A DNA stretch of 64,000 nt, taken from assembly GCA_963764725.1 (NCBI GenBank), contig CAVXTM010000001.1:128001-192000 (forward strand), read 5' to 3'. Under the pieces are notes generated by a model, which worked only from the letters and a program-made list of their open reading frames with translations, did no database searches and was not told the DNA's origin. Positions 1-64,000 of this stretch are shown here, piece after piece. The stretch comes from an uncultured Gammaproteobacteria bacterium (GTDB taxonomy: Bacteria > Pseudomonadota > Gammaproteobacteria > JACCXJ01). The position numbers and the translations under genes are program-made. How positions within the stretch are numbered: the first letter of the stretch is position 1; each line of letters opens with the position of its first letter.

Positions 1-138
1 CAGCTCCTCGGACGTCACGGTCTTGACCGTGCCCAAGGTCCCGACCGGCATGAAGACCGGAGTGTCTATGTCGCCCCGGCGGAGCCGAAGGCGTCCGCGG
101 CGCGCCGCGCCGCAGCTCGCGAGGAGATCAAATTTCAT
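1..138 (-). CDS. tgt: tRNA-guanine transglycosylase, 5' part (runs off window)
   Basis: Manual translation [39 protein letters not shown]; TPVFMPVGT motif; directly downstream of queA. Confidence 0.93.
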
Positions 139-169
139 CCGTTCGCCCGGCCGCGTCACGATGATTCCA

Positions 170-1195
170 TCATGATTGGCTCACCCACATCGCGTCCCCA
201 TAACTATAAAACCGGTACCTCTTTGCGATGGCGTGGCGGTAGGCGCGCAGCACCGGCTCACGGCCCGCAAAGGCGCACACCAGCATCAACAGCGTGGATT
301 CGGGGAGATGAAAATTGGTGATCATCCCAGCGACGGTCTTAAACTGGTAACTGGGATAAATGAAAATATCCGTCTCGCCGCAATACGGGCGCAGCGCACC
401 CTCCGCGGAAGCCGCCTCGAGCGCCCGCACGCTCGTGGTTCCCACGGCGATGACTCTGCCGCCGCGCGCCCGCGCGGCGCGCACTTCCCGGCATACGGTT
501 TCCGTCACTTCCATGCGCTCCCGATGCATGCGGTGATCGCCGATGCGCTCCTCGCGCACGGGCTCGAAGGTTCCCGCACCCACATGCAAGGTCACGAACG
601 CCATGGCGATGCCTTTATCCTTGAGCGCGGCGAGGAGCCTCCGGTCGAAATGTAAACCGGCCGTCGGCGCCGCGACCGCTCCGGGGCGGCGGGCAAAGAC
701 CGTCTGGTAGCGTTCCTCATCGACGGCCTCGTCCGGACGGTGGAGATAGGGCGGCAACGGGACATGGCCGGACGCCGCCATCACCTCGAAGAGATCACCC
801 GCGGCGCAAAGCCGGACTTCATAGAACTCTTCATGGCGCCCGAGCACCTCTAAGGTGGGCCCGCCCGCGAGCGTAATACGGGTCCCGCCCCGTGGCGGTT
901 TGCTGGCCCGGATCTGGGCCGTGGCGCGACGCTTGGAGAGCACGCGCTCTAGCAACACCTCGACCGCGCCGCCGCTATCTTTGTGTCCATAAAGCCGCGC
1001 CTTCATCACACGCGTGTCGTTGAAGACCAAGAGATCCTCGGGCCGGAGCAGATCCACGATGTCCGCGAACCTACCATCGCCAATCGCGCCCGTCGCCGCG
1101 TCTAGGCACAATAAGCGGCTCGCGCCGCGCTCGGCCACGGGATAGCGGGCGATGCGCTCCGGGGGTAGGTAGTAGTGAAAGTCGCTTCGATACAT
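170..1195 (-). CDS. queA: S-adenosylmethionine:tRNA ribosyltransferase-isomerase
   Basis: [11 protein letters not shown] start, [44 protein letters not shown]; start placed at MYRSDF. Confidence 0.97.
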
Positions 1196-1320
1196 CCTGC
1201 CTAGGGTAGCGCGTTGCGCGGTAGAATGCCTCGTGGAGCACGTTCGGAGTATTGCCCGAGTTCGCGCCCCATTACTAGGAGCCAAAGCATTCGAACACGC
1301 GGAGGAGGAGCCGCCAGTCT

Positions 1321-1346
1321 TGTAATCCGTAACGCGTTAGGTTACA
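1321..1346. promoter_or_regulatory. Palindromic operator (probable HigA site) over the higBA promoter
   Basis: TGTAATCCG-TAACGCGTTA-GGTTACA: perfect 10-bp core palindrome with TGTAA/TTACA arms, ~10 bp before the higB GTG. Confidence 0.6.
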
Positions 1347-1355
1347 GTCCGGCAG

Positions 1356-1634
1356 GTGATCCGCGGCTTCAAGCACAAAGGTTTGGGCCAGTTCTTTGAG
1401 ACCGGGTCCAGAGGAGGCATCCAGACACAACACGCTGAACGGCTGCGCCTTATTTTGGGCCGTCTGAATGCGGCAACCGCTCCGAAAGATATGGCGCTTC
1501 CCGGGGTGGATCTTCATGCGCTCAAGGGTGACCGGAAGGGTGGTTGGGCGGTGTCGGTAAGCGGGAACTGGCAGGTCACATTTAAGTTCGTTGGGAAGGA
1601 CGCTAATTTCGTCGATTACGAGGATTATCACTGA
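1356..1634 (+). CDS. higB: HigB (RelE/ParE-family) toxin
   Basis: [41 protein letters not shown]-terminus. Confidence 0.92.
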
Positions 1635-1647
1635 AGAGAGCATCGCA

Positions 1648-1935
1648 ATGCGTATGCACAACCCCCCTCATCCGGGCGAGATCATCAAATCCCTTTGCCT
1701 TGAGCCCTTGGGCGTGAGCGTCACGCAGGCCGCGAAGGCCCTTGGCGTTAGCCGCAAGACGCTCTCTGCCATTCTGAACGGCCGGGCCGGTATCAGTCCC
1801 GAGATGGCCGTCCGTCTTTCCATTGCGTTCGCTACGCCCGCTGAAAGCTGGCTCAATCAGCAAACGCAGTATGAACTTTGGCATGCGGAACGGCGTCGCA
1901 AGGAGCTTCGGGTGGCTAGGCTCGCCGCGGCATAA
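1648..1935 (+). CDS. higA: HigA HTH antitoxin
   Basis: [45 protein letters not shown]; downstream of toxin. Confidence 0.93.
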
Positions 1936-1975
1936 CACGCGGGGTCAAGTCTCCCATCGTGCAAGATCACCTCTA

Positions 1976-2911
1976 TTATCTATAAGCTGAGAGACCTGAC
2001 CCCAACTTGCCGAGGATCTCATACATATAGTTGACAGGCAGTGAGAAGTGACCTTCATTCGGTAGCAAGCGTAGATCAGACCGAGGTAAGGCAGCGGCCA
2101 GGTAGCGGGCGTGCGCCGGCGGCACCACCTGATCGCGGCCACCCTGCCAGAGTGTGACCGGTAGCGCGATGTTTGAGATCTCAAAACCCCAGGGATTCGC
2201 GTAGAGTGCAAACTCATGCATCGCCGCGCGTGCTCCTTGTCGAAACGCTTCTCGCATGGAGGCCACAAGCAGAGGGCGTATCTCGGGGCGCGTTAACGCC
2301 GCGCGGTCGGCATCGTCGGCCAGCGCGGTGAGCAGGGAATAGGCGATCTCCGGATACTTGCCCATAAGCAAGGGTGGGCCGATCCCATAGACAGGCTTTA
2401 ACAACCAGCGAGCCCGTCGGGCTAAAAAAAAGCCGAACCGAGCGTGCCAACGTTGGCCTTGAAGCGCCCACGGCTCGAAGACCGGTCCGAGGCCACCGAC
2501 GAGGGCGGCTGCGGTGAGCCGCTCGGGAATAGCGTGCGCGCACGCGAGCGCATACGGACAGCCGCCGGAAACGCCCAGGATCGCAAAGCGCTCGGTACCC
2601 AAGACCTTGGCCAATTGCGTGAGGTCCCCCGACCACCTAGCCAGCGTGTGATTCTGCGTAAAATCGGACAGACCGTAGCCCGGACGGTCTACCGAAATCA
2701 AGCGCAGCCCGAGCTTGACTGCGGCCGGCTCGAGGACCCGCGCTTCGAGCCGCGAGGCGGGAAAGCCGTGACAGTAAAAGATCGGCTTACCCTCCGGGAT
2801 CCCGTACTCGCTGAAAGCGAGCATGCGCCCATCGTTAAGCTGGATGCGGGTCACTAAAAGCGGCGCTTTGCTACAATGCCGAACGGTCTTAAGCTTAAGT
2901 CGGTCACGCAC
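1976..2911 (-). CDS. Alpha/beta fold hydrolase
   Basis: HGFPASR, DRPGYGLS, nucleophile elbow GVSGG, EGHFS catalytic His; start uncertain. Confidence 0.88.
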   Translation of the reverse strand: MRDRLKLKTVRHCSKAPLLVTRIQLNDGRMLAFSEYGIPEGKPIFYCHGFPASRLEARVLEPAAVKLGLRLISVDRPGYGLSDFTQNHTLARWSGDLTQLAKVLGTERFAILGVSGGCPYALACAHAIPERLTAAALVGGLGPVFEPWALQGQRWHARFGFFLARRARWLLKPVYGIGPPLLMGKYPEIAYSLLTALADDADRAALTRPEIRPLLVASMREAFRQGARAAMHEFALYANPWGFEISNIALPVTLWQGGRDQVVPPAHARYLAAALPRSDLRLLPNEGHFSLPVNYMYEILGKLGSGLSAYR

Positions 2912-2970
2912 AAATCCTGAAGCTTCGAACGTTACGTCCGGACCATGAGCACCAATCGCAGGAAAAAATA

Positions 2971-4179
2971 ATGAAAATCGTTATTGCCCCCGACTCCTTC
3001 AAAGAGAATCTTACCTCCCTAGAGGTTGCGACCGCCATCGAGCGCGGGATCCGCCGGGTCCTGCCCAAGGCGCGATGCGTCAAGATCCCGATGGCCGACG
3101 GTGGCGAGGGCACGGTGCAGTCACTGGTCGATGCCACGGGGGGCAGCCTGCTGCGAAAGCGGGTGCGCGGTCCCCGTGGCGTACTGGTGAGCGCTCGTTA
3201 CGGGATCCTCGGTGACGGCGAGACCGCGGTGATCGAAATGGCCCAGGCGTCCGGGTTGCCGTTAATCCCGAAAGCAGAGCGAAATCCGCTCGAGACGACC
3301 ACCTACGGTACCGGGGAGCTCATTATTGATGCCATCGCAAGGGGGATCAAGTCCATTATCATCGGCATCGGCGGTTCGGCGACGGTCGATGGCGGAACAG
3401 GCATGGCGCAAGCGCTCGGGGTAAAATTCATAGGCGCCAACGGTAAGGAGATCACCGCACTATGCAGCGGCGGAATGCTCGATCAGATCGCCAGGATCGA
3501 TATGAGCGGTCTCGATCCGAGGGTGAGAAAAACCCGAATCGTTATCGCCAGCGACGTGGATAATCCCTTGTATGGCCGGCGCGGCGCGGCCTATGTCTTC
3601 GCTCCGCAAAAAGGCGCGACCCCGGAGATGGTGAAGCTGCTCGATAGCAATCTCCGGCGCGCGGCGGCGGTGATTAAGCGAGATTGCGGCATCGACGTCG
3701 GAAAGCTCAAGGGCAGCGGCGCCGCCGGAGGATTAGGGGCGGGGCTGGTTGCCTTTGCCCGGGCGCGGATTAAAGGCGGCGCGGATCTGGTGATCGAAGC
3801 AACGCAACTAAAGCGCTACTTGAAAGATGCGGATCTGGTCATTACCGGCGAGGGGCGGGTCGATTTTCAGACCGCGTTCGGCAAGACGCCGGCAGGTGTC
3901 GCGAAGGCGGCCAAGCAATTCCGGGTGCCCGTGGTGGCCATCGGCGGGGGGCTTGCGGACGATGCTCGGGGGGTCTATTTCCACGGCATCGATGCCCTCG
4001 AAGCCGGGGCCGCGCGCGACATGGATCTCGCGGAGGCCTTGCGTCTTTCGAGGCAACACTTGGAGAACGCGGGTGAGCGCGTGATGCGCCTGATCTTAAT
4101 CGGAAAACGCTTAGGTCAACGCCGGGCCACGGGCGCCCTGCGGCCGGGCAAGCGAACGTTTCGCGCGAGTCAACAGTGA
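2971..4179 (+). CDS. glxK: Glycerate kinase (GlxK/GarK family)
   Basis: IVIAPDSFKE, PMADGGEGT, GIGGSATVDGG, GAAGGLG, ITGEGRVD.QT..GK. Confidence 0.93.
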   Translation: MKIVIAPDSFKENLTSLEVATAIERGIRRVLPKARCVKIPMADGGEGTVQSLVDATGGSLLRKRVRGPRGVLVSARYGILGDGETAVIEMAQASGLPLIPKAERNPLETTTYGTGELIIDAIARGIKSIIIGIGGSATVDGGTGMAQALGVKFIGANGKEITALCSGGMLDQIARIDMSGLDPRVRKTRIVIASDVDNPLYGRRGAAYVFAPQKGATPEMVKLLDSNLRRAAAVIKRDCGIDVGKLKGSGAAGGLGAGLVAFARARIKGGADLVIEATQLKRYLKDADLVITGEGRVDFQTAFGKTPAGVAKAAKQFRVPVVAIGGGLADDARGVYFHGIDALEAGAARDMDLAEALRLSRQHLENAGERVMRLILIGKRLGQRRATGALRPGKRTFRASQQ

Positions 4180-4853
4180 GTCGCGGATGCGTCGCTTTCG
4201 AGCTCAGAGAAGCGCACCGGCAGCGTTTCCTTGGTGGACAACCTGCCCGCGGGATCTTTTACCACGACGATGAGTTTTTGCGCATCGGCGAGCCCGGCGG
4301 GGATCACCATCCTACCACCGCGCTTGAGCTGGTGTAGTAGGGGTGGGGGGATCAGATCGGGCGCCGCGGTGACGATGATTTTGTCGAACGGCGCAATCTC
4401 GGGCCAACCGAAATAGCCATCACTGATGCGTGTTTCGATGTTGCGGTAGCCCAACTTTCCGAATCGGCGCTGAGCTTGCTGCGATAACTCTTCGATAATG
4501 TCCACGGTGTAGACCTTGGCTGAAAGCTTCGCGAGGACGGCCGCCTGGTAACCTAGGCCGGTTCCGATCTCGAGCACCGTGTCGGTAGCGTTCAGGGCCA
4601 GGAGATCGGTCATCAACGCAACGATAAACGGCTGGGAAATGGTTTTGTTATAACCGATGGGCAAGGGCGTGTCGGCGTAGGCGTAGCCCTGGAATTCCAC
4701 CGGCACAAATTCATGCCGCGGGATCTCGGCCATGACCTGCATCACGCGCGGGTCCAGCGTGGATTTTCCGATGAAATCGACGCACATGCCGGTGTGCGCC
4801 TCAATGTCGGAGATCATGTGCTGCTGCATTGAAGCGAAGAGCGGTTCATTCAT
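4170..4853 (-). CDS. pcm: Protein-L-isoaspartate O-methyltransferase
   Basis: PRHEFV, AYADTPLPIG..TISQP, VLEIGTGLGYQAA, APFDKIIVTAA. Confidence 0.93.
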   Translation of the reverse strand: MNEPLFASMQQHMISDIEAHTGMCVDFIGKSTLDPRVMQVMAEIPRHEFVPVEFQGYAYADTPLPIGYNKTISQPFIVALMTDLLALNATDTVLEIGTGLGYQAAVLAKLSAKVYTVDIIEELSQQAQRRFGKLGYRNIETRISDGYFGWPEIAPFDKIIVTAAPDLIPPPLLHQLKRGGRMVIPAGLADAQKLIVVVKDPAGRLSTKETLPVRFSELESDASATHC

Positions 4854-4949
4854 CTGGGATCACACACGCATGGCCGACATCCCTATCGCGGTCAAAGCGG
4901 CTTCTGCCATGGGCCATCGGGGAACAAGGTGAAGAATAGCCTGCAGTTC

Positions 4950-5549
4950 CTAGCGCTTTCCGTACTGCAGAGGCGTGCCCGTGCGCTGGGCATAGATATA
5001 GGTCTCCAGCGCCCGCATCTCAGGGGAATCCGGAGCAAGCTTTTTGCCCCGTACCGGATTTTCGATGCACCAGTTGATCGCGTCTCGCAACAGTGCGACC
5101 CGCCCGAGCTGGGCCTGAAATTTCGGGTAAGTCTCGGGGTGGGTATTCGATCCATCCGGATGGCACATATCGCAGGAGACGGCGATAGTGCTCTTTAGCC
5201 GATCGCCGCTGTGAAAGATGCGCGAGCCTTCGACGGCCAATTTGTACGTCTCTTGCTGCCAGACATTTACATCCTCGGGGGTAACGCTACCGTAAGTCGA
5301 TCCCTGGCCCTTACCGATGAGACCCTTGTTGTCGGCCGGAACCACCACCTTGTGCTTGGCCAACTCTTCGGCCATCCAGTCGCGTGCTTCGCCTCTGCGT
5401 TTCCATTGCGCCATGGTCGCGTCATCGGTGCCCGGGTCTTGTTTGATGGCGGCCGGGTAGTCGCCGCCCAGCTCCGCCGCCCGCCCCTGGGAGGACATCA
5501 GCGACACGAGCGTGAAGATGGCGCCTACGAGAAGTTTGAACGTGCGCAT
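4950..5549 (-). CDS. Periplasmic monoheme cytochrome c, SoxA/TsdA-like
   Basis: Sec-type signal peptide; one CxxCH (CDMCH); downstream YPKF and INWCI motifs resembling His/Cys-ligated SoxA/TsdA heme domains. Confidence 0.75.
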   Translation of the reverse strand: MRTFKLLVGAIFTLVSLMSSQGRAAELGGDYPAAIKQDPGTDDATMAQWKRRGEARDWMAEELAKHKVVVPADNKGLIGKGQGSTYGSVTPEDVNVWQQETYKLAVEGSRIFHSGDRLKSTIAVSCDMCHPDGSNTHPETYPKFQAQLGRVALLRDAINWCIENPVRGKKLAPDSPEMRALETYIYAQRTGTPLQYGKR

Positions 5550-5582
5550 TTTCTTATCCTCCTGAAACGATGAGGTGACTCC

Positions 5583-6716
5583 TCAATAACTTTGAAGATT
5601 AGGCGTCAGCGGCACGGCGCTTTTTCCCTCGCTCGTCAGATAAGCGCTCGCGACCTGAATTGGGTTGCGGTTCCAAAGATTGTAAAGTTTATCGACGAGG
5701 CCACCCGCTTTGACGCCGACCGATCCATCCCCGAGCGCGTCGTTGGGATTGAAGGGATCGGCACGGTTCATCTGCACCGTGAGGGCCGGCAACCCCTCGG
5801 GCGCATAAGGCCACGGCCAAGCGGTGGACAGCATTCCGTGGAAATGGATGTTGCCGATCCGATGGGTAAGGATCTGGTGGGTATGCCCGTGCACGACCAC
5901 CACTTGCTTGAAACGCTGCAATAAGGCCTGTACCTCCTCGGCGTCCTCAGTCCAGAAGTTCCACGGACGATAGTACTTGTATAGCGGGGAGTGCGAAAAC
6001 ACGATGAGCGGCGTGGCATCGGAATAGGCAGCGAGGTCGTTTTTGAGCCAAGCCTGCTGCTCCGTCCCGACCTTGAAGCGGCTCTGGATGCCGTTGTCGA
6101 GCCCTGCCACCGTCTGCATCCGCTCCATCCCCGTCATGCCACGCTCGCTCCAGAAGTCATCCTCCAGCACACTGTGGAGAACGACAAAGTGAACGCCCTT
6201 GTGATCAAACGAATAGGTGGGTTGACCAAACAGCGTGCGCCATTTCTCGCCCATATCCAGAAACCAGTCGTGCTCGCCGACCATCATCTTGACCGGCGCC
6301 TTGAGGCTCTTCAGGATCTGCGCGCCGAGCTCGAGCTCCAGGGGTTGTCCCAGTTGCGCGAGGTCACCTCCATAGAGCACGAAATCCGGCTGCGGCGCCA
6401 TGTGGTTGATGTCGTTGACGGCGCGCAGCAACTGCCGAACGAAGCGGTCATTGAGCTCGCGTTTATAAAGGTGTGAGTCGGAGATATAGGCGAAGGTGAA
6501 TGCCACCGGACCCGCCTCTCCGGTCGCGGCGTGGGCCACCTGCACCGGCTGGAAGCTGTGGAAGTTGAATTCCACACCGCGCGCGAGCGCGGCTGCAGCG
6601 GCGACGGCGGAGAGCTTGAGAAAGCTCCGGCGGTCGAGGTTTTTCAAGCCACGGAACAATGCCTCGCGTTCTTCGTAGTATTTCGTCTCGACGCTCTTAA
6701 CGATTGTTCGTTTCAT
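5583..6716 (-). CDS. Tat-exported calcineurin-like metallophosphoesterase
   Basis: GGAGG RBS before MKRT; twin-arginine DRRSFLK; motifs SDSH, GGD, GEHD, FSHSP, HGHTH. Confidence 0.88.
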   Translation of the reverse strand: MKRTIVKSVETKYYEEREALFRGLKNLDRRSFLKLSAVAAAAALARGVEFNFHSFQPVQVAHAATGEAGPVAFTFAYISDSHLYKRELNDRFVRQLLRAVNDINHMAPQPDFVLYGGDLAQLGQPLELELGAQILKSLKAPVKMMVGEHDWFLDMGEKWRTLFGQPTYSFDHKGVHFVVLHSVLEDDFWSERGMTGMERMQTVAGLDNGIQSRFKVGTEQQAWLKNDLAAYSDATPLIVFSHSPLYKYYRPWNFWTEDAEEVQALLQRFKQVVVVHGHTHQILTHRIGNIHFHGMLSTAWPWPYAPEGLPALTVQMNRADPFNPNDALGDGSVGVKAGGLVDKLYNLWNRNPIQVASAYLTSEGKSAVPLTPNLQSY

Positions 6717-6732
6717 CTTTGTGCCTCCAAAC

Positions 6733-8064
6733 TTACCTGGTCCCGCCCATGACCCGCTCTTCAAACGGCAATACGCGACGCTCGGCCATCGCCGTGTCGC
6801 GGAAGGGGCGCTTCGCCGCGGCCAGCCTGCGCTGTTCTGTAAAGGCGCGCTGATTTTGCTCCGTAAAGCGCGCGTCGCTAAGCGTAAACATGAACTCCAC
6901 GACCGCATCGATTTCCTCTTCGCTCAGGGCCAGCGGTTCGATGCCGCCGTCTAGAAACGGATTGGGCTCGCCGCCTTTGTTATAGTGATCCATCACGTCC
7001 CACAGCGTCTCCATAGACCCATCATGCATGTAGGGGCCCGTCAGTGCGATATTGCGCAATTGCATGGTCTTGAACGCCCCAATGTCGGCACGATCCTTCG
7101 TGACCATGAACCGGCCAAGCTCCGATAGATCGGTCTCGATCGCCAGGCGATCGACCGCTTTCATACCTCCTTCTTGCGCCAGGGCATCGAGAGCCCGGCG
7201 CGCTAGCTCTTCGAAATTTTGCTTGCGCGCCGCCACCCCGATATTGTGAAATCGATTGTCGCTGCCGATGGGAATGGAAGGGTTCATCTGGTGACAGCTC
7301 ATGCAGCGCCCCTTACCATTGAATAGGTTCCAGCCGCGCTTGGCCTCCTCCGAGATGGCCTCCGGGCTGCCCGCTAGGTAGCGATCGAAGGGGGCATCGA
7401 GAAACACGAAGGTACGCTCAAAGGCGGCGATGGCCCGCCCCAGATCGTCGTAGTTCGGAGCCCGCCCATAGGCGAAGGAGAACATGCGCTTGTATTCGGG
7501 ATCATCGGCGATCGCTGCCAGCGCCGCCCCCTCGTTGGCGTGGCCCATCTCGATCGGGTTGACGATGGGCAGTTTCGCCTGTTCCTCGAGGCTCGGGGCG
7601 CGGCCGTCAAGAAACATGGTTTGCAGCAAAAAGGCATTCATGGTGGTGGGGGCATTGCGCTTGCCCAGGGCGCCGTTTATTCCCTCCGAGACCGCCCGCT
7701 GGTCGGTAAAGCCTCGGCTGACGTCATGACAGGTAGCGCAAGCCACAGTGCCGTCCTTGGACAGCCGGGTTTCGAAGTAAAGCTTCTTCCCAAGCGCCAC
7801 CCGTTCGGGCGTCATTTTGTTGTCTTCGGGGATCACAAGTCGTTGCCAGATCCCCGGATCCACACCAGGCGGGGACTGGGTTACGTCGCGCTCCGGAAGT
7901 AAGCTCTCGAGGAGGGTTTCTTGCTGACCCATGTCGAGGGCGCCGTGGGGTCCACGCGGCCCTGCGGCATTCTCTTGCAACTGCGTATTGCAAGCCCCTA
8001 ACCACGGAAGCACCATCGTAATTAGTAGAAAAGCCGTGCGATTTCTAATTTTTTGGTACTGCAT
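6733..8064 (-). CDS. Lipoprotein diheme enzyme of the bCcP/MauG superfamily
   Basis: Lipobox LGAC; two CxxCH (CATCH, CMSCH); LGKKLYFETRLS, RNAPT, NPIEMG, LRNIALTGPYMHDGS. Confidence 0.9.
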   Translation of the reverse strand: MQYQKIRNRTAFLLITMVLPWLGACNTQLQENAAGPRGPHGALDMGQQETLLESLLPERDVTQSPPGVDPGIWQRLVIPEDNKMTPERVALGKKLYFETRLSKDGTVACATCHDVSRGFTDQRAVSEGINGALGKRNAPTTMNAFLLQTMFLDGRAPSLEEQAKLPIVNPIEMGHANEGAALAAIADDPEYKRMFSFAYGRAPNYDDLGRAIAAFERTFVFLDAPFDRYLAGSPEAISEEAKRGWNLFNGKGRCMSCHQMNPSIPIGSDNRFHNIGVAARKQNFEELARRALDALAQEGGMKAVDRLAIETDLSELGRFMVTKDRADIGAFKTMQLRNIALTGPYMHDGSMETLWDVMDHYNKGGEPNPFLDGGIEPLALSEEEIDAVVEFMFTLSDARFTEQNQRAFTEQRRLAAAKRPFRDTAMAERRVLPFEERVMGGTR

Positions 8065-8761
8065 TGGTGATCCTCTCACGGTTCTCTTGTCCACGCCGTC
8101 GGGTAAACCCATTCTCCTGGCGACACCCAGCGGTCGCCTTCACGACAAAATTATAACGCGCGCTGACTATTTTTGGATTTTCGTCCGTTGCGGAAGGCAC
8201 ATGCCAAAGCGACCGCACGTTAGAGCGGCTCTCGTGCAGCACGATCGTGATGGCGATTTGCTCGATCGCCGCGAGCACACAAATCAGCGTGGCCAGCCGA
8301 AACGGCCAGGTCGGACCGCCGGCGAACATGAGGAAGGCGGTGCTAGCAGCCACCGCAGCCGCCAACTTAACGCCCCAGGTGTGATAGGTGGGAAAGACCC
8401 TGAATTTCAACATACCGATGACGGCAGATAGGGCGGAGCCCGCGATCACCGCCATGATGAAGGGCGCTTCTTGGCGCATGATGTCAGGCCATAACCACCA
8501 CGCCGTGACCGGGATCGTGACATACATCACCACGTCGCCGGCGGTGTCCAATAGGGCCCCGAGTGCGGATTCCTGCTTCAATACCCGCGCGATGAAACCG
8601 TCGAGCGCATCGCTCAGGAACGCTAGTACGAGGACCGCCAAATAGGCCTTCGGCATCCCATGCCAAGCGAGCAGGCCGAGCACGGGCGCCGCGATGAACC
8701 GAAAGCAGCTCAGCAAGTTCGGCCAAGTGAGCACGCCGTTGATATTCTCCTGAAGTGCCAT
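8045..8761 (-). CDS. CDP-alcohol phosphatidyltransferase family protein
   Basis: PNLLS..R; DALDGFIAR...S.LG..LDT.GD signature; several TM helices. Confidence 0.9.
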   Translation of the reverse strand: MALQENINGVLTWPNLLSCFRFIAAPVLGLLAWHGMPKAYLAVLVLAFLSDALDGFIARVLKQESALGALLDTAGDVVMYVTIPVTAWWLWPDIMRQEAPFIMAVIAGSALSAVIGMLKFRVFPTYHTWGVKLAAAVAASTAFLMFAGGPTWPFRLATLICVLAAIEQIAITIVLHESRSNVRSLWHVPSATDENPKIVSARYNFVVKATAGCRQENGFTRRRGQENRERITNAVPKN

Positions 8762-8838
8762 TTCGGTAGCCCCAAAAGATTTCGCAAAACATCACCCTCG
8801 CGACAGCGTAATGTCAATATGCACCGCAGCGTGTCGAT

Positions 8839-9033
8839 TTACTCCTCTTTCCCTCGCGCGCGCAACCACCAACGGGTCCAGCTGTATTCGATAACAAGGA
8901 GCGCGATTCCGGCAGGGATGACGATGAATGCCGGACCCGGTAGCACGATGATCGCGACTACCGCGATGAGTGTCGTGGCGCCGAGCATCACGCCCACGAG
9001 CCCCCGGGCTAGTGCATCACCGCGAGATTTCAT
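8839..9033 (-). CDS. Small PGPGW-like membrane protein
   Basis: 64 aa with two hydrophobic helices around LPGPA and L..EYSW..W; overlaps the upstream gene stop. Confidence 0.65.
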   Translation of the reverse strand: MKSRGDALARGLVGVMLGATTLIAVVAIIVLPGPAFIVIPAGIALLVIEYSWTRWWLRARGKEE

Positions 9034-9947
9034 AGGACGTCCCTCGATCCTGCCGGCGTTAGCGGTTGCTCGATGCGGCGATCCATGCCCGCCGGTTCCA
9101 GCGCCAGGGAAAACGCCGCGTACAGGGCCGCGTGGTCGGACAGGCGCCGCCAGGGCATGTCCTTCAAGCAGCGGCAAGTGATCGGGGTCGCGCCGCGATA
9201 AAAGATGCGGTCCACGGTCAATACCGGATACCAGACAGGAAAGGTTTTCGCCGGCCGGTCGTTAAGAGTCACGAATACATCCATGAGCCCAAGATGAGTC
9301 CGCATTTGGTATTCTGCATGCCGGCCCCAATCATTGAAGTCTCCGGCGATAATCAACGGCGCATGATGAGGGACGTGGGACCGGATGCGTCTCGTGAGCA
9401 CCGAAAGCTGGTGCCGGCGTTCCGCGGCGCTGAGCCCGAAATGTATGCAGATCACGTGAAGCGGCTGACCGACTTGGGGCAGCGCGATCTCGGCATGCAG
9501 CACACTGCGGCTCGCGATGGGACTTCCCGATACGTTGATGTTTTCCCAGAACCGGATGGGATACTTGCTGAGGATGGCGTTTCCGTGATGCCCGGCATCA
9601 TAGATCGCGTTTTTCCCGTAGGCGCGGTGCGGCCATCTCCGGTCGGCCAAGAAGTCCGATTGCGGCGCGTTCGGCCAACCGTCGATCAACCATTGCCGGT
9701 ACGCGTGGGCCCCTTGGATCTCTTGCAAAAAGATCAAGTCGACATCGGTTCGTTCCAATGCGTCGCGCATCTGATGCAGGACGAAACGCGCGTTGCCGGT
9801 GCTAAACCCTTTGTGAATATTGTAGGTCATCACCTGCAAGGTGAACGCCGGGGCCGCCCCGGCATCGCGGGGCAACGCCGGCTCGGGACCGGAAGTGAGA
9901 CCCGGGCTCGGTTCCCTCCGGAATTCTTTCGCCACCAGATTCATCAA
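9030..9947 (-). CDS. Endonuclease/exonuclease/phosphatase family protein (YbhP-like)
   Basis: TYNIHKG, FLQEI, HHGNAILSKYP, IIAGDFNDW, DRIF, LSDH. Confidence 0.9.
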   Translation of the reverse strand: MMNLVAKEFRREPSPGLTSGPEPALPRDAGAAPAFTLQVMTYNIHKGFSTGNARFVLHQMRDALERTDVDLIFLQEIQGAHAYRQWLIDGWPNAPQSDFLADRRWPHRAYGKNAIYDAGHHGNAILSKYPIRFWENINVSGSPIASRSVLHAEIALPQVGQPLHVICIHFGLSAAERRHQLSVLTRRIRSHVPHHAPLIIAGDFNDWGRHAEYQMRTHLGLMDVFVTLNDRPAKTFPVWYPVLTVDRIFYRGATPITCRCLKDMPWRRLSDHAALYAAFSLALEPAGMDRRIEQPLTPAGSRDVL

Positions 9948-10122
9948 CGGCCGCCCTGTTTCGAAACGAGTTAGATGTTCACAGTGTCGCTAGCTGATGC
10001 TGCGCTGAATCTCGGGGATCCAAGCGTTCAAAAGCAGTATGCGTAACAACAGATCCAAGCGCAAGATCGTGCGCTAACGGTGACGCCGACCAGCTTACGC
10101 AACTGCGTAGACACGGTTTGCC

Positions 10123-11169
10123 TTAGGCTGTGTGATTGGGCAGCACCTCAATCTGGCGTATGACGGCGCGCGTAAACTCGCCGCTTGAGGCCTGTCCGCC
10201 CAGATCGCGGGTCCTGATGCCCTCCGTCTGGAGCACGGCATGGATGGCCTGTCGTAAGCGGCTAGCGGGAGCCATTAGGTCCAGGTGATCCAACATCATC
10301 GCCGCGGCCAGCATGATCGCCGTCGGGTTGGCGATCCCGCGGCCCGCGATGTCCGGGGCTGAACCGTGCACCGCTTCAAAGACGGCAGTATCGGCACCGA
10401 TATTGGCCCCGGGTGCGACGCCCAAACCGCCGACGAGTCCCGCGATCTCATCGGATAATATGTCGCCAAACATATTGGTCGTAAGTAACATGTCAAACTG
10501 GTTCGGATTGATCACGAGCTGCATGGCGGTGTTATCGACGATGCGTTCGTCGATTCGCAATTTGCCTTCGTATTGACGTCCGATGTCGAGCGCCGTCTCG
10601 AGGAACAGCCCGGTCAGCGCCTTCAATATGTTGGCCTTATGCACGATGGTGATCCTTTTCCGCCCGTGGCGCAGCGCGTATTCGAACGCGAAATGAGCGA
10701 TCCGCCGGCACCCCGAACGCGTGATGATCCCCGAGGCCTCGGCGACCGCCTTCGGATCGTCATCGATGGGGATAAAATGCTCAACGCCGACGTAGAGGCC
10801 TTCGGTGTTTTCGCGGATGAGAATCAGGTCTACATCCTCGAATCTTCCACCGCGAAATAAAGAGCGGGCCGGCCGCACGTTCGCAAAAAGCTTAAATTGG
10901 TTGCGCAGGCTGACGTTTACCGACCGGTAACCGCCGCCTACGGGTGTCGTCAGCGGCCCCTTGAGCGCCAATTTCGTGCGCCGGATGCTATCGATCGTCG
11001 CGGCCGGCAAGGGATCGTCGCCCTCCCTCATGGCCTCCATGCCGGCTTGTTGCACGTCCCAATCAAAAGCGACGCCCAGTGCGTCCAAGACCGTGAGCGT
11101 GCAATCGATGATCTCGGGCCCGATTCCATCGCCGCGGATCAGCGTGACTGCAATGTTCTCAGTCGTCAT
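10123..11169 (-). CDS. Isocitrate/isopropylmalate dehydrogenase family (NAD-IDH-like)
   Basis: GDGIGPEI, LKGPLTTP, RENTEGLY, VHKANILK, NMFGDILSD, FEAVHGSAPDIAG. Confidence 0.9.
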   Translation of the reverse strand: MTTENIAVTLIRGDGIGPEIIDCTLTVLDALGVAFDWDVQQAGMEAMREGDDPLPAATIDSIRRTKLALKGPLTTPVGGGYRSVNVSLRNQFKLFANVRPARSLFRGGRFEDVDLILIRENTEGLYVGVEHFIPIDDDPKAVAEASGIITRSGCRRIAHFAFEYALRHGRKRITIVHKANILKALTGLFLETALDIGRQYEGKLRIDERIVDNTAMQLVINPNQFDMLLTTNMFGDILSDEIAGLVGGLGVAPGANIGADTAVFEAVHGSAPDIAGRGIANPTAIMLAAAMMLDHLDLMAPASRLRQAIHAVLQTEGIRTRDLGGQASSGEFTRAVIRQIEVLPNHTA

Positions 11170-11351
11170 AGCCCCCCCTTTGTTTCCAGTTATCTTACGC
11201 TAATCCGCCGTTATAAGCGCCGGTTACAGCGATCCGCGCTAGCTTCCATCCACGCGGCTCGTGGTGAAAACGCCAAGATTTTGACATTCGCGAACAGCAG
11301 TGGTTTACTAAAATCTGCTCGCCCGGCCGCTTAAGCGATGAATAACGCATC

Positions 11352-12773
11352 ATGAACAGCAGCGTTCTAATTATTGAGGATGATCCCGGCCTGCGGCTAA
11401 AGCTCGCAACCGTGATGGAATTCCTGGAGTATCGGCAAATTATCGCCTGCGGCCACGGCGAGTGGGAGCCCCGGCTTCGGGAGGCGGAAACCGTTGAGCT
11501 CGTTTTGTTAGGGAGTTGTGGCTCGGCGCGAACGTTGATCGATGTGTTCCGTGCGCTTAAGACCTGCGATCCTTATCGCCCGGTCTTACTCGTCGCGGAA
11601 GCGGGCGGATTGCCGAAAAACAACCAGGAGATCGAGGCCGGGATCCTCGGCGAGATAGAATTGCCGGTCCGTTATAAGCAATTCACGGGCGTCTTGCAGA
11701 GGGTCGATCTTTATCGACAAAACCGGCATGAGGACGGCACGCCCAGGCCCTTGGAGCTTTTTCGTAGCCTGGTCGGCACCAGTACCGGTATCAAGCGCAT
11801 ACGCAAAATGATCGGGATGGTGGCCGCCACCGATGCGAATGTGTTGATCACCGGCGAATCGGGCACGGGAAAGGAAGTCGTGGCAAGACACCTTCACTAC
11901 AATTCAAAACGGCGGAGTAAGCCGTTCGTGCCGGTAAATTGCGGCGCCATTCCCGCCGATCTCTTGGAGAGCGAGTTGTTCGGGCACGAAAAGGGAGCGT
12001 TTACTGGAGCGATCACCTCGCGGCAAGGCCGCTTCGAGATGGCCGAAGGCGGAACGCTGTTTTTGGATGAGATCGGCGACATGAGCTTGGCGATGCAAGT
12101 GAAACTGTTGCGCGTGCTACAGGACCGCACCTTCGAGCGCGTCGGCAGTAACAAAAGCATCACCGCGGACGTACGAATCGTCGCCGCGACCCATGTCAAT
12201 TTGGAAGAGGCCATCGCCAAGGGCACGTTCCGAGAGGATCTCTTTTACCGCTTGAATGTTTTCCCGATTGAGATGCCGCCGCTGCGGGAACGTATCGAGG
12301 ATATGCCATTGCTCGTGAACGACCTCGTCGCTCGCCTGGAGCACGAAGGCCGGGGCAGATTACGATTAACCGACCTGTGCCTCGAATCACTGACCGCCTA
12401 TCACTGGGCCGGCAACATCAGGGAGCTAGCGAACCTGATGGAACGGCTGGCGATCCTCTACCCCGACGGGGTAGTGGACTTACATGATCTCCCGGAGAAA
12501 TATCAGGCGGTGGAGTTAGCGGAGCGAGCGCCGATTCTCGTGGGCGAGCCGCACGCCGAATCGGTTTCGTCCTTGCCGCGGTTGCCGCGCGGGGGGATCG
12601 ATCTCAAGGAACATTTGAATAATCTCGAGTGCACGATGATCAAACAAGCCCTCGACGAGGCCCACTGGGTGGTTGCGCACGCGGCTAAGCGATTGAAAAT
12701 GGGGCGTACGACCTTGGTGGAGAAGATGAAAAAATTTGGGATGCACCGCGCCGAGGAAACGGTGAACGGCTAG
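11352..12773 (+). CDS. fleQ: Sigma-54 enhancer-binding protein, FleQ/FlrA-like
   Basis: GESGTGKE, GAFTGA, LFLDEIGD, DLFYRLNVFPI; C-terminal VVAHAAKRLKMGRTTLVEKMKK HTH typical of FleQ; degenerate REC-like N-terminus. Confidence 0.75.
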   Translation: MNSSVLIIEDDPGLRLKLATVMEFLEYRQIIACGHGEWEPRLREAETVELVLLGSCGSARTLIDVFRALKTCDPYRPVLLVAEAGGLPKNNQEIEAGILGEIELPVRYKQFTGVLQRVDLYRQNRHEDGTPRPLELFRSLVGTSTGIKRIRKMIGMVAATDANVLITGESGTGKEVVARHLHYNSKRRSKPFVPVNCGAIPADLLESELFGHEKGAFTGAITSRQGRFEMAEGGTLFLDEIGDMSLAMQVKLLRVLQDRTFERVGSNKSITADVRIVAATHVNLEEAIAKGTFREDLFYRLNVFPIEMPPLRERIEDMPLLVNDLVARLEHEGRGRLRLTDLCLESLTAYHWAGNIRELANLMERLAILYPDGVVDLHDLPEKYQAVELAERAPILVGEPHAESVSSLPRLPRGGIDLKEHLNNLECTMIKQALDEAHWVVAHAAKRLKMGRTTLVEKMKKFGMHRAEETVNG

Positions 12774-12834
12774 TATGCCTGGGCGGGCGACCGCATACTC
12801 TTCCAAACCCGCGCAAGTCAAAGCCGATGGGGTG

Positions 12835-13539
12835 ATGAAACCGGTACTGATCTTTCGGCATGTAAACTGCGAAGGGCCTGGTTATTTGGCGGAGTTCTTG
12901 GCCTTGCGCGGTATCTCGTTCGATCTCATACGGATTGATGAAGGCGAGGAACCGGCGCGTGATATCGACAGGTGTTCGGCGCTCGTGTTTATGGGCGGTC
13001 CGATGTCCGTCAATGATCCCTTACCGTGGCTGGAACAAGAGCTGGCGCTGATTCGGGCGGCCCACACTCGCGGTTTGCCGATATTAGGCCATTGCCTCGG
13101 TGGCCAGTTGATCAGCAAGGCATTGGGTGGCGCGATCACTCCCAGTCGCATTCCGGAAATCGGCTGGCGCCCGGTCGAGCGCGCGGGTGGCAAGGAAGCG
13201 GAGGGATGGCTTGATGGTTTGCCACCTCGGTTCGAGGTCTTACATTGGCACACCGAGACCTTCAGTATTCCCCCCGGCGCCGCTCGGCTGCTTATGAGCG
13301 ATCTTTGCGAGAATCAGGCGTTTGCGATCGGCAATACGCTCGGCATGCAATGTCATATTGAAGTCACGGCGAAGATGGTGACCCAGTGGGTGAATGTGTA
13401 CCAGGAGCAGCTGGCTGCGCTCTCTACGAGCGTGCAGGCCCCCGATGAGATCACCCGTCGGCTTTCCCAACGCGTGAAGGCGCTGCGGCGCATCGCCGAG
13501 CGGTTTTATTGCCGATGGCTGGAAGGATTCAGCGATTAA
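12835..13539 (+). CDS. Class I glutamine amidotransferase-like protein
   Basis: H...EGPG, GGPMSVND, GHCLGGQL (Cys nucleophile), QCHIE. Confidence 0.9.
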   Translation: MKPVLIFRHVNCEGPGYLAEFLALRGISFDLIRIDEGEEPARDIDRCSALVFMGGPMSVNDPLPWLEQELALIRAAHTRGLPILGHCLGGQLISKALGGAITPSRIPEIGWRPVERAGGKEAEGWLDGLPPRFEVLHWHTETFSIPPGAARLLMSDLCENQAFAIGNTLGMQCHIEVTAKMVTQWVNVYQEQLAALSTSVQAPDEITRRLSQRVKALRRIAERFYCRWLEGFSD

Positions 13540-13630
13540 TCGCGCCGGCGTCGAGAAGTACGCCGCGCGCTGTTCAAGCGGGATGAGATAGAAAGGCGCA
13601 GCACCGCCCGAGCTGCTTCTAACGCGCTAA

Positions 13631-13757
13631 GGAAGCTCTGCACAAGTGTCGCGAGCAAGCCCAGATGCGCAAAGCCGCGGAGCGAGTCGCCAGACATATC
13701 AGGTAGAAAGGCGAGCGACGCGCGAGCGCGACAAAGCGGATGGGCTGCACAGTAATC
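13631..13757 (+). mobile_element. MITE copy A (right inverted repeat internally deleted)
   Basis: Starts CTAA|GGAAGCTCTGCACAAGT; near-identical to copy B; ends at CTAA containing the dksA stop. Confidence 0.85.
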
Positions 13758-14237
13758 CTAAATAACCTGCTTTTCTCTGATCTCGTCCAAGGTCTTGCAG
13801 TCAATACAAAGTGTCGCCGTGGGCCGGGCCTCGAGGCGCCGGATCCCGATCTCAACTCCGCAGTATTCACAGTATCCGTAGTCGCCCGTGTCGAGACTCG
13901 CGAGCGATTCTCCGATCTTCTTAATTAATTTGCGCTCCCGATCGCGGGTGCGCAACTCCAGTGCAAATTCCTCTTCTTGGGTTGCTCGATCATTCGGATC
14001 CGCGAAACTCCCGGCGTCGTCCTGTAAGTGCTGAACCGTGCGATCGATCTCCTCGATCAGATCGCGGCGCCAGCCGAGGAGGATCTTCCGGTAATGCTCG
14101 ATCTGCGCCGGATTCATGTATTCCTCGCCCCGCTTCTCCTTGTACGGAACGAAACCGTCGTACCACGACGCGGTCGCGGCCCCGACACGCGCCACTTTCG
14201 CCTTGCTAGCTTTCGCGACCTTCTTCTTGGCGGGCAC
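13758..14237 (-). CDS. dksA: RNA polymerase-binding transcription factor DksA
   Basis: EEYMN..Q..H, FADPNDRATQEEEFALELRTRDRERKL, Zn finger CEYC...CIDC; GTG start after GAGG. Confidence 0.97.
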   Translation of the reverse strand: MPAKKKVAKASKAKVARVGAATASWYDGFVPYKEKRGEEYMNPAQIEHYRKILLGWRRDLIEEIDRTVQHLQDDAGSFADPNDRATQEEEFALELRTRDRERKLIKKIGESLASLDTGDYGYCEYCGVEIGIRRLEARPTATLCIDCKTLDEIREKQVI

Positions 14238-14318
14238 TGCCCTTACCTCATGTTTAGAAAAAATTAGCGCGCAGTTGTACCAAAAACCCGGGAGGGACGC
14301 AACGCTTTTAATCACTAA

Positions 14319-14459
14319 GGAAGCTCTGCAAAAGTGTCGCGAGCAAGCCCAGATGCGCAAAGCCGCAGAGCGCGTCGCGAGACATATCAGGTAGATAGGA
14401 GCGACGCGCGAGCACGCGACAAAGCAGATGGGCTGCGTAGTAACTTTTGCAGAGCTTCC
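14319..14459 (+). mobile_element. MITE copy B, complete (141 bp, IS5-like ends)
   Basis: Perfect 17-bp terminal IRs GGAAGCTCTGCAAAAGT / ACTTTTGCAGAGCTTCC; CTAA direct repeat on both sides; no transposase. Confidence 0.9.
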
Positions 14460-14858
14460 CTAAATGGCTCGCGTCAAACCGAGTTGCTCGGCGGACTTCC
14501 AGCCGGGCGCCTGATAATGCGCGATGACGCTCGTGTATAAGCCCCCACGCACATTGAAGCGTGACGTCAGTCTCGCAAATCGCGGCTGGCACGCTGACAC
14601 GATCTCATTCAAGATCATGTTCGTGACGTCCTCGTGAAAAGCGCCTTGATCGCGGAACGACCAGATGTAGAGCTTGAGCGACTTCAGTTCGACGCACTCT
14701 CGATCGGGGACATAGAGCAGCTCTAAGGTGGCGAAATCGGGCTGCCCGGTCTTGGGACATAGACAGGTGAATTCAGGAATTTCTATCCTGATCACGTAGT
14801 CGCGGGTAGGGCTCGGGTTCGGAAAGATTTCCAGAGATGCCCTCGGTTTCGTTGGCAT
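14460..14858 (-). CDS. queF: preQ0 reductase QueF (short type)
   Basis: [30 protein letters not shown]. Confidence 0.95.
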
Positions 14859-15020
14859 GGCGGCGGTCCGTCAAGATTGTTTGAAAGCGCGACGATACTT
14901 GACTTGTTCATACTTGTTCATGGCCGCATAGCGCGGATTAGTTCGCAAGTATATACCTATCCGATCTTCCTGGGGCCGACGCCTTTACCTTCATGCGAGT
15001 TCCTGCTACAAACTGAGGCG

Positions 15021-16028
15021 GTGTTTCTTGAACAACGGATGCAAAACGCCTGGTACGGACAGGAGCGCTGGTGCGCCTTGTTGTTGCCGTTGAGCTGGGC
15101 CTATCGCGGCGCGGCCTCGGCGAGACGGTTGTTTTATTCGATTCCACTGGTGCATCCGTACACCTGTGCGGCGCCTGTCATTATCGTCGGGAACATCACG
15201 GTCGGCGGCACGGGCAAAACGCCGCTCGTTATCTGGCTTGCGCACTGTCTCAGGCGCCAGGGCTACCGCCCCGGTATCGTGACCCGCGGGTACGGGGGAC
15301 AGTCGACAAGTTGGCCGCGGCGGGTAGCACCCGATAGCGATCCACACAAGGTCGGCGATGAATCAGTGCTCGTCGCAAGGCGTTGCAACGGCCCCGTGGT
15401 GGCCGCCGGCCGCTGGCGCGCACAAGCCGTTGAACAGTTGGTAAACGACGATAAATGTGATGTGATCGTGTGTGACGATGGGTTACAGGATTATGCGCTC
15501 GCAAGGGACGTTGAAATCGCGGTCGTTGACGGGGTTCGCCGTTTCGGCAATGGCCTCCTGTTACCCGCCGGACCTTTGCGCGAGCCGATCGATCGATTAA
15601 TGCGCGTCGACCTGATTGTCACCCGTGGTGAAGCCCTCGATAACGAATATGCGATGAGCTACCGAGCCTCGGTAGCCAACACCGTGGCTGACGATACGGC
15701 GGTGCGCACCTTGGATGAATTGCGCGGGCGGCGCGTCCATGCCGTTGCGGGGATCGGACACCCGGCGTGTTTCTTTTCGCTATTGAGAGGCTTCGGTATC
15801 GAGACGATCGAGCACCCGTTTCCGGATCATTACGGCTTTTCTCGCCGCGATCTCTCATTCACCGATGGGCTTCCTGTCATCATGACCGAGAAAGATGCGG
15901 TAAAATGCCGGCACTTCGCACCAGCCGATGTTTGGTATATTCCCATACAAGCCGAGCTGCCATCGGCCTTCGAAAAAAAATTTATTACACTATTGACAAG
16001 TAAGATCAATGGACAAGCGTCTTCTTGA
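15021..16028 (+). CDS. lpxK: Tetraacyldisaccharide 4'-kinase
   Basis: [45 protein letters not shown]. Confidence 0.95.
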
Positions 16029-16188
16029 TATTTTGGTGTGTCCTTCATGCAAAGGCCCGCTGCTGTACAAGCGAGCAGAAGCCGAGCTTATCTGCCGCGC
16101 CTGCCGTTTAGCTTATCCGATTCAAGATGATATTCCGGTGATGCTGGAGGACGAGGCACGCTGTATGCCACCGGACGAGAAACTCTAG
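16009..16188 (+). CDS. ycaR: Trm112-family protein (not in the ORF track)
   Basis: Manual translation [20 protein letters not shown]...[25 protein letters not shown]; canonical position between lpxK and kdsB. Confidence 0.92.
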
Positions 16189-16962
16189 TTGGATTTTCGC
16201 GTCTACATTCCTGCGCGCTACCAGTCTACTCGCCTGCCGGGCAAACCTCTGGCGGACATCGCAGGCAAGCCCCTCATCCAGCACGTTCATGAGCGCGCGC
16301 TACAAAGCGGCGCCTCGGCGGTGATCATTGCCACCGACGATGAACGCATTCGTGCGTGCGCGCTCGGTTTCGGTGCAACGGTTTGCATGACCTCTGTGCA
16401 TCATCGTTCCGGGACGGAACGGCTGGCGGAAGCGGCGGTGGCTTTGAACGAAGACGAAGATGCCATTATCGTTAATTTACAGGGTGACGAACCGCGCGTA
16501 GCGCCCGCGTTGCTGGCCCAGGTCGCGGGCCTCCTCGATGACCGGCCATGCGCTGAATTGGCGACCCTATGCGCGCCTCTCGGCAGCGCGATTGCGTTGC
16601 GTGATCCTAATATCGTCAAAGCCGTGGTGGACCACGAAGGCTACGCGCTATATTTTAGCCGCGCGCCGATCCCTTGGGATCGCGAGCAGTTCGGCGCCGA
16701 ATCGGCGGCGAGTAAGATGTCCTTGGCGGATCGCGCTTATTTGCGGCACCTGGGGTTGTACGCCTATCGCGTTAAAACCCTTAAGCGCTTAGCGCGGCTA
16801 GAACCCTGCGTTTTAGAACACCTCGAAGCACTTGAGCAGTTGCGCGCCTTATACTATGGCTATCGCGTCGCCGTAGCCGTCGTGCAGCGCGAGATAGAAC
16901 GTGGCGTCGACACTCCTTCGGACCTGGAATACATACGGCGGGTATTCGAACGGGATCACTAA
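16189..16962 (+). CDS. kdsB: CMP-Kdo synthetase
   Basis: IPARYQSTRLPGKPL, SGTER, VNLQGDEP, LYFSRAPIP, LEQLRAL, GVDT. Confidence 0.96.
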   Translation: MDFRVYIPARYQSTRLPGKPLADIAGKPLIQHVHERALQSGASAVIIATDDERIRACALGFGATVCMTSVHHRSGTERLAEAAVALNEDEDAIIVNLQGDEPRVAPALLAQVAGLLDDRPCAELATLCAPLGSAIALRDPNIVKAVVDHEGYALYFSRAPIPWDREQFGAESAASKMSLADRAYLRHLGLYAYRVKTLKRLARLEPCVLEHLEALEQLRALYYGYRVAVAVVQREIERGVDTPSDLEYIRRVFERDH

Positions 16963-17184
16963 GCTCGCGGTGCGGTGTGACGCTCTGAGTGTTTGCAGTT
17001 GAGCGTATATGTTGTAAGCTTTTCAGCGAGGCGCACCGAAGCGACGGCGGGCGCGCTTCTAAGGGTGTTAGGTGTGTTTAACGAACCGATTTCGTTAAGC
17101 CGTGGATAGGCTCACCGATTCCAGGTGCCAACGGGATCTTAACCGTTCGTTAAGGTTTTTTTTGATGTGTGAGGTTGATTGAGT

Positions 17185-17397
17185 ATGTCCGATCGTGAAC
17201 ACGGTACGGTTAAGTGGTTTAATAACTCTAAGGGTTACGGTTTTATACAGCGCGATAAGGGGGACGACGTCTTCGTGCATTTTCGTGCGATCCGGGGAGA
17301 CGGCTATCGCTCTTTACAGGATGGCCAACGTGTGGAGTTTTCCGTCAAGGAAGGTCAAAAGGGTCTGCACGCGGAAGATGTCGCCGTGATGGCCTGA
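17185..17397 (+). CDS. Cold-shock domain protein
   Basis: [24 protein letters not shown] motifs; ~220-bp upstream region. Confidence 0.95.
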
Positions 17398-17453
17398 GAG
17401 GTTGAGCGCTGAGCGGACAGGTGCGTCGATCCGCAGCCCCGTTTGGCCTCCAG

Positions 17454-17672
17454 TTATCGGGCGCGATAAATAATGCGCCCTTTGGATAAGTCGTAGGGTG
17501 TCAGTTCGACGGTCACGGTGTCGCCGGTGAGGATACGAATGTAATTTTTTCGCATCTTGCCGGATATGTGAGCGGTCACGACATGCCCGTTGGCGAGTTG
17601 CACGCGAAATATGGTATTGGGTAGGGTTTCAACGACCTTGCCTTCCATTTCAATGTGTTCTTCTTTTGCCAT
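17454..17672 (-). CDS. infA: Translation initiation factor IF-1
   Basis: [45 protein letters not shown]. Confidence 0.98.
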
Positions 17673-17750
17673 GATCTCCGGTTGTAAGTCCGCGCGGTGA
17701 GAAAACGGCGCATTGTGACGCAATTGGGGGCATAGCGCAAAACGCCGAGC

Positions 17751-18491
17751 TTAAGGATAGCGCTTTGCTCTGGCGCTGGGAGACCAGCTTCCGTCGCAAT
17801 AGTACTCTAGGGGTTGAAACTCTGCCTTATAGCGCATTTTTCCGCAGGCATCGATCCAATATCCGAGGTAAAGCCAGCGTAAGCCCTCCTCCTTGGCCTG
17901 CGCGATCTCATAAAGTACGGCGTAACGTCCGAGGCTCGATCGTTCCTTATCGGGGTCGAAAAAGGTGTAGACGGCGGATAACGCATCATCGATACGATCC
18001 ACGGCCGCCATCGCAACTAGGTCGATACCGCGCCGAAATTCGTAAAATACCGTGTTCGCCCACGGTGCGGCCAGAAAGTTGATGAACTGCTCGGGCGTGA
18101 GGTCTTCCATGGCGCCGCCGGGATGCCGCGCAGATACATAGCGGCGGTAGAGAAAATAATGGTCCATTGTAAAGGCGGGTGCGACCGGACGGACTTCCAA
18201 ATATTGGTTATGCAACCAGGTCCGCCTTTGGTTACGGTTTGGGCGGAATGAGTCGATCGCTACCCGTACCGGAACACAAGCGCGGCAAGCCGGGCATTGC
18301 GGCCGATACAGATACTCTCCGCTGCGCCGGAATCCATTGGCAAGCAAGGCCGAATAGAGGCCATTGTTCATGGGGACAACCGGATCGGCAAACAGCGTGA
18401 CCGCCCGTTGCTCCGGCAAATAGCTGCACGGATGCGGCGGCGTTATATAGAACGTCGTACGGGAGGCCGGTCTTGCGGATTGCTCTGCCAT
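17751..18491 (-). CDS. ate: ATE-like aminoacyl-tRNA-protein transferase (Bpt)
   Basis: HPCSYL, GFRRSG..YRP.C..C..C, LSAVYTFFDP, YLGYWI..C.KM.YK. Confidence 0.92.
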   Translation of the reverse strand: MAEQSARPASRTTFYITPPHPCSYLPEQRAVTLFADPVVPMNNGLYSALLANGFRRSGEYLYRPQCPACRACVPVRVAIDSFRPNRNQRRTWLHNQYLEVRPVAPAFTMDHYFLYRRYVSARHPGGAMEDLTPEQFINFLAAPWANTVFYEFRRGIDLVAMAAVDRIDDALSAVYTFFDPDKERSSLGRYAVLYEIAQAKEEGLRWLYLGYWIDACGKMRYKAEFQPLEYYCDGSWSPSARAKRYP

Positions 18492-19177
18492 GCTTTTTCG
18501 CTTATCAATGTCGGGCACCAACGATCGAGCATTGCGATGAATCGGCTACGGGGGATCCGAAGAGCCCCCAAACGCTCGATATGTTGGGAATGCACCTGAC
18601 AGTCAATTAGTTTGAAATCCCATGTGAGTAAATGCTGCGCGAGCCGCACCAAACAGATCTTAGACGCATCGGGCCTGCGGCTGAACATCGATTCAGCAAA
18701 AAAAACGCGGCCAATGCATATGCCGTAGAGCCCGCCGACCAGTCGATCATCATTCCACGCCTCGATGGAATGTGCATGACCCTCTCGGTGCAAGGCAGTA
18801 TACGCGTCGATCATCGCGGGCGTTAACCAAGTCCCTTGGCCATCCTTGCGGGGCTCCGCGCAGGCCTCGATGACCTGTGGAAAACTCCGGTCGATGGTAA
18901 TTTCGTACGCGCATCGCTTGAGGCTGCGCCGCAGGCTGCGCGAAATCACCAAACCCTCCGGGAATAATACGCTGCGCGGGTTCGGCGACCACCACAGGAT
19001 CGGCTGGGTGCTCTCGTACCAGGGAAAGATCCCATGGCGATAGGCTTCGAGCAAGCGGCGGGTGCCGAGGTCGCCGCCGATGGCGAGGAGGCCGTCGGGC
19101 GCTTCCAGAGCCTGTTCCGCAGCCGGAAACCCGCAAGTCATCCGTTGCTCGGCGATCCAATAAAGAAGCGTTTCCAC
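18443..19177 (-). CDS. aat: Leucyl/phenylalanyl-tRNA-protein transferase
   Basis: GLLAIGGDL, AY..GIFPWY, WWSPNPR, LVGGLYG, FFAESMFS..DASK, LIDCQ. Confidence 0.96.
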   Translation of the reverse strand: METLLYWIAEQRMTCGFPAAEQALEAPDGLLAIGGDLGTRRLLEAYRHGIFPWYESTQPILWWSPNPRSVLFPEGLVISRSLRRSLKRCAYEITIDRSFPQVIEACAEPRKDGQGTWLTPAMIDAYTALHREGHAHSIEAWNDDRLVGGLYGICIGRVFFAESMFSRRPDASKICLVRLAQHLLTWDFKLIDCQVHSQHIERLGALRIPRSRFIAMLDRWCPTLISEKAWQSNPQDRPPVRRSI

Positions 19178-19258
19178 GGAAGAGTTGGTGCGGCAGTGAG
19201 CGAAATTAAATTCGGGAAACGCCCGGCTTTGCCGCGCTGAGGTTGCTTTGGTGGTGGA

Positions 19259-20239
19259 TTAAGGCAGTTTTATCCGCATAGCCTGGCGGTCCAGATAATC
19301 TTCATACGCCTTACCGATCCCCTTTCCCAATCCAATACTGGCCTTCCAGCCAAGTCGGTGTAAGCGTGTAACATCAAGGAGTTTGCGCGGAGTGCCATCC
19401 GGCTTGCTTGAATCCCACTCGATATCTCCCTCGAATCCAATTGTCTTGCGCACTAACGCCGCCAGCTCTCGGATCGTTAGGTCCTCGCCACAACCGATGT
19501 TGATGAGCGGTGGCGCCGCCGCGGATACACACAGCGGCGAAAACTCGTTGTCCGGAAGGTTCATTAGGTATACCGCGGCATCTGCGAGGTCATCCGAATA
19601 CAGAAACTCCCGCTTCGGTTGGCCAGTGCCCCACAGTGTAACCCTACTCGCCCCATGAATTTTCGCCTCATGCATTCTCCGTATTAACGCCGGCAGAACG
19701 TGGGACGTCTCAAAATCATAATCATCCCCTGGTCCGTAAAGGTTGGTTGGCATCGCCGCGAGATACTGTGTACCGTATTCGCGATTGTATGCCCAGCACA
19801 TTTCGATGCCGGCAATCTTGGCGACTGCGTAAGGGCGATTCGTAAGCTCCAAGTGCCCACTCAGCAGATACTCTTCCCTCATCGGCTGCGCACAATCGCG
19901 CGGATAAATGCAGGAGGACCCAAAAAAAAGCAGCCTCTTCACGCCGCTTTTCTTCGCCTCATGAATAACGTTCGTCTGTATCGCTAGATTCTGGTAGATA
20001 AACTGCGCCGGAAACTTCCAGTTGGCCCAAATACCACCCACTTTCGCCGCGCACAAGAACACGAATTCCGGCCGTTCAGTCCGAAAGAAGGTCTGAACCG
20101 CCCCTTGGGCTGTCAGATCCAGCTCAGCATGGTTACGGGCCAGCGTGTTGCGATACCCATCGGCCTTCAGCTTGCGGCAGACGGCAGAGCCGACCAGACC
20201 CGCATGGCCAGCTACATAAATCTTCGCGGTTTGATCCAT
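19259..20239 (-). CDS. fcl: GDP-L-fucose synthase
   Basis: IYVAGHAGLVGSA, AAKVGGI, GSSCIYP, PTNLYGP, SHVLPAL, KPDGTPRK. Confidence 0.95.
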   Translation of the reverse strand: MDQTAKIYVAGHAGLVGSAVCRKLKADGYRNTLARNHAELDLTAQGAVQTFFRTERPEFVFLCAAKVGGIWANWKFPAQFIYQNLAIQTNVIHEAKKSGVKRLLFFGSSCIYPRDCAQPMREEYLLSGHLELTNRPYAVAKIAGIEMCWAYNREYGTQYLAAMPTNLYGPGDDYDFETSHVLPALIRRMHEAKIHGASRVTLWGTGQPKREFLYSDDLADAAVYLMNLPDNEFSPLCVSAAAPPLINIGCGEDLTIRELAALVRKTIGFEGDIEWDSSKPDGTPRKLLDVTRLHRLGWKASIGLGKGIGKAYEDYLDRQAMRIKLP

Positions 20240-20242
20240 CCT

Positions 20243-21349
20243 CTATTCACTGTAATTATACACTTTATAGCCTTCGCGGCGGCAAAGCTCGTCGCGCTCC
20301 GCTTGCTTTAGGTCTTCGCGCACCATCTCCGCGACAAGTTCTGTGAACGTGGTCCGTGGGCGCCAGCCAAGCTTCTCGCCTGCCTTGGATGGATCTCCAA
20401 GCAGCGTCTTGACCTCGCTCGGCCGGAAGTAATGGGGGTCCACGGCAACCACCGCGCCGCCGTCACGGGTTCCATGTCCCGAAACGGCAATGCCAACCTC
20501 TTCGACACCCTGCCCCCGCCATTCGATCTCCATCCCGACCTCGCGAAAAGCCAGCTCCGTGAACTCTCGCACGGAATGCTGTTCGCCGGTGGCTATGACG
20601 AAATCCTCGGGCTGTGCCTGCTGAAGAATGAGCCACTGCGCTTCGACATAATCACGGGCGTGGCCCCAATCGCGTTTCGCATCAAGGTTTCCCAAATAGA
20701 ACCGCTCCTGCAGCCCAAGCTTGATGCGCGCGGCGGCGCGTGTGATCTTGCGGCTGACAAAAGTCTCGCCGCGGATGGGGGATTCGTGGTTGAAAAGAAT
20801 GCCATTGCAAGCATATATGCCGTACGCTTCGCGGTAGTTAACGGTAATCCAATAGGCATACAGCTTCGCCGCGCCATAAGGGGAGCGGGGATAGAATGGA
20901 GTGGTTTCCCTTTGAGGCACCTCGCGGACGAGGCCGTAGAGCTCCGAGGTCGAGGCCTGATAGAAGCGTGTATGCTTTTCAAATCCCAGGATGCGGATCG
21001 CTTCCAGTAATCTTAGTGTTCCGAGCGCATCGGAGTTCGCCGTATATTCGGGCTCCTCAAAGGACACCGCGACATGGCTTTGTGCTCCGAGATTATAGAT
21101 CTCATCGGGTCGCACCTTTTGCACGGCGAATATAAGACTGCTCGAGTCGGTCAGATCGCCGTAGTGGAGAATGAATCTTCTATTTTCCTCATGCGGGTCC
21201 TGATACAAATGGTCGATTCGATCTGTATTTAACAACGAGGTCCGGCGCTTGATGCCGTGCACCTCATAGCCTTTCTTTAACAAGAACTCGGCCAGATAAG
21301 CGCCGTCCTGCCCGGTGATACCCGTGATCAAAGCAACTTTTTTTCTCAT
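20243..21349 (-). CDS. gmd: GDP-mannose 4,6-dehydratase
   Basis: [44 protein letters not shown]. Confidence 0.97.
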
Positions 21350-21393
21350 GTTTGTAAAACGCCCATCGCCGTCACTCCACTTACCCCGCTCAG

Positions 21394-22242
21394 TCACCTA
21401 GGCTCGGACGATCCGGCCGGACGCTCCAAGAACTCAAAGAGCTTGCGCGGGTACTTTAGCAGTATTTTGAAAAGATTAGTTTCCACGCCGTTTTCACGGC
21501 ACGCCCGAACGATTTCCTGGTTGGTGATCCATTTGTTCTCGATCCCACGGTTACTGACCCCCCCTCGGCGCATCTTTACAATCACGCGATCGAGGTAGCT
21601 GTAAGGGAGGTTCTTCCGCGCGAGAAATCTCACCAGCAGCTCGTAATCCGCCGCCATACGGTAGTCGGTCTTGTACAACCCGTACCTTTCGTAGCAGGTC
21701 TTCCGGGTAAAGAAAGTCGGGTGCGCCGGCATCCACCCGTAGGCGAACCGCCCTGGTTGAAAAGAAGCGGATCGATAGTACCGGATCGTCCGGTCCGTGT
21801 TCTCTCGGTCGACGATCACAAGGTCGGCAAAAAGGGCATCGATATCCTTGTCAACAAATTCCTTGACGACGGTGGCGATGACGTCCGGCCCCGCATAGAC
21901 ATCGTCCGCATTCAAGATCCCGATGATCGATCCCGACGCCAAACGTATCCCTTTGTTCATGGCGTCGTACATACCGCCGTCGGGTTCCGAGACCAGCACG
22001 GCGATTCTTTCTCGAAACGGCGACAGTACCTCCAGCGTGCCGTCGGTTGAACCCCCGTCGATGATGATATGCTCTATGGACGGATAACCCTGACCGCTAA
22101 CCGACCGCACCGTGTCCACTATCGTACTGGCACTGTTAAGACACACACTCACGATCGATACCTGAGGCCGCGCCTCGGCGAAATCCTTCGACTTCTCCGC
22201 ATCGGTTACCACGATTCTAACCGATGCAGATTGTCCTGCCAT
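21394..22242 (-). CDS. GT2 glycosyltransferase (WcaE-like, possible fucosyltransferase)
   Basis: [37 protein letters not shown]; adjacent to gmd-fcl. Confidence 0.88.
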
Positions 22243-22261
22243 GCTATGAGAGCGGGTTGCC

Positions 22262-23137
22262 TTACCACTCCGTACTCGATTCGTATCCGAGTTGGAGCAA
22301 CAGATGGCCCGCGGATTCTCTAAAGAGCATCCTGAGCAAAGGCGTGAATTCTTTTTCCCACTGTTTCGGCGCACCACTGCGCACATGGCTCTTCTCGCGT
22401 TTCCGGCGGTGCTTGATACTCTTCCTTTCAGCCAACGCAACGCCCCGTGCAACCACCGACGGTGGGAATCCATAGTGCTCGAGCAGCCTGCGGAAGATAT
22501 CGGCCTCGTTCCCGATCACGTCTTCGTAACGCACTTCCATGATCCGCGGGTTCGAAAAGTCCCAGCGGCGCATCTGCTCGAAATGAGGGGATCGCCAAAT
22601 CAATTCCAGGATCATGCCCCGCTCCGGGTCCAGCGTGTTGATATACTCCTGATACGACAATCCGCGGGGAAACCTCTCGGGCACATGCTCAACGTAGCGT
22701 CCGAAATACGGGTGGGCGGTAAGAGATCGCCACGCGAATCCCGGATCATGGCACCATGCTTCGCGAGTCCAGCGATGATAATGATAACCGGAAACGACGA
22801 GATCACGCGGATCCCGAACGAAATGACTGCCCCGGTACTCCGGCAATCGATCCCAGGCGATATCACTACGGTTATTGACACTGAGAACTCGCTGACGCGA
22901 GTCATGCAGCGCCGCATGTTCAAAACGCGCATAGTCGGAAGTGAAATGCCCATAGTAGAAGCCAAACTCTGCGCTGAGCGCTCGCATGATCGACAGGTAG
23001 TAAGACGTAAGGCATTTGTGGTAGGAGAAGTGAACGACGAGATCGCACCCAAGCGCCTTTCGCGTTCCCAAACGGACCAGGGCAAAATGAAAGCGGCGCA
23101 CCCGATCGGCGAGATCACGCAGATGCGAAACATACAT
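22262..23137 (-). CDS. Sulfotransferase-fold protein
   Basis: YHKCLTSY (5'-PSB-like), RDPRDLVVSGY (3'-PB), VRYED, HVRSG...W. Confidence 0.75.
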   Translation of the reverse strand: MYVSHLRDLADRVRRFHFALVRLGTRKALGCDLVVHFSYHKCLTSYYLSIMRALSAEFGFYYGHFTSDYARFEHAALHDSRQRVLSVNNRSDIAWDRLPEYRGSHFVRDPRDLVVSGYHYHRWTREAWCHDPGFAWRSLTAHPYFGRYVEHVPERFPRGLSYQEYINTLDPERGMILELIWRSPHFEQMRRWDFSNPRIMEVRYEDVIGNEADIFRRLLEHYGFPPSVVARGVALAERKSIKHRRKREKSHVRSGAPKQWEKEFTPLLRMLFRESAGHLLLQLGYESSTEW

Positions 23138-23159
23138 TACGCAACCCCTAGCAAGAACA

Positions 23160-24038
23160 TCATCGCGCTCCGGAGGCGTCTTGACTTACCGGCATTGTCA
23201 CGGCACCCCGGCCGCCGGCCCCGCGAACCCGCCAGCGCGCCCCGAAGCCCTCCAACTGTTGCGCCGAGTAGAAGTGCCGGGCGTACCGCGATCCGTAGAT
23301 CTCGTCCAAGAACTCAGTGTCGAACGCGATGCCCGCGCGAAACCGCATATACGCCTTCGCATATCGCTTCTGGCTGCCCACGTTCGTTGCTTCCAGGCGC
23401 AGATTGGGTGCATCGAGGAAATCGCGCAGCACGGCCTCCTTCCGCTCGTCCGGCAGCTCCACTTGCAACACCAGCACCGACGAGGCCCCGATCGAATAGG
23501 TTGCGTGGCCTACCTGCGGGTCAAACGCCGCAGCCAGCAAGTCCAACCCCAGCACATCCCGGATCTCAGCGTCGAACCAACGCGCTGGCTGGCTGTGCGG
23601 GTACTTGCGCATGAACGTCGCCACCATGTCGTTGACCGGATCACCAGGACGGGTTATACCCAGGCGCCGGAGGAACGCCGACACGCGGGGGTAGCGGCTT
23701 AGGAGCCCTGCCACGAACACCTCCCTCTTACCGAATCCGTACGAATCCAGATTCTGAAAGAACGCCGACACATTCCGCGCCAGCGGATCGCGCGTAGCCG
23801 TGATCAACTTGAACGGCCGGTCTGTTTCGAGCACCTCGCGGCGCACGCGCAGAGCATTTAGCATGTGTAGTTTGGGCCCGCCGTGATCCCGGTTCCATTT
23901 CTCTACGATCTCTACGATTCTCGGACTCAAGCAGTGTGTGTGCGCGGTGTCATACGAATCCAGCCGCTTGCAGGCCTGCTCGATTGTCTTCGAACCGACC
24001 TTCCCCATGGTGTGGATGAGCAGGGGTATGCGTGCCAT
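23160..24038 (-). CDS. Sulfotransferase-fold putative capsular polysaccharide synthesis protein
   Basis: MGKVGSKT, RDPLARNVSAFFQN, WFD.EI, NVGSQKRY, EIYGSRYARHFY. Confidence 0.7.
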   Translation of the reverse strand: MARIPLLIHTMGKVGSKTIEQACKRLDSYDTAHTHCLSPRIVEIVEKWNRDHGGPKLHMLNALRVRREVLETDRPFKLITATRDPLARNVSAFFQNLDSYGFGKREVFVAGLLSRYPRVSAFLRRLGITRPGDPVNDMVATFMRKYPHSQPARWFDAEIRDVLGLDLLAAAFDPQVGHATYSIGASSVLVLQVELPDERKEAVLRDFLDAPNLRLEATNVGSQKRYAKAYMRFRAGIAFDTEFLDEIYGSRYARHFYSAQQLEGFGARWRVRGAGGRGAVTMPVSQDASGAR

Positions 24039-24050
24039 ATTATGCTTGTC

Positions 24051-26002
24051 CTAAACATGCCCCGCGGGCCGGGAATGCAACGCCTTCCAGATACTTGTCG
24101 CAAGGCTTGCGGCATCGAGACCATGCGCTCGGAGCACCTCGTCGTTCGTCCCACAGGCCTGAAGTCCCCGAATCCCGAACCTCGTGAAACGCGCTCCGTT
24201 CAGGGCACCCGCTTCCGCTAGCGCCGCGCCGATCATCTCGCCCTGGCCCCGGTGATATAGTGATTGTCGAGCGTGAAGATATCCGGGCAACCTGAAACGC
24301 TATCCCTGAGCCAAGTCTGATCGATCCGATTGAGCCACGGCAGCTCCACCACCTTCAACCAGACGCCCCTCTGCTCGGCGAGAATCTCGGCGGCCCGCCA
24401 AGCCTGTGACAGCATAACTGGACCGTACGCGAAGATCACGGCATCGCGCCCTTCCCGGAGCGTAACCCCCCGTCCTTCTTCAAAGCGGTAGCCGCCGGGC
24501 AACTCGAATGGGATCTCCCAGGGGACCGACACCAGGCGAATGTAACTGCTCTCCGATATCCTTCGCGCACAGTAGTCAACGGCCAGCTCGACCGCGTGCT
24601 CCGTGGCCGGCTCGATCATCACGAGCCCGGGTACCGCCGCCAGTGCCGCGATGTCGCGTACCGCCTGGTGAGAATGCCCGGGGCCTCCAGGTACGATCCC
24701 CGCCAGCGAGCCGACATAGATGATCTTAGTCCGTTCGGTTGCGTTGTTGTAGATCTGCTCATTTGGCCGCGCCGACAGAAAGCACGCAAAGGAATGCACT
24801 ACCGGCAGAAGTCCGCGCAGCGCCATGCCGCCTGCCTGCGACACCATATCCTGCTCCGCAATTCCACATTCGAAGAACCGGTCGGGAAACGCCTGCCGGA
24901 ACGGGATAAGGCCCGTATCCAACATCAGATCCGCATCCAGAGCCACGATCCGCGGATTTCGGCACGCCTGGTCGATCAGCGCTCTCGAATATGCGTCTAC
25001 GAGCCTCTGCGGTCTTGCGCTTGCGGGCCGATCCTGCGCCACCGCGGCTTCCAGCGACAATGGCGCCGCGTTGACCGCCTGGAGCTGCCGGTCAATCGCC
25101 GCGACGATCTCTTCCACCGCTCTCGCGTACGAATCGGCATCGGGCGCGCCGCTGTGGAAGCGGTAACGCTCTTCGTAGGGAGCCATGGCCGTGTGCTCCA
25201 TGAAAGAGACCCCACGGCCCTTGATGGTATCTGCGATTATCACCTGCGGCTTGTCTCTTACCTTTGTAACCCTCGCTATCACCGGAGCAACGGCATCGAG
25301 ATCATGGCCGTCGCAGCGCTCGACGTGCCACCCGAAGCTAACGAGCTTGCTTTCCAGATCACCGAGATCGCTGACTTTCGATACAAAAGTATCCGATTGC
25401 AGCTTGTTGTGGTCGACGATGACGGTAAGCTCGTGCATCCCGAAGTTTGCTGCGGAGGCCAGGGATTCCCAGATCTGTCCTTCCTGCAACTCGCCGTCTC
25501 CGGTAAGCACGAAGATCCTTTGGTCGATACCTCGCATGCGGTTGGCGATTACCATGCCTTTGGCCTTTGATATGCCCATGCCCAACGATCCAGTATTCGT
25601 GGCGACGCCGCGTGTCGACGTGTCGGGATGCCCGGGCAAGCCATCCACACGACGGAGTCGATGGATCAGATCGAGATCGAGTTTGCCCAACCCGGTCAGC
25701 GCCGCGTAGAGACCGGGGACGTCGTGACCTTTCGAGGAAAAATAAAGGTTTGGCGGACGTCCGCGCGAGCCGTTCAGCTCATTCAGATGGATCCAAGACA
25801 CGATATCCAGGCTCGAGAAACTCGAGCCGATGTGGCCCGAGCCTGCCCGCGCGATCATGTAGAGTGCGTTGAGCCGGCAGAGATCGGCAAAGATCCTGGT
25901 TTTCTTTACCGGCCCGATCGGGAGCTTGAGCACCCGTTCAAACTCCGCTTTCGGGACGTAGTGCAGTGTCCCCCGCACCGATTCGCCTAGCTGATCCCCC
26001 AC
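24051..26002 (-). pseudogene. Single-chain transketolase-like ThDP enzyme, frameshift near 24250
   Basis: GHIGSSFS, SKGH, GSLGMG, GDGELQEG, GIAEQ; reading HYITG resumes as GQGEMI in another frame (one G short in a G run); may be a sequencing error. Confidence 0.8.
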
Positions 26003-26025
26003 GGTGTTTGTCCCCTTGAATCAGA

Positions 26026-26791
26026 TCAAGCGTTGTATGGAAAGGGAGGCCGATCCACGGGTGGCAGGGTCGCCATCCCGGACTCGATCAGGTGTTCCGC
26101 GTACCACCAGTCGCGAAGGGTGTTCACATCGAGTCCCTCATCGTCCGAGGTGAAAAACGGCATGCTCACTTCACCGGAGATGGTGCGTCCCTCGAATACG
26201 ATCCTCGTCCAGGCGATCTCGAGACTGGCGTTCTGGACGAAAACGGGTGGCAACGATTGGTATTGCCGGCTGTGCCACGGCGTCGCACCGTCGTTCACCG
26301 GTAGCACCGGTACCATTCTCCTTCCTCGGATCACCCACATCTTGGCTGGATGCTGGGCACACCGTTCCACAGCACGCAGAGAATCGACCCCTTGTTCGGT
26401 TAGAAACTCTTGCCATGCGCGGCGGATCGTTTCCGGCTTGCGGAAAGGGCTCGTGGGTCGCAGAATGCTGAAGCAGTCATACACGCGCCCCTCTTGCTTG
26501 AGCCGCATAAGGGTGTATTCGACAAAATCGATGTCCGGTGAGGTGTCGCCAGCAAGCTCCCCGGGACGCAGGAAGGGCACTTCTGCGCCGTAGTGACGGC
26601 CAATCTCCGCATACTCCCCGGAATCCGTCGAACAGAACAACGGCGTCGAAGATCCCGCTGTCGAGTGCTGCCCTGACCGTGTAGGCCAGCACGGGATGCC
26701 CGTGCAAGGCGCGCACGTTCTTACCGTCAATCCGCTTGGAACCCGAGCGGGCGGGAATCAGTGCAACGATGCTCAAAGGTTTTTGCTGCAC
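26026..26791 (-). pseudogene. neuA: Acylneuraminate cytidylyltransferase (NeuA family), frameshift near 26635
   Basis: IPARSGSKRI..KN in one frame; CSTDS, PFLRP, LRPTSPFR, QNASL, LDVNT in another; one extra base; may be a sequencing error. Confidence 0.8.
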
Positions 26792-26805
26792 AATGATAAG
26801 CTGTG

Positions 26806-28287
26806 CTAAATGCGCCTCGGGTCAACGTTGAGGCAGACGTTCTTAAGATTTGAATAAATATCCAGGGCTTCTGTTCCCGGCTCCCGGCTGCTGTTGCCCG
26901 ACTGTTTGAGTCCTCCGAAAGGTATATGCGGCTCGCTGCCATGGGTGCCCGCATTGACCACGGCCACGCCCGACTGGACCTCATAGCAGAACTGCAGGGC
27001 GCGGTCGAGACTGCGCGTGTGGATGCAGGCGGTGAGGCCGTAGGGCGAGTTGTTAGCGAGCAGCAAGGCCTCGTTAAAATCCCGCGCACGGTAAAGACAG
27101 GTTATTGGCCCGAACAGCTCGCGCATCGAGATCTCATCGTCAGGCGCGACATTGTCGATCAGCGTCGGCGCCATATAAAAGCCCCCTGCGTGGGATGGGT
27201 CGGTCAAACGGCGACCGCCGATCAGGACACGTGCTCCGGCACCTTCCGCCTGTGCTATAGCGGTAAGCATTCCGTTGAGTTGCCGTTCGTTGATGACGGG
27301 CCCAAGGTGGTCGCCGTCTTCCGGCCCGAGTTTGAGCGCCCTCGTCGCCTCCACTAGCATGTTCCGAAAACGATCATAGATCGTATCGAAGACGATGATG
27401 CGGCTGCCCGCCGCGCAGCGTTGGCCTGCGTTGGAGAAGGCCGAGAGGCACACCCACCGCACGACGTATTCGAGATCCGCGTCGTCGCACACCACGAGAG
27501 GATTCTTGCCGCCAAGCTCTAGCGAGATCTTGGCAAGCCGCCGCGCGGCGATCTCGGCTAGCAACTTTCCGACGGCCGTCGATCCTGTAAAGCTCACCAC
27601 CGCAACGTCCTCGTGCTCGACGAGCGGTTGACCGGCCTCGGGCCCAAAGCCCTGCACTACGTCCAGCACCCCCCTCGGCAACCCAGCCTCCTGCGCGATG
27701 GCAGCCACAATCCAGGCGGTGGCGGGCGTGTCTTCGGCCGCCTTCAGCACCACGCTGTTCCCGCAGATCATGGCGGGAAAGATTTTCCAAGCTACATTAG
27801 CGATGGGTGTATTAGCGGGAACGATGAGCCCTGCGACACCGCACGGCTGGCGTATTGTAAAGTTGTACTTGCCCGGTGCGGCGCTTGGTATGGTGCGCCC
27901 GAACAGCCGCTGCCCTTCGCCCGCGAAGAAGCGCCCGCAGGCGATCGCCCCCTCTGTCTCGCCGAGTGCATCCTTGAACGACTTTCCGGTCTCCAGCCTG
28001 ACGATACGCGCGATCTCTTCGCGTCGCGCCTCCATCGCGTTGCAGATAGTGTGCAGGATGTTGCCCCGCTGTACGGGAGGTAAAGCGGCCCACCTCGGCC
28101 ATGCCGCTTTCGCCGCTTGCACGGCTTCAGCGATATCCTCGCGGCCCGAGCGCGCGACTTGGCAAAGCTTCTGTCCGTCGTGGGGATTGAGCTTGTCGAA
28201 AAGTTTGCCGCCCTGAGCCGGCCGCTGTGCGCCGGCAATCCAGTTCGGGATTTCCGGCGGCACAATCGCAGTCTGCCCGATCGTCAC
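26806..28287 (-). CDS. Aldehyde dehydrogenase
   Basis: SFTGST, LELGGKNP, NAGQRC, ELFGP, PFGG.KQSG. Confidence 0.93.
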   Translation of the reverse strand: MTIGQTAIVPPEIPNWIAGAQRPAQGGKLFDKLNPHDGQKLCQVARSGREDIAEAVQAAKAAWPRWAALPPVQRGNILHTICNAMEARREEIARIVRLETGKSFKDALGETEGAIACGRFFAGEGQRLFGRTIPSAAPGKYNFTIRQPCGVAGLIVPANTPIANVAWKIFPAMICGNSVVLKAAEDTPATAWIVAAIAQEAGLPRGVLDVVQGFGPEAGQPLVEHEDVAVVSFTGSTAVGKLLAEIAARRLAKISLELGGKNPLVVCDDADLEYVVRWVCLSAFSNAGQRCAAGSRIIVFDTIYDRFRNMLVEATRALKLGPEDGDHLGPVINERQLNGMLTAIAQAEGAGARVLIGGRRLTDPSHAGGFYMAPTLIDNVAPDDEISMRELFGPITCLYRARDFNEALLLANNSPYGLTACIHTRSLDRALQFCYEVQSGVAVVNAGTHGSEPHIPFGGLKQSGNSSREPGTEALDIYSNLKNVCLNVDPRRI

Positions 28288-28294
28288 GTTTTGA

Positions 28295-29122
28295 CTACCA
28301 AGCCGTCCAGCCGCCGTCGATCACGAGGTTAGCGCCGGTCATGTACGACGAAGCCTCCGAGAGAAGAAAAAGCAGCGCGCCGTTATACTCGTCGGCCCGC
28401 GCCATTCGTCCGAGCGGAACGCGGGCGCTGTAGTGCCTGACAAACTCGTCGTCTTGATGATTATAAACACCACCAAAGGTCAGGCTGTTGACGCGAACGT
28501 TGCGTTCTCCCCAGTACGTCGCGAGATAACGCGTTAGATTCAACAGCGCCGATTTGGATACGGAATAGGATACCGGTTTGAAAAAATCGTGACCTTGTTT
28601 GCGACGATACTCGTAAACGCGTTGGTCCGGCGAGACCAGTCCGTAGATCGAATTTATGTTCACAATCGAGCCCCGGCCCAGCTTCGCCATGTTGGCACCG
28701 AACACCTGTGAGGCCAAGAAGACTCCCTTGACATTGACTTCCATGACTTTGTCCCAGGACGACTCCGGATAACTTTCGAACGGACCGTTCTCCGCCACCG
28801 GCGCGTTCGGAGGCGCATCGAGCGCGGCGTTGTTGATCAAGCCATCCGGCACGCCCCAACGCGCGGTGATTTCCTGCAATGCTTGCTCGACCGACGCACG
28901 GCTGGTCACGTCGCACGACAGGAACATCGCATTTTCGTTATCCGCCAGTTCGCCAAGGCAGTTCCTTACTGCGTCCGGATCGGCCTCAACGTCCAACACG
29001 ACCACCTTCGCCCCCGCCTGCGCCAGGGTGCGAGAAAACTCGCGTCCCAGTAGTCCCAGGCCGCCGGTCACCACGATCACCTCGTCGGTTACAGTGAACA
29101 GGTCCCCCAGCTTAGTCTCCAC
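28295..29122 (-). CDS. Short-chain dehydrogenase/reductase
   Basis: TGGLGLLG, INNAA, YSVSK, VRVNSL..GG, SYMTGANLVIDGG. Confidence 0.92.
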   Translation of the reverse strand: METKLGDLFTVTDEVIVVTGGLGLLGREFSRTLAQAGAKVVVLDVEADPDAVRNCLGELADNENAMFLSCDVTSRASVEQALQEITARWGVPDGLINNAALDAPPNAPVAENGPFESYPESSWDKVMEVNVKGVFLASQVFGANMAKLGRGSIVNINSIYGLVSPDQRVYEYRRKQGHDFFKPVSYSVSKSALLNLTRYLATYWGERNVRVNSLTFGGVYNHQDDEFVRHYSARVPLGRMARADEYNGALLFLLSEASSYMTGANLVIDGGWTAW

Positions 29123-29318
29123 GCCGTCACGTACTCAAAACACAAATGTTATCAGAACGGACTGTCGTGCGGGTGCACGGATGATCGCATCGTCTTGCAC
29201 GGTCAAAATGGGTTTCACTAGGTCGACGAGCGAACCAGGATTCAAATCTCTTACAGCTGACAGCATGAACGAAGGTGGTGAGCCGTTCAATCGCCGCTCA
29301 TCATGGACGACAGATTCG

Positions 29319-30410
29319 TCAGACATTAGATAGGGAATCCTCAAGTTCGGAAACCGTCCAATTGAGACCTAAGAGCGCCTGCTCGAATGCGTGATTCTCA
29401 AGGGGGCACAGCAAGGGCGCTAGGTTTCTGCGTTCGCCGTCGCCGGGGAAAAGCGGAAACCAAGTTGAAGTGGGGAGAGAATAGTAAACGGTCAACACGT
29501 AGCGTGACCGTGCTTGAATACGGCCACCGTAATGGAAACAGCGGTTAGTATCGCAAAAAATAGCTGTACCCTGAGGCCCAGTACAGACTTTCTCTCGACC
29601 TTGACCAACGATTCGATACACCTCTTCGTCCTCCAAGCGACCGGTGCGGTAGTTCAACTGCCGGGCCACTGTATGCGATAGTTCCGCCGGAAGGGCAGTA
29701 AAGGGTCCGGTCTCTGCATCCACGTCGGTAAGGTAGATGAGCACCTTGATCTGCATGATATCTTCAGGATCGCGGTGATACAGGTGCGATGACCACTTCA
29801 GAATTTCTCTGCAGCTCGCCCGGTTGATATCAAAGCCAAACAGAACCGGGAGACACCCAAAATAGCGGATAATAGGGACGATGAGATTAGGGTCTAGAGC
29901 GAGTTGCGCAATTGCTGACCCGGAATCGAAGTCCTTTTGGGAACTTGCAATATAATCAAGGCTTCCCTTCGACGGCAGTTCGTCGGCTTCCCGTTGTACA
30001 ATCTTCTTCCTAGCCTCCGCCTGGGCTATATCAAATGGACGATACCCCTTTAAGCGTACGATGCCGATGCTCTGGCCAGGTTCGATCCTAAAGTCAGGAT
30101 AGATGAGCTTCTCTTGGAAGCTAGCAATATAATCAGCACCTAGCTTTCTTCTGACCTCAAAAATCTCATGCTTCAGTGCCTTTGCTATTTGATGATAAAA
30201 CAGTCGCTCAGCTACCGTCCCTCGGGTGCGAATATAGTCGCGATCGAGCAAATGAACTAATTTTTCGAGCTTTGCTTGACGGTGATCGTCTTGTGAAGGC
30301 TGGCGAGTCGGTATTTTCAACTTCTGCGAGAGCGCCGTCCGCGTGAGACGGGCGCGTTTGCGTAACTTCCGCAAGGTTCCCGTAAGGTGAGTAAGGAACG
30401 ATTGCCCCAT
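29319..30410 (-). CDS. Putative 2OG/Fe(II) dioxygenase (PhyH-like)
   Basis: HRD, IYLTDVD..TGP, G.AIFCDT..FHYG: HxD...H triad. Confidence 0.65.
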   Translation of the reverse strand: MGQSFLTHLTGTLRKLRKRARLTRTALSQKLKIPTRQPSQDDHRQAKLEKLVHLLDRDYIRTRGTVAERLFYHQIAKALKHEIFEVRRKLGADYIASFQEKLIYPDFRIEPGQSIGIVRLKGYRPFDIAQAEARKKIVQREADELPSKGSLDYIASSQKDFDSGSAIAQLALDPNLIVPIIRYFGCLPVLFGFDINRASCREILKWSSHLYHRDPEDIMQIKVLIYLTDVDAETGPFTALPAELSHTVARQLNYRTGRLEDEEVYRIVGQGREKVCTGPQGTAIFCDTNRCFHYGGRIQARSRYVLTVYYSLPTSTWFPLFPGDGERRNLAPLLCPLENHAFEQALLGLNWTVSELEDSLSNV

Positions 30411-30479
30411 ATCCTTCTTCAGTTTTTCGCCGGGATTCGATGGCAGGTGGCCATCAACAGACCTTAAAGATGATGTCCT

Positions 30480-31370
30480 CTACCACTTGCGGATCGCGAA
30501 CGCCACTCCATATCCGACTTCATCAAAGGCCCAGGACGAAAACCGTGGATCGTCGGCGACGATACGGCACCACACTTCCCGCAGTTCCGGGGTCGTCGGG
30601 TGACCAATGTCGTCGAAGACGATCGCCCCTCCGACGGCAAGATAAGGTAGCACATCGCAGAGATCCTGCGCGGCGCCGAGACTCGAATGGTCTCCGTCGA
30701 CCGTTATTAGATCGAATACGGCATCGGAGTGATCCGCAAAGTACCGAGGCAGGGTATCATGTGAATTTCCGTCGATAAACTCACAGTTTCCCCTGTGTCC
30801 GACCTTGGCCAGCTCGTGCCGCACAAGCTCCGGCCCGGGATTGTCCATTCCCGCGTAGTTGCCTATCCACATATCGAACAGAGCCAACTCGCAGGACGGC
30901 GCCAGGCTCGCCACGGCGCAGACGCTACGGCCACGCCTGACACCGACTTCCAGGTAACGTTGAGGCCCTAGATGCTCGGTAAGGGCCAAGAGCACCGTAA
31001 TAATATCCGCGTAACGCCAGTCCTCGCGGTAACGCTTTAGTCCCTCCCCATAGAAACCCAACAGGTATTCAGCATAGTCGTCGCGCGTAAGCTGCTTGAG
31101 AAGATCGCAGGCTTTCTCGACGTACGACGCCGTCGATCCGAGAACCTGTTGGCCCAGAGCTTGGGCACCCACCATAGGAGGCGGATACCACGCTGTTTTC
31201 CCCGCCGGTATCTGGTAGCTGACTGCATCTACACAGGTACACTGGTCCTTGTACTTCGGCGACGGTAGGTCGGTGCGCGCATCGATTAAGCCCTTCGATG
31301 AGATCGCTACCTTGGATCTGATTAAAGTCAACACAGACTTTCGAATACTTCCCATGTCGGACGGCCTCAT
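30480..31370 (-). CDS. Class I SAM-dependent methyltransferase
   Basis: YLEVGVRRGRS, GNSH, DLITVDGDHS, GGAIVFDD. Confidence 0.85.
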   Translation of the reverse strand: MRPSDMGSIRKSVLTLIRSKVAISSKGLIDARTDLPSPKYKDQCTCVDAVSYQIPAGKTAWYPPPMVGAQALGQQVLGSTASYVEKACDLLKQLTRDDYAEYLLGFYGEGLKRYREDWRYADIITVLLALTEHLGPQRYLEVGVRRGRSVCAVASLAPSCELALFDMWIGNYAGMDNPGPELVRHELAKVGHRGNCEFIDGNSHDTLPRYFADHSDAVFDLITVDGDHSSLGAAQDLCDVLPYLAVGGAIVFDDIGHPTTPELREVWCRIVADDPRFSSWAFDEVGYGVAFAIRKW

Positions 31371-32062
31371 ATACGTTTGATCGGCACCGCGGGATTTCCC
31401 GCCGCGACAACAGCGCCGGGGAGATCGTTGGTCACCACACTGCCGGCAGCGACGATGGTGTTTTCGCCGATGCTGACTCCTTTCATTATTAGACTATTCA
31501 TCCCGATCCAGCAGCGCCGCCCAATTCGGACAGGTGCCGCGGCGATCGAAAGTGTCCGGTTATTCGGACGACCGAGCATGCTCCTGAAGTGTAATTCTCT
31601 TTCGAAGGGGTCCAGAGGATGAGTATCATTGTCGAAAATCTGCACTCCGTGGGCAACAAGTGTCGAATCGCCGATGACAATGCGCTCAGCAGCGCTGATT
31701 AATACGTCGTCCCCAATATAGCAGCAGCTCCCTATCGCTATGGAGCCATTGGCTTCGTTTCGTATGATTCCCCGAATGACCGCCTCGGGTTTTATTACCA
31801 CGGTTTCGGCGGAATTGAGGTTGATCAATCGGGCTGTGACCGATAGCCTCACCATCTCGCCTATAACCGACTGCGCTGCGAAGCGGCGCCAGACCGACCG
31901 TAACTGTAGTCCTCCCGAAAAACTAGCGACCTCGCGGACGGCATCCAATAGATTGCGTGGCCGGAGGTGTGCCTGACCGTTGGCGAACGCGTGGTCATCC
32001 GATCTGATCGGCCCCTCCCTGCGCGCCGGTCGTTCCGAGCGATGTCTAAGGACGCGACACAT
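31367..32062 (-). CDS. Hexapeptide-repeat O-acyltransferase (start uncertain)
   Basis: IGSCCYIG, DNDTHP, PVRIGRRCWIG, AAGSVV, AGNPA. Confidence 0.85.
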   Translation of the reverse strand: MCRVLRHRSERPARREGPIRSDDHAFANGQAHLRPRNLLDAVREVASFSGGLQLRSVWRRFAAQSVIGEMVRLSVTARLINLNSAETVVIKPEAVIRGIIRNEANGSIAIGSCCYIGDDVLISAAERIVIGDSTLVAHGVQIFDNDTHPLDPFERELHFRSMLGRPNNRTLSIAAAPVRIGRRCWIGMNSLIMKGVSIGENTIVAAGSVVTNDLPGAVVAAGNPAVPIKRI

Positions 32063-32158
32063 ACAGACAACGGCATCGCTTTCCGCAACACCCCCTGGCC
32101 TCCGAAATCTCGATGTTTCTCTGAGCTAGCCTAGGGAATAAAGCGGTACCGATAACCA

Positions 32159-33583
32159 TTACCTTCGCAAGGCGGAGAAAAAACGATGAACTTTACGGCG
32201 GAGCTTTTGCACCCCTCTTTTTCCGCGTCTCTGGAACTGATCGTTAAGCTTGATCCACAAGTTCGGCTCGGCGATCTGTTCGTGGTACTGCGCCAGATAA
32301 TCCGGAGCATGCGTCGATATTAACGACGTCAGAATCGCAAGTTTTTCGGGTTGTGCCTTCATCCTTCTCCGGGTCGCGGCTACGGTTCGTGAATAAAGTT
32401 CTGCTTTAACGTTACTCCGATCCCGAGATCTGTAAAGATACGGCAGCACCTCCGCCAAAATGATGGCCGGATCATGCCGGTAAGGGTCGTAATTGGTACG
32501 CACCTTATCGGTTACCTCCAGAAACTTTCTTGCGCAGTTTTCTATGTAACTTTCGCTTCCTTCGGGCCACGATTCGGAAACCTGATTTATCGACGATACT
32601 CTAGCCGCATGCCACACATTTCTCATGAGTTCGGCTAACTGGATGTCATCCTCAGGGGCGAAATAAAGCGCACCCGGCGGCGCTTGTTCTCTGTGAACCA
32701 GGATATCCGATAATAAAAGACATTGCCCCAGCGCACGCGCTTCCTCGACCACCGTACTCCAACCCTCGAAGAGGCTTGGCTGAATAATGCATGTCGCTAC
32801 CTGCATCAGCCGAAGCTGGTCCTCCCTCGGAATGCTTCCCAGCAAACGTACTGACCCTTCGAGGGAGTGCTCCGAAATGAACCCCCGAAGCTCCTGGAAA
32901 TGTTTCGGCCAGCGGTGATCGTTAGTATATCCGGTGAAGACGCAGACTATTGGCAGTTCCTTGAGTCTCATTAAGGCACGTAGAATAACAATATGGTTCT
33001 TGTGCTTCCAAAATTGGTTGCAAACAAGATAAAACCTGATTGGCAGGCCATAACGCATACAGAGTTCGGAGGCGTCGGCATCCGTAATATGAGACGCTTC
33101 GATCACGGCGGCGAAAGGAAGGGTTGCAATCGGCACGAGGTCCTGGCCAACGATACGGACCGTGTCGTAATATGCCATCTGGCTGCTGACAACCAGAAAG
33201 GGCGCGCGAGTGGCCAATAACCGGTAATTAAGGTCACGGCGTTCACGCTCAAGCTCATCAAACATCTGGGGCAAGTGTTTATATTGCCAATCCGGGATCC
33301 AGCCAGCCCATGGAGCATCGAAAGGTGCCTCAAAAAGCTGCGTTATGGGGTACACGATATCCAGATTTAATAGGTGGGCACGATCGAATCTTTCGACACC
33401 CGCCACTACACTGGAATAGCCCCGAGCTATAGATTCGCCATCTGGATCGGAATACAGTAAATAAATCGCTGGTCTATCGGGCGGATCAAGGGTATTCAGC
33501 GTCTTAGTCCAATTCAGCACGTAATGCACGCCACCTATCCATGCGGAACTGGATCGCACTCTAAAACCTATGCGTAACGGCAT
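32159..33583 (-). CDS. GT4 glycosyltransferase
   Basis: WIGGVHY, WIPDWQ, NQFWKHKNH, PSLFEGWSTVVEEA. Confidence 0.88.
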   Translation of the reverse strand: MPLRIGFRVRSSSAWIGGVHYVLNWTKTLNTLDPPDRPAIYLLYSDPDGESIARGYSSVVAGVERFDRAHLLNLDIVYPITQLFEAPFDAPWAGWIPDWQYKHLPQMFDELERERRDLNYRLLATRAPFLVVSSQMAYYDTVRIVGQDLVPIATLPFAAVIEASHITDADASELCMRYGLPIRFYLVCNQFWKHKNHIVILRALMRLKELPIVCVFTGYTNDHRWPKHFQELRGFISEHSLEGSVRLLGSIPREDQLRLMQVATCIIQPSLFEGWSTVVEEARALGQCLLLSDILVHREQAPPGALYFAPEDDIQLAELMRNVWHAARVSSINQVSESWPEGSESYIENCARKFLEVTDKVRTNYDPYRHDPAIILAEVLPYLYRSRDRSNVKAELYSRTVAATRRRMKAQPEKLAILTSLISTHAPDYLAQYHEQIAEPNLWIKLNDQFQRRGKRGVQKLRRKVHRFFSALRR

Positions 33584-33667
33584 TGGCTTAAGGGGGTCTG
33601 GCTGACAACATTACGCGCGTGGCTGCGACGACAAGTCCTTTTTTGCAATTCCAGAAGCCGGTCCTCG

Positions 33668-34615
33668 TCAACATACCTGACGGCTCGCCGGTGCGGCCGA
33701 TAAATTTCCAAACGTCTTTTCGGCCGTATGTGACGGATCGTCAAAGGAAATCGTTACTCTGCCACAGTCCTGCACGCTGAACTGGCTGCCCCATCGACGG
33801 AGGTACGTTTTTCGGTCGTAACCAAGCGTAGTGTTATTAGAGACGCGAATGGTCTCAGAAGGATCTAAGTAATGCTCGACGAAAGCACCGGGAGCATCAA
33901 CGATGGTGTAACCGGCTTGCCAAAGTTTTAGACATAAATCACTATCTGCTTTGTAAAAAATATAGCGTTCTTCATCTGCCCAACCGACCGATTCGATAGC
34001 TGTCTTCAGAAACAGCCCATGATTCACCATGAGCTTGCCGCCGAGTGTCTTCTGAACGTAATAATCCTTCTCAAGTGGCCAGTTGCGGAAATAAAATGCT
34101 ACACCCACTATATTGTGATTTTGCCTTTCGAGCTCACGAAAACGTGCCATAGCGCATGTCACCGCGTTCGGTAGCAAAACACAATCATCGCTCATCATCA
34201 AAATGAACTTGCCTTGTGCAATCTTAAATCCGAGATTCATGAAATAACCCCAGCTTCGGCGCTCTACGGGTCTCCCGCGAAACTCGCCGTGGTTGTGCTG
34301 AATGATGCTAATGATATCTTTTTGGCCACTCAGCCACTCCATCGTACCGTCGGTCGACCCGCCATCGATGACAATTATTTCAAAGGGAACGGGAACATCG
34401 TGTGAGCGGATCGAATCGATCGCTTTCACTAAAAGCGGAAAACGGTTGTAGCTACCTAGAACAAAAGATATTCCAAAGCTTCTTAACCCTTGTACGCTCT
34501 TCGATTCATGTTGCTGCGCGTTCGAGTGTCGCCTCTTGAGCCATCGAAACGCAACGAACTCCCGCAGGATACTTAGAGGCTGGTCGATCGCACGAAGTAA
34601 CCGCGGTTTAGTCAT
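33668..34615 (-). CDS. GT2 glycosyltransferase
   Basis: [25 protein letters not shown]. Confidence 0.85.
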   Translation of the reverse strand: MTKPRLLRAIDQPLSILREFVAFRWLKRRHSNAQQHESKSVQGLRSFGISFVLGSYNRFPLLVKAIDSIRSHDVPVPFEIIVIDGGSTDGTMEWLSGQKDIISIIQHNHGEFRGRPVERRSWGYFMNLGFKIAQGKFILMMSDDCVLLPNAVTCAMARFRELERQNHNIVGVAFYFRNWPLEKDYYVQKTLGGKLMVNHGLFLKTAIESVGWADEERYIFYKADSDLCLKLWQAGYTIVDAPGAFVEHYLDPSETIRVSNNTTLGYDRKTYLRRWGSQFSVQDCGRVTISFDDPSHTAEKTFGNLSAAPASRQVC

Positions 34616-34641
34616 CGCTTTCGGGGTCCAGAAGCAACCTC

Positions 34642-34713
34642 TGTATCTTTCTCGCGACTCTCTCCGCGGCTGCGCGTATCTGGGCTTGCTCTCGACACTT
34701 TTGCAGAGCTTCC
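34642..34713 (-). mobile_element. MITE copy C (partial, opposite orientation)
   Basis: Reverse complement TTAA|GGAAGCTCTGCAAAAGTGTCGAGAGCAAGCCCAGAT matches the left half of copy B; abuts the TAA stop at 34714. Confidence 0.85.
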
Positions 34714-36441
34714 TTAATTCAATCCGTCGTGTATTCCGTACGTTTCTGCCGGGTATATGTAAGGGGTTCCTCCCAAGATTCCATTACAAATGACATCCAA
34801 GCCCGGATAATTTCCCGGCAGCAGATTGTCCAGCTTCTCGATGGCTATTTGAAAGGCCGTTGGCCCTCCGTTCGGAACGAGAAACGGCAGCGGGATCATG
34901 CGCCGGAAAAAGAAATGGTATGCATATTTGCGTGCCCGCCGCGTGATCTCGATACTGTTTCTGCGCCCCAGCGGCAGCCGGTCCAAGATCTCGAAGTATT
35001 GCTCCGGGGATGATGCATCGAGGGTGATCCCTTTGTTCCGTATCCAAGCCTCCCCGGCCACAATCACGGGTATGCCGATGCTGGTTAGCTCAACGCCGGT
35101 CTTGGTGCCGTAAATGATGACGGAATCACAGTGCATCATCGCCGCGTAGGTACTCACCGGACTCTCCGGCGGGATGATGAACACGTTCCTAGGCAACTGA
35201 GGGAAAAACTTTTCGATTTCTTCCGTCAGCGGCTGCCGCGACTTCGCCGTTCCCCGGATCTCCGCAGGGTGGATCCTGATGAGCAACTGCACATCCGGGC
35301 GTCCCTTGAAGTAGCCAATAGTTTGTAACACCCAATCCAACATGTTCGAAAACGCGTTGGCCCGGTAATGTAACTGCGCATCCCACATCACGTTGGTCAG
35401 CATCGCGATGCACGGTTCGCGGGGATCTATACCGGAGACACGAATGAAGCGGTCAAAATCCTCATCGGGTTTTTCGTGAAACCAAATCCAGTCGCGCGTG
35501 CCGCGCCAGCGGCTTTTTAGATAATCCAGAATCTGCGCGTCTTGTTGATCTCCCCACGCCATACCCTCCCATTCGGTTGCAGGCTCCGACAGCAAGGTGT
35601 GATGGTAGGTGTCGCCATGACTGAAGATGAGTGTATTACGGCGGTATGCCACCACCCAATTGCTCAGCCTCACCCCGCATTTTCGGCACGCTTCACCGAC
35701 GATCCCTTGCGGGACATATAGCCCGTGGTGAAAGCACGCCGCAGTGAAATGGACCTCCTTTAGGAGCCGCTGCATGGCATATGCGGTCAAAAGCGACGCC
35801 TCGAAATACCTTCGGAGCACCACTTCACCCAACGATTCCGCGGACAAGTCGCCGCGCGCGTAGTAGCGGAGTGCGCCGGCATGCGCGTGCTCACCGACCG
35901 CCAACCCGTCCTGACGGAAATGCGGAATCTGGGTCGCCGGTGTTTCTGCGGCGAGATGCTTCGCTTGATCGAGATCCTGCGGTGTGACTAACTCGCTCAG
36001 GCGAATGACTTTCGTGCCGATGGGCAAAAACACCGCCTCTCCCCTCTGCACGCAGCCCGGACACAGAACTTTCGGCAGTTCGTATCGCTCAATTGCGCCG
36101 GGATCGGGCAGGCTCGAGATTTCCGCCTTGAGGCAGCCGGGGAGCATCCCATCGCAAAGCAGCGTGTGGACCTGCGCGCCGCGGAGCGTCAGCGCTACGC
36201 CTAGCATGCTCTCGACGACGCTTACCGGGCCGTGTCCGCCGACGTTGGTGGCGATCAGCACCTTGGGGCCATTCGCGGCGGTCCGGGCCGCTTGTTCCCA
36301 CAGCGGCCGATTGGTGCCAAGCAGAACCTCCCAGTCCGGTAAACCTTCCATCGTGACGAAAGGATGCTTCATGCCCGCTATGGCGTTGGTCACTCGCCGA
36401 CCGAGCGCTCCTTCAATTACTTTCCGTAGTCTGATTACCAT
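34714..36441 (-). CDS. Capsule biosynthesis protein, KpsS/KpsC-like (probable CMP-ulosonate transferase)
   Basis: NVMWDA, IRIHPAE (HP motif), GTKTGVE..G.PVIVAG. Confidence 0.7.
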   Translation of the reverse strand: MVIRLRKVIEGALGRRVTNAIAGMKHPFVTMEGLPDWEVLLGTNRPLWEQAARTAANGPKVLIATNVGGHGPVSVVESMLGVALTLRGAQVHTLLCDGMLPGCLKAEISSLPDPGAIERYELPKVLCPGCVQRGEAVFLPIGTKVIRLSELVTPQDLDQAKHLAAETPATQIPHFRQDGLAVGEHAHAGALRYYARGDLSAESLGEVVLRRYFEASLLTAYAMQRLLKEVHFTAACFHHGLYVPQGIVGEACRKCGVRLSNWVVAYRRNTLIFSHGDTYHHTLLSEPATEWEGMAWGDQQDAQILDYLKSRWRGTRDWIWFHEKPDEDFDRFIRVSGIDPREPCIAMLTNVMWDAQLHYRANAFSNMLDWVLQTIGYFKGRPDVQLLIRIHPAEIRGTAKSRQPLTEEIEKFFPQLPRNVFIIPPESPVSTYAAMMHCDSVIIYGTKTGVELTSIGIPVIVAGEAWIRNKGITLDASSPEQYFEILDRLPLGRRNSIEITRRARKYAYHFFFRRMIPLPFLVPNGGPTAFQIAIEKLDNLLPGNYPGLDVICNGILGGTPYIYPAETYGIHDGLN

Positions 36442-36654
36442 TCAACTATTGCTCCCGCCGGTCATCCCGCGCAGGGTCCTTTGCCAATGACAGTGGTGCG
36501 GTCTGACAACGACGTCTTACCAATTCCACAGGGATATCATAAAGTGCAAAGTCAAGCTGATTTCCGCTTTGTTACCGCAATTTCGGCATGTTGCCACATA
36601 GGATCGTTGGCGAATCGGTGGACGGCGATACGTTCTCCCAACGTTTAGCTCCAG

Positions 36655-37794
36655 TCACGTTCGCCGAGTCTTGATGAGTGTGTAAACACTAAGGAGCCCC
36701 GTGAACAACAATAGAAGCAATGTAGCTATCGTGTTTACCAAGACATAATTGCGGATGTTCTTAATAACCCGCGTTTGAGATCTCTGCGTTTCGTGGACTT
36801 TGCGTAATCCGTTGCTGATCGCTGCTACTCGAAGTGCGGTTAGGACGCCAAAATCGTCAATGCCGCCTAAGCGCGATGCAATTACCGATGACTGCGCAAT
36901 CAGTGCTTGTGCTAGGCTGGGGGAGGTCAATCCGAGCTTTTCAGCGTTTGCGATTGCGACCTCTTCTATTCCGGCCAACCTCAGATCGTCTCTGTACAGC
37001 CTGGCAGCGCGCAAAATCTCACACACCAAGTGCAGCTGACCCAGCACGTTGAGATGAATTTTATCGTCCATGAGAATGTCAGAATCGTATAACAGCAGGT
37101 TGTACGCCCGCACCCGATCCAGGATTCTATCGATGTCTATGAGCAGCGTACGACCTTTATCTTGTGGAGTGGAGGCTGCCCGAATGATCGCGTCGTTATG
37201 TGAATACCCCTTAAAGGGTAGATCAAACGACTTCATATGCCATGGGAACCCACGCTCCCTGTAACGCTCTACCGTCGCATCAAAAACCGTCATCAAGAGA
37301 AGCGTGACACTCTTTAATCTCACCACGGCGGCCCGGAGTTTGCGCATACATGCTTCGTACTGCTTTACATTTCCGTTGTGATCACCCGCGTCTTCTATTA
37401 CCACGATATCTCCGGGCCTGATAATCAAGGCGTCGGAAAGCTGCTTGATACGAGCCGCGCCGTCCGCACAATTTTCAGGCAACCCTATAGGCCCCCCATA
37501 GGCCGCGAAGATCTGTAACGCATTTTCGTTCGCGATGATGTTGATCATGCTTGCAGGAGACCGGAGAACATAAAGCTTATCGGATTCCTGCATCGTATCC
37601 GCGAACACCCCGGTCCCGTAACCCCGCATGATGCTGTCGCCAAACAGATGAATCACCCTGCCATACGAGTCCCGGGCACGTGCTAATTCGTTGTAAAGAA
37701 GATCTGGCGAACCCGGCTGCGCGTATGTCGTCTGCGTAAAACAGCATGTCAACACCGCGCGGATGAGCGTCCCGATCAGGGCCTTCCGTGACAA
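36655..37794 (-). CDS. SGNH/GDSL hydrolase-fold protein with signal peptide and C-terminal TM anchor (start uncertain)
   Basis: FGDSIMRG (block I), DKIHLN (DxxH), hydrophobic N- and C-termini. Confidence 0.65.
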   Translation of the reverse strand: MSRKALIGTLIRAVLTCCFTQTTYAQPGSPDLLYNELARARDSYGRVIHLFGDSIMRGYGTGVFADTMQESDKLYVLRSPASMINIIANENALQIFAAYGGPIGLPENCADGAARIKQLSDALIIRPGDIVVIEDAGDHNGNVKQYEACMRKLRAAVVRLKSVTLLLMTVFDATVERYRERGFPWHMKSFDLPFKGYSHNDAIIRAASTPQDKGRTLLIDIDRILDRVRAYNLLLYDSDILMDDKIHLNVLGQLHLVCEILRAARLYRDDLRLAGIEEVAIANAEKLGLTSPSLAQALIAQSSVIASRLGGIDDFGVLTALRVAAISNGLRKVHETQRSQTRVIKNIRNYVLVNTIATLLLLLFTGLLSVYTLIKTRRT

Positions 37795-37835
37795 TTGGAC
37801 TTCGTCTTTGACCGCCGCGATTCCTGAACACCGAT

Positions 37836-38897
37836 TCACGGCTCTACATCTATCGCCGGGAATGGAACAGCATCTTGCGGTATCACTCTTGGCGTACGAT
37901 ACCAGGGGCAATGTTGGCGCAGATAATAGGGCTTGCCTGCGCACCGGAATCGATCGAGCAGACTAATATATCGCCCGGTGAATACGTTTTGCCAGTCGCG
38001 TGCGATCGACTTATCTACCCAGCGTGTGCTATTTGGTGACCGCTGTGCATTTATAGTTTTTCGGATGAAACGCGAGACTCTATTATTGAACCACCAGGTT
38101 TTTTTGAATAACCGCCAAGCATTTTTGATGAACGGCTCGCTTTTCGCAATGAACGACGAGGCTGCGCGGATGAACGACCAGGCTGCGCACTTTAGCCTCC
38201 AGATCGGGGCGTTATTTGCTAAACTGCCGAACTTTTCTTCATATAACATCCTAAACCTGCAATGTTTTTGTTCTAGCTCGCTATGCGCTAGCGATCCTTC
38301 TTCCATTTCCCAGCTGCGGTAGTGATGGATTACTATCTCGCGCGTGTAGACAATGTCGTACCCGGCGTAAAACACTTTGGCCGTGAGATCCGGGTCAATG
38401 CCGTAGTCCCTGAAGGTTTCGCTAAAACCTCCCACTTGTTTTAACACGTGCGTCGGTAACATGCCCTGGTTAACGTTCAGTATGCCTATCGTCAACACCC
38501 CGCCTATATAGGGTTGGTTAACGAAGGGACCGCGGACATCTTTCGTCTTCAAGCCCACCATGCCGATACGTGAGTCTGCCTCGAGGATACTTACGGCGAC
38601 ATCCAGGCCCCGGTTGAGGATGACGTTGTCATCGCTGAGCCAGCATACGTAGGGCGTTTCTACGATCTTAAATACATCGTTGTAGGCTTTCGCTTGTCCG
38701 AGCTTTCGGCCCACGAGAATGGGTATGACCTTATCCGAAGCAACGGACTTGAGGTATTTCACCGTCCCGTCGGTCGAGCCGGCGTCTGTAACATATATCC
38801 GGAAGTTCGCCGTTGTCTGATCGAAAATGCTTTCCATGCATCGCCGGATTTGATCCAAGCGATTATAAGTTCCGACCACGATCGATAACTCGGACAT
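37836..38897 (-). CDS. GT2 glycosyltransferase
   Basis: GTYNR, DAGSTDGT, WLSDD, VGGFSE..YGIDPDL. Confidence 0.85.
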   Translation of the reverse strand: MSELSIVVGTYNRLDQIRRCMESIFDQTTANFRIYVTDAGSTDGTVKYLKSVASDKVIPILVGRKLGQAKAYNDVFKIVETPYVCWLSDDNVILNRGLDVAVSILEADSRIGMVGLKTKDVRGPFVNQPYIGGVLTIGILNVNQGMLPTHVLKQVGGFSETFRDYGIDPDLTAKVFYAGYDIVYTREIVIHHYRSWEMEEGSLAHSELEQKHCRFRMLYEEKFGSLANNAPIWRLKCAAWSFIRAASSFIAKSEPFIKNAWRLFKKTWWFNNRVSRFIRKTINAQRSPNSTRWVDKSIARDWQNVFTGRYISLLDRFRCAGKPYYLRQHCPWYRTPRVIPQDAVPFPAIDVEP

Positions 38898-38919
38898 GAC
38901 CTCTATTGCCGATAGCGTT

Positions 38920-39894
38920 TCAACCGCGCATTCCGTAAATCGACAATCCCGCGGGCTTGCACTCTGAGTATATGTTCTGGAGCGCCCACTGGGCATACGC
39001 TTGAAGACCGTCCCCTAGCTGCCACTGAGGGGCGAAACCCAGGCGGGATGCGCACGACGTGTCGGCGACAAGGTATTGCGGATCGCCCGCGCGCGGTGCT
39101 CCAGAAAAAGTGACTGGAATGTTGAGATCGCATGCTTGGAGGAGCGCCTCGGCTGTTTCTCTCACCGTGACAGCCAGTCCACTGCCGCCGTTGACGATAA
39201 GCACTTCGTCCCGCACCGCTTCCGCTACCGCCGCGACCAGCCGCGCCGCGTCTTGCACATACAAAAAATCACGCGTCTCTTTGCCATCGCCCGCTAGCAT
39301 GATCATTTCCGGTTTGTTGATAGCCTGACGCGTGATGTCCCAAAGCAGTTGCTTTCGGAGCTCGGGACCGTACAGCGAAAAGAAGCGGATAATACCAAAC
39401 CGCACGCCGTAATGCCGGTTAGCCGCGAGACAAATATGATCCACAAGATGCTTGTGCACCCCGTAGGGTGACATCGGGCTGGGGCACGCTGATTCCGGGA
39501 TCGGCGCCGACCACCCGTTTCCATAAACCGCCGCGCTCGATGGGTAGATCAAAACAGCATCGTTCGCATGGTTGCGAAGTACTTCGACCACCGCTGCCAT
39601 GGTAGTAACGGTTCGCTCGAAATCCTCGAATGGTCTTTCCCATGAGATCTTGACCGACGCACCACCCGCAGCATGAAATACGAGGCTCGGTTGTCCCTCC
39701 TCCCTTATCAAGGCGGTCAAGCTTTCGATAGTGACATCTGCCTGATACCAGCGGTCAATGCCCCATCGCCTAGCCTCATTGTTATCCAATTTACCGTGAC
39801 CGATTCCGGCCACAGACCAACCGTGCATACGAAGATGGCGTGCCACATGCCGACCTAGAAATCCGGCAGCCCCGGTAATGATCGCACTTTTCAA
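38920..39894 (-). CDS. NAD-dependent epimerase/dehydratase (extended SDR)
   Basis: ITGAAGFLG, SSAAVYG, YGVHK, RFFSLYGP, RDFLYVQD. Confidence 0.9.
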   Translation of the reverse strand: MKSAIITGAAGFLGRHVARHLRMHGWSVAGIGHGKLDNNEARRWGIDRWYQADVTIESLTALIREEGQPSLVFHAAGGASVKISWERPFEDFERTVTTMAAVVEVLRNHANDAVLIYPSSAAVYGNGWSAPIPESACPSPMSPYGVHKHLVDHICLAANRHYGVRFGIIRFFSLYGPELRKQLLWDITRQAINKPEMIMLAGDGKETRDFLYVQDAARLVAAVAEAVRDEVLIVNGGSGLAVTVRETAEALLQACDLNIPVTFSGAPRAGDPQYLVADTSCASRLGFAPQWQLGDGLQAYAQWALQNIYSECKPAGLSIYGMRG

Positions 39895-40044
39895 GTGAGC
39901 AGCCAGACCTCAGAGCGCTGCCGACTAACATGGCCCAAAGCTTGGCTGTTTGTGCTCATACTGATCACACCCGGTCGCTCGAGTATTTCGACTGGCTCGA
40001 CCATAAATTATTTTCCTCATTTCCGCCGTAAGCGTTCTGGACGC

Positions 40045-41421
40045 TCAACGCAACGGCGATACGGTGTTCATTAGTGTTCGCTGAGAAATCCGATCCTTGT
40101 TGTTTTCCCGCTCCTGACCGGGCCGCGCTACGGCCGATTCATGGCCTTTATCAACCGCCACGTGATCCCATTCGAAGTCTACGCACAGCGGCCCCAAATA
40201 ACCGTGTGGCAGTTTCCCGGTGCCATAAAAATCGCCGCCGAGCACGGGCAATGTTCGCGCGCATGCCACCTTATCAACGAGCTGTCGATTAACTAGCAGC
40301 GATGCCGTAATCTCATAAACACCTGGCAACAAGGGGAGTTTATGAATCCGGCAAACGAAATTTCCATTCCTGCTTATTTTCGTCAGATTCGTGCGTAAAA
40401 CCTCACTCGGAAGCCCGAAGAGTCTTTGCTGTTTCTCGTTCTGAATTACGATGCATACATAGACGTCCCACGGGGATTCTTCTTCCGATCGTTGGGCTTC
40501 GTATTCTAGGATTATCCGAAGTTCGTGCCCTGTCTGTCCACTATCACAGGGATTTGAATCCTCATCGAGGTATCTAATGCTCGTGAACCGGAAGGTTCCC
40601 GTTCCAGTTCTATCCTTCCTTTGTCTTAGCTCGCCTACGCCTTTTACCGCGACTGAATTCTGATACAAATCGATTCCGGATAAGGTGTCACCATAGAATT
40701 TCATTGAACCGTGATCGATCCATATAAGCCTATCACAGAATCGGGCAACGTCGCCCATACTATGTGAGGCAAAAAGTATAGTCCTCCCTTCGGATACCAA
40801 ACCTTGCACCCGGTTTAGGCATTTCTGCTGGAACGCCAGATCGCCCACGGTCAGTACTTCGTCCAATATAAGAATGTCGGGTTCAATATGCGCAGCAACC
40901 GAAAACCCAAGGCGAATCCTCATGCCGCTGGAATAATGTTTCAGTGGCGTGTCAATAAAGCGCTCCACTCCCGAGAAAGAAACAATATCGTCCGACTTCG
41001 CCGCGATTTCTTTGGGCGTTAATCCATGCAGGGAAGCGTTGAGAAAAATGTTTTCACGGCCGGTGAGGTTTTCGTTGAAACCAGTCCCTACTTCCAAAAG
41101 CGAGGTAACGCGGCCACGGATACGCACCTCCCCCTCCGTAGGGTAGGTCACGCGCGAGAGTATCTTCAGCAAGGTGGATTTTCCAGCACCGTTTCTTCCG
41201 ATGATCCCGACCCGGTCGCCCTTGGCCACATCGAAGTTGATATCCTTCAATGCCCAGAAGTGCTCGTTCTTCCCGCAAATACCTTGGTCGGAACGATTCG
41301 ACGGCAAGCTGCGTAGTTCGCGGCGAACCATACGGCCAAGGTTGAAAGGTTGCCTGCGATCCGGACCTATTTTGTACTGCTTGGATAGGCCACAAACCGT
41401 TATGATCGGCTCCAGCGCCAT
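40045..41421 (-). CDS. wzt: Polysaccharide ABC transporter ATPase with C-terminal carbohydrate-binding domain
   Basis: GRNGAGKST, YSSGM signature, LILDEVL; ~200-aa C-terminal extension with LPLLPGVY. Confidence 0.93.
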   Translation of the reverse strand: MALEPIITVCGLSKQYKIGPDRRQPFNLGRMVRRELRSLPSNRSDQGICGKNEHFWALKDINFDVAKGDRVGIIGRNGAGKSTLLKILSRVTYPTEGEVRIRGRVTSLLEVGTGFNENLTGRENIFLNASLHGLTPKEIAAKSDDIVSFSGVERFIDTPLKHYSSGMRIRLGFSVAAHIEPDILILDEVLTVGDLAFQQKCLNRVQGLVSEGRTILFASHSMGDVARFCDRLIWIDHGSMKFYGDTLSGIDLYQNSVAVKGVGELRQRKDRTGTGTFRFTSIRYLDEDSNPCDSGQTGHELRIILEYEAQRSEEESPWDVYVCIVIQNEKQQRLFGLPSEVLRTNLTKISRNGNFVCRIHKLPLLPGVYEITASLLVNRQLVDKVACARTLPVLGGDFYGTGKLPHGYLGPLCVDFEWDHVAVDKGHESAVARPGQERENNKDRISQRTLMNTVSPLR

Positions 41422-42260
41422 CACATCTCGTCCACGAAGCGCTTTTCCGCGCTTTGAAACATCATGAGGCCAATGACGGCCATGCTGAGAGAAAACATCA
41501 GCGAATAAAACCATTCCGGCCACGGAAACGGAAGATCGGCGCACAGCGCGGAGCGAAAGCCTAGCAAAGCCCCTACCATCGGGTTGAGCGCATACACGTC
41601 GCGAGCCTCTTCGGGGATCATTTCCGGAGCGTAAATAACGGGGGATAGGAATAGGCCTAGATATAAGACCAGGCCAAGAAACTTGCCCCAATCTTGATTC
41701 CAGAGATTCAATGCGGCGAACATTAACCCGATCCCGAAAACCAGCAACGCGAGCTGCAACACGACGGGGGCCAACAACACAATATGCCACCCCGGCGACA
41801 CGCCGTAATAAAACATCATAAGAACCAACGGTATCCCTGCGATGGCGAGTTTACACAGGTTCGTTAGATTAGTCGCCATTGGACTTAAAAGCTTTGGGTA
41901 AAAGACCTTCCGCATCAGGTGCAGATCGCGCCTAACCGCGGTCGAGGTATCCGTGACGCCCTCGACGAGATAGAACCAGAGTATCAGTCCGCTCAGCAAG
42001 TACAGCGGATAAGGAATCGTCACTCCCGTCCGGGCCTCGGAAAGATGCCTAAACAACGCAAATACCACCACCATTAGAAGCGGCCGCGCGACTGCCCAGA
42101 AGTAGCTTAGATACATCTGGTCAAACTCAATCTTGATCTGCCGGACCACCATGCTTTTCAGCAGACTGCGGTAACGATAAAGCTCCCACACGTCCACGCT
42201 GGTAAAACGCCCGGGCGGGCGGATAACGATCTCTTTGGCTTCCGTCTGTGAAGGCATCAA
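41421..42260 (-). CDS. wzm: Polysaccharide ABC transporter permease
   Basis: ELYRYRSL, KVFYP, FLSPVIY, LNPM; six TM segments; TGATG overlap with wzt. Confidence 0.92.
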   Translation of the reverse strand: MMPSQTEAKEIVIRPPGRFTSVDVWELYRYRSLLKSMVVRQIKIEFDQMYLSYFWAVARPLLMVVVFALFRHLSEARTGVTIPYPLYLLSGLILWFYLVEGVTDTSTAVRRDLHLMRKVFYPKLLSPMATNLTNLCKLAIAGIPLVLMMFYYGVSPGWHIVLLAPVVLQLALLVFGIGLMFAALNLWNQDWGKFLGLVLYLGLFLSPVIYAPEMIPEEARDVYALNPMVGALLGFRSALCADLPFPWPEWFYSLMFSLSMAVIGLMMFQSAEKRFVDEM

Positions 42261-42353
42261 CGTAGCGTTAGCATTTTTTCGTTTAGTCGCTGTATGCGTT
42301 CACGACGGCACCATGGTGCCAGCAGCGTTGTCCGGACTGACCCTCGAAACGCA

Positions 42354-42872
42354 TCATGGCGAGCGAACCTCGGCAAACAAGTCGCATACTTCGCGGACCG
42401 CACCCCGACCTCCCGGCCGGCGCGTCTGATAAACGGCGTAACCTAATACCTCCGGATGCGCGTCGCGCACAACGATCGGCAAACCAGCCTTGCCCAGGCA
42501 CGGCGCGTCGTTGATGTCGTTCCCCACATAGGCGACCTGGGCAAAGCTTAACCCCGCGCCAACCATCACTCGCTTGAGCACCTCCAGCTTGTCGTCACAG
42601 CCGTTGAAACAACGGATCTTGAGCTTGCGGCTGCGTGCAACCACAACCGGGTTCGGCTCTGTCGAGATGATCACCTTGTCGATACCGAATTGTTCGAGCT
42701 TGCGCAACCCCAACCCATCGCCGCGCCAACATCTAACCGCCTCTCTGCCGTCTTCAAAAACGTAAACCATGTTGTCCGTGAAAACCCCATCGAAATCGAA
42801 GGCAATCAAGCGGACAGCAGAAACCCGTAACCGTAACGCGGGGTCATCCGAGTGTCCTATTAGTTCTTCCAA
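42354..42872 (-). CDS. KdsC/YrbI-family HAD phosphatase (ulosonate-phosphate phosphatase)
   Basis: FDFDGVFTD, DGLG, YVGNDIND, GGRGAVREVCD. Confidence 0.88.
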   Translation of the reverse strand: MEELIGHSDDPALRLRVSAVRLIAFDFDGVFTDNMVYVFEDGREAVRCWRGDGLGLRKLEQFGIDKVIISTEPNPVVVARSRKLKIRCFNGCDDKLEVLKRVMVGAGLSFAQVAYVGNDINDAPCLGKAGLPIVVRDAHPEVLGYAVYQTRRPGGRGAVREVCDLFAEVRSP

Positions 42873-42878
42873 GGACGC

Positions 42879-43931
42879 TTATTCTGTCACATCGCTAAGG
42901 GTCAAGTTTTCATCCGCCTTGAAACTTCGTCTTGTTACCTTTCCGATGAGATCGCGAAGATAGTAAGGCGGCAGGCCGTCGTTTGGAGACTTCATCGCAA
43001 TGTCGTCACGGGTCAGAACGTGATTCGCAGCAAGCTCGCGCGCGGCAACCAGTTTCTTCGCCATTTTGTAAAGCGGCTTTGTCTCGCTTGGGTAGCGAGC
43101 CTTGATGCCGTTGCCCATCGCCACACGCGCACGGCGTAAATCCCGTACCAACTTTGTCAGACCAGGCCGTTCGAGAGAAAACGCGTGATCGGTACCTTTC
43201 ATTGCTCGGTTCAGAGTAAAGTGTTTTTCGATTACACGCGCGCCGAGCACCCACGCTACAAGCGCCATAGCGATACCGCTGTCGTGTGAAGACAAGCCGA
43301 TGATAATGTCGGGAAATGCTTTCCGCAACGTCTCAATGACGCGTAGGTTCAGCTCTTCATAAGCCGGCGGATATCCGGCTGTACACTGCATGAAACAGAT
43401 CTGCGAATTGATCGGCATGATCGCATCATAGGCGCGTTTCGCGTCTTCCATGGTTCCGCCGCCGGTGCTGACGATCATGGGTTTCTGGAAACTCGCGACG
43501 TGCTCGAGCAGCGGAATGTTGGTCAGATCGCCCGAAGCAATTTTGAACGCTGGAACGTCGAGATCCTGAAGCAGGTCGGCACTCGCGAAGTCAAACGCCG
43601 TTGCGAAGAACGTAATGCCGACCTCTCTAGCGTATCCCTGGAGTTCCATGTACTCGCTACGGCCAAATTCCAAAAACTCACGGTGTTCGCCATAGGTTTC
43701 ACCGAAGCTATTTTCGTTATCGTAATGCGCATCATACATCGCTCTGGTATACAGCGTTTTGTTATCACGCTTCTGAAACTTAGCCGCGTTCGCGCCGCAG
43801 TCTTTGGCCGCTTTAATCAGCTCTCTTGCTTTTTCGACATCCCCCTGATGGTTATTACCAATCTCAGCGATAACGTAGCAAGCGTTGTCGTCATTGATCC
43901 GGTATCCGTCGATGATTAGCCCTCTACTCAT
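42879..43931 (-). CDS. neuB: NeuB-family ulosonic acid synthase with SAF domain
   Basis: IAEIGNNHQGD, KFQKR, KIASGD, STGG, IEKHFTL, C-terminal AFP/SAF-like domain. Confidence 0.9.
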   Translation of the reverse strand: MSRGLIIDGYRINDDNACYVIAEIGNNHQGDVEKARELIKAAKDCGANAAKFQKRDNKTLYTRAMYDAHYDNENSFGETYGEHREFLEFGRSEYMELQGYAREVGITFFATAFDFASADLLQDLDVPAFKIASGDLTNIPLLEHVASFQKPMIVSTGGGTMEDAKRAYDAIMPINSQICFMQCTAGYPPAYEELNLRVIETLRKAFPDIIIGLSSHDSGIAMALVAWVLGARVIEKHFTLNRAMKGTDHAFSLERPGLTKLVRDLRRARVAMGNGIKARYPSETKPLYKMAKKLVAARELAANHVLTRDDIAMKSPNDGLPPYYLRDLIGKVTRRSFKADENLTLSDVTE

Positions 43932-44451
43932 TGCCGCCCTCCACGAATGCTCTGCAACCCCGTATGGCTAGAGGCCACTTATCCCAGCGCAATCGGAGTG
44001 CGCGGTCACTCGTCGCACCCTTTCAGATGACCATGTAACGGATGTACCGCCCGTGGAGCACGATTTGGCCGTGGATTACGCATGCAGGACACGCTACTCA
44101 CTCGGCCCTTATGCCTGATTGTTCATATTTTGAACACTATAAGTGACCTGAGTAGATTCCGTCAAACACGCGAGGCCGCTGGACGCGGCATAAGACCGTG
44201 CCCCTTTGTACGCGCATGGCGCCAATAGGGATGTGGTGGAGGCAGTACTTCGACTCTCCGCTTGCCACAAGGGAACCCAGTTATGCAAAATAATGCAAGA
44301 AGCAGCACTGCATTAGAGCTAACGTTGGGTATTAATGACCTTAATCCCTTGCCTGCCGTGGCCCTATAGGCTTACGGGTCGGGTAATCAAAACCGGCGGC
44401 CAGAAACACGGGGTATGCAGCCCACCTATCAAGGTGATTGCCGGATGAGAA

Positions 44452-44604
44452 ATGGCTGAAACCTTGGGCTCCCTCTGAGCCAAGCTAACCATTGCCAAGC
44501 TGAAGCAGTGGCACTGCGAAGATCCACAATGTCTGGCGAGCCTTACCGAACAGGAACGCCGGCTGACCGAAGAACTCGATCGATTTGTGAATGCAGCGCT
44601 CACT
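44452..44604 (+). pseudogene. Remnant resembling a DUF4254-type N-terminus, in-frame TGA at codon 9
   Basis: MAETLGSL*AKLTIAKLKQWH; family recalled from memory only. Confidence 0.4.
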
Positions 44605-44671
44605 GTGAGTGGGTTTCCCAACGCAGAGTTGCTGGAGGAACTCGCGGGCAGTGCCCAGCTCGTTCGGAGGA

Positions 44672-45289
44672 TTAAATATCGCGCGCCAGCGCCTGCAATC
44701 GCCCGAACTCCCCTCGCGCCGATGGTCGAAGGGACGCCGCGATGTCTAGCACCTCGTTGTCATAGAAATACAGCCCGGTGATTGCATAATTTGACTTGTG
44801 TTTCAAGGGCTTTTCTTCGCCTCGAACTTTCCCAGTAGCGTCAAGTTCGGCAACCCCATAGCGTTCCGGATCGCGGACGTGGTAAGTAAAAACGGTCGCT
44901 CCAGATTCGCGTTTCTCGGCGCACTCCAACTGCATGGGAAGATCATGTCCGTAAAAAATATTATCACCCAGGATAAGGACCGAAGCGCAGTTTCCAACAA
45001 ATTGCCTACCGATGATGAACGCCTAAGCCAGACCGTCCGGGGAGAGCTGCACGGCGTAGCTGAGGTGAATCCTCCATTGGCTGCCGTCACCGAGCAGATG
45101 TTCGAAGCGCGGCGTATCTTGCGGGGTAGAAATGATCAGGATTTCTTGAATGCCCGCCAACATCAGCGTCGTCAGCGGGTAATAGATCATCGGTTTGTCG
45201 TAGCCGGGGAGTAACTGTTTGGAGACGACTTGCGTGGCGGGGAAGAGTCTAGTCCCTGTACCGCCGGCAAGTATGATCCCCTTTCTCAC
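44672..45289 (-). pseudogene. rfbA: Glucose-1-phosphate thymidylyltransferase, nonsense mutation and 3' truncation
   Basis: [27 protein letters not shown]; DGLA*AF (TAG at 45023-45025); [20 protein letters not shown]; homology ends after PSARGE. Confidence 0.9.
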
Positions 45290-45295
45290 CGTGAG

Positions 45296-46354
45296 TTACC
45301 TTGCTTGGTAGCTCTTATCAATCCATTTCTTATAACTTCCGCTGGCTACCTCGGTAACCCATGCCTGATTTTCCAGGTACCAGGCAACTGTTTTGCGGAT
45401 CCCCGTCTCGAACGTCTCCTTCGGACGCCAGCCGAGTTCCCCCTCGATATTGCGTGCGTCGATCGCGTAGCGGCGATCGTGTCCGGGGCGGTCCGTAACC
45501 AGGGTAATCAAGCGCCGGTAGCTTCCGTCTGGCGATGATCTAAGTTCGTCTAATATGTCGCACACGGTATGTACTACATCGAGATTGGTCTTCTCGTTCC
45601 AGCCACCGATATTATATGTCTCGCCGACGCGGCCTTGCTCCAAGACCGCATGAATTGCGGCGCAGTGGTCGCTCACATAAAGCCAATCCCTGATGTTCAT
45701 GCCGTCACCATAGATCGGCAGTGCCTTGCCTTCGAGCGCGTTCAGGATGATGAGCGGAATCAGCTTCTCCGGGAACTGATACGGGCCATAGTTGTTCGAG
45801 CAGTTGGTGGTCAGCGTGGGCAAGCTGTAGGTGTGGTGATAGGCGCGTACTAGGTGATCCGAGGCAGCTTTGGATGCCGCATAGGGGCTGTTGGGGGCGT
45901 AGGGCGTTGACTCCGTGAAAGGCGCTGCTTCAGGGGCCAGTGATCCATAGACCTCGTCGGTGGATACGTGCACGAAACGGAAGGCGGCGCGATCGGCTGC
46001 GCCGAGGTCGGCGCAGTAAGCCCTGGCGCATTCGAGTAGATTGAAGGTCCCAGCGATATTGGTCCGAATGAATTCCGCAGGCCCCAAGATAGAACGATCG
46101 ACGTGGCTTTCCGCAGCGAAGTTCAGGATAGCGCGCGGTTTATAACGATTCAACAGGCTACCTAGTATGGCAGAATCGCCAATATCGCCTCTTACAAAAA
46201 CGTGCCTCGAGTCGCTGTTCAAACTGGCTAAATTGTTGAGGTTTCCCGCATAGGTGAGCACGTCGAGATTAACAACAGGCTCGTTGCTTAATGCGAGCCA
46301 ATGCAATACGAAATTTGAGCCGATGAAACCAGCCCCTCCAGTGACGAGAATCAC
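45296..46354 (-). CDS. rfbB: dTDP-glucose 4,6-dehydratase
   Basis: [48 protein letters not shown]. Confidence 0.96.
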
Positions 46355-46945
46355 GCCCCACCCCAGAGTAACCGCATAAATACGAAGTGCCCAACCAATA
46401 GGTTTGCGCGATAGGCGCAATCCCATCCGCGCTCGAGGTCTTTTTGTTTGGTCCCGTTCTTCATTGTAGTCTTAACTGCTTTGGAGATTGCGGGCCGTAT
46501 GGCGTAGAGTAGCGTGATTCTCGGCGGCTTTTACCGCGGCGGATCCGTCACGCGTCTTCGCGAAAAGGTAGTGTTAAAACCCAATATATAGGCAGTTGGT
46601 ATGTCTTCCGAGCACCCTCCCGAGCAACGGAGGGTACCTCACTCAGCAAGCAGAATAATAGCGGCGCGGGAGCAGCCGTCAAGGCTGCGAATGACAGCGC
46701 ATCAAGGAGGACTCCAGCGATAACCTGCTAGACCGTCACCCGCCGAATCGGTTGCCGATCTGGTTGCCAATAAGCCACAATCCCCCATTCCTAGGAATCA
46801 GGCTCGCGATGGGTGGAAAGATGTGTATTTTAAGAATGGCTCGGACCTCCTTTAGTCAACTACGCTCCATCTACCCACAAATTCTCCTGAAGAGCCGAAT
46901 TTCTTATCTTTTTGTCCTGCCGCCTCTTGGCCGGGTACTCGAAAT

Positions 46946-49462
46946 ATGAGAATCGCCATATTGAGCACTGAGGGACTTGGTTTCGGAGGCGCTGTTCGCG
47001 CCACTCGTCGTTTGGTCGCCGGACTTACGCAGCGAGGCCACGAGGCTATCATCATTTCCGTTGTTCCCGGCCATGACCCGTGTGGAATCGGCGTCGAAGT
47101 TTCGCCTGCCCGCGATCACACCGAACGAGTGGCACGGGCGGCCAGTCGCTGCCTGCAGAAAAGCTACATCGACGCGCGCCGAACGGCGCTGTCCAACACG
47201 CTCTTCTCTCCCCAGGTGGCCGGCTACAGCTTCAAGCAAAGCCGCATCCTGGATGATTTCGACATCATCAATATCCATTGGGTTGCGCACTTCCTTGCGC
47301 CGCACACCGTGGCAGAGTTCCTAGCGACGGGTAAACCCGTCATCTTTACCCTCCACGACATGTTGGCCTTCACCGGCGGCTGCCACTACTCGGCCGGTTG
47401 CCAAGGTTATCGCGAAACGTGTGTGCCCTGTCCTCAACTAAACGAAGATGTGTTGAAACTGGCCGCATGGACACTCGACCGGAAAAGGCGTCTGTTTCGG
47501 GCTACCAACGTATCCGTCATCGCCCCTAGCCGCTGGCTCGCGGACTGCGCGGCGGAGAGCGGCGTGTTCGCGCCGGAGAGTATCTCGACGATCCCCAATG
47601 CCGTCGAGATCGACCTGTTCCGCCCCACTAGGAAGCAAATCGCCAAGGAGTCCCTAGGTATCGATCCGAGCGTCAAGACCTTGCTGTTCGGTGCCGGGGA
47701 CAACCGTGAACATCGCAAGGGTTTCGATCTCCTCATCGAGATGCTGCATCGCCTGAAAAGCGATCCCCGAATCGATTCCCTAATCGCCGAGCAGCGCCTT
47801 CGTATCCTCGTCTTCGGCGAGGGAAATCTAGAACTTCAGGCTACCGAGATCCCACTCCTCAACCTCGGCGCTGTTCGGAACGACGCACGCCTTGCGCTCA
47901 TCTACAGCGCCGCGGATCTGTTGATCCTGTCCTCCCGCGAGGACAACCTGCCCAATGTCATGCTCGAAGCGATGTCCTGCGCGACCCCGGTCATCTCCTT
48001 CGCGATCGGCGGCATACCCGAGGTGATCCTCGATCGCGTTGACGGGCGCTTAATACCCCCTTTCGATACCGCTGCGATGGCCTCCACGGTGACGGAGCTG
48101 CTGCATGCGGACGGGGCGACTCTCGCCCTGGGCAGTGCCGCGCGTGACAGGATCGTTTCAGCCTATCATCTCGATGCCCAAGCCACGGCTTACGAAACCC
48201 TGTTCGAAGGCATGCTTGCACAGACCGATTTCCGATTGACCCAAAGCCGATGCGATCGAACGCATACGCCGAAAACGATTCGTCTCCCGATGACGCTGCA
48301 TCCGCAGGTCGAGAAGACATCGATCGGTCTGTTCCTGGAACAGCAAACTGTCATCGACGAAATTAAAGCGAACGAACGGGCACATTTCGAGTTGGACCGC
48401 GTGCGCAACGTTCTCGGCGCCGCAGCCCGCGATATAGTCAGCTCGAGATCTTGGCGCTACACGAGACGGCTACGGCGCGGCGTGCCGGAACCGGCGACGG
48501 AAGCCGACGCGATCCCAGCGGACGCGGCGGCGACCGTCTTGAGGCTCTTGCGATCCAGATCCTGGGAGTTGACGGCACCCCTGCGGCTAATCGCCAGAGC
48601 TATTCGCGTGGCCTCCCGCATGCTAAACCCGGCTCGGACGGTTCGTAAGGCCGATCCGGCGATCGCGCCTGAGAGTTCCACCTCTCCTCCGTCCTCGTCG
48701 GTCGTCCTGTTGGACAGTGCATCACGCACCCGGCAAGATCGGCCGATCGACACCGATCGCCGTCTCAACCCCATCTGTCTGCACCTCTACCATCTCGACC
48801 TTTGGGATGAATTCAAGACTGCTCTCAAACCCATCATAGATCGGAATACCCCCCTCTATATCTCATTACCGGAAAGCAATGCGCACTTTATGGGCAATAT
48901 CTACAGAGATATTGAAGAGCAGTACTGCAGAGTGTTCGTGATCGAGAATCGCGGCTTGCACATATATCCGTTTCTGTCACAGTTCAAGTTCCTGCTTGAT
49001 CAAGGCATAAGACCGCTCACATTGACCAAATTACACACGAAGAAGAGCAAACATCATACGAGCGAACTCGCGGACACCTGGCGAACAGGGCTTTACCAAA
49101 ATTTGCTGGCTAACCACAGTTTCATCGTCGATGAGTTCTATGATAAGACTCTCGGCATGGTGTGCAGCCAGAGGTGGTGGGTCCACGAAACCCCCGGTAA
49201 CCCCAATTATGAAATTGAGCGCCGGGTGATTCATGAGGCATGCAAGATCTTTAACGTGTCCCAGACATATAGCTATGTCACTGGAAGTATGTATATTATC
49301 TCATTTGAATATCTCAAGAGCCTCTTCAGTGAAATAGATATTGACGAATTTCTAACTCGATTTGAAACCGGGTATAAACCCAGCGACACCTTAGCCCATG
49401 GATTCGAGAGGGTTGTGTGCTTCGGCCTGGAAAAGTATGGCCGCAAAGTGGGCCTGCTATGA
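46946..49462 (+). CDS. GT4 glycosyltransferase fused to an RgpF-like domain
   Basis: TLHD..FTGGCHY, REDNLPNVMLEAM; C-terminal HLYHLD, ENRG, KLHTKKS, AHGFER. Confidence 0.85.
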   Translation: MRIAILSTEGLGFGGAVRATRRLVAGLTQRGHEAIIISVVPGHDPCGIGVEVSPARDHTERVARAASRCLQKSYIDARRTALSNTLFSPQVAGYSFKQSRILDDFDIINIHWVAHFLAPHTVAEFLATGKPVIFTLHDMLAFTGGCHYSAGCQGYRETCVPCPQLNEDVLKLAAWTLDRKRRLFRATNVSVIAPSRWLADCAAESGVFAPESISTIPNAVEIDLFRPTRKQIAKESLGIDPSVKTLLFGAGDNREHRKGFDLLIEMLHRLKSDPRIDSLIAEQRLRILVFGEGNLELQATEIPLLNLGAVRNDARLALIYSAADLLILSSREDNLPNVMLEAMSCATPVISFAIGGIPEVILDRVDGRLIPPFDTAAMASTVTELLHADGATLALGSAARDRIVSAYHLDAQATAYETLFEGMLAQTDFRLTQSRCDRTHTPKTIRLPMTLHPQVEKTSIGLFLEQQTVIDEIKANERAHFELDRVRNVLGAAARDIVSSRSWRYTRRLRRGVPEPATEADAIPADAAATVLRLLRSRSWELTAPLRLIARAIRVASRMLNPARTVRKADPAIAPESSTSPPSSSVVLLDSASRTRQDRPIDTDRRLNPICLHLYHLDLWDEFKTALKPIIDRNTPLYISLPESNAHFMGNIYRDIEEQYCRVFVIENRGLHIYPFLSQFKFLLDQGIRPLTLTKLHTKKSKHHTSELADTWRTGLYQNLLANHSFIVDEFYDKTLGMVCSQRWWVHETPGNPNYEIERRVIHEACKIFNVSQTYSYVTGSMYIISFEYLKSLFSEIDIDEFLTRFETGYKPSDTLAHGFERVVCFGLEKYGRKVGLL

Positions 49463-49917
49463 GAATTGGCGAGGTGTTAAATCGCGCGCGATGGCACCTT
49501 TGCCCTCGCGTCATCTCTGTAAGCGGTATTGGTGATCGGTTGACGCCGCGAGACTGAGCGCCACTTGGCAGTTTTCGCTGTCGTCGTCCGCAAAAGAAAT
49601 GCAATAATCGCGTCCATCGCACTAAGGGGCTTAACAGAGTGTACGGGGATGCCGTACATTGGTCATATGAGCAGGATATGAGGATACGGAAGACGACGAA
49701 ACCGAGGCGATCACGCCCTATTTCCGCCATTGCACGCCCGAGGTTTGATAGGATGCGGCGAGCGCCGCGAACCGCATCGATCCCGAATGATTCGGTTCCT
49801 TAGTCACCCATCCGTCCGGGAGTGTGAGGTGGTTCCGTGCGTGTATCCATCCGGCCTTGCATTTGTCGCAGGAGGTAACGGCGATACAACGATACCAAAT
49901 GACCAAGGCGTTCCTTC

Positions 49918-52900
49918 ATGATAGACAACATTAAAAGGCAGCTTGTCGTCGTGCTTGGTATGCACCGAAGCGGCACCAGTGCGATTACGCGTGGGTTGAC
50001 TGCTCTAGGTGTCGAGCTGGGTCAAACGCTTATTCCCGCAATGCCCGATAATCCCAGCGGTTTTTGGGAAGACCGCGATATAACCACCCTGAACATGGAA
50101 TTGCTTCGGCACCTGGGGCACGACTACTACCACTCCTCATTAGTTCCAATTCTAGAGAGCGATCTCGCTTCAGAAAGGATGTCAGCCTTCAGACTGCGTG
50201 CAGTCGAATTACTTCGGCAAAAAACGGCAGCTAACGCCATCTTTGGTATCAAAGACCCACGTACCGCGCGCCTGTTGCCGTTTTGGCAGGCCATTTATGA
50301 CTATCTGGGACTCATAGTAGGCTACGTTATTGCCGTTCGCAATCCACTCAGCGTGGCGCGTTCATTGAGCGTCCGAAACGAGTTCGAGTCGGAGAAATCT
50401 CATTATCTGTGGCTCGAGCACATGGTTCCTGCTGTATTGGAAACGTCATCTGCCCGGCGGGTATTTGTTAACTACGATAACCTGATGGATAACGCCGCGA
50501 GAGAAGTTCAAAGGATTGCTGCAAGTCTGGTGTTGTCCACCGATACGATTCACGATGGATTACTTAAAGAATACCAGAACGCATTCCTAGAAGATAACTT
50601 GCGCCATAGCCAATATACGACGGAGGATCTTCGTCTTGACCCGTCGGTTCCACGACCTGTAATCGAAGCGTATGAACTTCTGGTAAAGCTCGCCTCCGAT
50701 GAACTGTCGCCCGTCGCTGCAGAGGTAACCAGTACGTTCCGCCGCTTGCAACATGAACTGAATGATTTGCGCCCGGCTTTGGGCTATATAACCCGCTTGG
50801 AAGAGAGAATCGCCGGCCTCAACCAAGGGGTGGCCGAGCGCGATGGGCGGATCGCCAGGCTCAACCAGACGGTGGCCGAGCGCGATGGGCAGATCGCTAG
50901 CCTCGACCGAGCGGTGGCCGAGCGCGATGGGCAGATCGCTAGTCTCGACCGAGCGGTGGCCGAGCGCGATGGGCAGATCGCTAGCCTCGACCGAGCGGTG
51001 GCCGAGCGCGATGGGCAGATCGCTAGTCTCGACCGAGCAATGGCCGAGCGCGATGGGCGGATCGCTAGCCTCGACCGAGCAATGGCCGAGCGCGGTGCGA
51101 TAATGCGCGCTATGTATGCGTCTACTTCCTGGCGTATAACGGCACCGCTCAGGTTTGTTGAGAGGGCGGCAAGCAGGCTGCGGTTCCGTCGGAGGTTCCG
51201 AACGGTCATTTCTATCACAGCGAGATCACTCTATCGCGTTCTGCCAATATCCGTCGGCCGGAAGGTCAAGTTGAAGGGCTGGCTTTTCGGGTCGTTCCCC
51301 TTCCTCTTTGGTCAGACGTCCGCCTACCGAAACTGGGCCGCCTTGATGGCCCGTAACGACCGCCAGCGCGCGGTGGACAACTTCGACCGTAACTTCTATC
51401 TCCAAGCCTATCCCGACGTCGCCGAGAGTGGCGTCGATCCCCTTCAGCACTACCTCAACGAAGGCCGGAAGGAAGGCCGGCTGGGTCGAGCGCCTCAACT
51501 GATCGTCAACGCGGATCCGCAGGTGCTCGCTTCCGACCGTCCGACCGTTCTTGTGGTCAGTCACGAAGCCTCACGGACCGGTGCGCCGATCCTCGCGTGG
51601 AACATCTGCCGCGAACTGAGGAATCGCTGCAACGTGATTGCGCTGCTGCTCGGCGGCGGCGGAATCGCCAGCTACTTCGCCGAGACCTGCGACGTCGTCG
51701 TGGGCCCCTTCGACGGGCCCATCCGTAATCCGACGGCCGTTGGTCCCATCGTGAATGATATCTGCGACCGCTACAGCATCGACGTCGCACTCGTCAACAG
51801 CATCGAATCACGCGCAGTGATTCCGCCGCTCAGCGAGCGATTCGTGCCGTCGGTCCTACTGGTTCATGAATTTTTCGCGTACACGCGGCCGCGCGAGGAC
51901 TTCGTCGCGGCACTGCGTCTGGCTGCCGACGTTGTCTTCTCGGCCCAAATAGTCCAGCGCAACGCGCTGACCGAGCAGACCCGTCCGGTGGTCGAAGCCT
52001 CGCACGTGCTCGCGCAGGGGAAGTGCGTGATCCCGGCCGGCGCGCCGGCTGGCCTCGGGACGGCCGCCGAACTAGCGGCCATCGAGCCATTGGTGCGGCC
52101 TGGCGGTCGCAAGCGCTTCTTCGTGCTTGGCGCTGGCACGGTGCAGTATCGCAAGGGTGTCGATCTCTTCGTTGCCACAGCGGCCGAGGTCCGGCGACTC
52201 GGCCGCGACGCCGACGTGGCGATGCTGTGGATCGGCCAGGGCTTCGATCCGGAACGAGATCTGAGCTACTCTGCGTATGTGCAAGAGCAGATTGTGGCTG
52301 CGGGTATCGATAACATCGCAGTGATCGGCGAAGTCGAGAATCTCGAAGCAGTCTACGCGCTCGCCGACGCGCTATTCCTATCTTCGCGTCTCGATCCGAT
52401 GCCGAATGTCGCAATCGATGCGATGTCGATCGGCAAGCCGGTGATATGCTTCGACAACGCGACTGGCATCGCCGAGATACTCGCACATGACCCACGTACC
52501 GCCGAATGCATCGTACCGTCCGCAAGTATCGGAGATGCCGCCCGCCTGATCCTACGGCTGCAGTCGTCGCTGGCGTTCGCCGACGCTGTATCGGCCGGTG
52601 TGCGGGATCTCGCGGCCCGGTACTTCCATATGCCAAGCTACGTCGCGCGCCTGTTCGACATTGCATGGGCAGCGCGGACACGCAGTCTGCAGGAACGTAA
52701 CGACGCGGCAACTTTGCAGGATGCCGCGGACTTCGACGTCGACTTCGACTCGATGCCGGTTACGTACCCTCGGACCCGCGAGCACGCGATCGTCAGCTTC
52801 CTGCGTTCGTCGGCGAGCGGCATCGAGGCGCGGCGTCCGGCGCCGGGTTTCGATTCCGCCACTTATGCACGACACCACGAGCTTGGCCGGGACGCGGCGA

Positions 52901-53721
52901 ATCCCTTCGCCCACTGGCTACGTGCCGGGCGTCCGGACGGTCCGTGGCGTGTCGAGGTCATCGATCCGTCGAACCACACGGAGGCCCCCGTCGCGATCAG
53001 GCTTCGGCGCGCGCTACACGTTCACGCCTTCTATTTCGACCTGCTCGACGACATCGTCGCGCGCCTCGGATCCGAAGGCCCGCCATGCGACCTATTCGTC
53101 AGCGTGGCGTCCGACGCCGACGCAGCGCAGGCGCGCAGGCTTTTCGAAACCTATCGGCGCGGTGCCTGCGATGTGCGAGTGGTACCGAACTGCGGCCGTG
53201 ATATCGGCCCCTTCCTGACGGCTTTCGGCACTAGGCTGCGCACCTACGACGTCATTGGCCACGTCCACACGAAGCAAAGTCACGTGCTCAAAGACCGCGA
53301 GATCGCACGGCGCTGGCGCGAATACCTGCTCGAGAATCTGCTCGGCCGCGAGCATCCGTCGGCCGACGCGATCCTCGGGCGCTTCGCCGAGGATCCGCAG
53401 CTCGGTGTCGTTTACCCGGACGATCCCCATGTGCTCGACTGGGGACGGAACCGCGATTTTGCCGGCGCGCTCGCGCGACGGATGGGCATCGCGAGCCTTC
53501 CTGACCCGCCCCCGAGTTTCCCGGTCGGCACGATGTTCTGGGCGCGCCCGGCCGCGCTGGCGCCGCTGTTCGACCTCGGCTTCGACTGGAGTGATTATCC
53601 GGCCGAACCTCTGCCCTACGACGGTTCTATTTTGCACGCGATCGAGCGCCTGCTGCCGATCGTCGTCGCACATACCGGATACCGTCGCGCTGCCGTCCAC
53701 GTCCCTGGATCGACACGATGA
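49918..53721 (+). CDS. Multidomain protein: sulfotransferase-like + coiled coil + GT4-like + RgpF
   Basis: GMHRSGTS, KDPR, RNPLSVARS; 14-aa repeats; HEASRTGAP, SSRLDPMPNV; HAFYFD, NCGRDIGP, HTKQS, GTMFW, HAIER. Confidence 0.88.
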   Translation: MIDNIKRQLVVVLGMHRSGTSAITRGLTALGVELGQTLIPAMPDNPSGFWEDRDITTLNMELLRHLGHDYYHSSLVPILESDLASERMSAFRLRAVELLRQKTAANAIFGIKDPRTARLLPFWQAIYDYLGLIVGYVIAVRNPLSVARSLSVRNEFESEKSHYLWLEHMVPAVLETSSARRVFVNYDNLMDNAAREVQRIAASLVLSTDTIHDGLLKEYQNAFLEDNLRHSQYTTEDLRLDPSVPRPVIEAYELLVKLASDELSPVAAEVTSTFRRLQHELNDLRPALGYITRLEERIAGLNQGVAERDGRIARLNQTVAERDGQIASLDRAVAERDGQIASLDRAVAERDGQIASLDRAVAERDGQIASLDRAMAERDGRIASLDRAMAERGAIMRAMYASTSWRITAPLRFVERAASRLRFRRRFRTVISITARSLYRVLPISVGRKVKLKGWLFGSFPFLFGQTSAYRNWAALMARNDRQRAVDNFDRNFYLQAYPDVAESGVDPLQHYLNEGRKEGRLGRAPQLIVNADPQVLASDRPTVLVVSHEASRTGAPILAWNICRELRNRCNVIALLLGGGGIASYFAETCDVVVGPFDGPIRNPTAVGPIVNDICDRYSIDVALVNSIESRAVIPPLSERFVPSVLLVHEFFAYTRPREDFVAALRLAADVVFSAQIVQRNALTEQTRPVVEASHVLAQGKCVIPAGAPAGLGTAAELAAIEPLVRPGGRKRFFVLGAGTVQYRKGVDLFVATAAEVRRLGRDADVAMLWIGQGFDPERDLSYSAYVQEQIVAAGIDNIAVIGEVENLEAVYALADALFLSSRLDPMPNVAIDAMSIGKPVICFDNATGIAEILAHDPRTAECIVPSASIGDAARLILRLQSSLAFADAVSAGVRDLAARYFHMPSYVARLFDIAWAARTRSLQERNDAATLQDAADFDVDFDSMPVTYPRTREHAIVSFLRSSASGIEARRPAPGFDSATYARHHELGRDAANPFAHWLRAGRPDGPWRVEVIDPSNHTEAPVAIRLRRALHVHAFYFDLLDDIVARLGSEGPPCDLFVSVASDADAAQARRLFETYRRGACDVRVVPNCGRDIGPFLTAFGTRLRTYDVIGHVHTKQSHVLKDREIARRWREYLLENLLGREHPSADAILGRFAEDPQLGVVYPDDPHVLDWGRNRDFAGALARRMGIASLPDPPPSFPVGTMFWARPAALAPLFDLGFDWSDYPAEPLPYDGSILHAIERLLPIVVAHTGYRRAAVHVPGSTR
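50809..51093 (+). repeat. In-frame 42-bp tandem repeat, ~6.8 units (IASLDRAVAERDGQ)
   Basis: Units start at 50809, 50851, 50893, 50935, 50977, 51019, 51061. Confidence 0.95.
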
Positions 53722-53851
53722 ACGCGGCTTGCTTCGTGCCTTCTCGGTCTCTCGATCGCGAATTGGGCGAGCACCACATGGCTACGGGACTGCAACCGCG
53801 CGGGGAAACTGCGCGTGTGTTTCCAAAGCGACGGGGACAGGCCGACTTACC

Positions 53852-54781
53852 ATGCGGTGTTTGATCCTAGGCGGTGGCGGGTTCATCGGATCGTTTCTCG
53901 CGGACCGGCTGCTCATCCTCGGTCACGCCGTACGGATCTTCGAGCGACCGCGCGTGCTTCCGTACCGGGCCTTCGGCCGCGAAGAACGCGTCGAGTGGCT
54001 CGCTGGCGACTTCCAGAGCGCGGCCGACGTTGAGGCGGTCGAAGGTTGCAACGTGGTGTTCCATCTGGTTTCGACCACGTTGCCGAAGAATTCCAACGAC
54101 GACCCCATCTACGACGTCGAGACCAACCTCGTTGGCACGCTTAGGCTGCTTGCCGCGGCAGTACGGTGTGCGGTCCAGAAAGTCGTGTTCATCTCGTCGG
54201 GCGGCACCGTGTACGGCGTACCCAGTCGGATCCCCATCTCCGAGGAGCATCCCACCGAGCCCCTCGTGTCCTATGGAATCGTCAAGCTTGCGATTGAAAA
54301 GTACCTGCATCTCTACTGGTGCATGCATGGGTTAGACTACCGCGTTCTCCGAGTCTCGAATCCTTTCGGCGAGCGGCAGCGCGTGGACACCGCCCAGGGC
54401 GCGGTGGCCGTGTTCCTGAGCAGGGCGCTTGCGGGCCAGCCGATCGAGATCTGGGGCGACGGCAGCGTGACACGTGACTACGTCTACATCGAGAACGTCG
54501 TGGACGCGTTCATCATGGCCATGAAGCACGATGGCGAGCCGCGCGTTTTCAACATCGGCTCGGGTGAAGGCCGCAGCCTGAACCAGTTGCTTACGACTAT
54601 GGAGGAGCTGATCGGGCGTCCCGTCGAACGGCGCTACCTGCCGGCCCGTAAGTTCGACGTGCCGGTGAACGTGCTCGACGTCAGCCGCGCACGGGACGTG
54701 CTGGGCTGGCGGCCACGCGTCTCCTTCCGCGATGGGCTAGGACGAACACTGGATTGGTTGCGCACCTCGCAGGGCCGATAG
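53852..54781 (+). CDS. NAD-dependent epimerase/dehydratase
   Basis: LGGGGFIGS, SSGGTVYG, YGIVK, RVSNPFG, RDYVY. Confidence 0.9.
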   Translation: MRCLILGGGGFIGSFLADRLLILGHAVRIFERPRVLPYRAFGREERVEWLAGDFQSAADVEAVEGCNVVFHLVSTTLPKNSNDDPIYDVETNLVGTLRLLAAAVRCAVQKVVFISSGGTVYGVPSRIPISEEHPTEPLVSYGIVKLAIEKYLHLYWCMHGLDYRVLRVSNPFGERQRVDTAQGAVAVFLSRALAGQPIEIWGDGSVTRDYVYIENVVDAFIMAMKHDGEPRVFNIGSGEGRSLNQLLTTMEELIGRPVERRYLPARKFDVPVNVLDVSRARDVLGWRPRVSFRDGLGRTLDWLRTSQGR

Positions 54782-54886
54782 AGACTTGCTCTAACGCCAT
54801 ACCACCTGCCTCCAAGAGGATGGTCTTCATTTCAAAACCGTATTCGCGTCACACGGCCACGCCCCGCCCCTGTCATGTTTTCGACT

Positions 54887-55030
54887 ATGTCTACTGAAGG
54901 AACTCCTGGTATGCCACGGCTATTGCAGGTCTCTTGCCTGCCGTATCTCCTCGTGGCCGCTTGGCTGACTTTCGTCGGGTGGGCGATATGGCAGCACGTC
55001 CAGGCGAGCGGGCAGCGGTCAAGTGCGTAA
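54887..55030 (+). pseudogene. Truncated 5' end of a membrane protein gene
   Basis: 47-aa ORF with TM helix PYLLVAAWLTFVGWAIW, fused to the opposite-strand methyltransferase fragment. Confidence 0.45.
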
Positions 55031-55100
55031 AGACGGAGAAGGCATAGAGGAGATCGAACTTCGAATCACCAAGCTCCGTCGGTGGTAGGAGAGAATTGAC
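55017..55100 (-). pseudogene. Methyltransferase middle fragment (continuation of 62603-62874)
   Basis: Reads VNSLLPPTELGDSKFDLLYAFSVFTHLT, continuing DFGTYSV from the other side of the IS21 element. Confidence 0.8.
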
Positions 55101-55450
55101 TGTGTATTCCGCGCCATTGTGATCGGTGATTCCAATTGATTGTGATCACGGTTTCCGACGGATTGTGATCGCTAATTCCGCGCATTGTGATCACGGATTG
55201 TGTGGGATCACCAAGGGTTTCTTATTTCGTTCGGTTTTTAACGGCATCGTTTTTCGGGCCGATGGTGTTTGTGGTGGCGGAGGATGTTTCGGCGCGTGCG
55301 CAGCGCTCGCTGGGATGTCACGGAGTCGCGCTCTTCCTCTGCGCGCTGCCGATGTTCTACCACTTCGAGCGGTCGAGCGCTTCCAGCTCGCCTGGATACT
55401 GGGGCTTCACCGATACCGTTCTTGCGGGAGTGGCGGCGCTCGCCTGCTCG

Positions 55451-56410
55451 GTGCTCACAGACATGATAGAAATCGATAAGCTCGACCCCCGGCGGGAGTG
55501 TGGCGCGGAGGTAGGTCCAGTTATCACGCGCCCCATCGGCGAGCTTGACCAAGCCGAGATCGGGCCGTTGCCTGAGTGCGGCTTCTATCTCCTGGGTCAG
55601 CATCGTCTTCAAGCCCGCCTTGTGCCGCTCAGGCATCCGTGCCATCCGCACCGTGGATAGTCGATTGCCTTCCGCGTCATAGTAGGTCAACGTACCGCAG
55701 CCCACTTCCGAATACCCCGCCGGGCCGCACGTGCGCTTATCTTGTGCCTGGGACTCCTCGCGTTTCTGTGCACGCGCCCCGTCTTTCATCGGCACCATCA
55801 CCCCATCGAGGGAGACGGCCAGGGTGACCGCCTCCGTCGGCATCTGTGCCTTTGCACGCAGCTCAGCTTCATAATGGCTCCGCTTCGCCTCCCAGCGTGC
55901 GCTCAGTTGCTTGGGCAGCCGGTCAAGGCTCGATTTCGAAGGTGTCATGTTCCCTAGCTCCTGAAACAGATCCTCGCCTTCTTGCGGCGTCAGATGCGCA
56001 ACCACAAAAGCCACCTGCCGGGCCGCGAGCGGCGTCCAGCGCCCCTCCACAATACCCGCCCGCAACTCCAGCGGACACAGCGTGCGCTCTTCACCTCGTC
56101 CACGCCGATATAAGCTCCGCATCACCTGAACTGGGCCCGCCGCACTCACATAGGTCTCCTCGCAGCGCACCACCCGTCGGTATAACTCACCCTCAACCGT
56201 TACCGCCGGCAGATCCACATCCAACCGTGCTAACTCCTCGGCCAATACCTCACGCTCGGCCGCCACAAAATACTCATGCAGCTCGCGCTCAAAACCCTCC
56301 ATCTCATCGACCGCTTCAGTCGATAAGCGCCGCCGTGCTAAAAATGCCTGCAGACGATCAAAGGCGCTCTCAACACTAGCGTACCCAGCCTGTTCATGTA
56401 AAACTCTCAT
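55451..56410 (-). pseudogene. ISKra4-family transposase, 3' truncated
   Basis: CPLELRAG, SLDGVMVP, GYSEVGCG, LADGARDNW, IDFYH; homology stops after FYHVCEH. Confidence 0.75.
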
Positions 56411-56666
56411 CGGGGCAGTCCTCCGGATTTTGGTTTGTTCGACAACTCCCTATTATCTGTGAGATGTCCTGCCCCTTCATCTCATCCACCCACCAAACAA
56501 AAGTGTCATATTACAGACCCAGTGACCGCCTAACTCCTTGATTCATCGATCAGTGCTCGATCTACTCCCAAGGAGTTGGTAGTGGGATAGGCCACATCTG
56601 TTTTTCTTGACCACTCATCGGTAGCACACAACCGTAGGGTCTTTCCAAGTGGGAGGACCGGCGGAG

Positions 56667-58229
56667 ATGGCGAAAAAGAGGCTACTGATGAGAAAGTTAC
56701 GTGAGATCCTGAGGCTCAAATATGAGGCCAAGCTTCCGCACCGGGTGATTGGGCGGGCGTGCGGCATTGGGGCGGGCACGGTCTCGATGTACGTGCAACG
56801 GGCCAAGCGCGAGGGGCTGAGCTGGCCCCTGCCTGAAGCGCTCGACGATGACCCCCTGGAGAGCAAGCTATTTCGCGAGCCTTTCCATGAGCGGGTCGCG
56901 CGCCCCGCCCCGGAGTGCGAAGCCATCCACCGAGAGCTGAAGCGTCCAGGGGTCACCTTGCAACTGTTGTGGCTCGAGTACCTCGAGGCGCACCCTCAGG
57001 GGTATCGTTACAGTCAGTTCTGTCACGTTTACCGCCGCTGGGTGAAGAAGCTCCACCCGAGTCTCCGGCAACGCCACCGTGCGGGAGAGAAGGTCTTTGT
57101 CAACTACTCGGGCAAGCGGCTTCATCTCATCGACCCCGAGACGGGTGAACTGATCCCTGTCGAGCTTTTCGTCGGGGTACTCGGAGCCAGCGGGTATCTC
57201 TTTGCGGAAGCCACGGCGGGCCAGACATTGCCCGAGTGGATTGGATCGCACATCCGGATGCTGGAATTCTATGGCGGCTGTCCGGCTGTCTTTGTGCCGG
57301 ACAATTTACGGAGCGGCGTCACGCACCCTTGTCGCTATGAGCCCGAAGTCAATCGGAGCTATGCCGATCTGGCACGCTTCTATGGCGCGGTGGTGATCCC
57401 CGCACGGGTCCGAAAACCCAAGGACAAAGCCAAGGCGGAAGCCGGGGTCTTATTGGCCCAGAGGTGGATCCTCGCAACGCTGCGTAACCGCACCTTCTTC
57501 AGCCTCGCTGAACTCAATGCCGCCATCCGGGAAAAGCTCGCGCAGATCAATAGCCGAGTGATGAAAAAAATGGGGATGAGCCGCCGCCAACTCTTCGAGC
57601 ATATCGACCGCCCGGCGCTCAAGCCGCTGCCGAGCGAGCATTTCGAGATGGCAGAGTGGAAGTACTGTCGGGTCAATGTGGACTACCACGTGGAGATCGA
57701 CCACAACTACTACAGCGTCCCCTATACGCTGCTCCACGAGCGCCTCGAAGCGCGCTTCACCACATCCCTCGTCGAGCTCTACGACAAAAGCCGCCGCCTT
57801 ACCTCCCACAAACGCCTCTACGGTCGCGCGCAGGCATCCACCTACCACCAGCATATGCCTTCCCATCACCGTGAATACCGAGAGTGGTCTCCAGCAAGGC
57901 TTATTGACTGGGCCGCTAGAAGCGGACCGGCGACCGCGCAGATGGTCACCGAAATCTTGCGCCGTCGACGCCACCCCGAACAAGGTTACCGTGCCTCGCT
58001 AGGCCTGATGCGTTTAGGCCGACAATACGGGGCGGAGCGCCTCGAAGCCGCTTGCGCCCGTGCGCTGCGCTTCGGCGCCTATGGCTACCGTACGGTGAAA
58101 AATATCTTGAGTACGGGCCTTGACAGCTTGTGCTCAGAGCAGGAAGCGGCCAAGCCCTTAGCCCCGATGCCCCACCACGACAATATCCGGGGTGCGGCTT
58201 ATTACACCTTGGAGGAAACCCCATGTTAG
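56667..58229 (+). CDS. istA: IS21 transposase IstA (first catalytic Asp appears to be Asn)
   Basis: REILRLK, YSQFC, FVNYSG, VPDNL, PKDKAKAE, YYSVPY, HPEQGYR. Confidence 0.93.
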   Translation: MAKKRLLMRKLREILRLKYEAKLPHRVIGRACGIGAGTVSMYVQRAKREGLSWPLPEALDDDPLESKLFREPFHERVARPAPECEAIHRELKRPGVTLQLLWLEYLEAHPQGYRYSQFCHVYRRWVKKLHPSLRQRHRAGEKVFVNYSGKRLHLIDPETGELIPVELFVGVLGASGYLFAEATAGQTLPEWIGSHIRMLEFYGGCPAVFVPDNLRSGVTHPCRYEPEVNRSYADLARFYGAVVIPARVRKPKDKAKAEAGVLLAQRWILATLRNRTFFSLAELNAAIREKLAQINSRVMKKMGMSRRQLFEHIDRPALKPLPSEHFEMAEWKYCRVNVDYHVEIDHNYYSVPYTLLHERLEARFTTSLVELYDKSRRLTSHKRLYGRAQASTYHQHMPSHHREYREWSPARLIDWAARSGPATAQMVTEILRRRRHPEQGYRASLGLMRLGRQYGAERLEAACARALRFGAYGYRTVKNILSTGLDSLCSEQEAAKPLAPMPHHDNIRGAAYYTLEETPC

Positions 58230-58382
58230 CCCAACTTTCTCAACTGGAGGGGCTGATCGGTCGGGAAGGCGCATAAAATGGACGACGAGGCCTACAGGTC
58301 TCCACTACAAATGGGGATCGATCGCGTCAGCGCACGAGTTGGCCGCCGGCGGTTATTCGCGGTGGTGGTTGCGGGGGGAGAG

Positions 58383-60156
58383 TCAGGTTAAGTGGTCTGG
58401 GTTGGGCTCGGTGTAACGGCTCAAGATCAAGGTGCGGCCATCGGTGGTCGGGAGATGGACATCGAGCATCTGGATGCCGGCGAACTTATCGAGCACGGCG
58501 CGTGAGGTGAGCCCCTCTGCCAATGGCTTGAGTCGCGCTCTTAAGGTGATGTGCAGGCAATAGGCCATGAAGGCGACAAAGATGTGCGCTTCGATGCGGT
58601 GTTCGAGTTGATGGTAAATCGGGCGCAGTTGCAGATCGTCTTTCAGGTTTTTGAACGCCGCCTCAATCTCGGTAAGCTGGATGTAGAACTGCCAGAGATC
58701 CTCGGGATCTCGCCCACAGAGATTGGTGCGTAGTAGATAACGCCCCTCACGCCGACGCACCGCTCGTAGCTTCTGGCGATTGAGCCGAAAGGTGAACAGG
58801 GGTTGAGCGGTCGGATCGCTCGTGGCGGCAAACGCCTCGGGGTGTGCCTTGGTGTCAGATTCAGGCAAGGCGCCCGCTGCTTCGGCTTGTGGCAACAGGA
58901 GGTCGATCAGCCGCCAGGCGGCCCGATAACGTCCCTTGGCCTCCCCCAGCTTGAGCAGCAACTGGCGCGTGTCGTTGATCTTCATCTGCTGAAGTTGCTT
59001 CAGGCGCTTCACCAGCCTCTTGAGCTGCCGCTGGCGCATGGCGCGTTCCTTGTGGATGCGATCGCGGCTTTCGGCCAACACATAGAGCTCCTGCTCCTGG
59101 GGCAGGAGTTTTACCTGTACGCCCGGGCGCGCGGCTTGCCAGGGCAAGGGCAGGAGGTCTCGCTCCAGTTTGGTGAGCCTGCCTTTGGGGGTGCCGACCA
59201 GGTAGTAGACGGGCGGATCGGCCGCGCGCATTTCCTCGAGGATTTCCTCGGTGGGGATACCGCGGTCCATCACCCAGATCCGTTCCGCTCTTCCATATTG
59301 CATCTCGATCTTCTGCAAGAATACCCTTGAGCGTCGTCTTGTCGGCGGTGTTTCCCGGCAGCACTTCGTAGGCGATGGGGAAACCCTCCGGGGTGACCAC
59401 CAAGGCAATGACGACCTGCACGCAGTCGGGCCGCTTGTCGCGGCTGTAGCCATAGCGACGCTTGTCCTTTTCGTCCTCCGGCAGCGGGGATTCGAAGTAA
59501 GTGCTCGTCAGATCGTAGAGCAGGATATCGAAGCGGACGCCGAAAAGATCCTGCCAGCGCTGGGTCAGATGATCGAACAGCGCCCTCTTGTGGGCAAGCA
59601 CCTTGTCAAGGCAGCGATACAGCGCATTCTTCTCTACCAGCGAATAGTCCGCACTCAGCAGATCGCCCATGGCACTTTGTTCAAACCACAGCCGGTGCAA
59701 GCGCCATTCGCTGCCGGGATCGATCAAGCGGTAGACCACCAGCGTCTGCAGGATGTGATGCCAACAGGTGCCTTCGCGACTATCCGGCAGGCGTGCTTGC
59801 CAAAAGTGATCGAGCCCGAGTTGCTTATACAACTGACAGGCCAGCCAGCAAGCACCCCATTGTCGCGGTCGATGCAACTGTATTGCGTCGAGTCGTACCT
59901 TGACGCCATACCCCTTGGCGTGTTCGGGCACCTCACGCTCGGCGGGAAATAACGCGAGTTGTCTATGCCGCTGCGCGTCTTCATCGAACGCCTCGATCAC
60001 CCGGCACCAACCCTCGCGCTGGCTGTCGTTGATTTCGCCCAAATACAACACCTGGCGTTGCACGACTCTGCCATCGGAGCAGCGCTTGGCTTCGACGATG
60101 TTCCAGTAGCAATGCTCTTTGCCATCCTTGAAGCGCCGGTTGCATCGCAGATACAT
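58383..60156 (-). pseudogene. IS1634 transposase, frameshift near 59325 and small C-terminal deletion
   Basis: KDGKEH.YW, LYDLTSTYFE, GYSRDKRPD; second frame WVMDRGIP, IEAAFKNLK..L.LRP. Confidence 0.88.
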
Positions 60157-60220
60157 GATGCCGCCGTATTGTATGCAAAACCAGGCGGCTGAAAAGACAC
60201 TTGGTCTACACTACAGCTAC

Positions 60221-61057
60221 TTAACTCGCCGGCCCTTTGCAGCAGATGACAAAGTCGTCCGCGTAGGAGACGATACGCGCTTGGTAGCGCCTCTCACACC
60301 CCAACCGCTTCCACCCCAGAATGAACCGGCGCATATACAGATTGGCCAGCAAGGGTGAAATCGGTGATCCCTGAGGAACACCCCGTTGACTGTCACGGTT
60401 TTGGGTCGTACGTCGCTTGCGTCCCCGCTCGTTTGTCTCCTCAACCGGGGCTTCGAGCCACATCTTAATCAGATGTAACATCTGCCGGTCTACCACCCGG
60501 CGCGCTACCGATGTCATCAACTCCGTATGCGGAAGACTGTCGAAATAACCGGACAAATCCGCTTCCACGACTTGCGTGTGTCCGGTGTTGAGCAAGCTGT
60601 GCACTTCTCTCACCGCCGTCAGGGCGTTGCGCTCTGGCCGATAGGCGTGTTGCTCGGGTGGCAGGTCGGCTTCGAATATCGGCGCTAGCACCACTACCGC
60701 TGCCGTCTGAACCACCCTGTCACGTATCGGGGGTATGCCGATGGGCCGCAATTTTCCATTCGGCTTCTTCAGGTATACCCGCCGGACCGCCTGGGGTCGA
60801 TACGTCTTCTTCCTGAGGTCTTCCGCCAGTTCCCCAAGCCAGCGCTCTACGCCGTACGCCTCGATGTCCTCGAACCGTTCCTCGTCCACGCCCGCCGCCC
60901 CCTTGTTGGCTTTGCAGCAGACGTAGGCGTGTTGCAGAACATCTCCGCGGTGCACCTTGTCATACAGGAGGTAGAACCGATACTCGGGTGCTTCCTTCGC
61001 TTTGACATGTAACGCCGTCTGTAGCTTCTGAATACTTTCCGGAGTTGCCAGGGTCAT
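60221..61057 (-). pseudogene. ltrA: Group II intron reverse transcriptase/maturase, truncated after YADD
   Basis: RPIGIP.IRDR, ADLSGYFD, GVPQGSPISPLLAN, YADD; no thumb/X domain. Confidence 0.9.
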
Positions 61058-61564
61058 CCCCAATCTCCTATTCCTCACCACGTCTTGCGTTGGCCTTGAA
61101 CCGAGGCACCTTCCCTCCACCGGCATTACCCGGCTTCAACGGTAACTACGAGCCTCTCCGTCACCCCATCGCGCACGGCCTCACCCTCACGGGCGTCCGT
61201 TTGGTCACCACGCCCCGACCACACGATGGGGCTTCCCGTGTTGCAGCGGTCTTCCCCTTGTAGGCATGCTGTCGCCAATACCCCGGCGGAACCCCTGGGT
61301 GCCCTCTTCGCTCGCTTCCCCAAGAATGTCAGCCTTCCCCGAATTCTCGGTCGGGTCGGCTTCCGCATTACCCTTTTCGAGGCTTGCTCAGCGTTCACTC
61401 ACATTACGGCCTGCCTACTCGCCAAGTCACCTAACGTGACCCTCTACACCAGAGGCTTCAGCCCCTTCGTTACCTCCGCGACTGCTCCGATTGCTACCGG
61501 CTGGAGCGAAAGTTGCCGGGCGGGGTTCGCACCCGCTGAAAGACCGTGCCTTTGCACGGCGCAC
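60221..61564 (-). mobile_element. Group II intron, 5' part (domains V/VI lost)
   Basis: 5' end GTGCG at 61564 on the minus strand; ~500 nt structured leader; RT ORF truncated. Confidence 0.88.
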
Positions 61565-61576
61565 GAGAAAGTTGGG

Positions 61577-62270
61577 CTAGAGAAGATGCAGACGATGAAA
61601 CTCTCCGCAATGGCCGAAGCCTCGCCTAGGACTCCTCATCGATACCGAATGGACCGCGCGGGAAAACCGTAAACTCGCTCGACGCCTGCGCGCGGCCAAG
61701 ATGCGCCATGCCGCTTCCATTGAAAACATCGACTTTAAACCCCCCCGCGGCCTAAACCGCCAAGAGATCCTCGCCTTAGGAAGCTGTGCCTGGATCCAAG
61801 GGCATCATAACTTGCTCATCATCGGACCGACCGGCATCGGGAAGTCCTATCTCTGCTGCGCGTTTGTCGAGCGCGCCTGCCGGCAAGGCTACACGGCTTA
61901 CTATGCCCGAGCACCCCGCTTGCTCCATGAGCTTGCCATCGGACGAGGCGATGGCTCCTATACGCGGCTCCTCAACCGTCTCGCCCGTTTCGATCTCTTG
62001 GCCATCGATGATTGGCTCCTCGGACCACTGAAAGACACCGAGCGCCGCGATCTCATGGAAGTAATCGAGGACCGATCCGAATGTGCCTCCACCTTGATCG
62101 CAACCCAGCTCCCCATCAAAGACTGGCATGCCGTCATCGGGGATCCGAATCAGGCCGATGCGATCTGCGACCGGCTGCTTCACAATGCCCACCGCATCGA
62201 ATTGAAAGGCGCTTCCATGCGTAGGACCAAGAGCGCTCCCAAACCCACAGAGGATGGGCAAAATGCGTGA
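61577..62270 (+). pseudogene. istB: IS21 helper ATPase IstB, interrupted and internally deleted
   Basis: ATG at 58223 cut off by IS1634; LEKMQTMKL..MAEA then frame jump to RLGLLIDTE; GPTGIGKS, LAIDD, DAICDRL. Confidence 0.9.
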
Positions 62271-62602
62271 GCGACGGACTTCTCACCAACCCAACACGGA
62301 GAACCCGATGTCCTTAAAAGGAGGGTACCCAAGGTAGGGGTCGAGCCGAGATCGAGGCTCCTAGGCGATTACAGGCGGTCATTTTTCATCGCCGCCCCGC
62401 CCAATCGTCCTCGACAAGCTTCCGAAGGTATTCGACAATGCTCGCGATGAGGACGTAAAACCGAACACTTACTTCCCGTCATCTAGGAGAAAATACAGCT
62501 AAACAAAACGCGTCGTCACTTCGTTCCGATGAGTGATCAAGCAGTTCGGAATCCGTGATCACAATTCCGCGGAATTAGCGATCACAATCGCTGGAATATG
62601 CA

Positions 62603-62874
62603 CTGACCGAGTAAGTGCCGAAGTCGAGATCCGTCCGGCACCATGCGACGAGCTTCTCGTTGATGTCCGTGCCGTGAAACCGGACCTTTCCGGCGAGCGG
62701 CTTCCACCAGCGGATCACACGCCCGCAGCCCACCCCAAAGTCCAGCACGTCACGCAGCTGCTCCACCCTGACACCGTGTTTAGAACACACTTGCTCGATG
62801 AGCTGCGCCGCACGTTGCCCAAGCTCCAAGAACCGGATCGGATCGATGCTATGGGCGACGAGGTGGATCAACAA
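62603..62874 (-). pseudogene. Class I SAM methyltransferase 5' fragment, split by IS21
   Basis: VLDFGVGCGRV, GTDIN...VAWC; ends at the IS21 right end. Confidence 0.8.
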
Positions 62875-62959
62875 TCGCTGGGGAGAAGATTCTCCTTTCG
62901 GATTCGCTTCTGATCTTCCGACAGGACATGTTCGAACGGGTACTCATTCATTGGATAAA

Positions 62960-63330
62960 GGGGTGGACGGTATCCATTTCGGGGTACGGCTGGAGGATGC
63001 GGCCCAGTGCATTCTGGTGGTGATTGGCGCCACCGCCGAGGGTAACAAAGAATTGTTGGCGCTTGCCGACGGCTATCGGGAAAGTGAAGCCTCTTGGCGG
63101 GAGGTGCTATTGGATCTGAAAGCCCGCGGCCTATCCATCGATCCGCATCTGGCCACCGGCGATGGGTACACAAGACGGCTAACGTATTGAACAAGCTGCC
63201 TAAGAGCCAACAACCCAAGGCCAAGGTGGCGCTGCAGGAGATCTGGATGGCGGCCACCCGGCAAGAGGCCGAGCGCGCCTTCGATCACTTTTTGACCCTC
63301 TACCGTCCCAAGTATCCGAAAGCCGCGACG
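62960..63330 (+). pseudogene. IS256-family transposase fragments
   Basis: VDGIHFGVRLED..QCILVVIGAT..G.KEL, DGYRES..SW, GDG then WVHKTANVLNKLPKS.Q; internal deletion. Confidence 0.8.
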
Positions 63331-63606
63331 GCCACGATAAGAGACACTGAGCTTCGCCTCGATCCAATGCCGCAGCGTCGGCGTCCACTTCACGGACGTT
63401 CCATTAGGCCGGAACCGCTGACCCTGAGGCTACCTTGGCGGTAGTCGCTCCATTTACTCTATGCTGACACGATCGTCACGCCAGCTACGATCCACCTTTT
63501 TCACCTCGGCCTCCTAATTCGCGCTGCGAGCGACCAAAGACTGCAACCCCTATGTTTCCGCGCCGGCTTCGGTGCTACCTCTGTGTCGTCGGCCATTTTG
63601 CTATTC

Positions 63607-64000
63607 TTATGGCTTCTGCAGGACGCAAACGGCCTGTGCACCAGAAAATTTAGAGATGATTTCCCTTAGGCGAAAGTATCGGCTCCATTGACGGGCGACA
63701 TATGCATTTGAATGAAACACGTTGCACCTATATGGATCATCTCCCCGAAATGTCGAAACATGCCGACCATCCGGCATATCCTCTATTCCTATCAAATCGT
63801 CTCGGAATTTGAAGAATGTTTCGTTAAGAAATGGAGGCATGTTCTTCCAAGTAACTTCATTATGTATAGTTATTAGTGCAATTGACCCCCGTTTCAAAAT
63901 CCTCCTCAGTTCGAGTAACCAGGCGGTCTCTGTCTCGTCAATATGTGTGAAAACCGACATCGCTATGATCAGATCAACCGAATTGTCTTCGATCGGCAGC
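63607..64000 (-). CDS. Class I SAM methyltransferase, 3' part (starts beyond window)
   Basis: LPIEDNSVDLIIAMSVFTH, WLLELRRILK.G; paralogous to the split gene. Confidence 0.8.
   Translation of the reverse strand, partial: LPIEDNSVDLIIAMSVFTHIDETETAWLLELRRILKRGSIALITIHNEVTWKNMPPFLNETFFKFRDDLIGIEDMPDGRHVSTFRGDDPYRCNVFHSNAYVARQWSRYFRLREIISKFSGAQAVCVLQKP

Follow-up and report, generated by a model that had tools for sequence, protein, structure and literature searches.

Several described systems resemble the locus analysed here. MauG, which acts with methylamine dehydrogenase and amicyanin, and MbnH, which acts with MbnP, are His/Tyr dihemes with an intact peroxide pocket that engage a partner at the haem-2 face and belong to operons combining an enzyme with an electron carrier. 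The canonical bCcPs have a haem-1 Gln/Glu pocket, a link to peroxide stress and a Met at haem 2. SoxAX/SoxB and TsdA share a His/Cys c-haem domain, and in the former the partner has a metallophosphoesterase (MPE) fold. BthA of Burkholderia is a His/Tyr diheme without an inter-haem Trp, encoded beside PhosA, an exported protein of the phosphatase fold (PMC6405878). The flavodiiron proteins (FprA, ROO, flavorubredoxin) combine a hydrolase fold and a dedicated redox cofactor in stress defence, and their dimetal site consists of four His, two Asp and one Glu, with two His and one terminal carboxylate per metal and one bridging Asp (PMC12799149). Finally, a context listing, which assigns no function, places genes for a calcineurin-like phosphoesterase and a cytochrome c or cupredoxin near the ECF sigma factors ECF206 and ECF207 (PMC7826278 supplement).

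The window, a stretch of 64,000 nucleotides from an uncultured gammaproteobacterium, contains on its minus strand the genes of a diheme protein (P0001, 8064-6733, 443 aa), a phosphoesterase-fold protein (P0002, 6716-5583, 377 aa; hereafter the MPE) and a His/Cys cytochrome (P0003, 5549-4950, 199 aa). The ORF coordinates confirm the tight, co-oriented packing that had been claimed for them (gaps of 16 and 33 bp), and the proposed identities agree with the motifs and with the Pfam matches to CCP_MauG (181 bits, with two CXXCH motifs), Metallophos (64 bits) and SoxA-TsdA_cyt-c (PF21342, 43 bits). The three export signals of the original prediction were also recovered: an LGAC lipobox at residues 22-25 of P0001, RRSFLK at 29-34 of P0002 (Pfam TAT_signal 24.1 bits, cut-off 22.7) and a hydrophobic N-terminal leader in P0003. 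The lipobox did not prove family-wide; it was found in 20 of 72 clade-I loci by a crude motif test that included partial genes, and to judge from this it is a feature of the lineage rather than of the whole diheme family. A candidate -10 hexamer, TATAAT (8150..8155, minus strand), lies around 90 bp upstream of the diheme start and is kept in most close kin, but it was not called in a promoter scan of the window and a -35 match was not found. In a comparison with RNA runs at most 0.22 of the words were present in a run, and the runs represented contigs that cover the flanks too, so that neither expression nor co-transcription is shown.

The gene order diheme-MPE-cytochrome was present in 73 of 80 cytochrome-anchored genome loci, distributed over at least seven bacterial phyla, and six of the seven loci without the full triad were contig edges. 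Since the MPE gene lies directly upstream of the cytochrome gene in 79 of these 80 loci and the diheme gene upstream in 73, the association is not due to chance. Among 40 MPE-anchored genome regions the cytochrome followed the MPE in 37, the exceptions being two contig edges and one broken gene; the diheme was present in 22, while 8 had a cupredoxin-like gene together with cbb3-like N/O genes and 9 lacked both. The core of the module is formed by MPE and cytochrome, with the diheme replaced elsewhere by a cupredoxin/cbb3-like oxidase or by nothing. An electron carrier adjoins nearly every intact MPE-family member examined. This wide co-occurrence strongly supports the earlier claim of a single, dedicated and uncharacterised module. 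The phosphoesterases of the ECF206/ECF207 context match distant relatives with the same GEHD motif as P0002, but these lack both the WPWPY loop (see below) and the diheme.

Of 401 genomes sampled from the host's class, 39 contained close relatives of the MPE, and 4,867 of 5,086 candidates were relatives of the cytochrome. Most named members are annotated as 'cAMP phosphodiesterase CpdA/Icc' or 'thiosulfate dehydrogenase', labels that are unsupported by the active-site residues as aligned here. The ESM Atlas returned only unnamed metallophosphoesterase clusters, and a profile search of representatives many fragments and no names; a full-text literature search for the triad or its parts yielded, apart from the BthA paper, nothing but unrelated listings. 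Three long proteins that resemble diheme-MPE fusions were rejected as evidence, their junctions lacking a Tat motif and appearing frameshifted, in one case plainly garbled. Genes for PCMT, glycerate kinase and a CDP-alcohol transferase were discarded as parts of the module, since only 6-7 close kin have them beside the triad.

Haem 1 of P0001 (CATCH, 109-113) has Gln162, Pro166 and Glu172 on its distal side, each conserved in 64 of 64 dihemes as in MauG. Haem 2 (CMSCH, 254-258) is paired with Tyr361, which is present in all 64 clade-I dihemes, aligns with Tyr312 of MbnH and takes the place of the canonical Met; Asn137, Thr342 and Pro344 we take to be Ca-site residues. These residues make P0001 a His/Tyr diheme whose pocket for peroxide activation is intact. 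The best PDB sequence matches are canonical bCcPs (167 bits), chains of BthA length match weakly (60 bits), and P0001 scores below the cut-offs for MauG (TIGR03791, 211.6 against 443.85 bits) and MbnH (TIGR04039, 219.3 against 362.85 bits); the family is also related to hydrazine synthase gamma. In a quick tree of 89 rows, from which 18 redundant or partial rows had been dropped, 13 His/Met CCPs grouped together (SH-aLRT 100), outside the two clades of triad dihemes (99 each), which join with a support of only 68, so that clustering with the stand-alone peroxidases was not observed. BthA-type dihemes, labelled on the basis of genome family, length and neighbour, fall in a clade separate from that of P0001, and the 'MauG-like' rows are sub-threshold relatives, as no MauG or MbnH above cut-off was recovered. 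Several genomes carry a canonical CCP divergently beside the triad, and therefore the two are not interchangeable. BthA/PhosA differs further in that the PhosA-like neighbours possess the purple-acid-phosphatase motif GDYHY and GNHE and give no match to the triad MPE profile at E <=1, and in that no cytochrome partner has been described (PMC6405878). The position of the inter-haem Trp (MauG Trp93) is occupied by Leu152 in P0001; within the 64 clade-I dihemes it is Leu in 41 and Trp in 23, and in the MPE-anchored set Trp in 54 of 55. A Leu at this position should slow the transfer between the haems.

The MPE has the calcineurin-like fold with the D-x-H, GD, H and GH-x-H motifs found in GpdQ, Rv0805 and CpdA, and the predicted dimetal ligands are D80, H82, D118, E148, H242, H278 and H280, with H149 retained. 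GpdQ and Rv0805 are the nearest fold matches (model against GpdQ: Z 23.6, rmsd 3.0 over 237 residues), SoxB is more distant (Z 12.4), and the score against PRK11148 is 34.9 bits for a cut-off of 225. P0002 is single-domain, unlike the two-domain 5'-nucleotidase type, and gave no SoxB match at E 0.1. The distinguishing feature is the GEHD motif (6267..6278, minus strand), which puts Glu148 at the position of the Asn ligand (GNHD) of GpdQ and Rv0805. This Glu occurs in 69 of 69 MPEs and in all 132 aligned rows of a set partly pre-filtered for the motif, whereas Asn is retained in three further host ORFs with MPE motifs. By alignment to the GpdQ ligand positions, the four His, two Asp and one Glu of the flavodiiron site are thereby complete, and the two-metal site likely serves redox chemistry, as in flavodiiron proteins, instead of hydrolysis, presumably with iron, although manganese is possible. 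The likeness does not extend to the architecture: flavodiiron proteins have a metallo-beta-lactamase fold with FMN, while P0002 has neither a metallo-beta-lactamase nor a flavodoxin domain (Metallophos is its only Pfam match and its fold matches are MPEs), and the triad would combine a calcineurin-like putative diiron protein with haem c, in the periplasm and on separate chains. A literature search for GpdQ Asn80Asp returned nothing. Neither the change from GNH to GEH nor the peroxide-regulon context described below had been part of the original prediction.

A true phosphoesterase, which would repair or remove an oxidised periplasmic phosphoester while the haem proteins keep an Fe(III)Fe(II) site active and shield it from peroxide, accounts for the intact fold and for the invariance of H149 and D150, residues of the usual hydrolytic motif; moreover, purple acid phosphatases are redox-switched. 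We consider it quite unlikely, given the family-wide Glu, the electron carrier beside the MPE and the predicted covering of the active-site loops by the cytochrome. The Tyr ligand of the purple acid phosphatases (GDxxY) is replaced by Gln121 in the haem-linked types and by His in the ECF-linked type. The H149/D150 invariance is what a working phosphoesterase needs, and speaks against a peroxide-redox reading.

P0003 is a monohaem cytochrome c with a single CXXCH (CDMCH, 126-130) and a distal Cys161, which is found in 72 of 72 cytochromes. The fold is that of the SoxA/TsdA His/Cys haem c domains (Z 9.1 and 8.4; for SoxA, rmsd 2.2 over 87 residues), and the best match is to the N-terminal domain of SoxA. 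As the potential of His/Cys haems is generally very low, a role as electron donor or ligand switch fits better than one as acceptor. The fold brings to mind Sox-like sulfur chemistry, that is, SoxB-like hydrolysis coupled to a Cys-ligated haem that oxidises thiosulfate, sulfide or persulfide and passes the electrons to H2O2, and a sulfur oxyanion had indeed been proposed as substrate. Some loci have a matching context: one of Sinorhizobium meliloti adjoins soxYZ and an FccB-like gene, sulfate transport genes lie near L220 and L225, TauE adjoins L032 and a rhodanese gene is near L060. Nevertheless, sulfur genes flank only 2 of 60 distant loci, SoxYZ is absent at most loci, the gene annotated 'TauE' at type-IV loci scores as DsbD_2, and SoxB and SoxY were not found in the 97%-complete host. 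Furthermore, Arg109, the invariant Arg119 and Ser127, which have roles in thiosulfate binding by TsdA (PMC4423706), correspond to Gln147, Met/Ala157 and Pro165, and P0003 has the neutral Gln145, Gln147 and Ala157 where SoxA and TsdA are basic. Considering also the single haem and the size of the MPE (~315 aa when mature and GpdQ-like, whereas the SoxB chain has 542 aa), the sulfur option loses its ground and appears very improbable.

Modelling predicts that the three exported proteins form a single complex in the periplasm. The three-protein model scored 0.73, against 0.46 for the best control; 116 of 157 solved pairs and 2 of 215 mismatched pairs attain this mark, in a calibration that, unlike our model of three chains, concerns pairs. 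The model runs share at least 87% of their contacts and the partner pLDDT is at least 90. In the model the cytochrome, with the face formed by its CXXCH-Pro motif and Cys161, caps the active-site loops of the MPE, including Q121 three residues past the bridging Asp, via W252, W300 and W302, while the MPE docks on the haem-2 (His/Tyr) face of the diheme. W252 and the WPWPY loop (residues 300-304; 5805..5819, minus strand), the latter predicted to pack on the haem-binding motif of the cytochrome, are invariant in the haem-linked MPE types (WPWPY in 115 of 116).

The docking and the invariant Trp residues, together with a haem 2 like that of MauG, MbnH and BthA, would suit a MauG/MbnH-type maturation, as had been suggested before: the diheme would form bis-Fe(IV) with H2O2 and oxidise Trp residues of the MPE to a quinone or kynurenine cofactor, after which the matured MPE would act as a dehydrogenase with the cytochrome as acceptor. 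The Leu in P0001 can be read both ways, as MauG needs its inter-haem Trp but BthA forms bis-Fe(IV) without one (PMC6405878). The suggestion is weakened by the fact that all 15 type III/IV MPEs from loci without a diheme retain W252, W300 and W302 (on the two type-IV plasmids searched, a relative was not found either), by the orientation of these Trp residues, which face the cytochrome in the model, and by the sub-threshold MauG and MbnH scores. In contrast to the MauG and MbnH systems, the partner has a dimetal fold and is found without a diheme as well, and neither mau genes nor MbnP-family genes were seen among the triad neighbours scanned. Partner modification is possible, yet less likely than a role in peroxide defence, and as a full account of the locus we hold it to be unlikely.

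The genomic context points to peroxide. Within 1.5 kb of 29 of 60 distant clade-I loci we found genes for PerR-type regulators, OxyR, AhpC, Dps/Bfr or rubrerythrin, and peroxide/iron-stress neighbours also occurred in the MPE-anchored genome set (6 of 21 loci) and in metagenomes (18 of 52 loci); the counts include related genomes and were obtained with queries taken from triad loci. The control gave 1 of 40 other CCP_MauG loci, all from Alphaproteobacteria and one betaproteobacterial family. The position that we take to define the PerR type is Asp in all 38 Fur-family neighbours, and the divergent LysR neighbours carry both OxyR cysteines. OxyR-box-like sites score 13/16 in four of nine oxyR-triad spacers, a score reached by 0 of 200 shuffles of each, although they could serve oxyR autoregulation. 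No palindrome was significantly shared by the regions upstream of 23 PerR-type genes (at most 4 of the 23, with 2-4 in shuffled sequences). Stress neighbours are missing from about half of the loci, and in the window's own lineage a peroxide regulator adjoins 0 of 10 near-kin loci, three of which have the divergent canonical CCP; an OxyR box was not found upstream in the window and ten kin. The host has a KatG-type enzyme, for which reason the idea that the triad replaces catalase was dropped, and a monofunctional catalase was not found in it. The missing regulator and OxyR box in this lineage, the host KatG, Leu152, the low-potential His/Cys haem and the S. meliloti locus beside soxYZ stand as observations against a peroxide reading.

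On balance, we give about an even chance to a periplasmic peroxide-defence oxidoreductase in which the dimetal site passes electrons to a peroxide-reducing haem. The MPE would take electrons from a small substrate and hand them via haem 2 to haem 1, where the diheme would reduce H2O2 to water; this direction is inferred because each identifiable variable partner (the diheme peroxidase, the cupredoxin with cbb3-like oxidase, the cupredoxin alone) is an electron acceptor. Our single best guess for the substrate is H2O2 itself, followed by superoxide and Fe(II). The first would amount to a catalase split over several proteins, with the diiron MPE, capped by the Cys-ligated haem, oxidising H2O2 to O2 and the MauG-type diheme reducing a second H2O2, while in rhizobial-type loci the core would feed a dedicated cbb3-like oxidase; this specific version we regard as rather doubtful. 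If it holds, peroxide would be a respiratory electron donor in the rhizobial-type loci, and a superfamily known for hydrolases would include a dedicated oxidoreductase.

Electrons could also run in the reverse direction, from the low-potential His/Cys haem to a flavodiiron-like diiron site that reduces NO, O2 or H2O2, with the diheme as a parallel scavenger. The ligand set is that of the flavodiiron NO/O2 reductases and the cytochrome caps the site; the kinship of the diheme to hydrazine synthase gamma and the pmoA/amoA-family genes of the host are in line with it as well, and OxyR also senses NO. Nevertheless this appears improbable, as a conserved quinol dehydrogenase or other electron source was not found at the loci, the identifiable partners are sinks, and no NO-reductase or NO-sensor genes were seen among 315 neighbour proteins scanned.

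Should the peroxide-defence oxidoreductase be correct, it would add an unrecognised branch to PerR/OxyR-type peroxide defence and provide an orphan clade of MauG-like dihemes with a substrate-side partner, and a second hydrolase fold would have converged on the flavodiiron ligand set via one residue. The module is widespread, and members are carried by cultured strains of Methylocystis, Nitrosococcus halophilus and S. meliloti.

The genes for the diheme protein (P0001, 443 aa, 8064-6733), the metallophosphoesterase-fold protein (MPE; P0002, 377 aa, 6716-5583) and the His/Cys cytochrome (P0003, 199 aa, 5549-4950) all lie on the minus strand, separated by 16 and 33 bp, which confirms the operon as a co-oriented and closely spaced three-gene set. 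The Pfam matches were CCP_MauG (181 bits), Metallophos plus TAT_signal (64 and 24 bits) and SoxA-TsdA_cyt-c (43 bits), respectively, and none of the triad proteins reached an NCBIfam equivalog cut-off. A CDP-alcohol phosphatidyltransferase ORF on the same strand (8045-8761, 238 aa) shares 20 bp with the start of the diheme gene; the homolog in a close relative has 214 aa, and the longer ORF probably arose by a local deletion that took out the stop. A gene for the repair enzyme protein-L-isoaspartate methyltransferase (4170-4853, minus strand) follows the triad at 96 bp, a linkage found in 7 close kin only. Two adjacent short ORFs (1356-1935, plus strand) resemble, by eye, a toxin-antitoxin pair, presumably of the HigBA type. 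The host genome is 97% complete and carries AMO/pMMO-family genes (three loci, on C18, C16 and C3, one split in two pieces), and its triad proteins share 90-95% identity with their counterparts in 'Chromatiales bacterium USCg_Taylor'; the host is therefore probably an upland-soil-cluster-gamma-type methanotroph.

A search with the cytochrome against one-genome-per-species contigs recovered a relative in 374 of 502 candidate stretches. Among the best 80 of these 374, the MPE gene was directly upstream of the cytochrome gene in 79 and the diheme gene upstream in 73, spread, by record title, over seven phyla (Pseudomonadota, Myxococcota, Ca. Binatota, Planctomycetota, Acidobacteriota, Spirochaetota and Thermodesulfobacteriota), and the predicted co-occurrence of all three genes thus held. 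The exceptions were six contig edges, a truncated copy (L051) and a spread-out locus (L081); no fourth gene was common to the 80 loci in general. Within the host family 12 of 14 other genomes gave a match, a tally that takes in the unpublished genomes G001 and G009; apart from this tally and the class-wide one given next, the two genomes underlie none of the claims made here. A second search used an MPE of the second clade as query, to avoid anchoring on one gene, and yielded matches at E <=1e-60 in 39 of 401 genomes of the host class (G009 included) and in 4 of 351 of one alphaproteobacterial order. From these, 40 MPE-anchored regions were fetched, leaving out four genomes already covered. 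The cytochrome followed the MPE in 37 and a diheme gene was upstream in 22; eight regions had a cupredoxin-like gene and cbb3-like N/O genes instead (type IV), nine had neither diheme nor cupredoxin/cbb3-like genes (type III) and one was broken. In 80 metagenome loci the cytochrome followed the MPE in 74 (the other six were edges); a diheme preceded it in 70, nine of the remaining loci being edges and one lacking it outright. More distant MPE relatives (~30-40% identity) adjoin a cupredoxin gene, often with an ECF sigma/anti-sigma pair. Given these counts and relatives, the fixed unit is the MPE plus an electron carrier, with the diheme protein as the commonest third partner.

The type IV cluster (L119:7020-14147, L230, L232, L233, L236-L240) comprises the cupredoxin-like gene (CxxHxxM), MPE, His/Cys cytochrome, an atypical cbb3 subunit I (211 of 583 bits for ccoN), a three-haem subunit II and a DsbD_2 protein, often with SCO and hemA, and looks like an uncharacterised, dedicated oxidase branch. 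In type III (L225-L229), MPE and cytochrome are followed at five loci by an Lcl-C domain gene and at two by one for a cytochrome c554-like multihaem protein; seven MPEs of this type carry Cys208 and Gln255. Decayed or rearranged copies include a truncated MPE without diheme (L051), spread-out genes (L081), a lone MPE among transposases (L117), an MPE-cytochrome pair without diheme (L138), a duplicated pair (L214) and a frameshifted MPE (L235).

Within the diheme protein, Gln162, Pro166 and Glu172 of the haem-1 pocket as well as Tyr361 were present in 64/64 aligned sequences. The counterpart of Tyr361 in the MbnH chain 6e1c is Tyr312, which we take to be a haem ligand. By this alignment haem 2 of P0001 is of the His/Tyr type, as described for MauG and BthA in the accessible part of PMC6405878. 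The inter-haem Trp position is occupied by Leu in P0001 and in 41 of the 64 clade-I (window-type) proteins, but in the MPE-anchored set 54 of 55 dihemes keep the Trp. Maturation of Trp residues in a partner, as by MauG, would be a rather unlikely role. In a quick maximum-likelihood tree (89 rows) the canonical His/Met CCPs formed one clade (support 100), apart from the triad dihemes, which formed two (99 each, joined at 68), with the BthA-like proteins far away. Canonical CCP genes adjoin the triad divergently in several genomes. The clade-I dihemes share an HG-x3-M-x2-Q motif near the mature N-terminus (7900-7950, residues 40-48 of P0001), which lay outside the chain used for the complex model, and the host encodes a second, unrelated His/Tyr CCP_MauG protein (G000:C11:118268-119224) with His at the inter-haem position.

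The P0003 model (pLDDT 87) matched the N-terminal SoxA domain (Z 9.1) and TsdA (Z 8.3-8.4), and Cys161 was present in 72/72 cytochromes. P0003 has this His/Cys fold in common with SoxA and TsdA, but not the Arg and Ser residues that contact thiosulfate, which are, in the accessible text of PMC4423706, Arg119 (invariant in TsdA and SoxA), Arg109 and Ser127. The positions hold Ala/Met157, Gln147 (72/72) and Pro165 (69/72), and Gln145 is the counterpart of a SoxA Arg located 16 residues ahead of the Cys. Searches of the host genome found neither SoxB nor SoxY, nor another SoxA/TsdA match, and the SoxB fold is distant from that of P0002 (Z 12.4). One S. meliloti locus does adjoin soxYZ and an FccB-like gene, which runs counter to the peroxide pattern described below, but sulfur-gene queries matched at only 2 of 60 distant clade-I loci and at none of 21 MPE-anchored, 52 metagenome, 10 near-kin and 40 control loci. 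The sulfur-oxyanion option of the original prediction has thus become very improbable.

The AlphaFold model of P0002 (pLDDT 84) is closest to GpdQ (Z 23.6, rmsd 3.0, 237 residues), followed by Rv0805 (Z 22.2). The ligand positions predicted from the GpdQ alignment (D80, H82, D118, E148, H242, H278 and H280) were invariant in 69/69 sequences. E148 stands where the GpdQ-type GNHD has Asn. Of 116 MPE ORFs in the second set, 115 carry GEHD, as do the ECF-linked relatives, whereas Asn is retained in a further three host ORFs with an MPE motif. The predicted ligands would give each metal two His and a terminal carboxylate, with an Asp as bridge, the set described for flavodiiron proteins in the accessible part of PMC12799149. 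We infer that the MPE site binds iron and does redox chemistry. The likeness to flavodiiron proteins is confined to this ligand set, and a flavodiiron-like reductase appears improbable. The MPE may still act in hydrolysis, since H149 and D150 are invariant; this also favours a redox-switched phosphoesterase, which we nevertheless regard as quite doubtful. W252 is invariant in all five MPE types, and W300-P-W302-P-Y in the four haem-linked types, being absent from the cupredoxin/ECF type. The clade-I MPEs have a conserved 28-residue extension ahead of the twin arginines of the Tat leader (6630-6716), of a kind that might bind a chaperone.

A three-chain assembly was predicted with ESMFold2 in one job (all mature chains, MPE as partner; protein chains only, diheme residues 41-64 left out). 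The complex scored 0.73, against at best 0.46 for controls with the diheme replaced and 0.00 twice with the MPE replaced; in the calibration, which was unlike a three-chain job, 116 of 157 solved pairs and 2 of 215 mismatched pairs attained 0.73. Runs agreed in at least 87% of contacts, with partner pLDDT of at least 90. C129, P131, D132, Q134 and N135 of the cytochrome (full-length numbering) are predicted to contact W252, W300, W302 and P303 of the MPE, W160/C161 fall within the same interface, and residue 123 contacts Q121, three residues past the bridging Asp. As these contacts fall on active-site loops, the cytochrome in the model would form a cap over the metal site. The diheme side of the modelled interface consists of S256 of the haem-2 CXXCH, the loop 367-377 after Tyr361 and the C-terminal tail 429-440, which packs on MPE helix 94-101.

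Neighbours were inventoried by Pfam scan (123 first neighbours, 95 of 113 second neighbours and 97 of 167 neighbours of the MPE-anchored loci) and counted by tblastn within 1.5 kb of loci with a diheme and at least 1.5 kb of flank. Among the distant clade-I loci, 29 of 60 were flanked by stress genes (Fur-family, OxyR, AhpC, ferritin/Dps, rubrerythrin, VIT1, catalase), as were 6 of 21 diheme-type loci of the MPE-anchored set and 18 of 52 from metagenomes, against 0 of 10 near-kin loci and 1 of 40 CCP_MauG loci taken as controls, counts that include non-independent kin, rest on queries taken from triad loci and use taxonomically narrow controls. In each of the 38 Fur-family neighbours, the residue that we assume to separate PerR from Fur is Asp; in six of nine scanned, PerR models were the sole matches at E 1e-25, all under cut-off. 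The LysR neighbours carry both OxyR cysteines. Scored against an OxyR-box consensus, nine spacers gave 13/16 in four cases, 11-12 in two and no significant site in three; the window contained no such site.

The sequences establish the operon, the motifs, the ligand set and the neighbourhood, and the three-chain assembly is a prediction. In bCcPs electrons enter at the C-terminal haem, and it is at this haem of the diheme protein that the MPE is predicted to dock. No conserved electron source was found at the triad/MPE loci, and the partners found instead of the diheme (cupredoxin, cbb3-like oxidase) likewise accept electrons. Considering these points, the MPE-cytochrome core would most likely oxidise a small substrate and pass electrons on, here to H2O2, a reading to which we give about an even chance. 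Because of the capped site and the peroxide regulon, the candidate substrates would be H2O2, superoxide or Fe(II); that H2O2 itself is oxidised seems unlikely. His/Cys haems are usually low in potential, which is the main unexplained point of the general reading.

The triad fell outside bCcP, MauG, MbnH, BthA/PhosA, SoxAX/B, TsdA and the CpdA-type phosphodiesterases. PhosA-like proteins encoded beside BthA-like genes carry GDYHY and GNHE motifs and were not matched by the triad MPE profile. The open-access literature, with subscription papers, bioRxiv supplements and the BthA supplements outside its scope (so that a mention may be missed), yielded nothing relevant beyond BthA/PhosA, in line with the proposal that this is not a characterised pathway; PMC12537917 is, in its accessible part, unrelated. 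The accessible part of an ECF re-classification supplement (PMC7826278) names, in the genomic surroundings of ECF206/207, a phosphoesterase next to a cytochrome c or a cupredoxin and gives no function. At six loci (L030, L031, L033, L034, L037 and L043) genes for an ECF sigma factor and a zinc-finger anti-sigma factor, the latter ending in a CXXCH motif, lie upstream of the diheme gene and are co-oriented with the triad.
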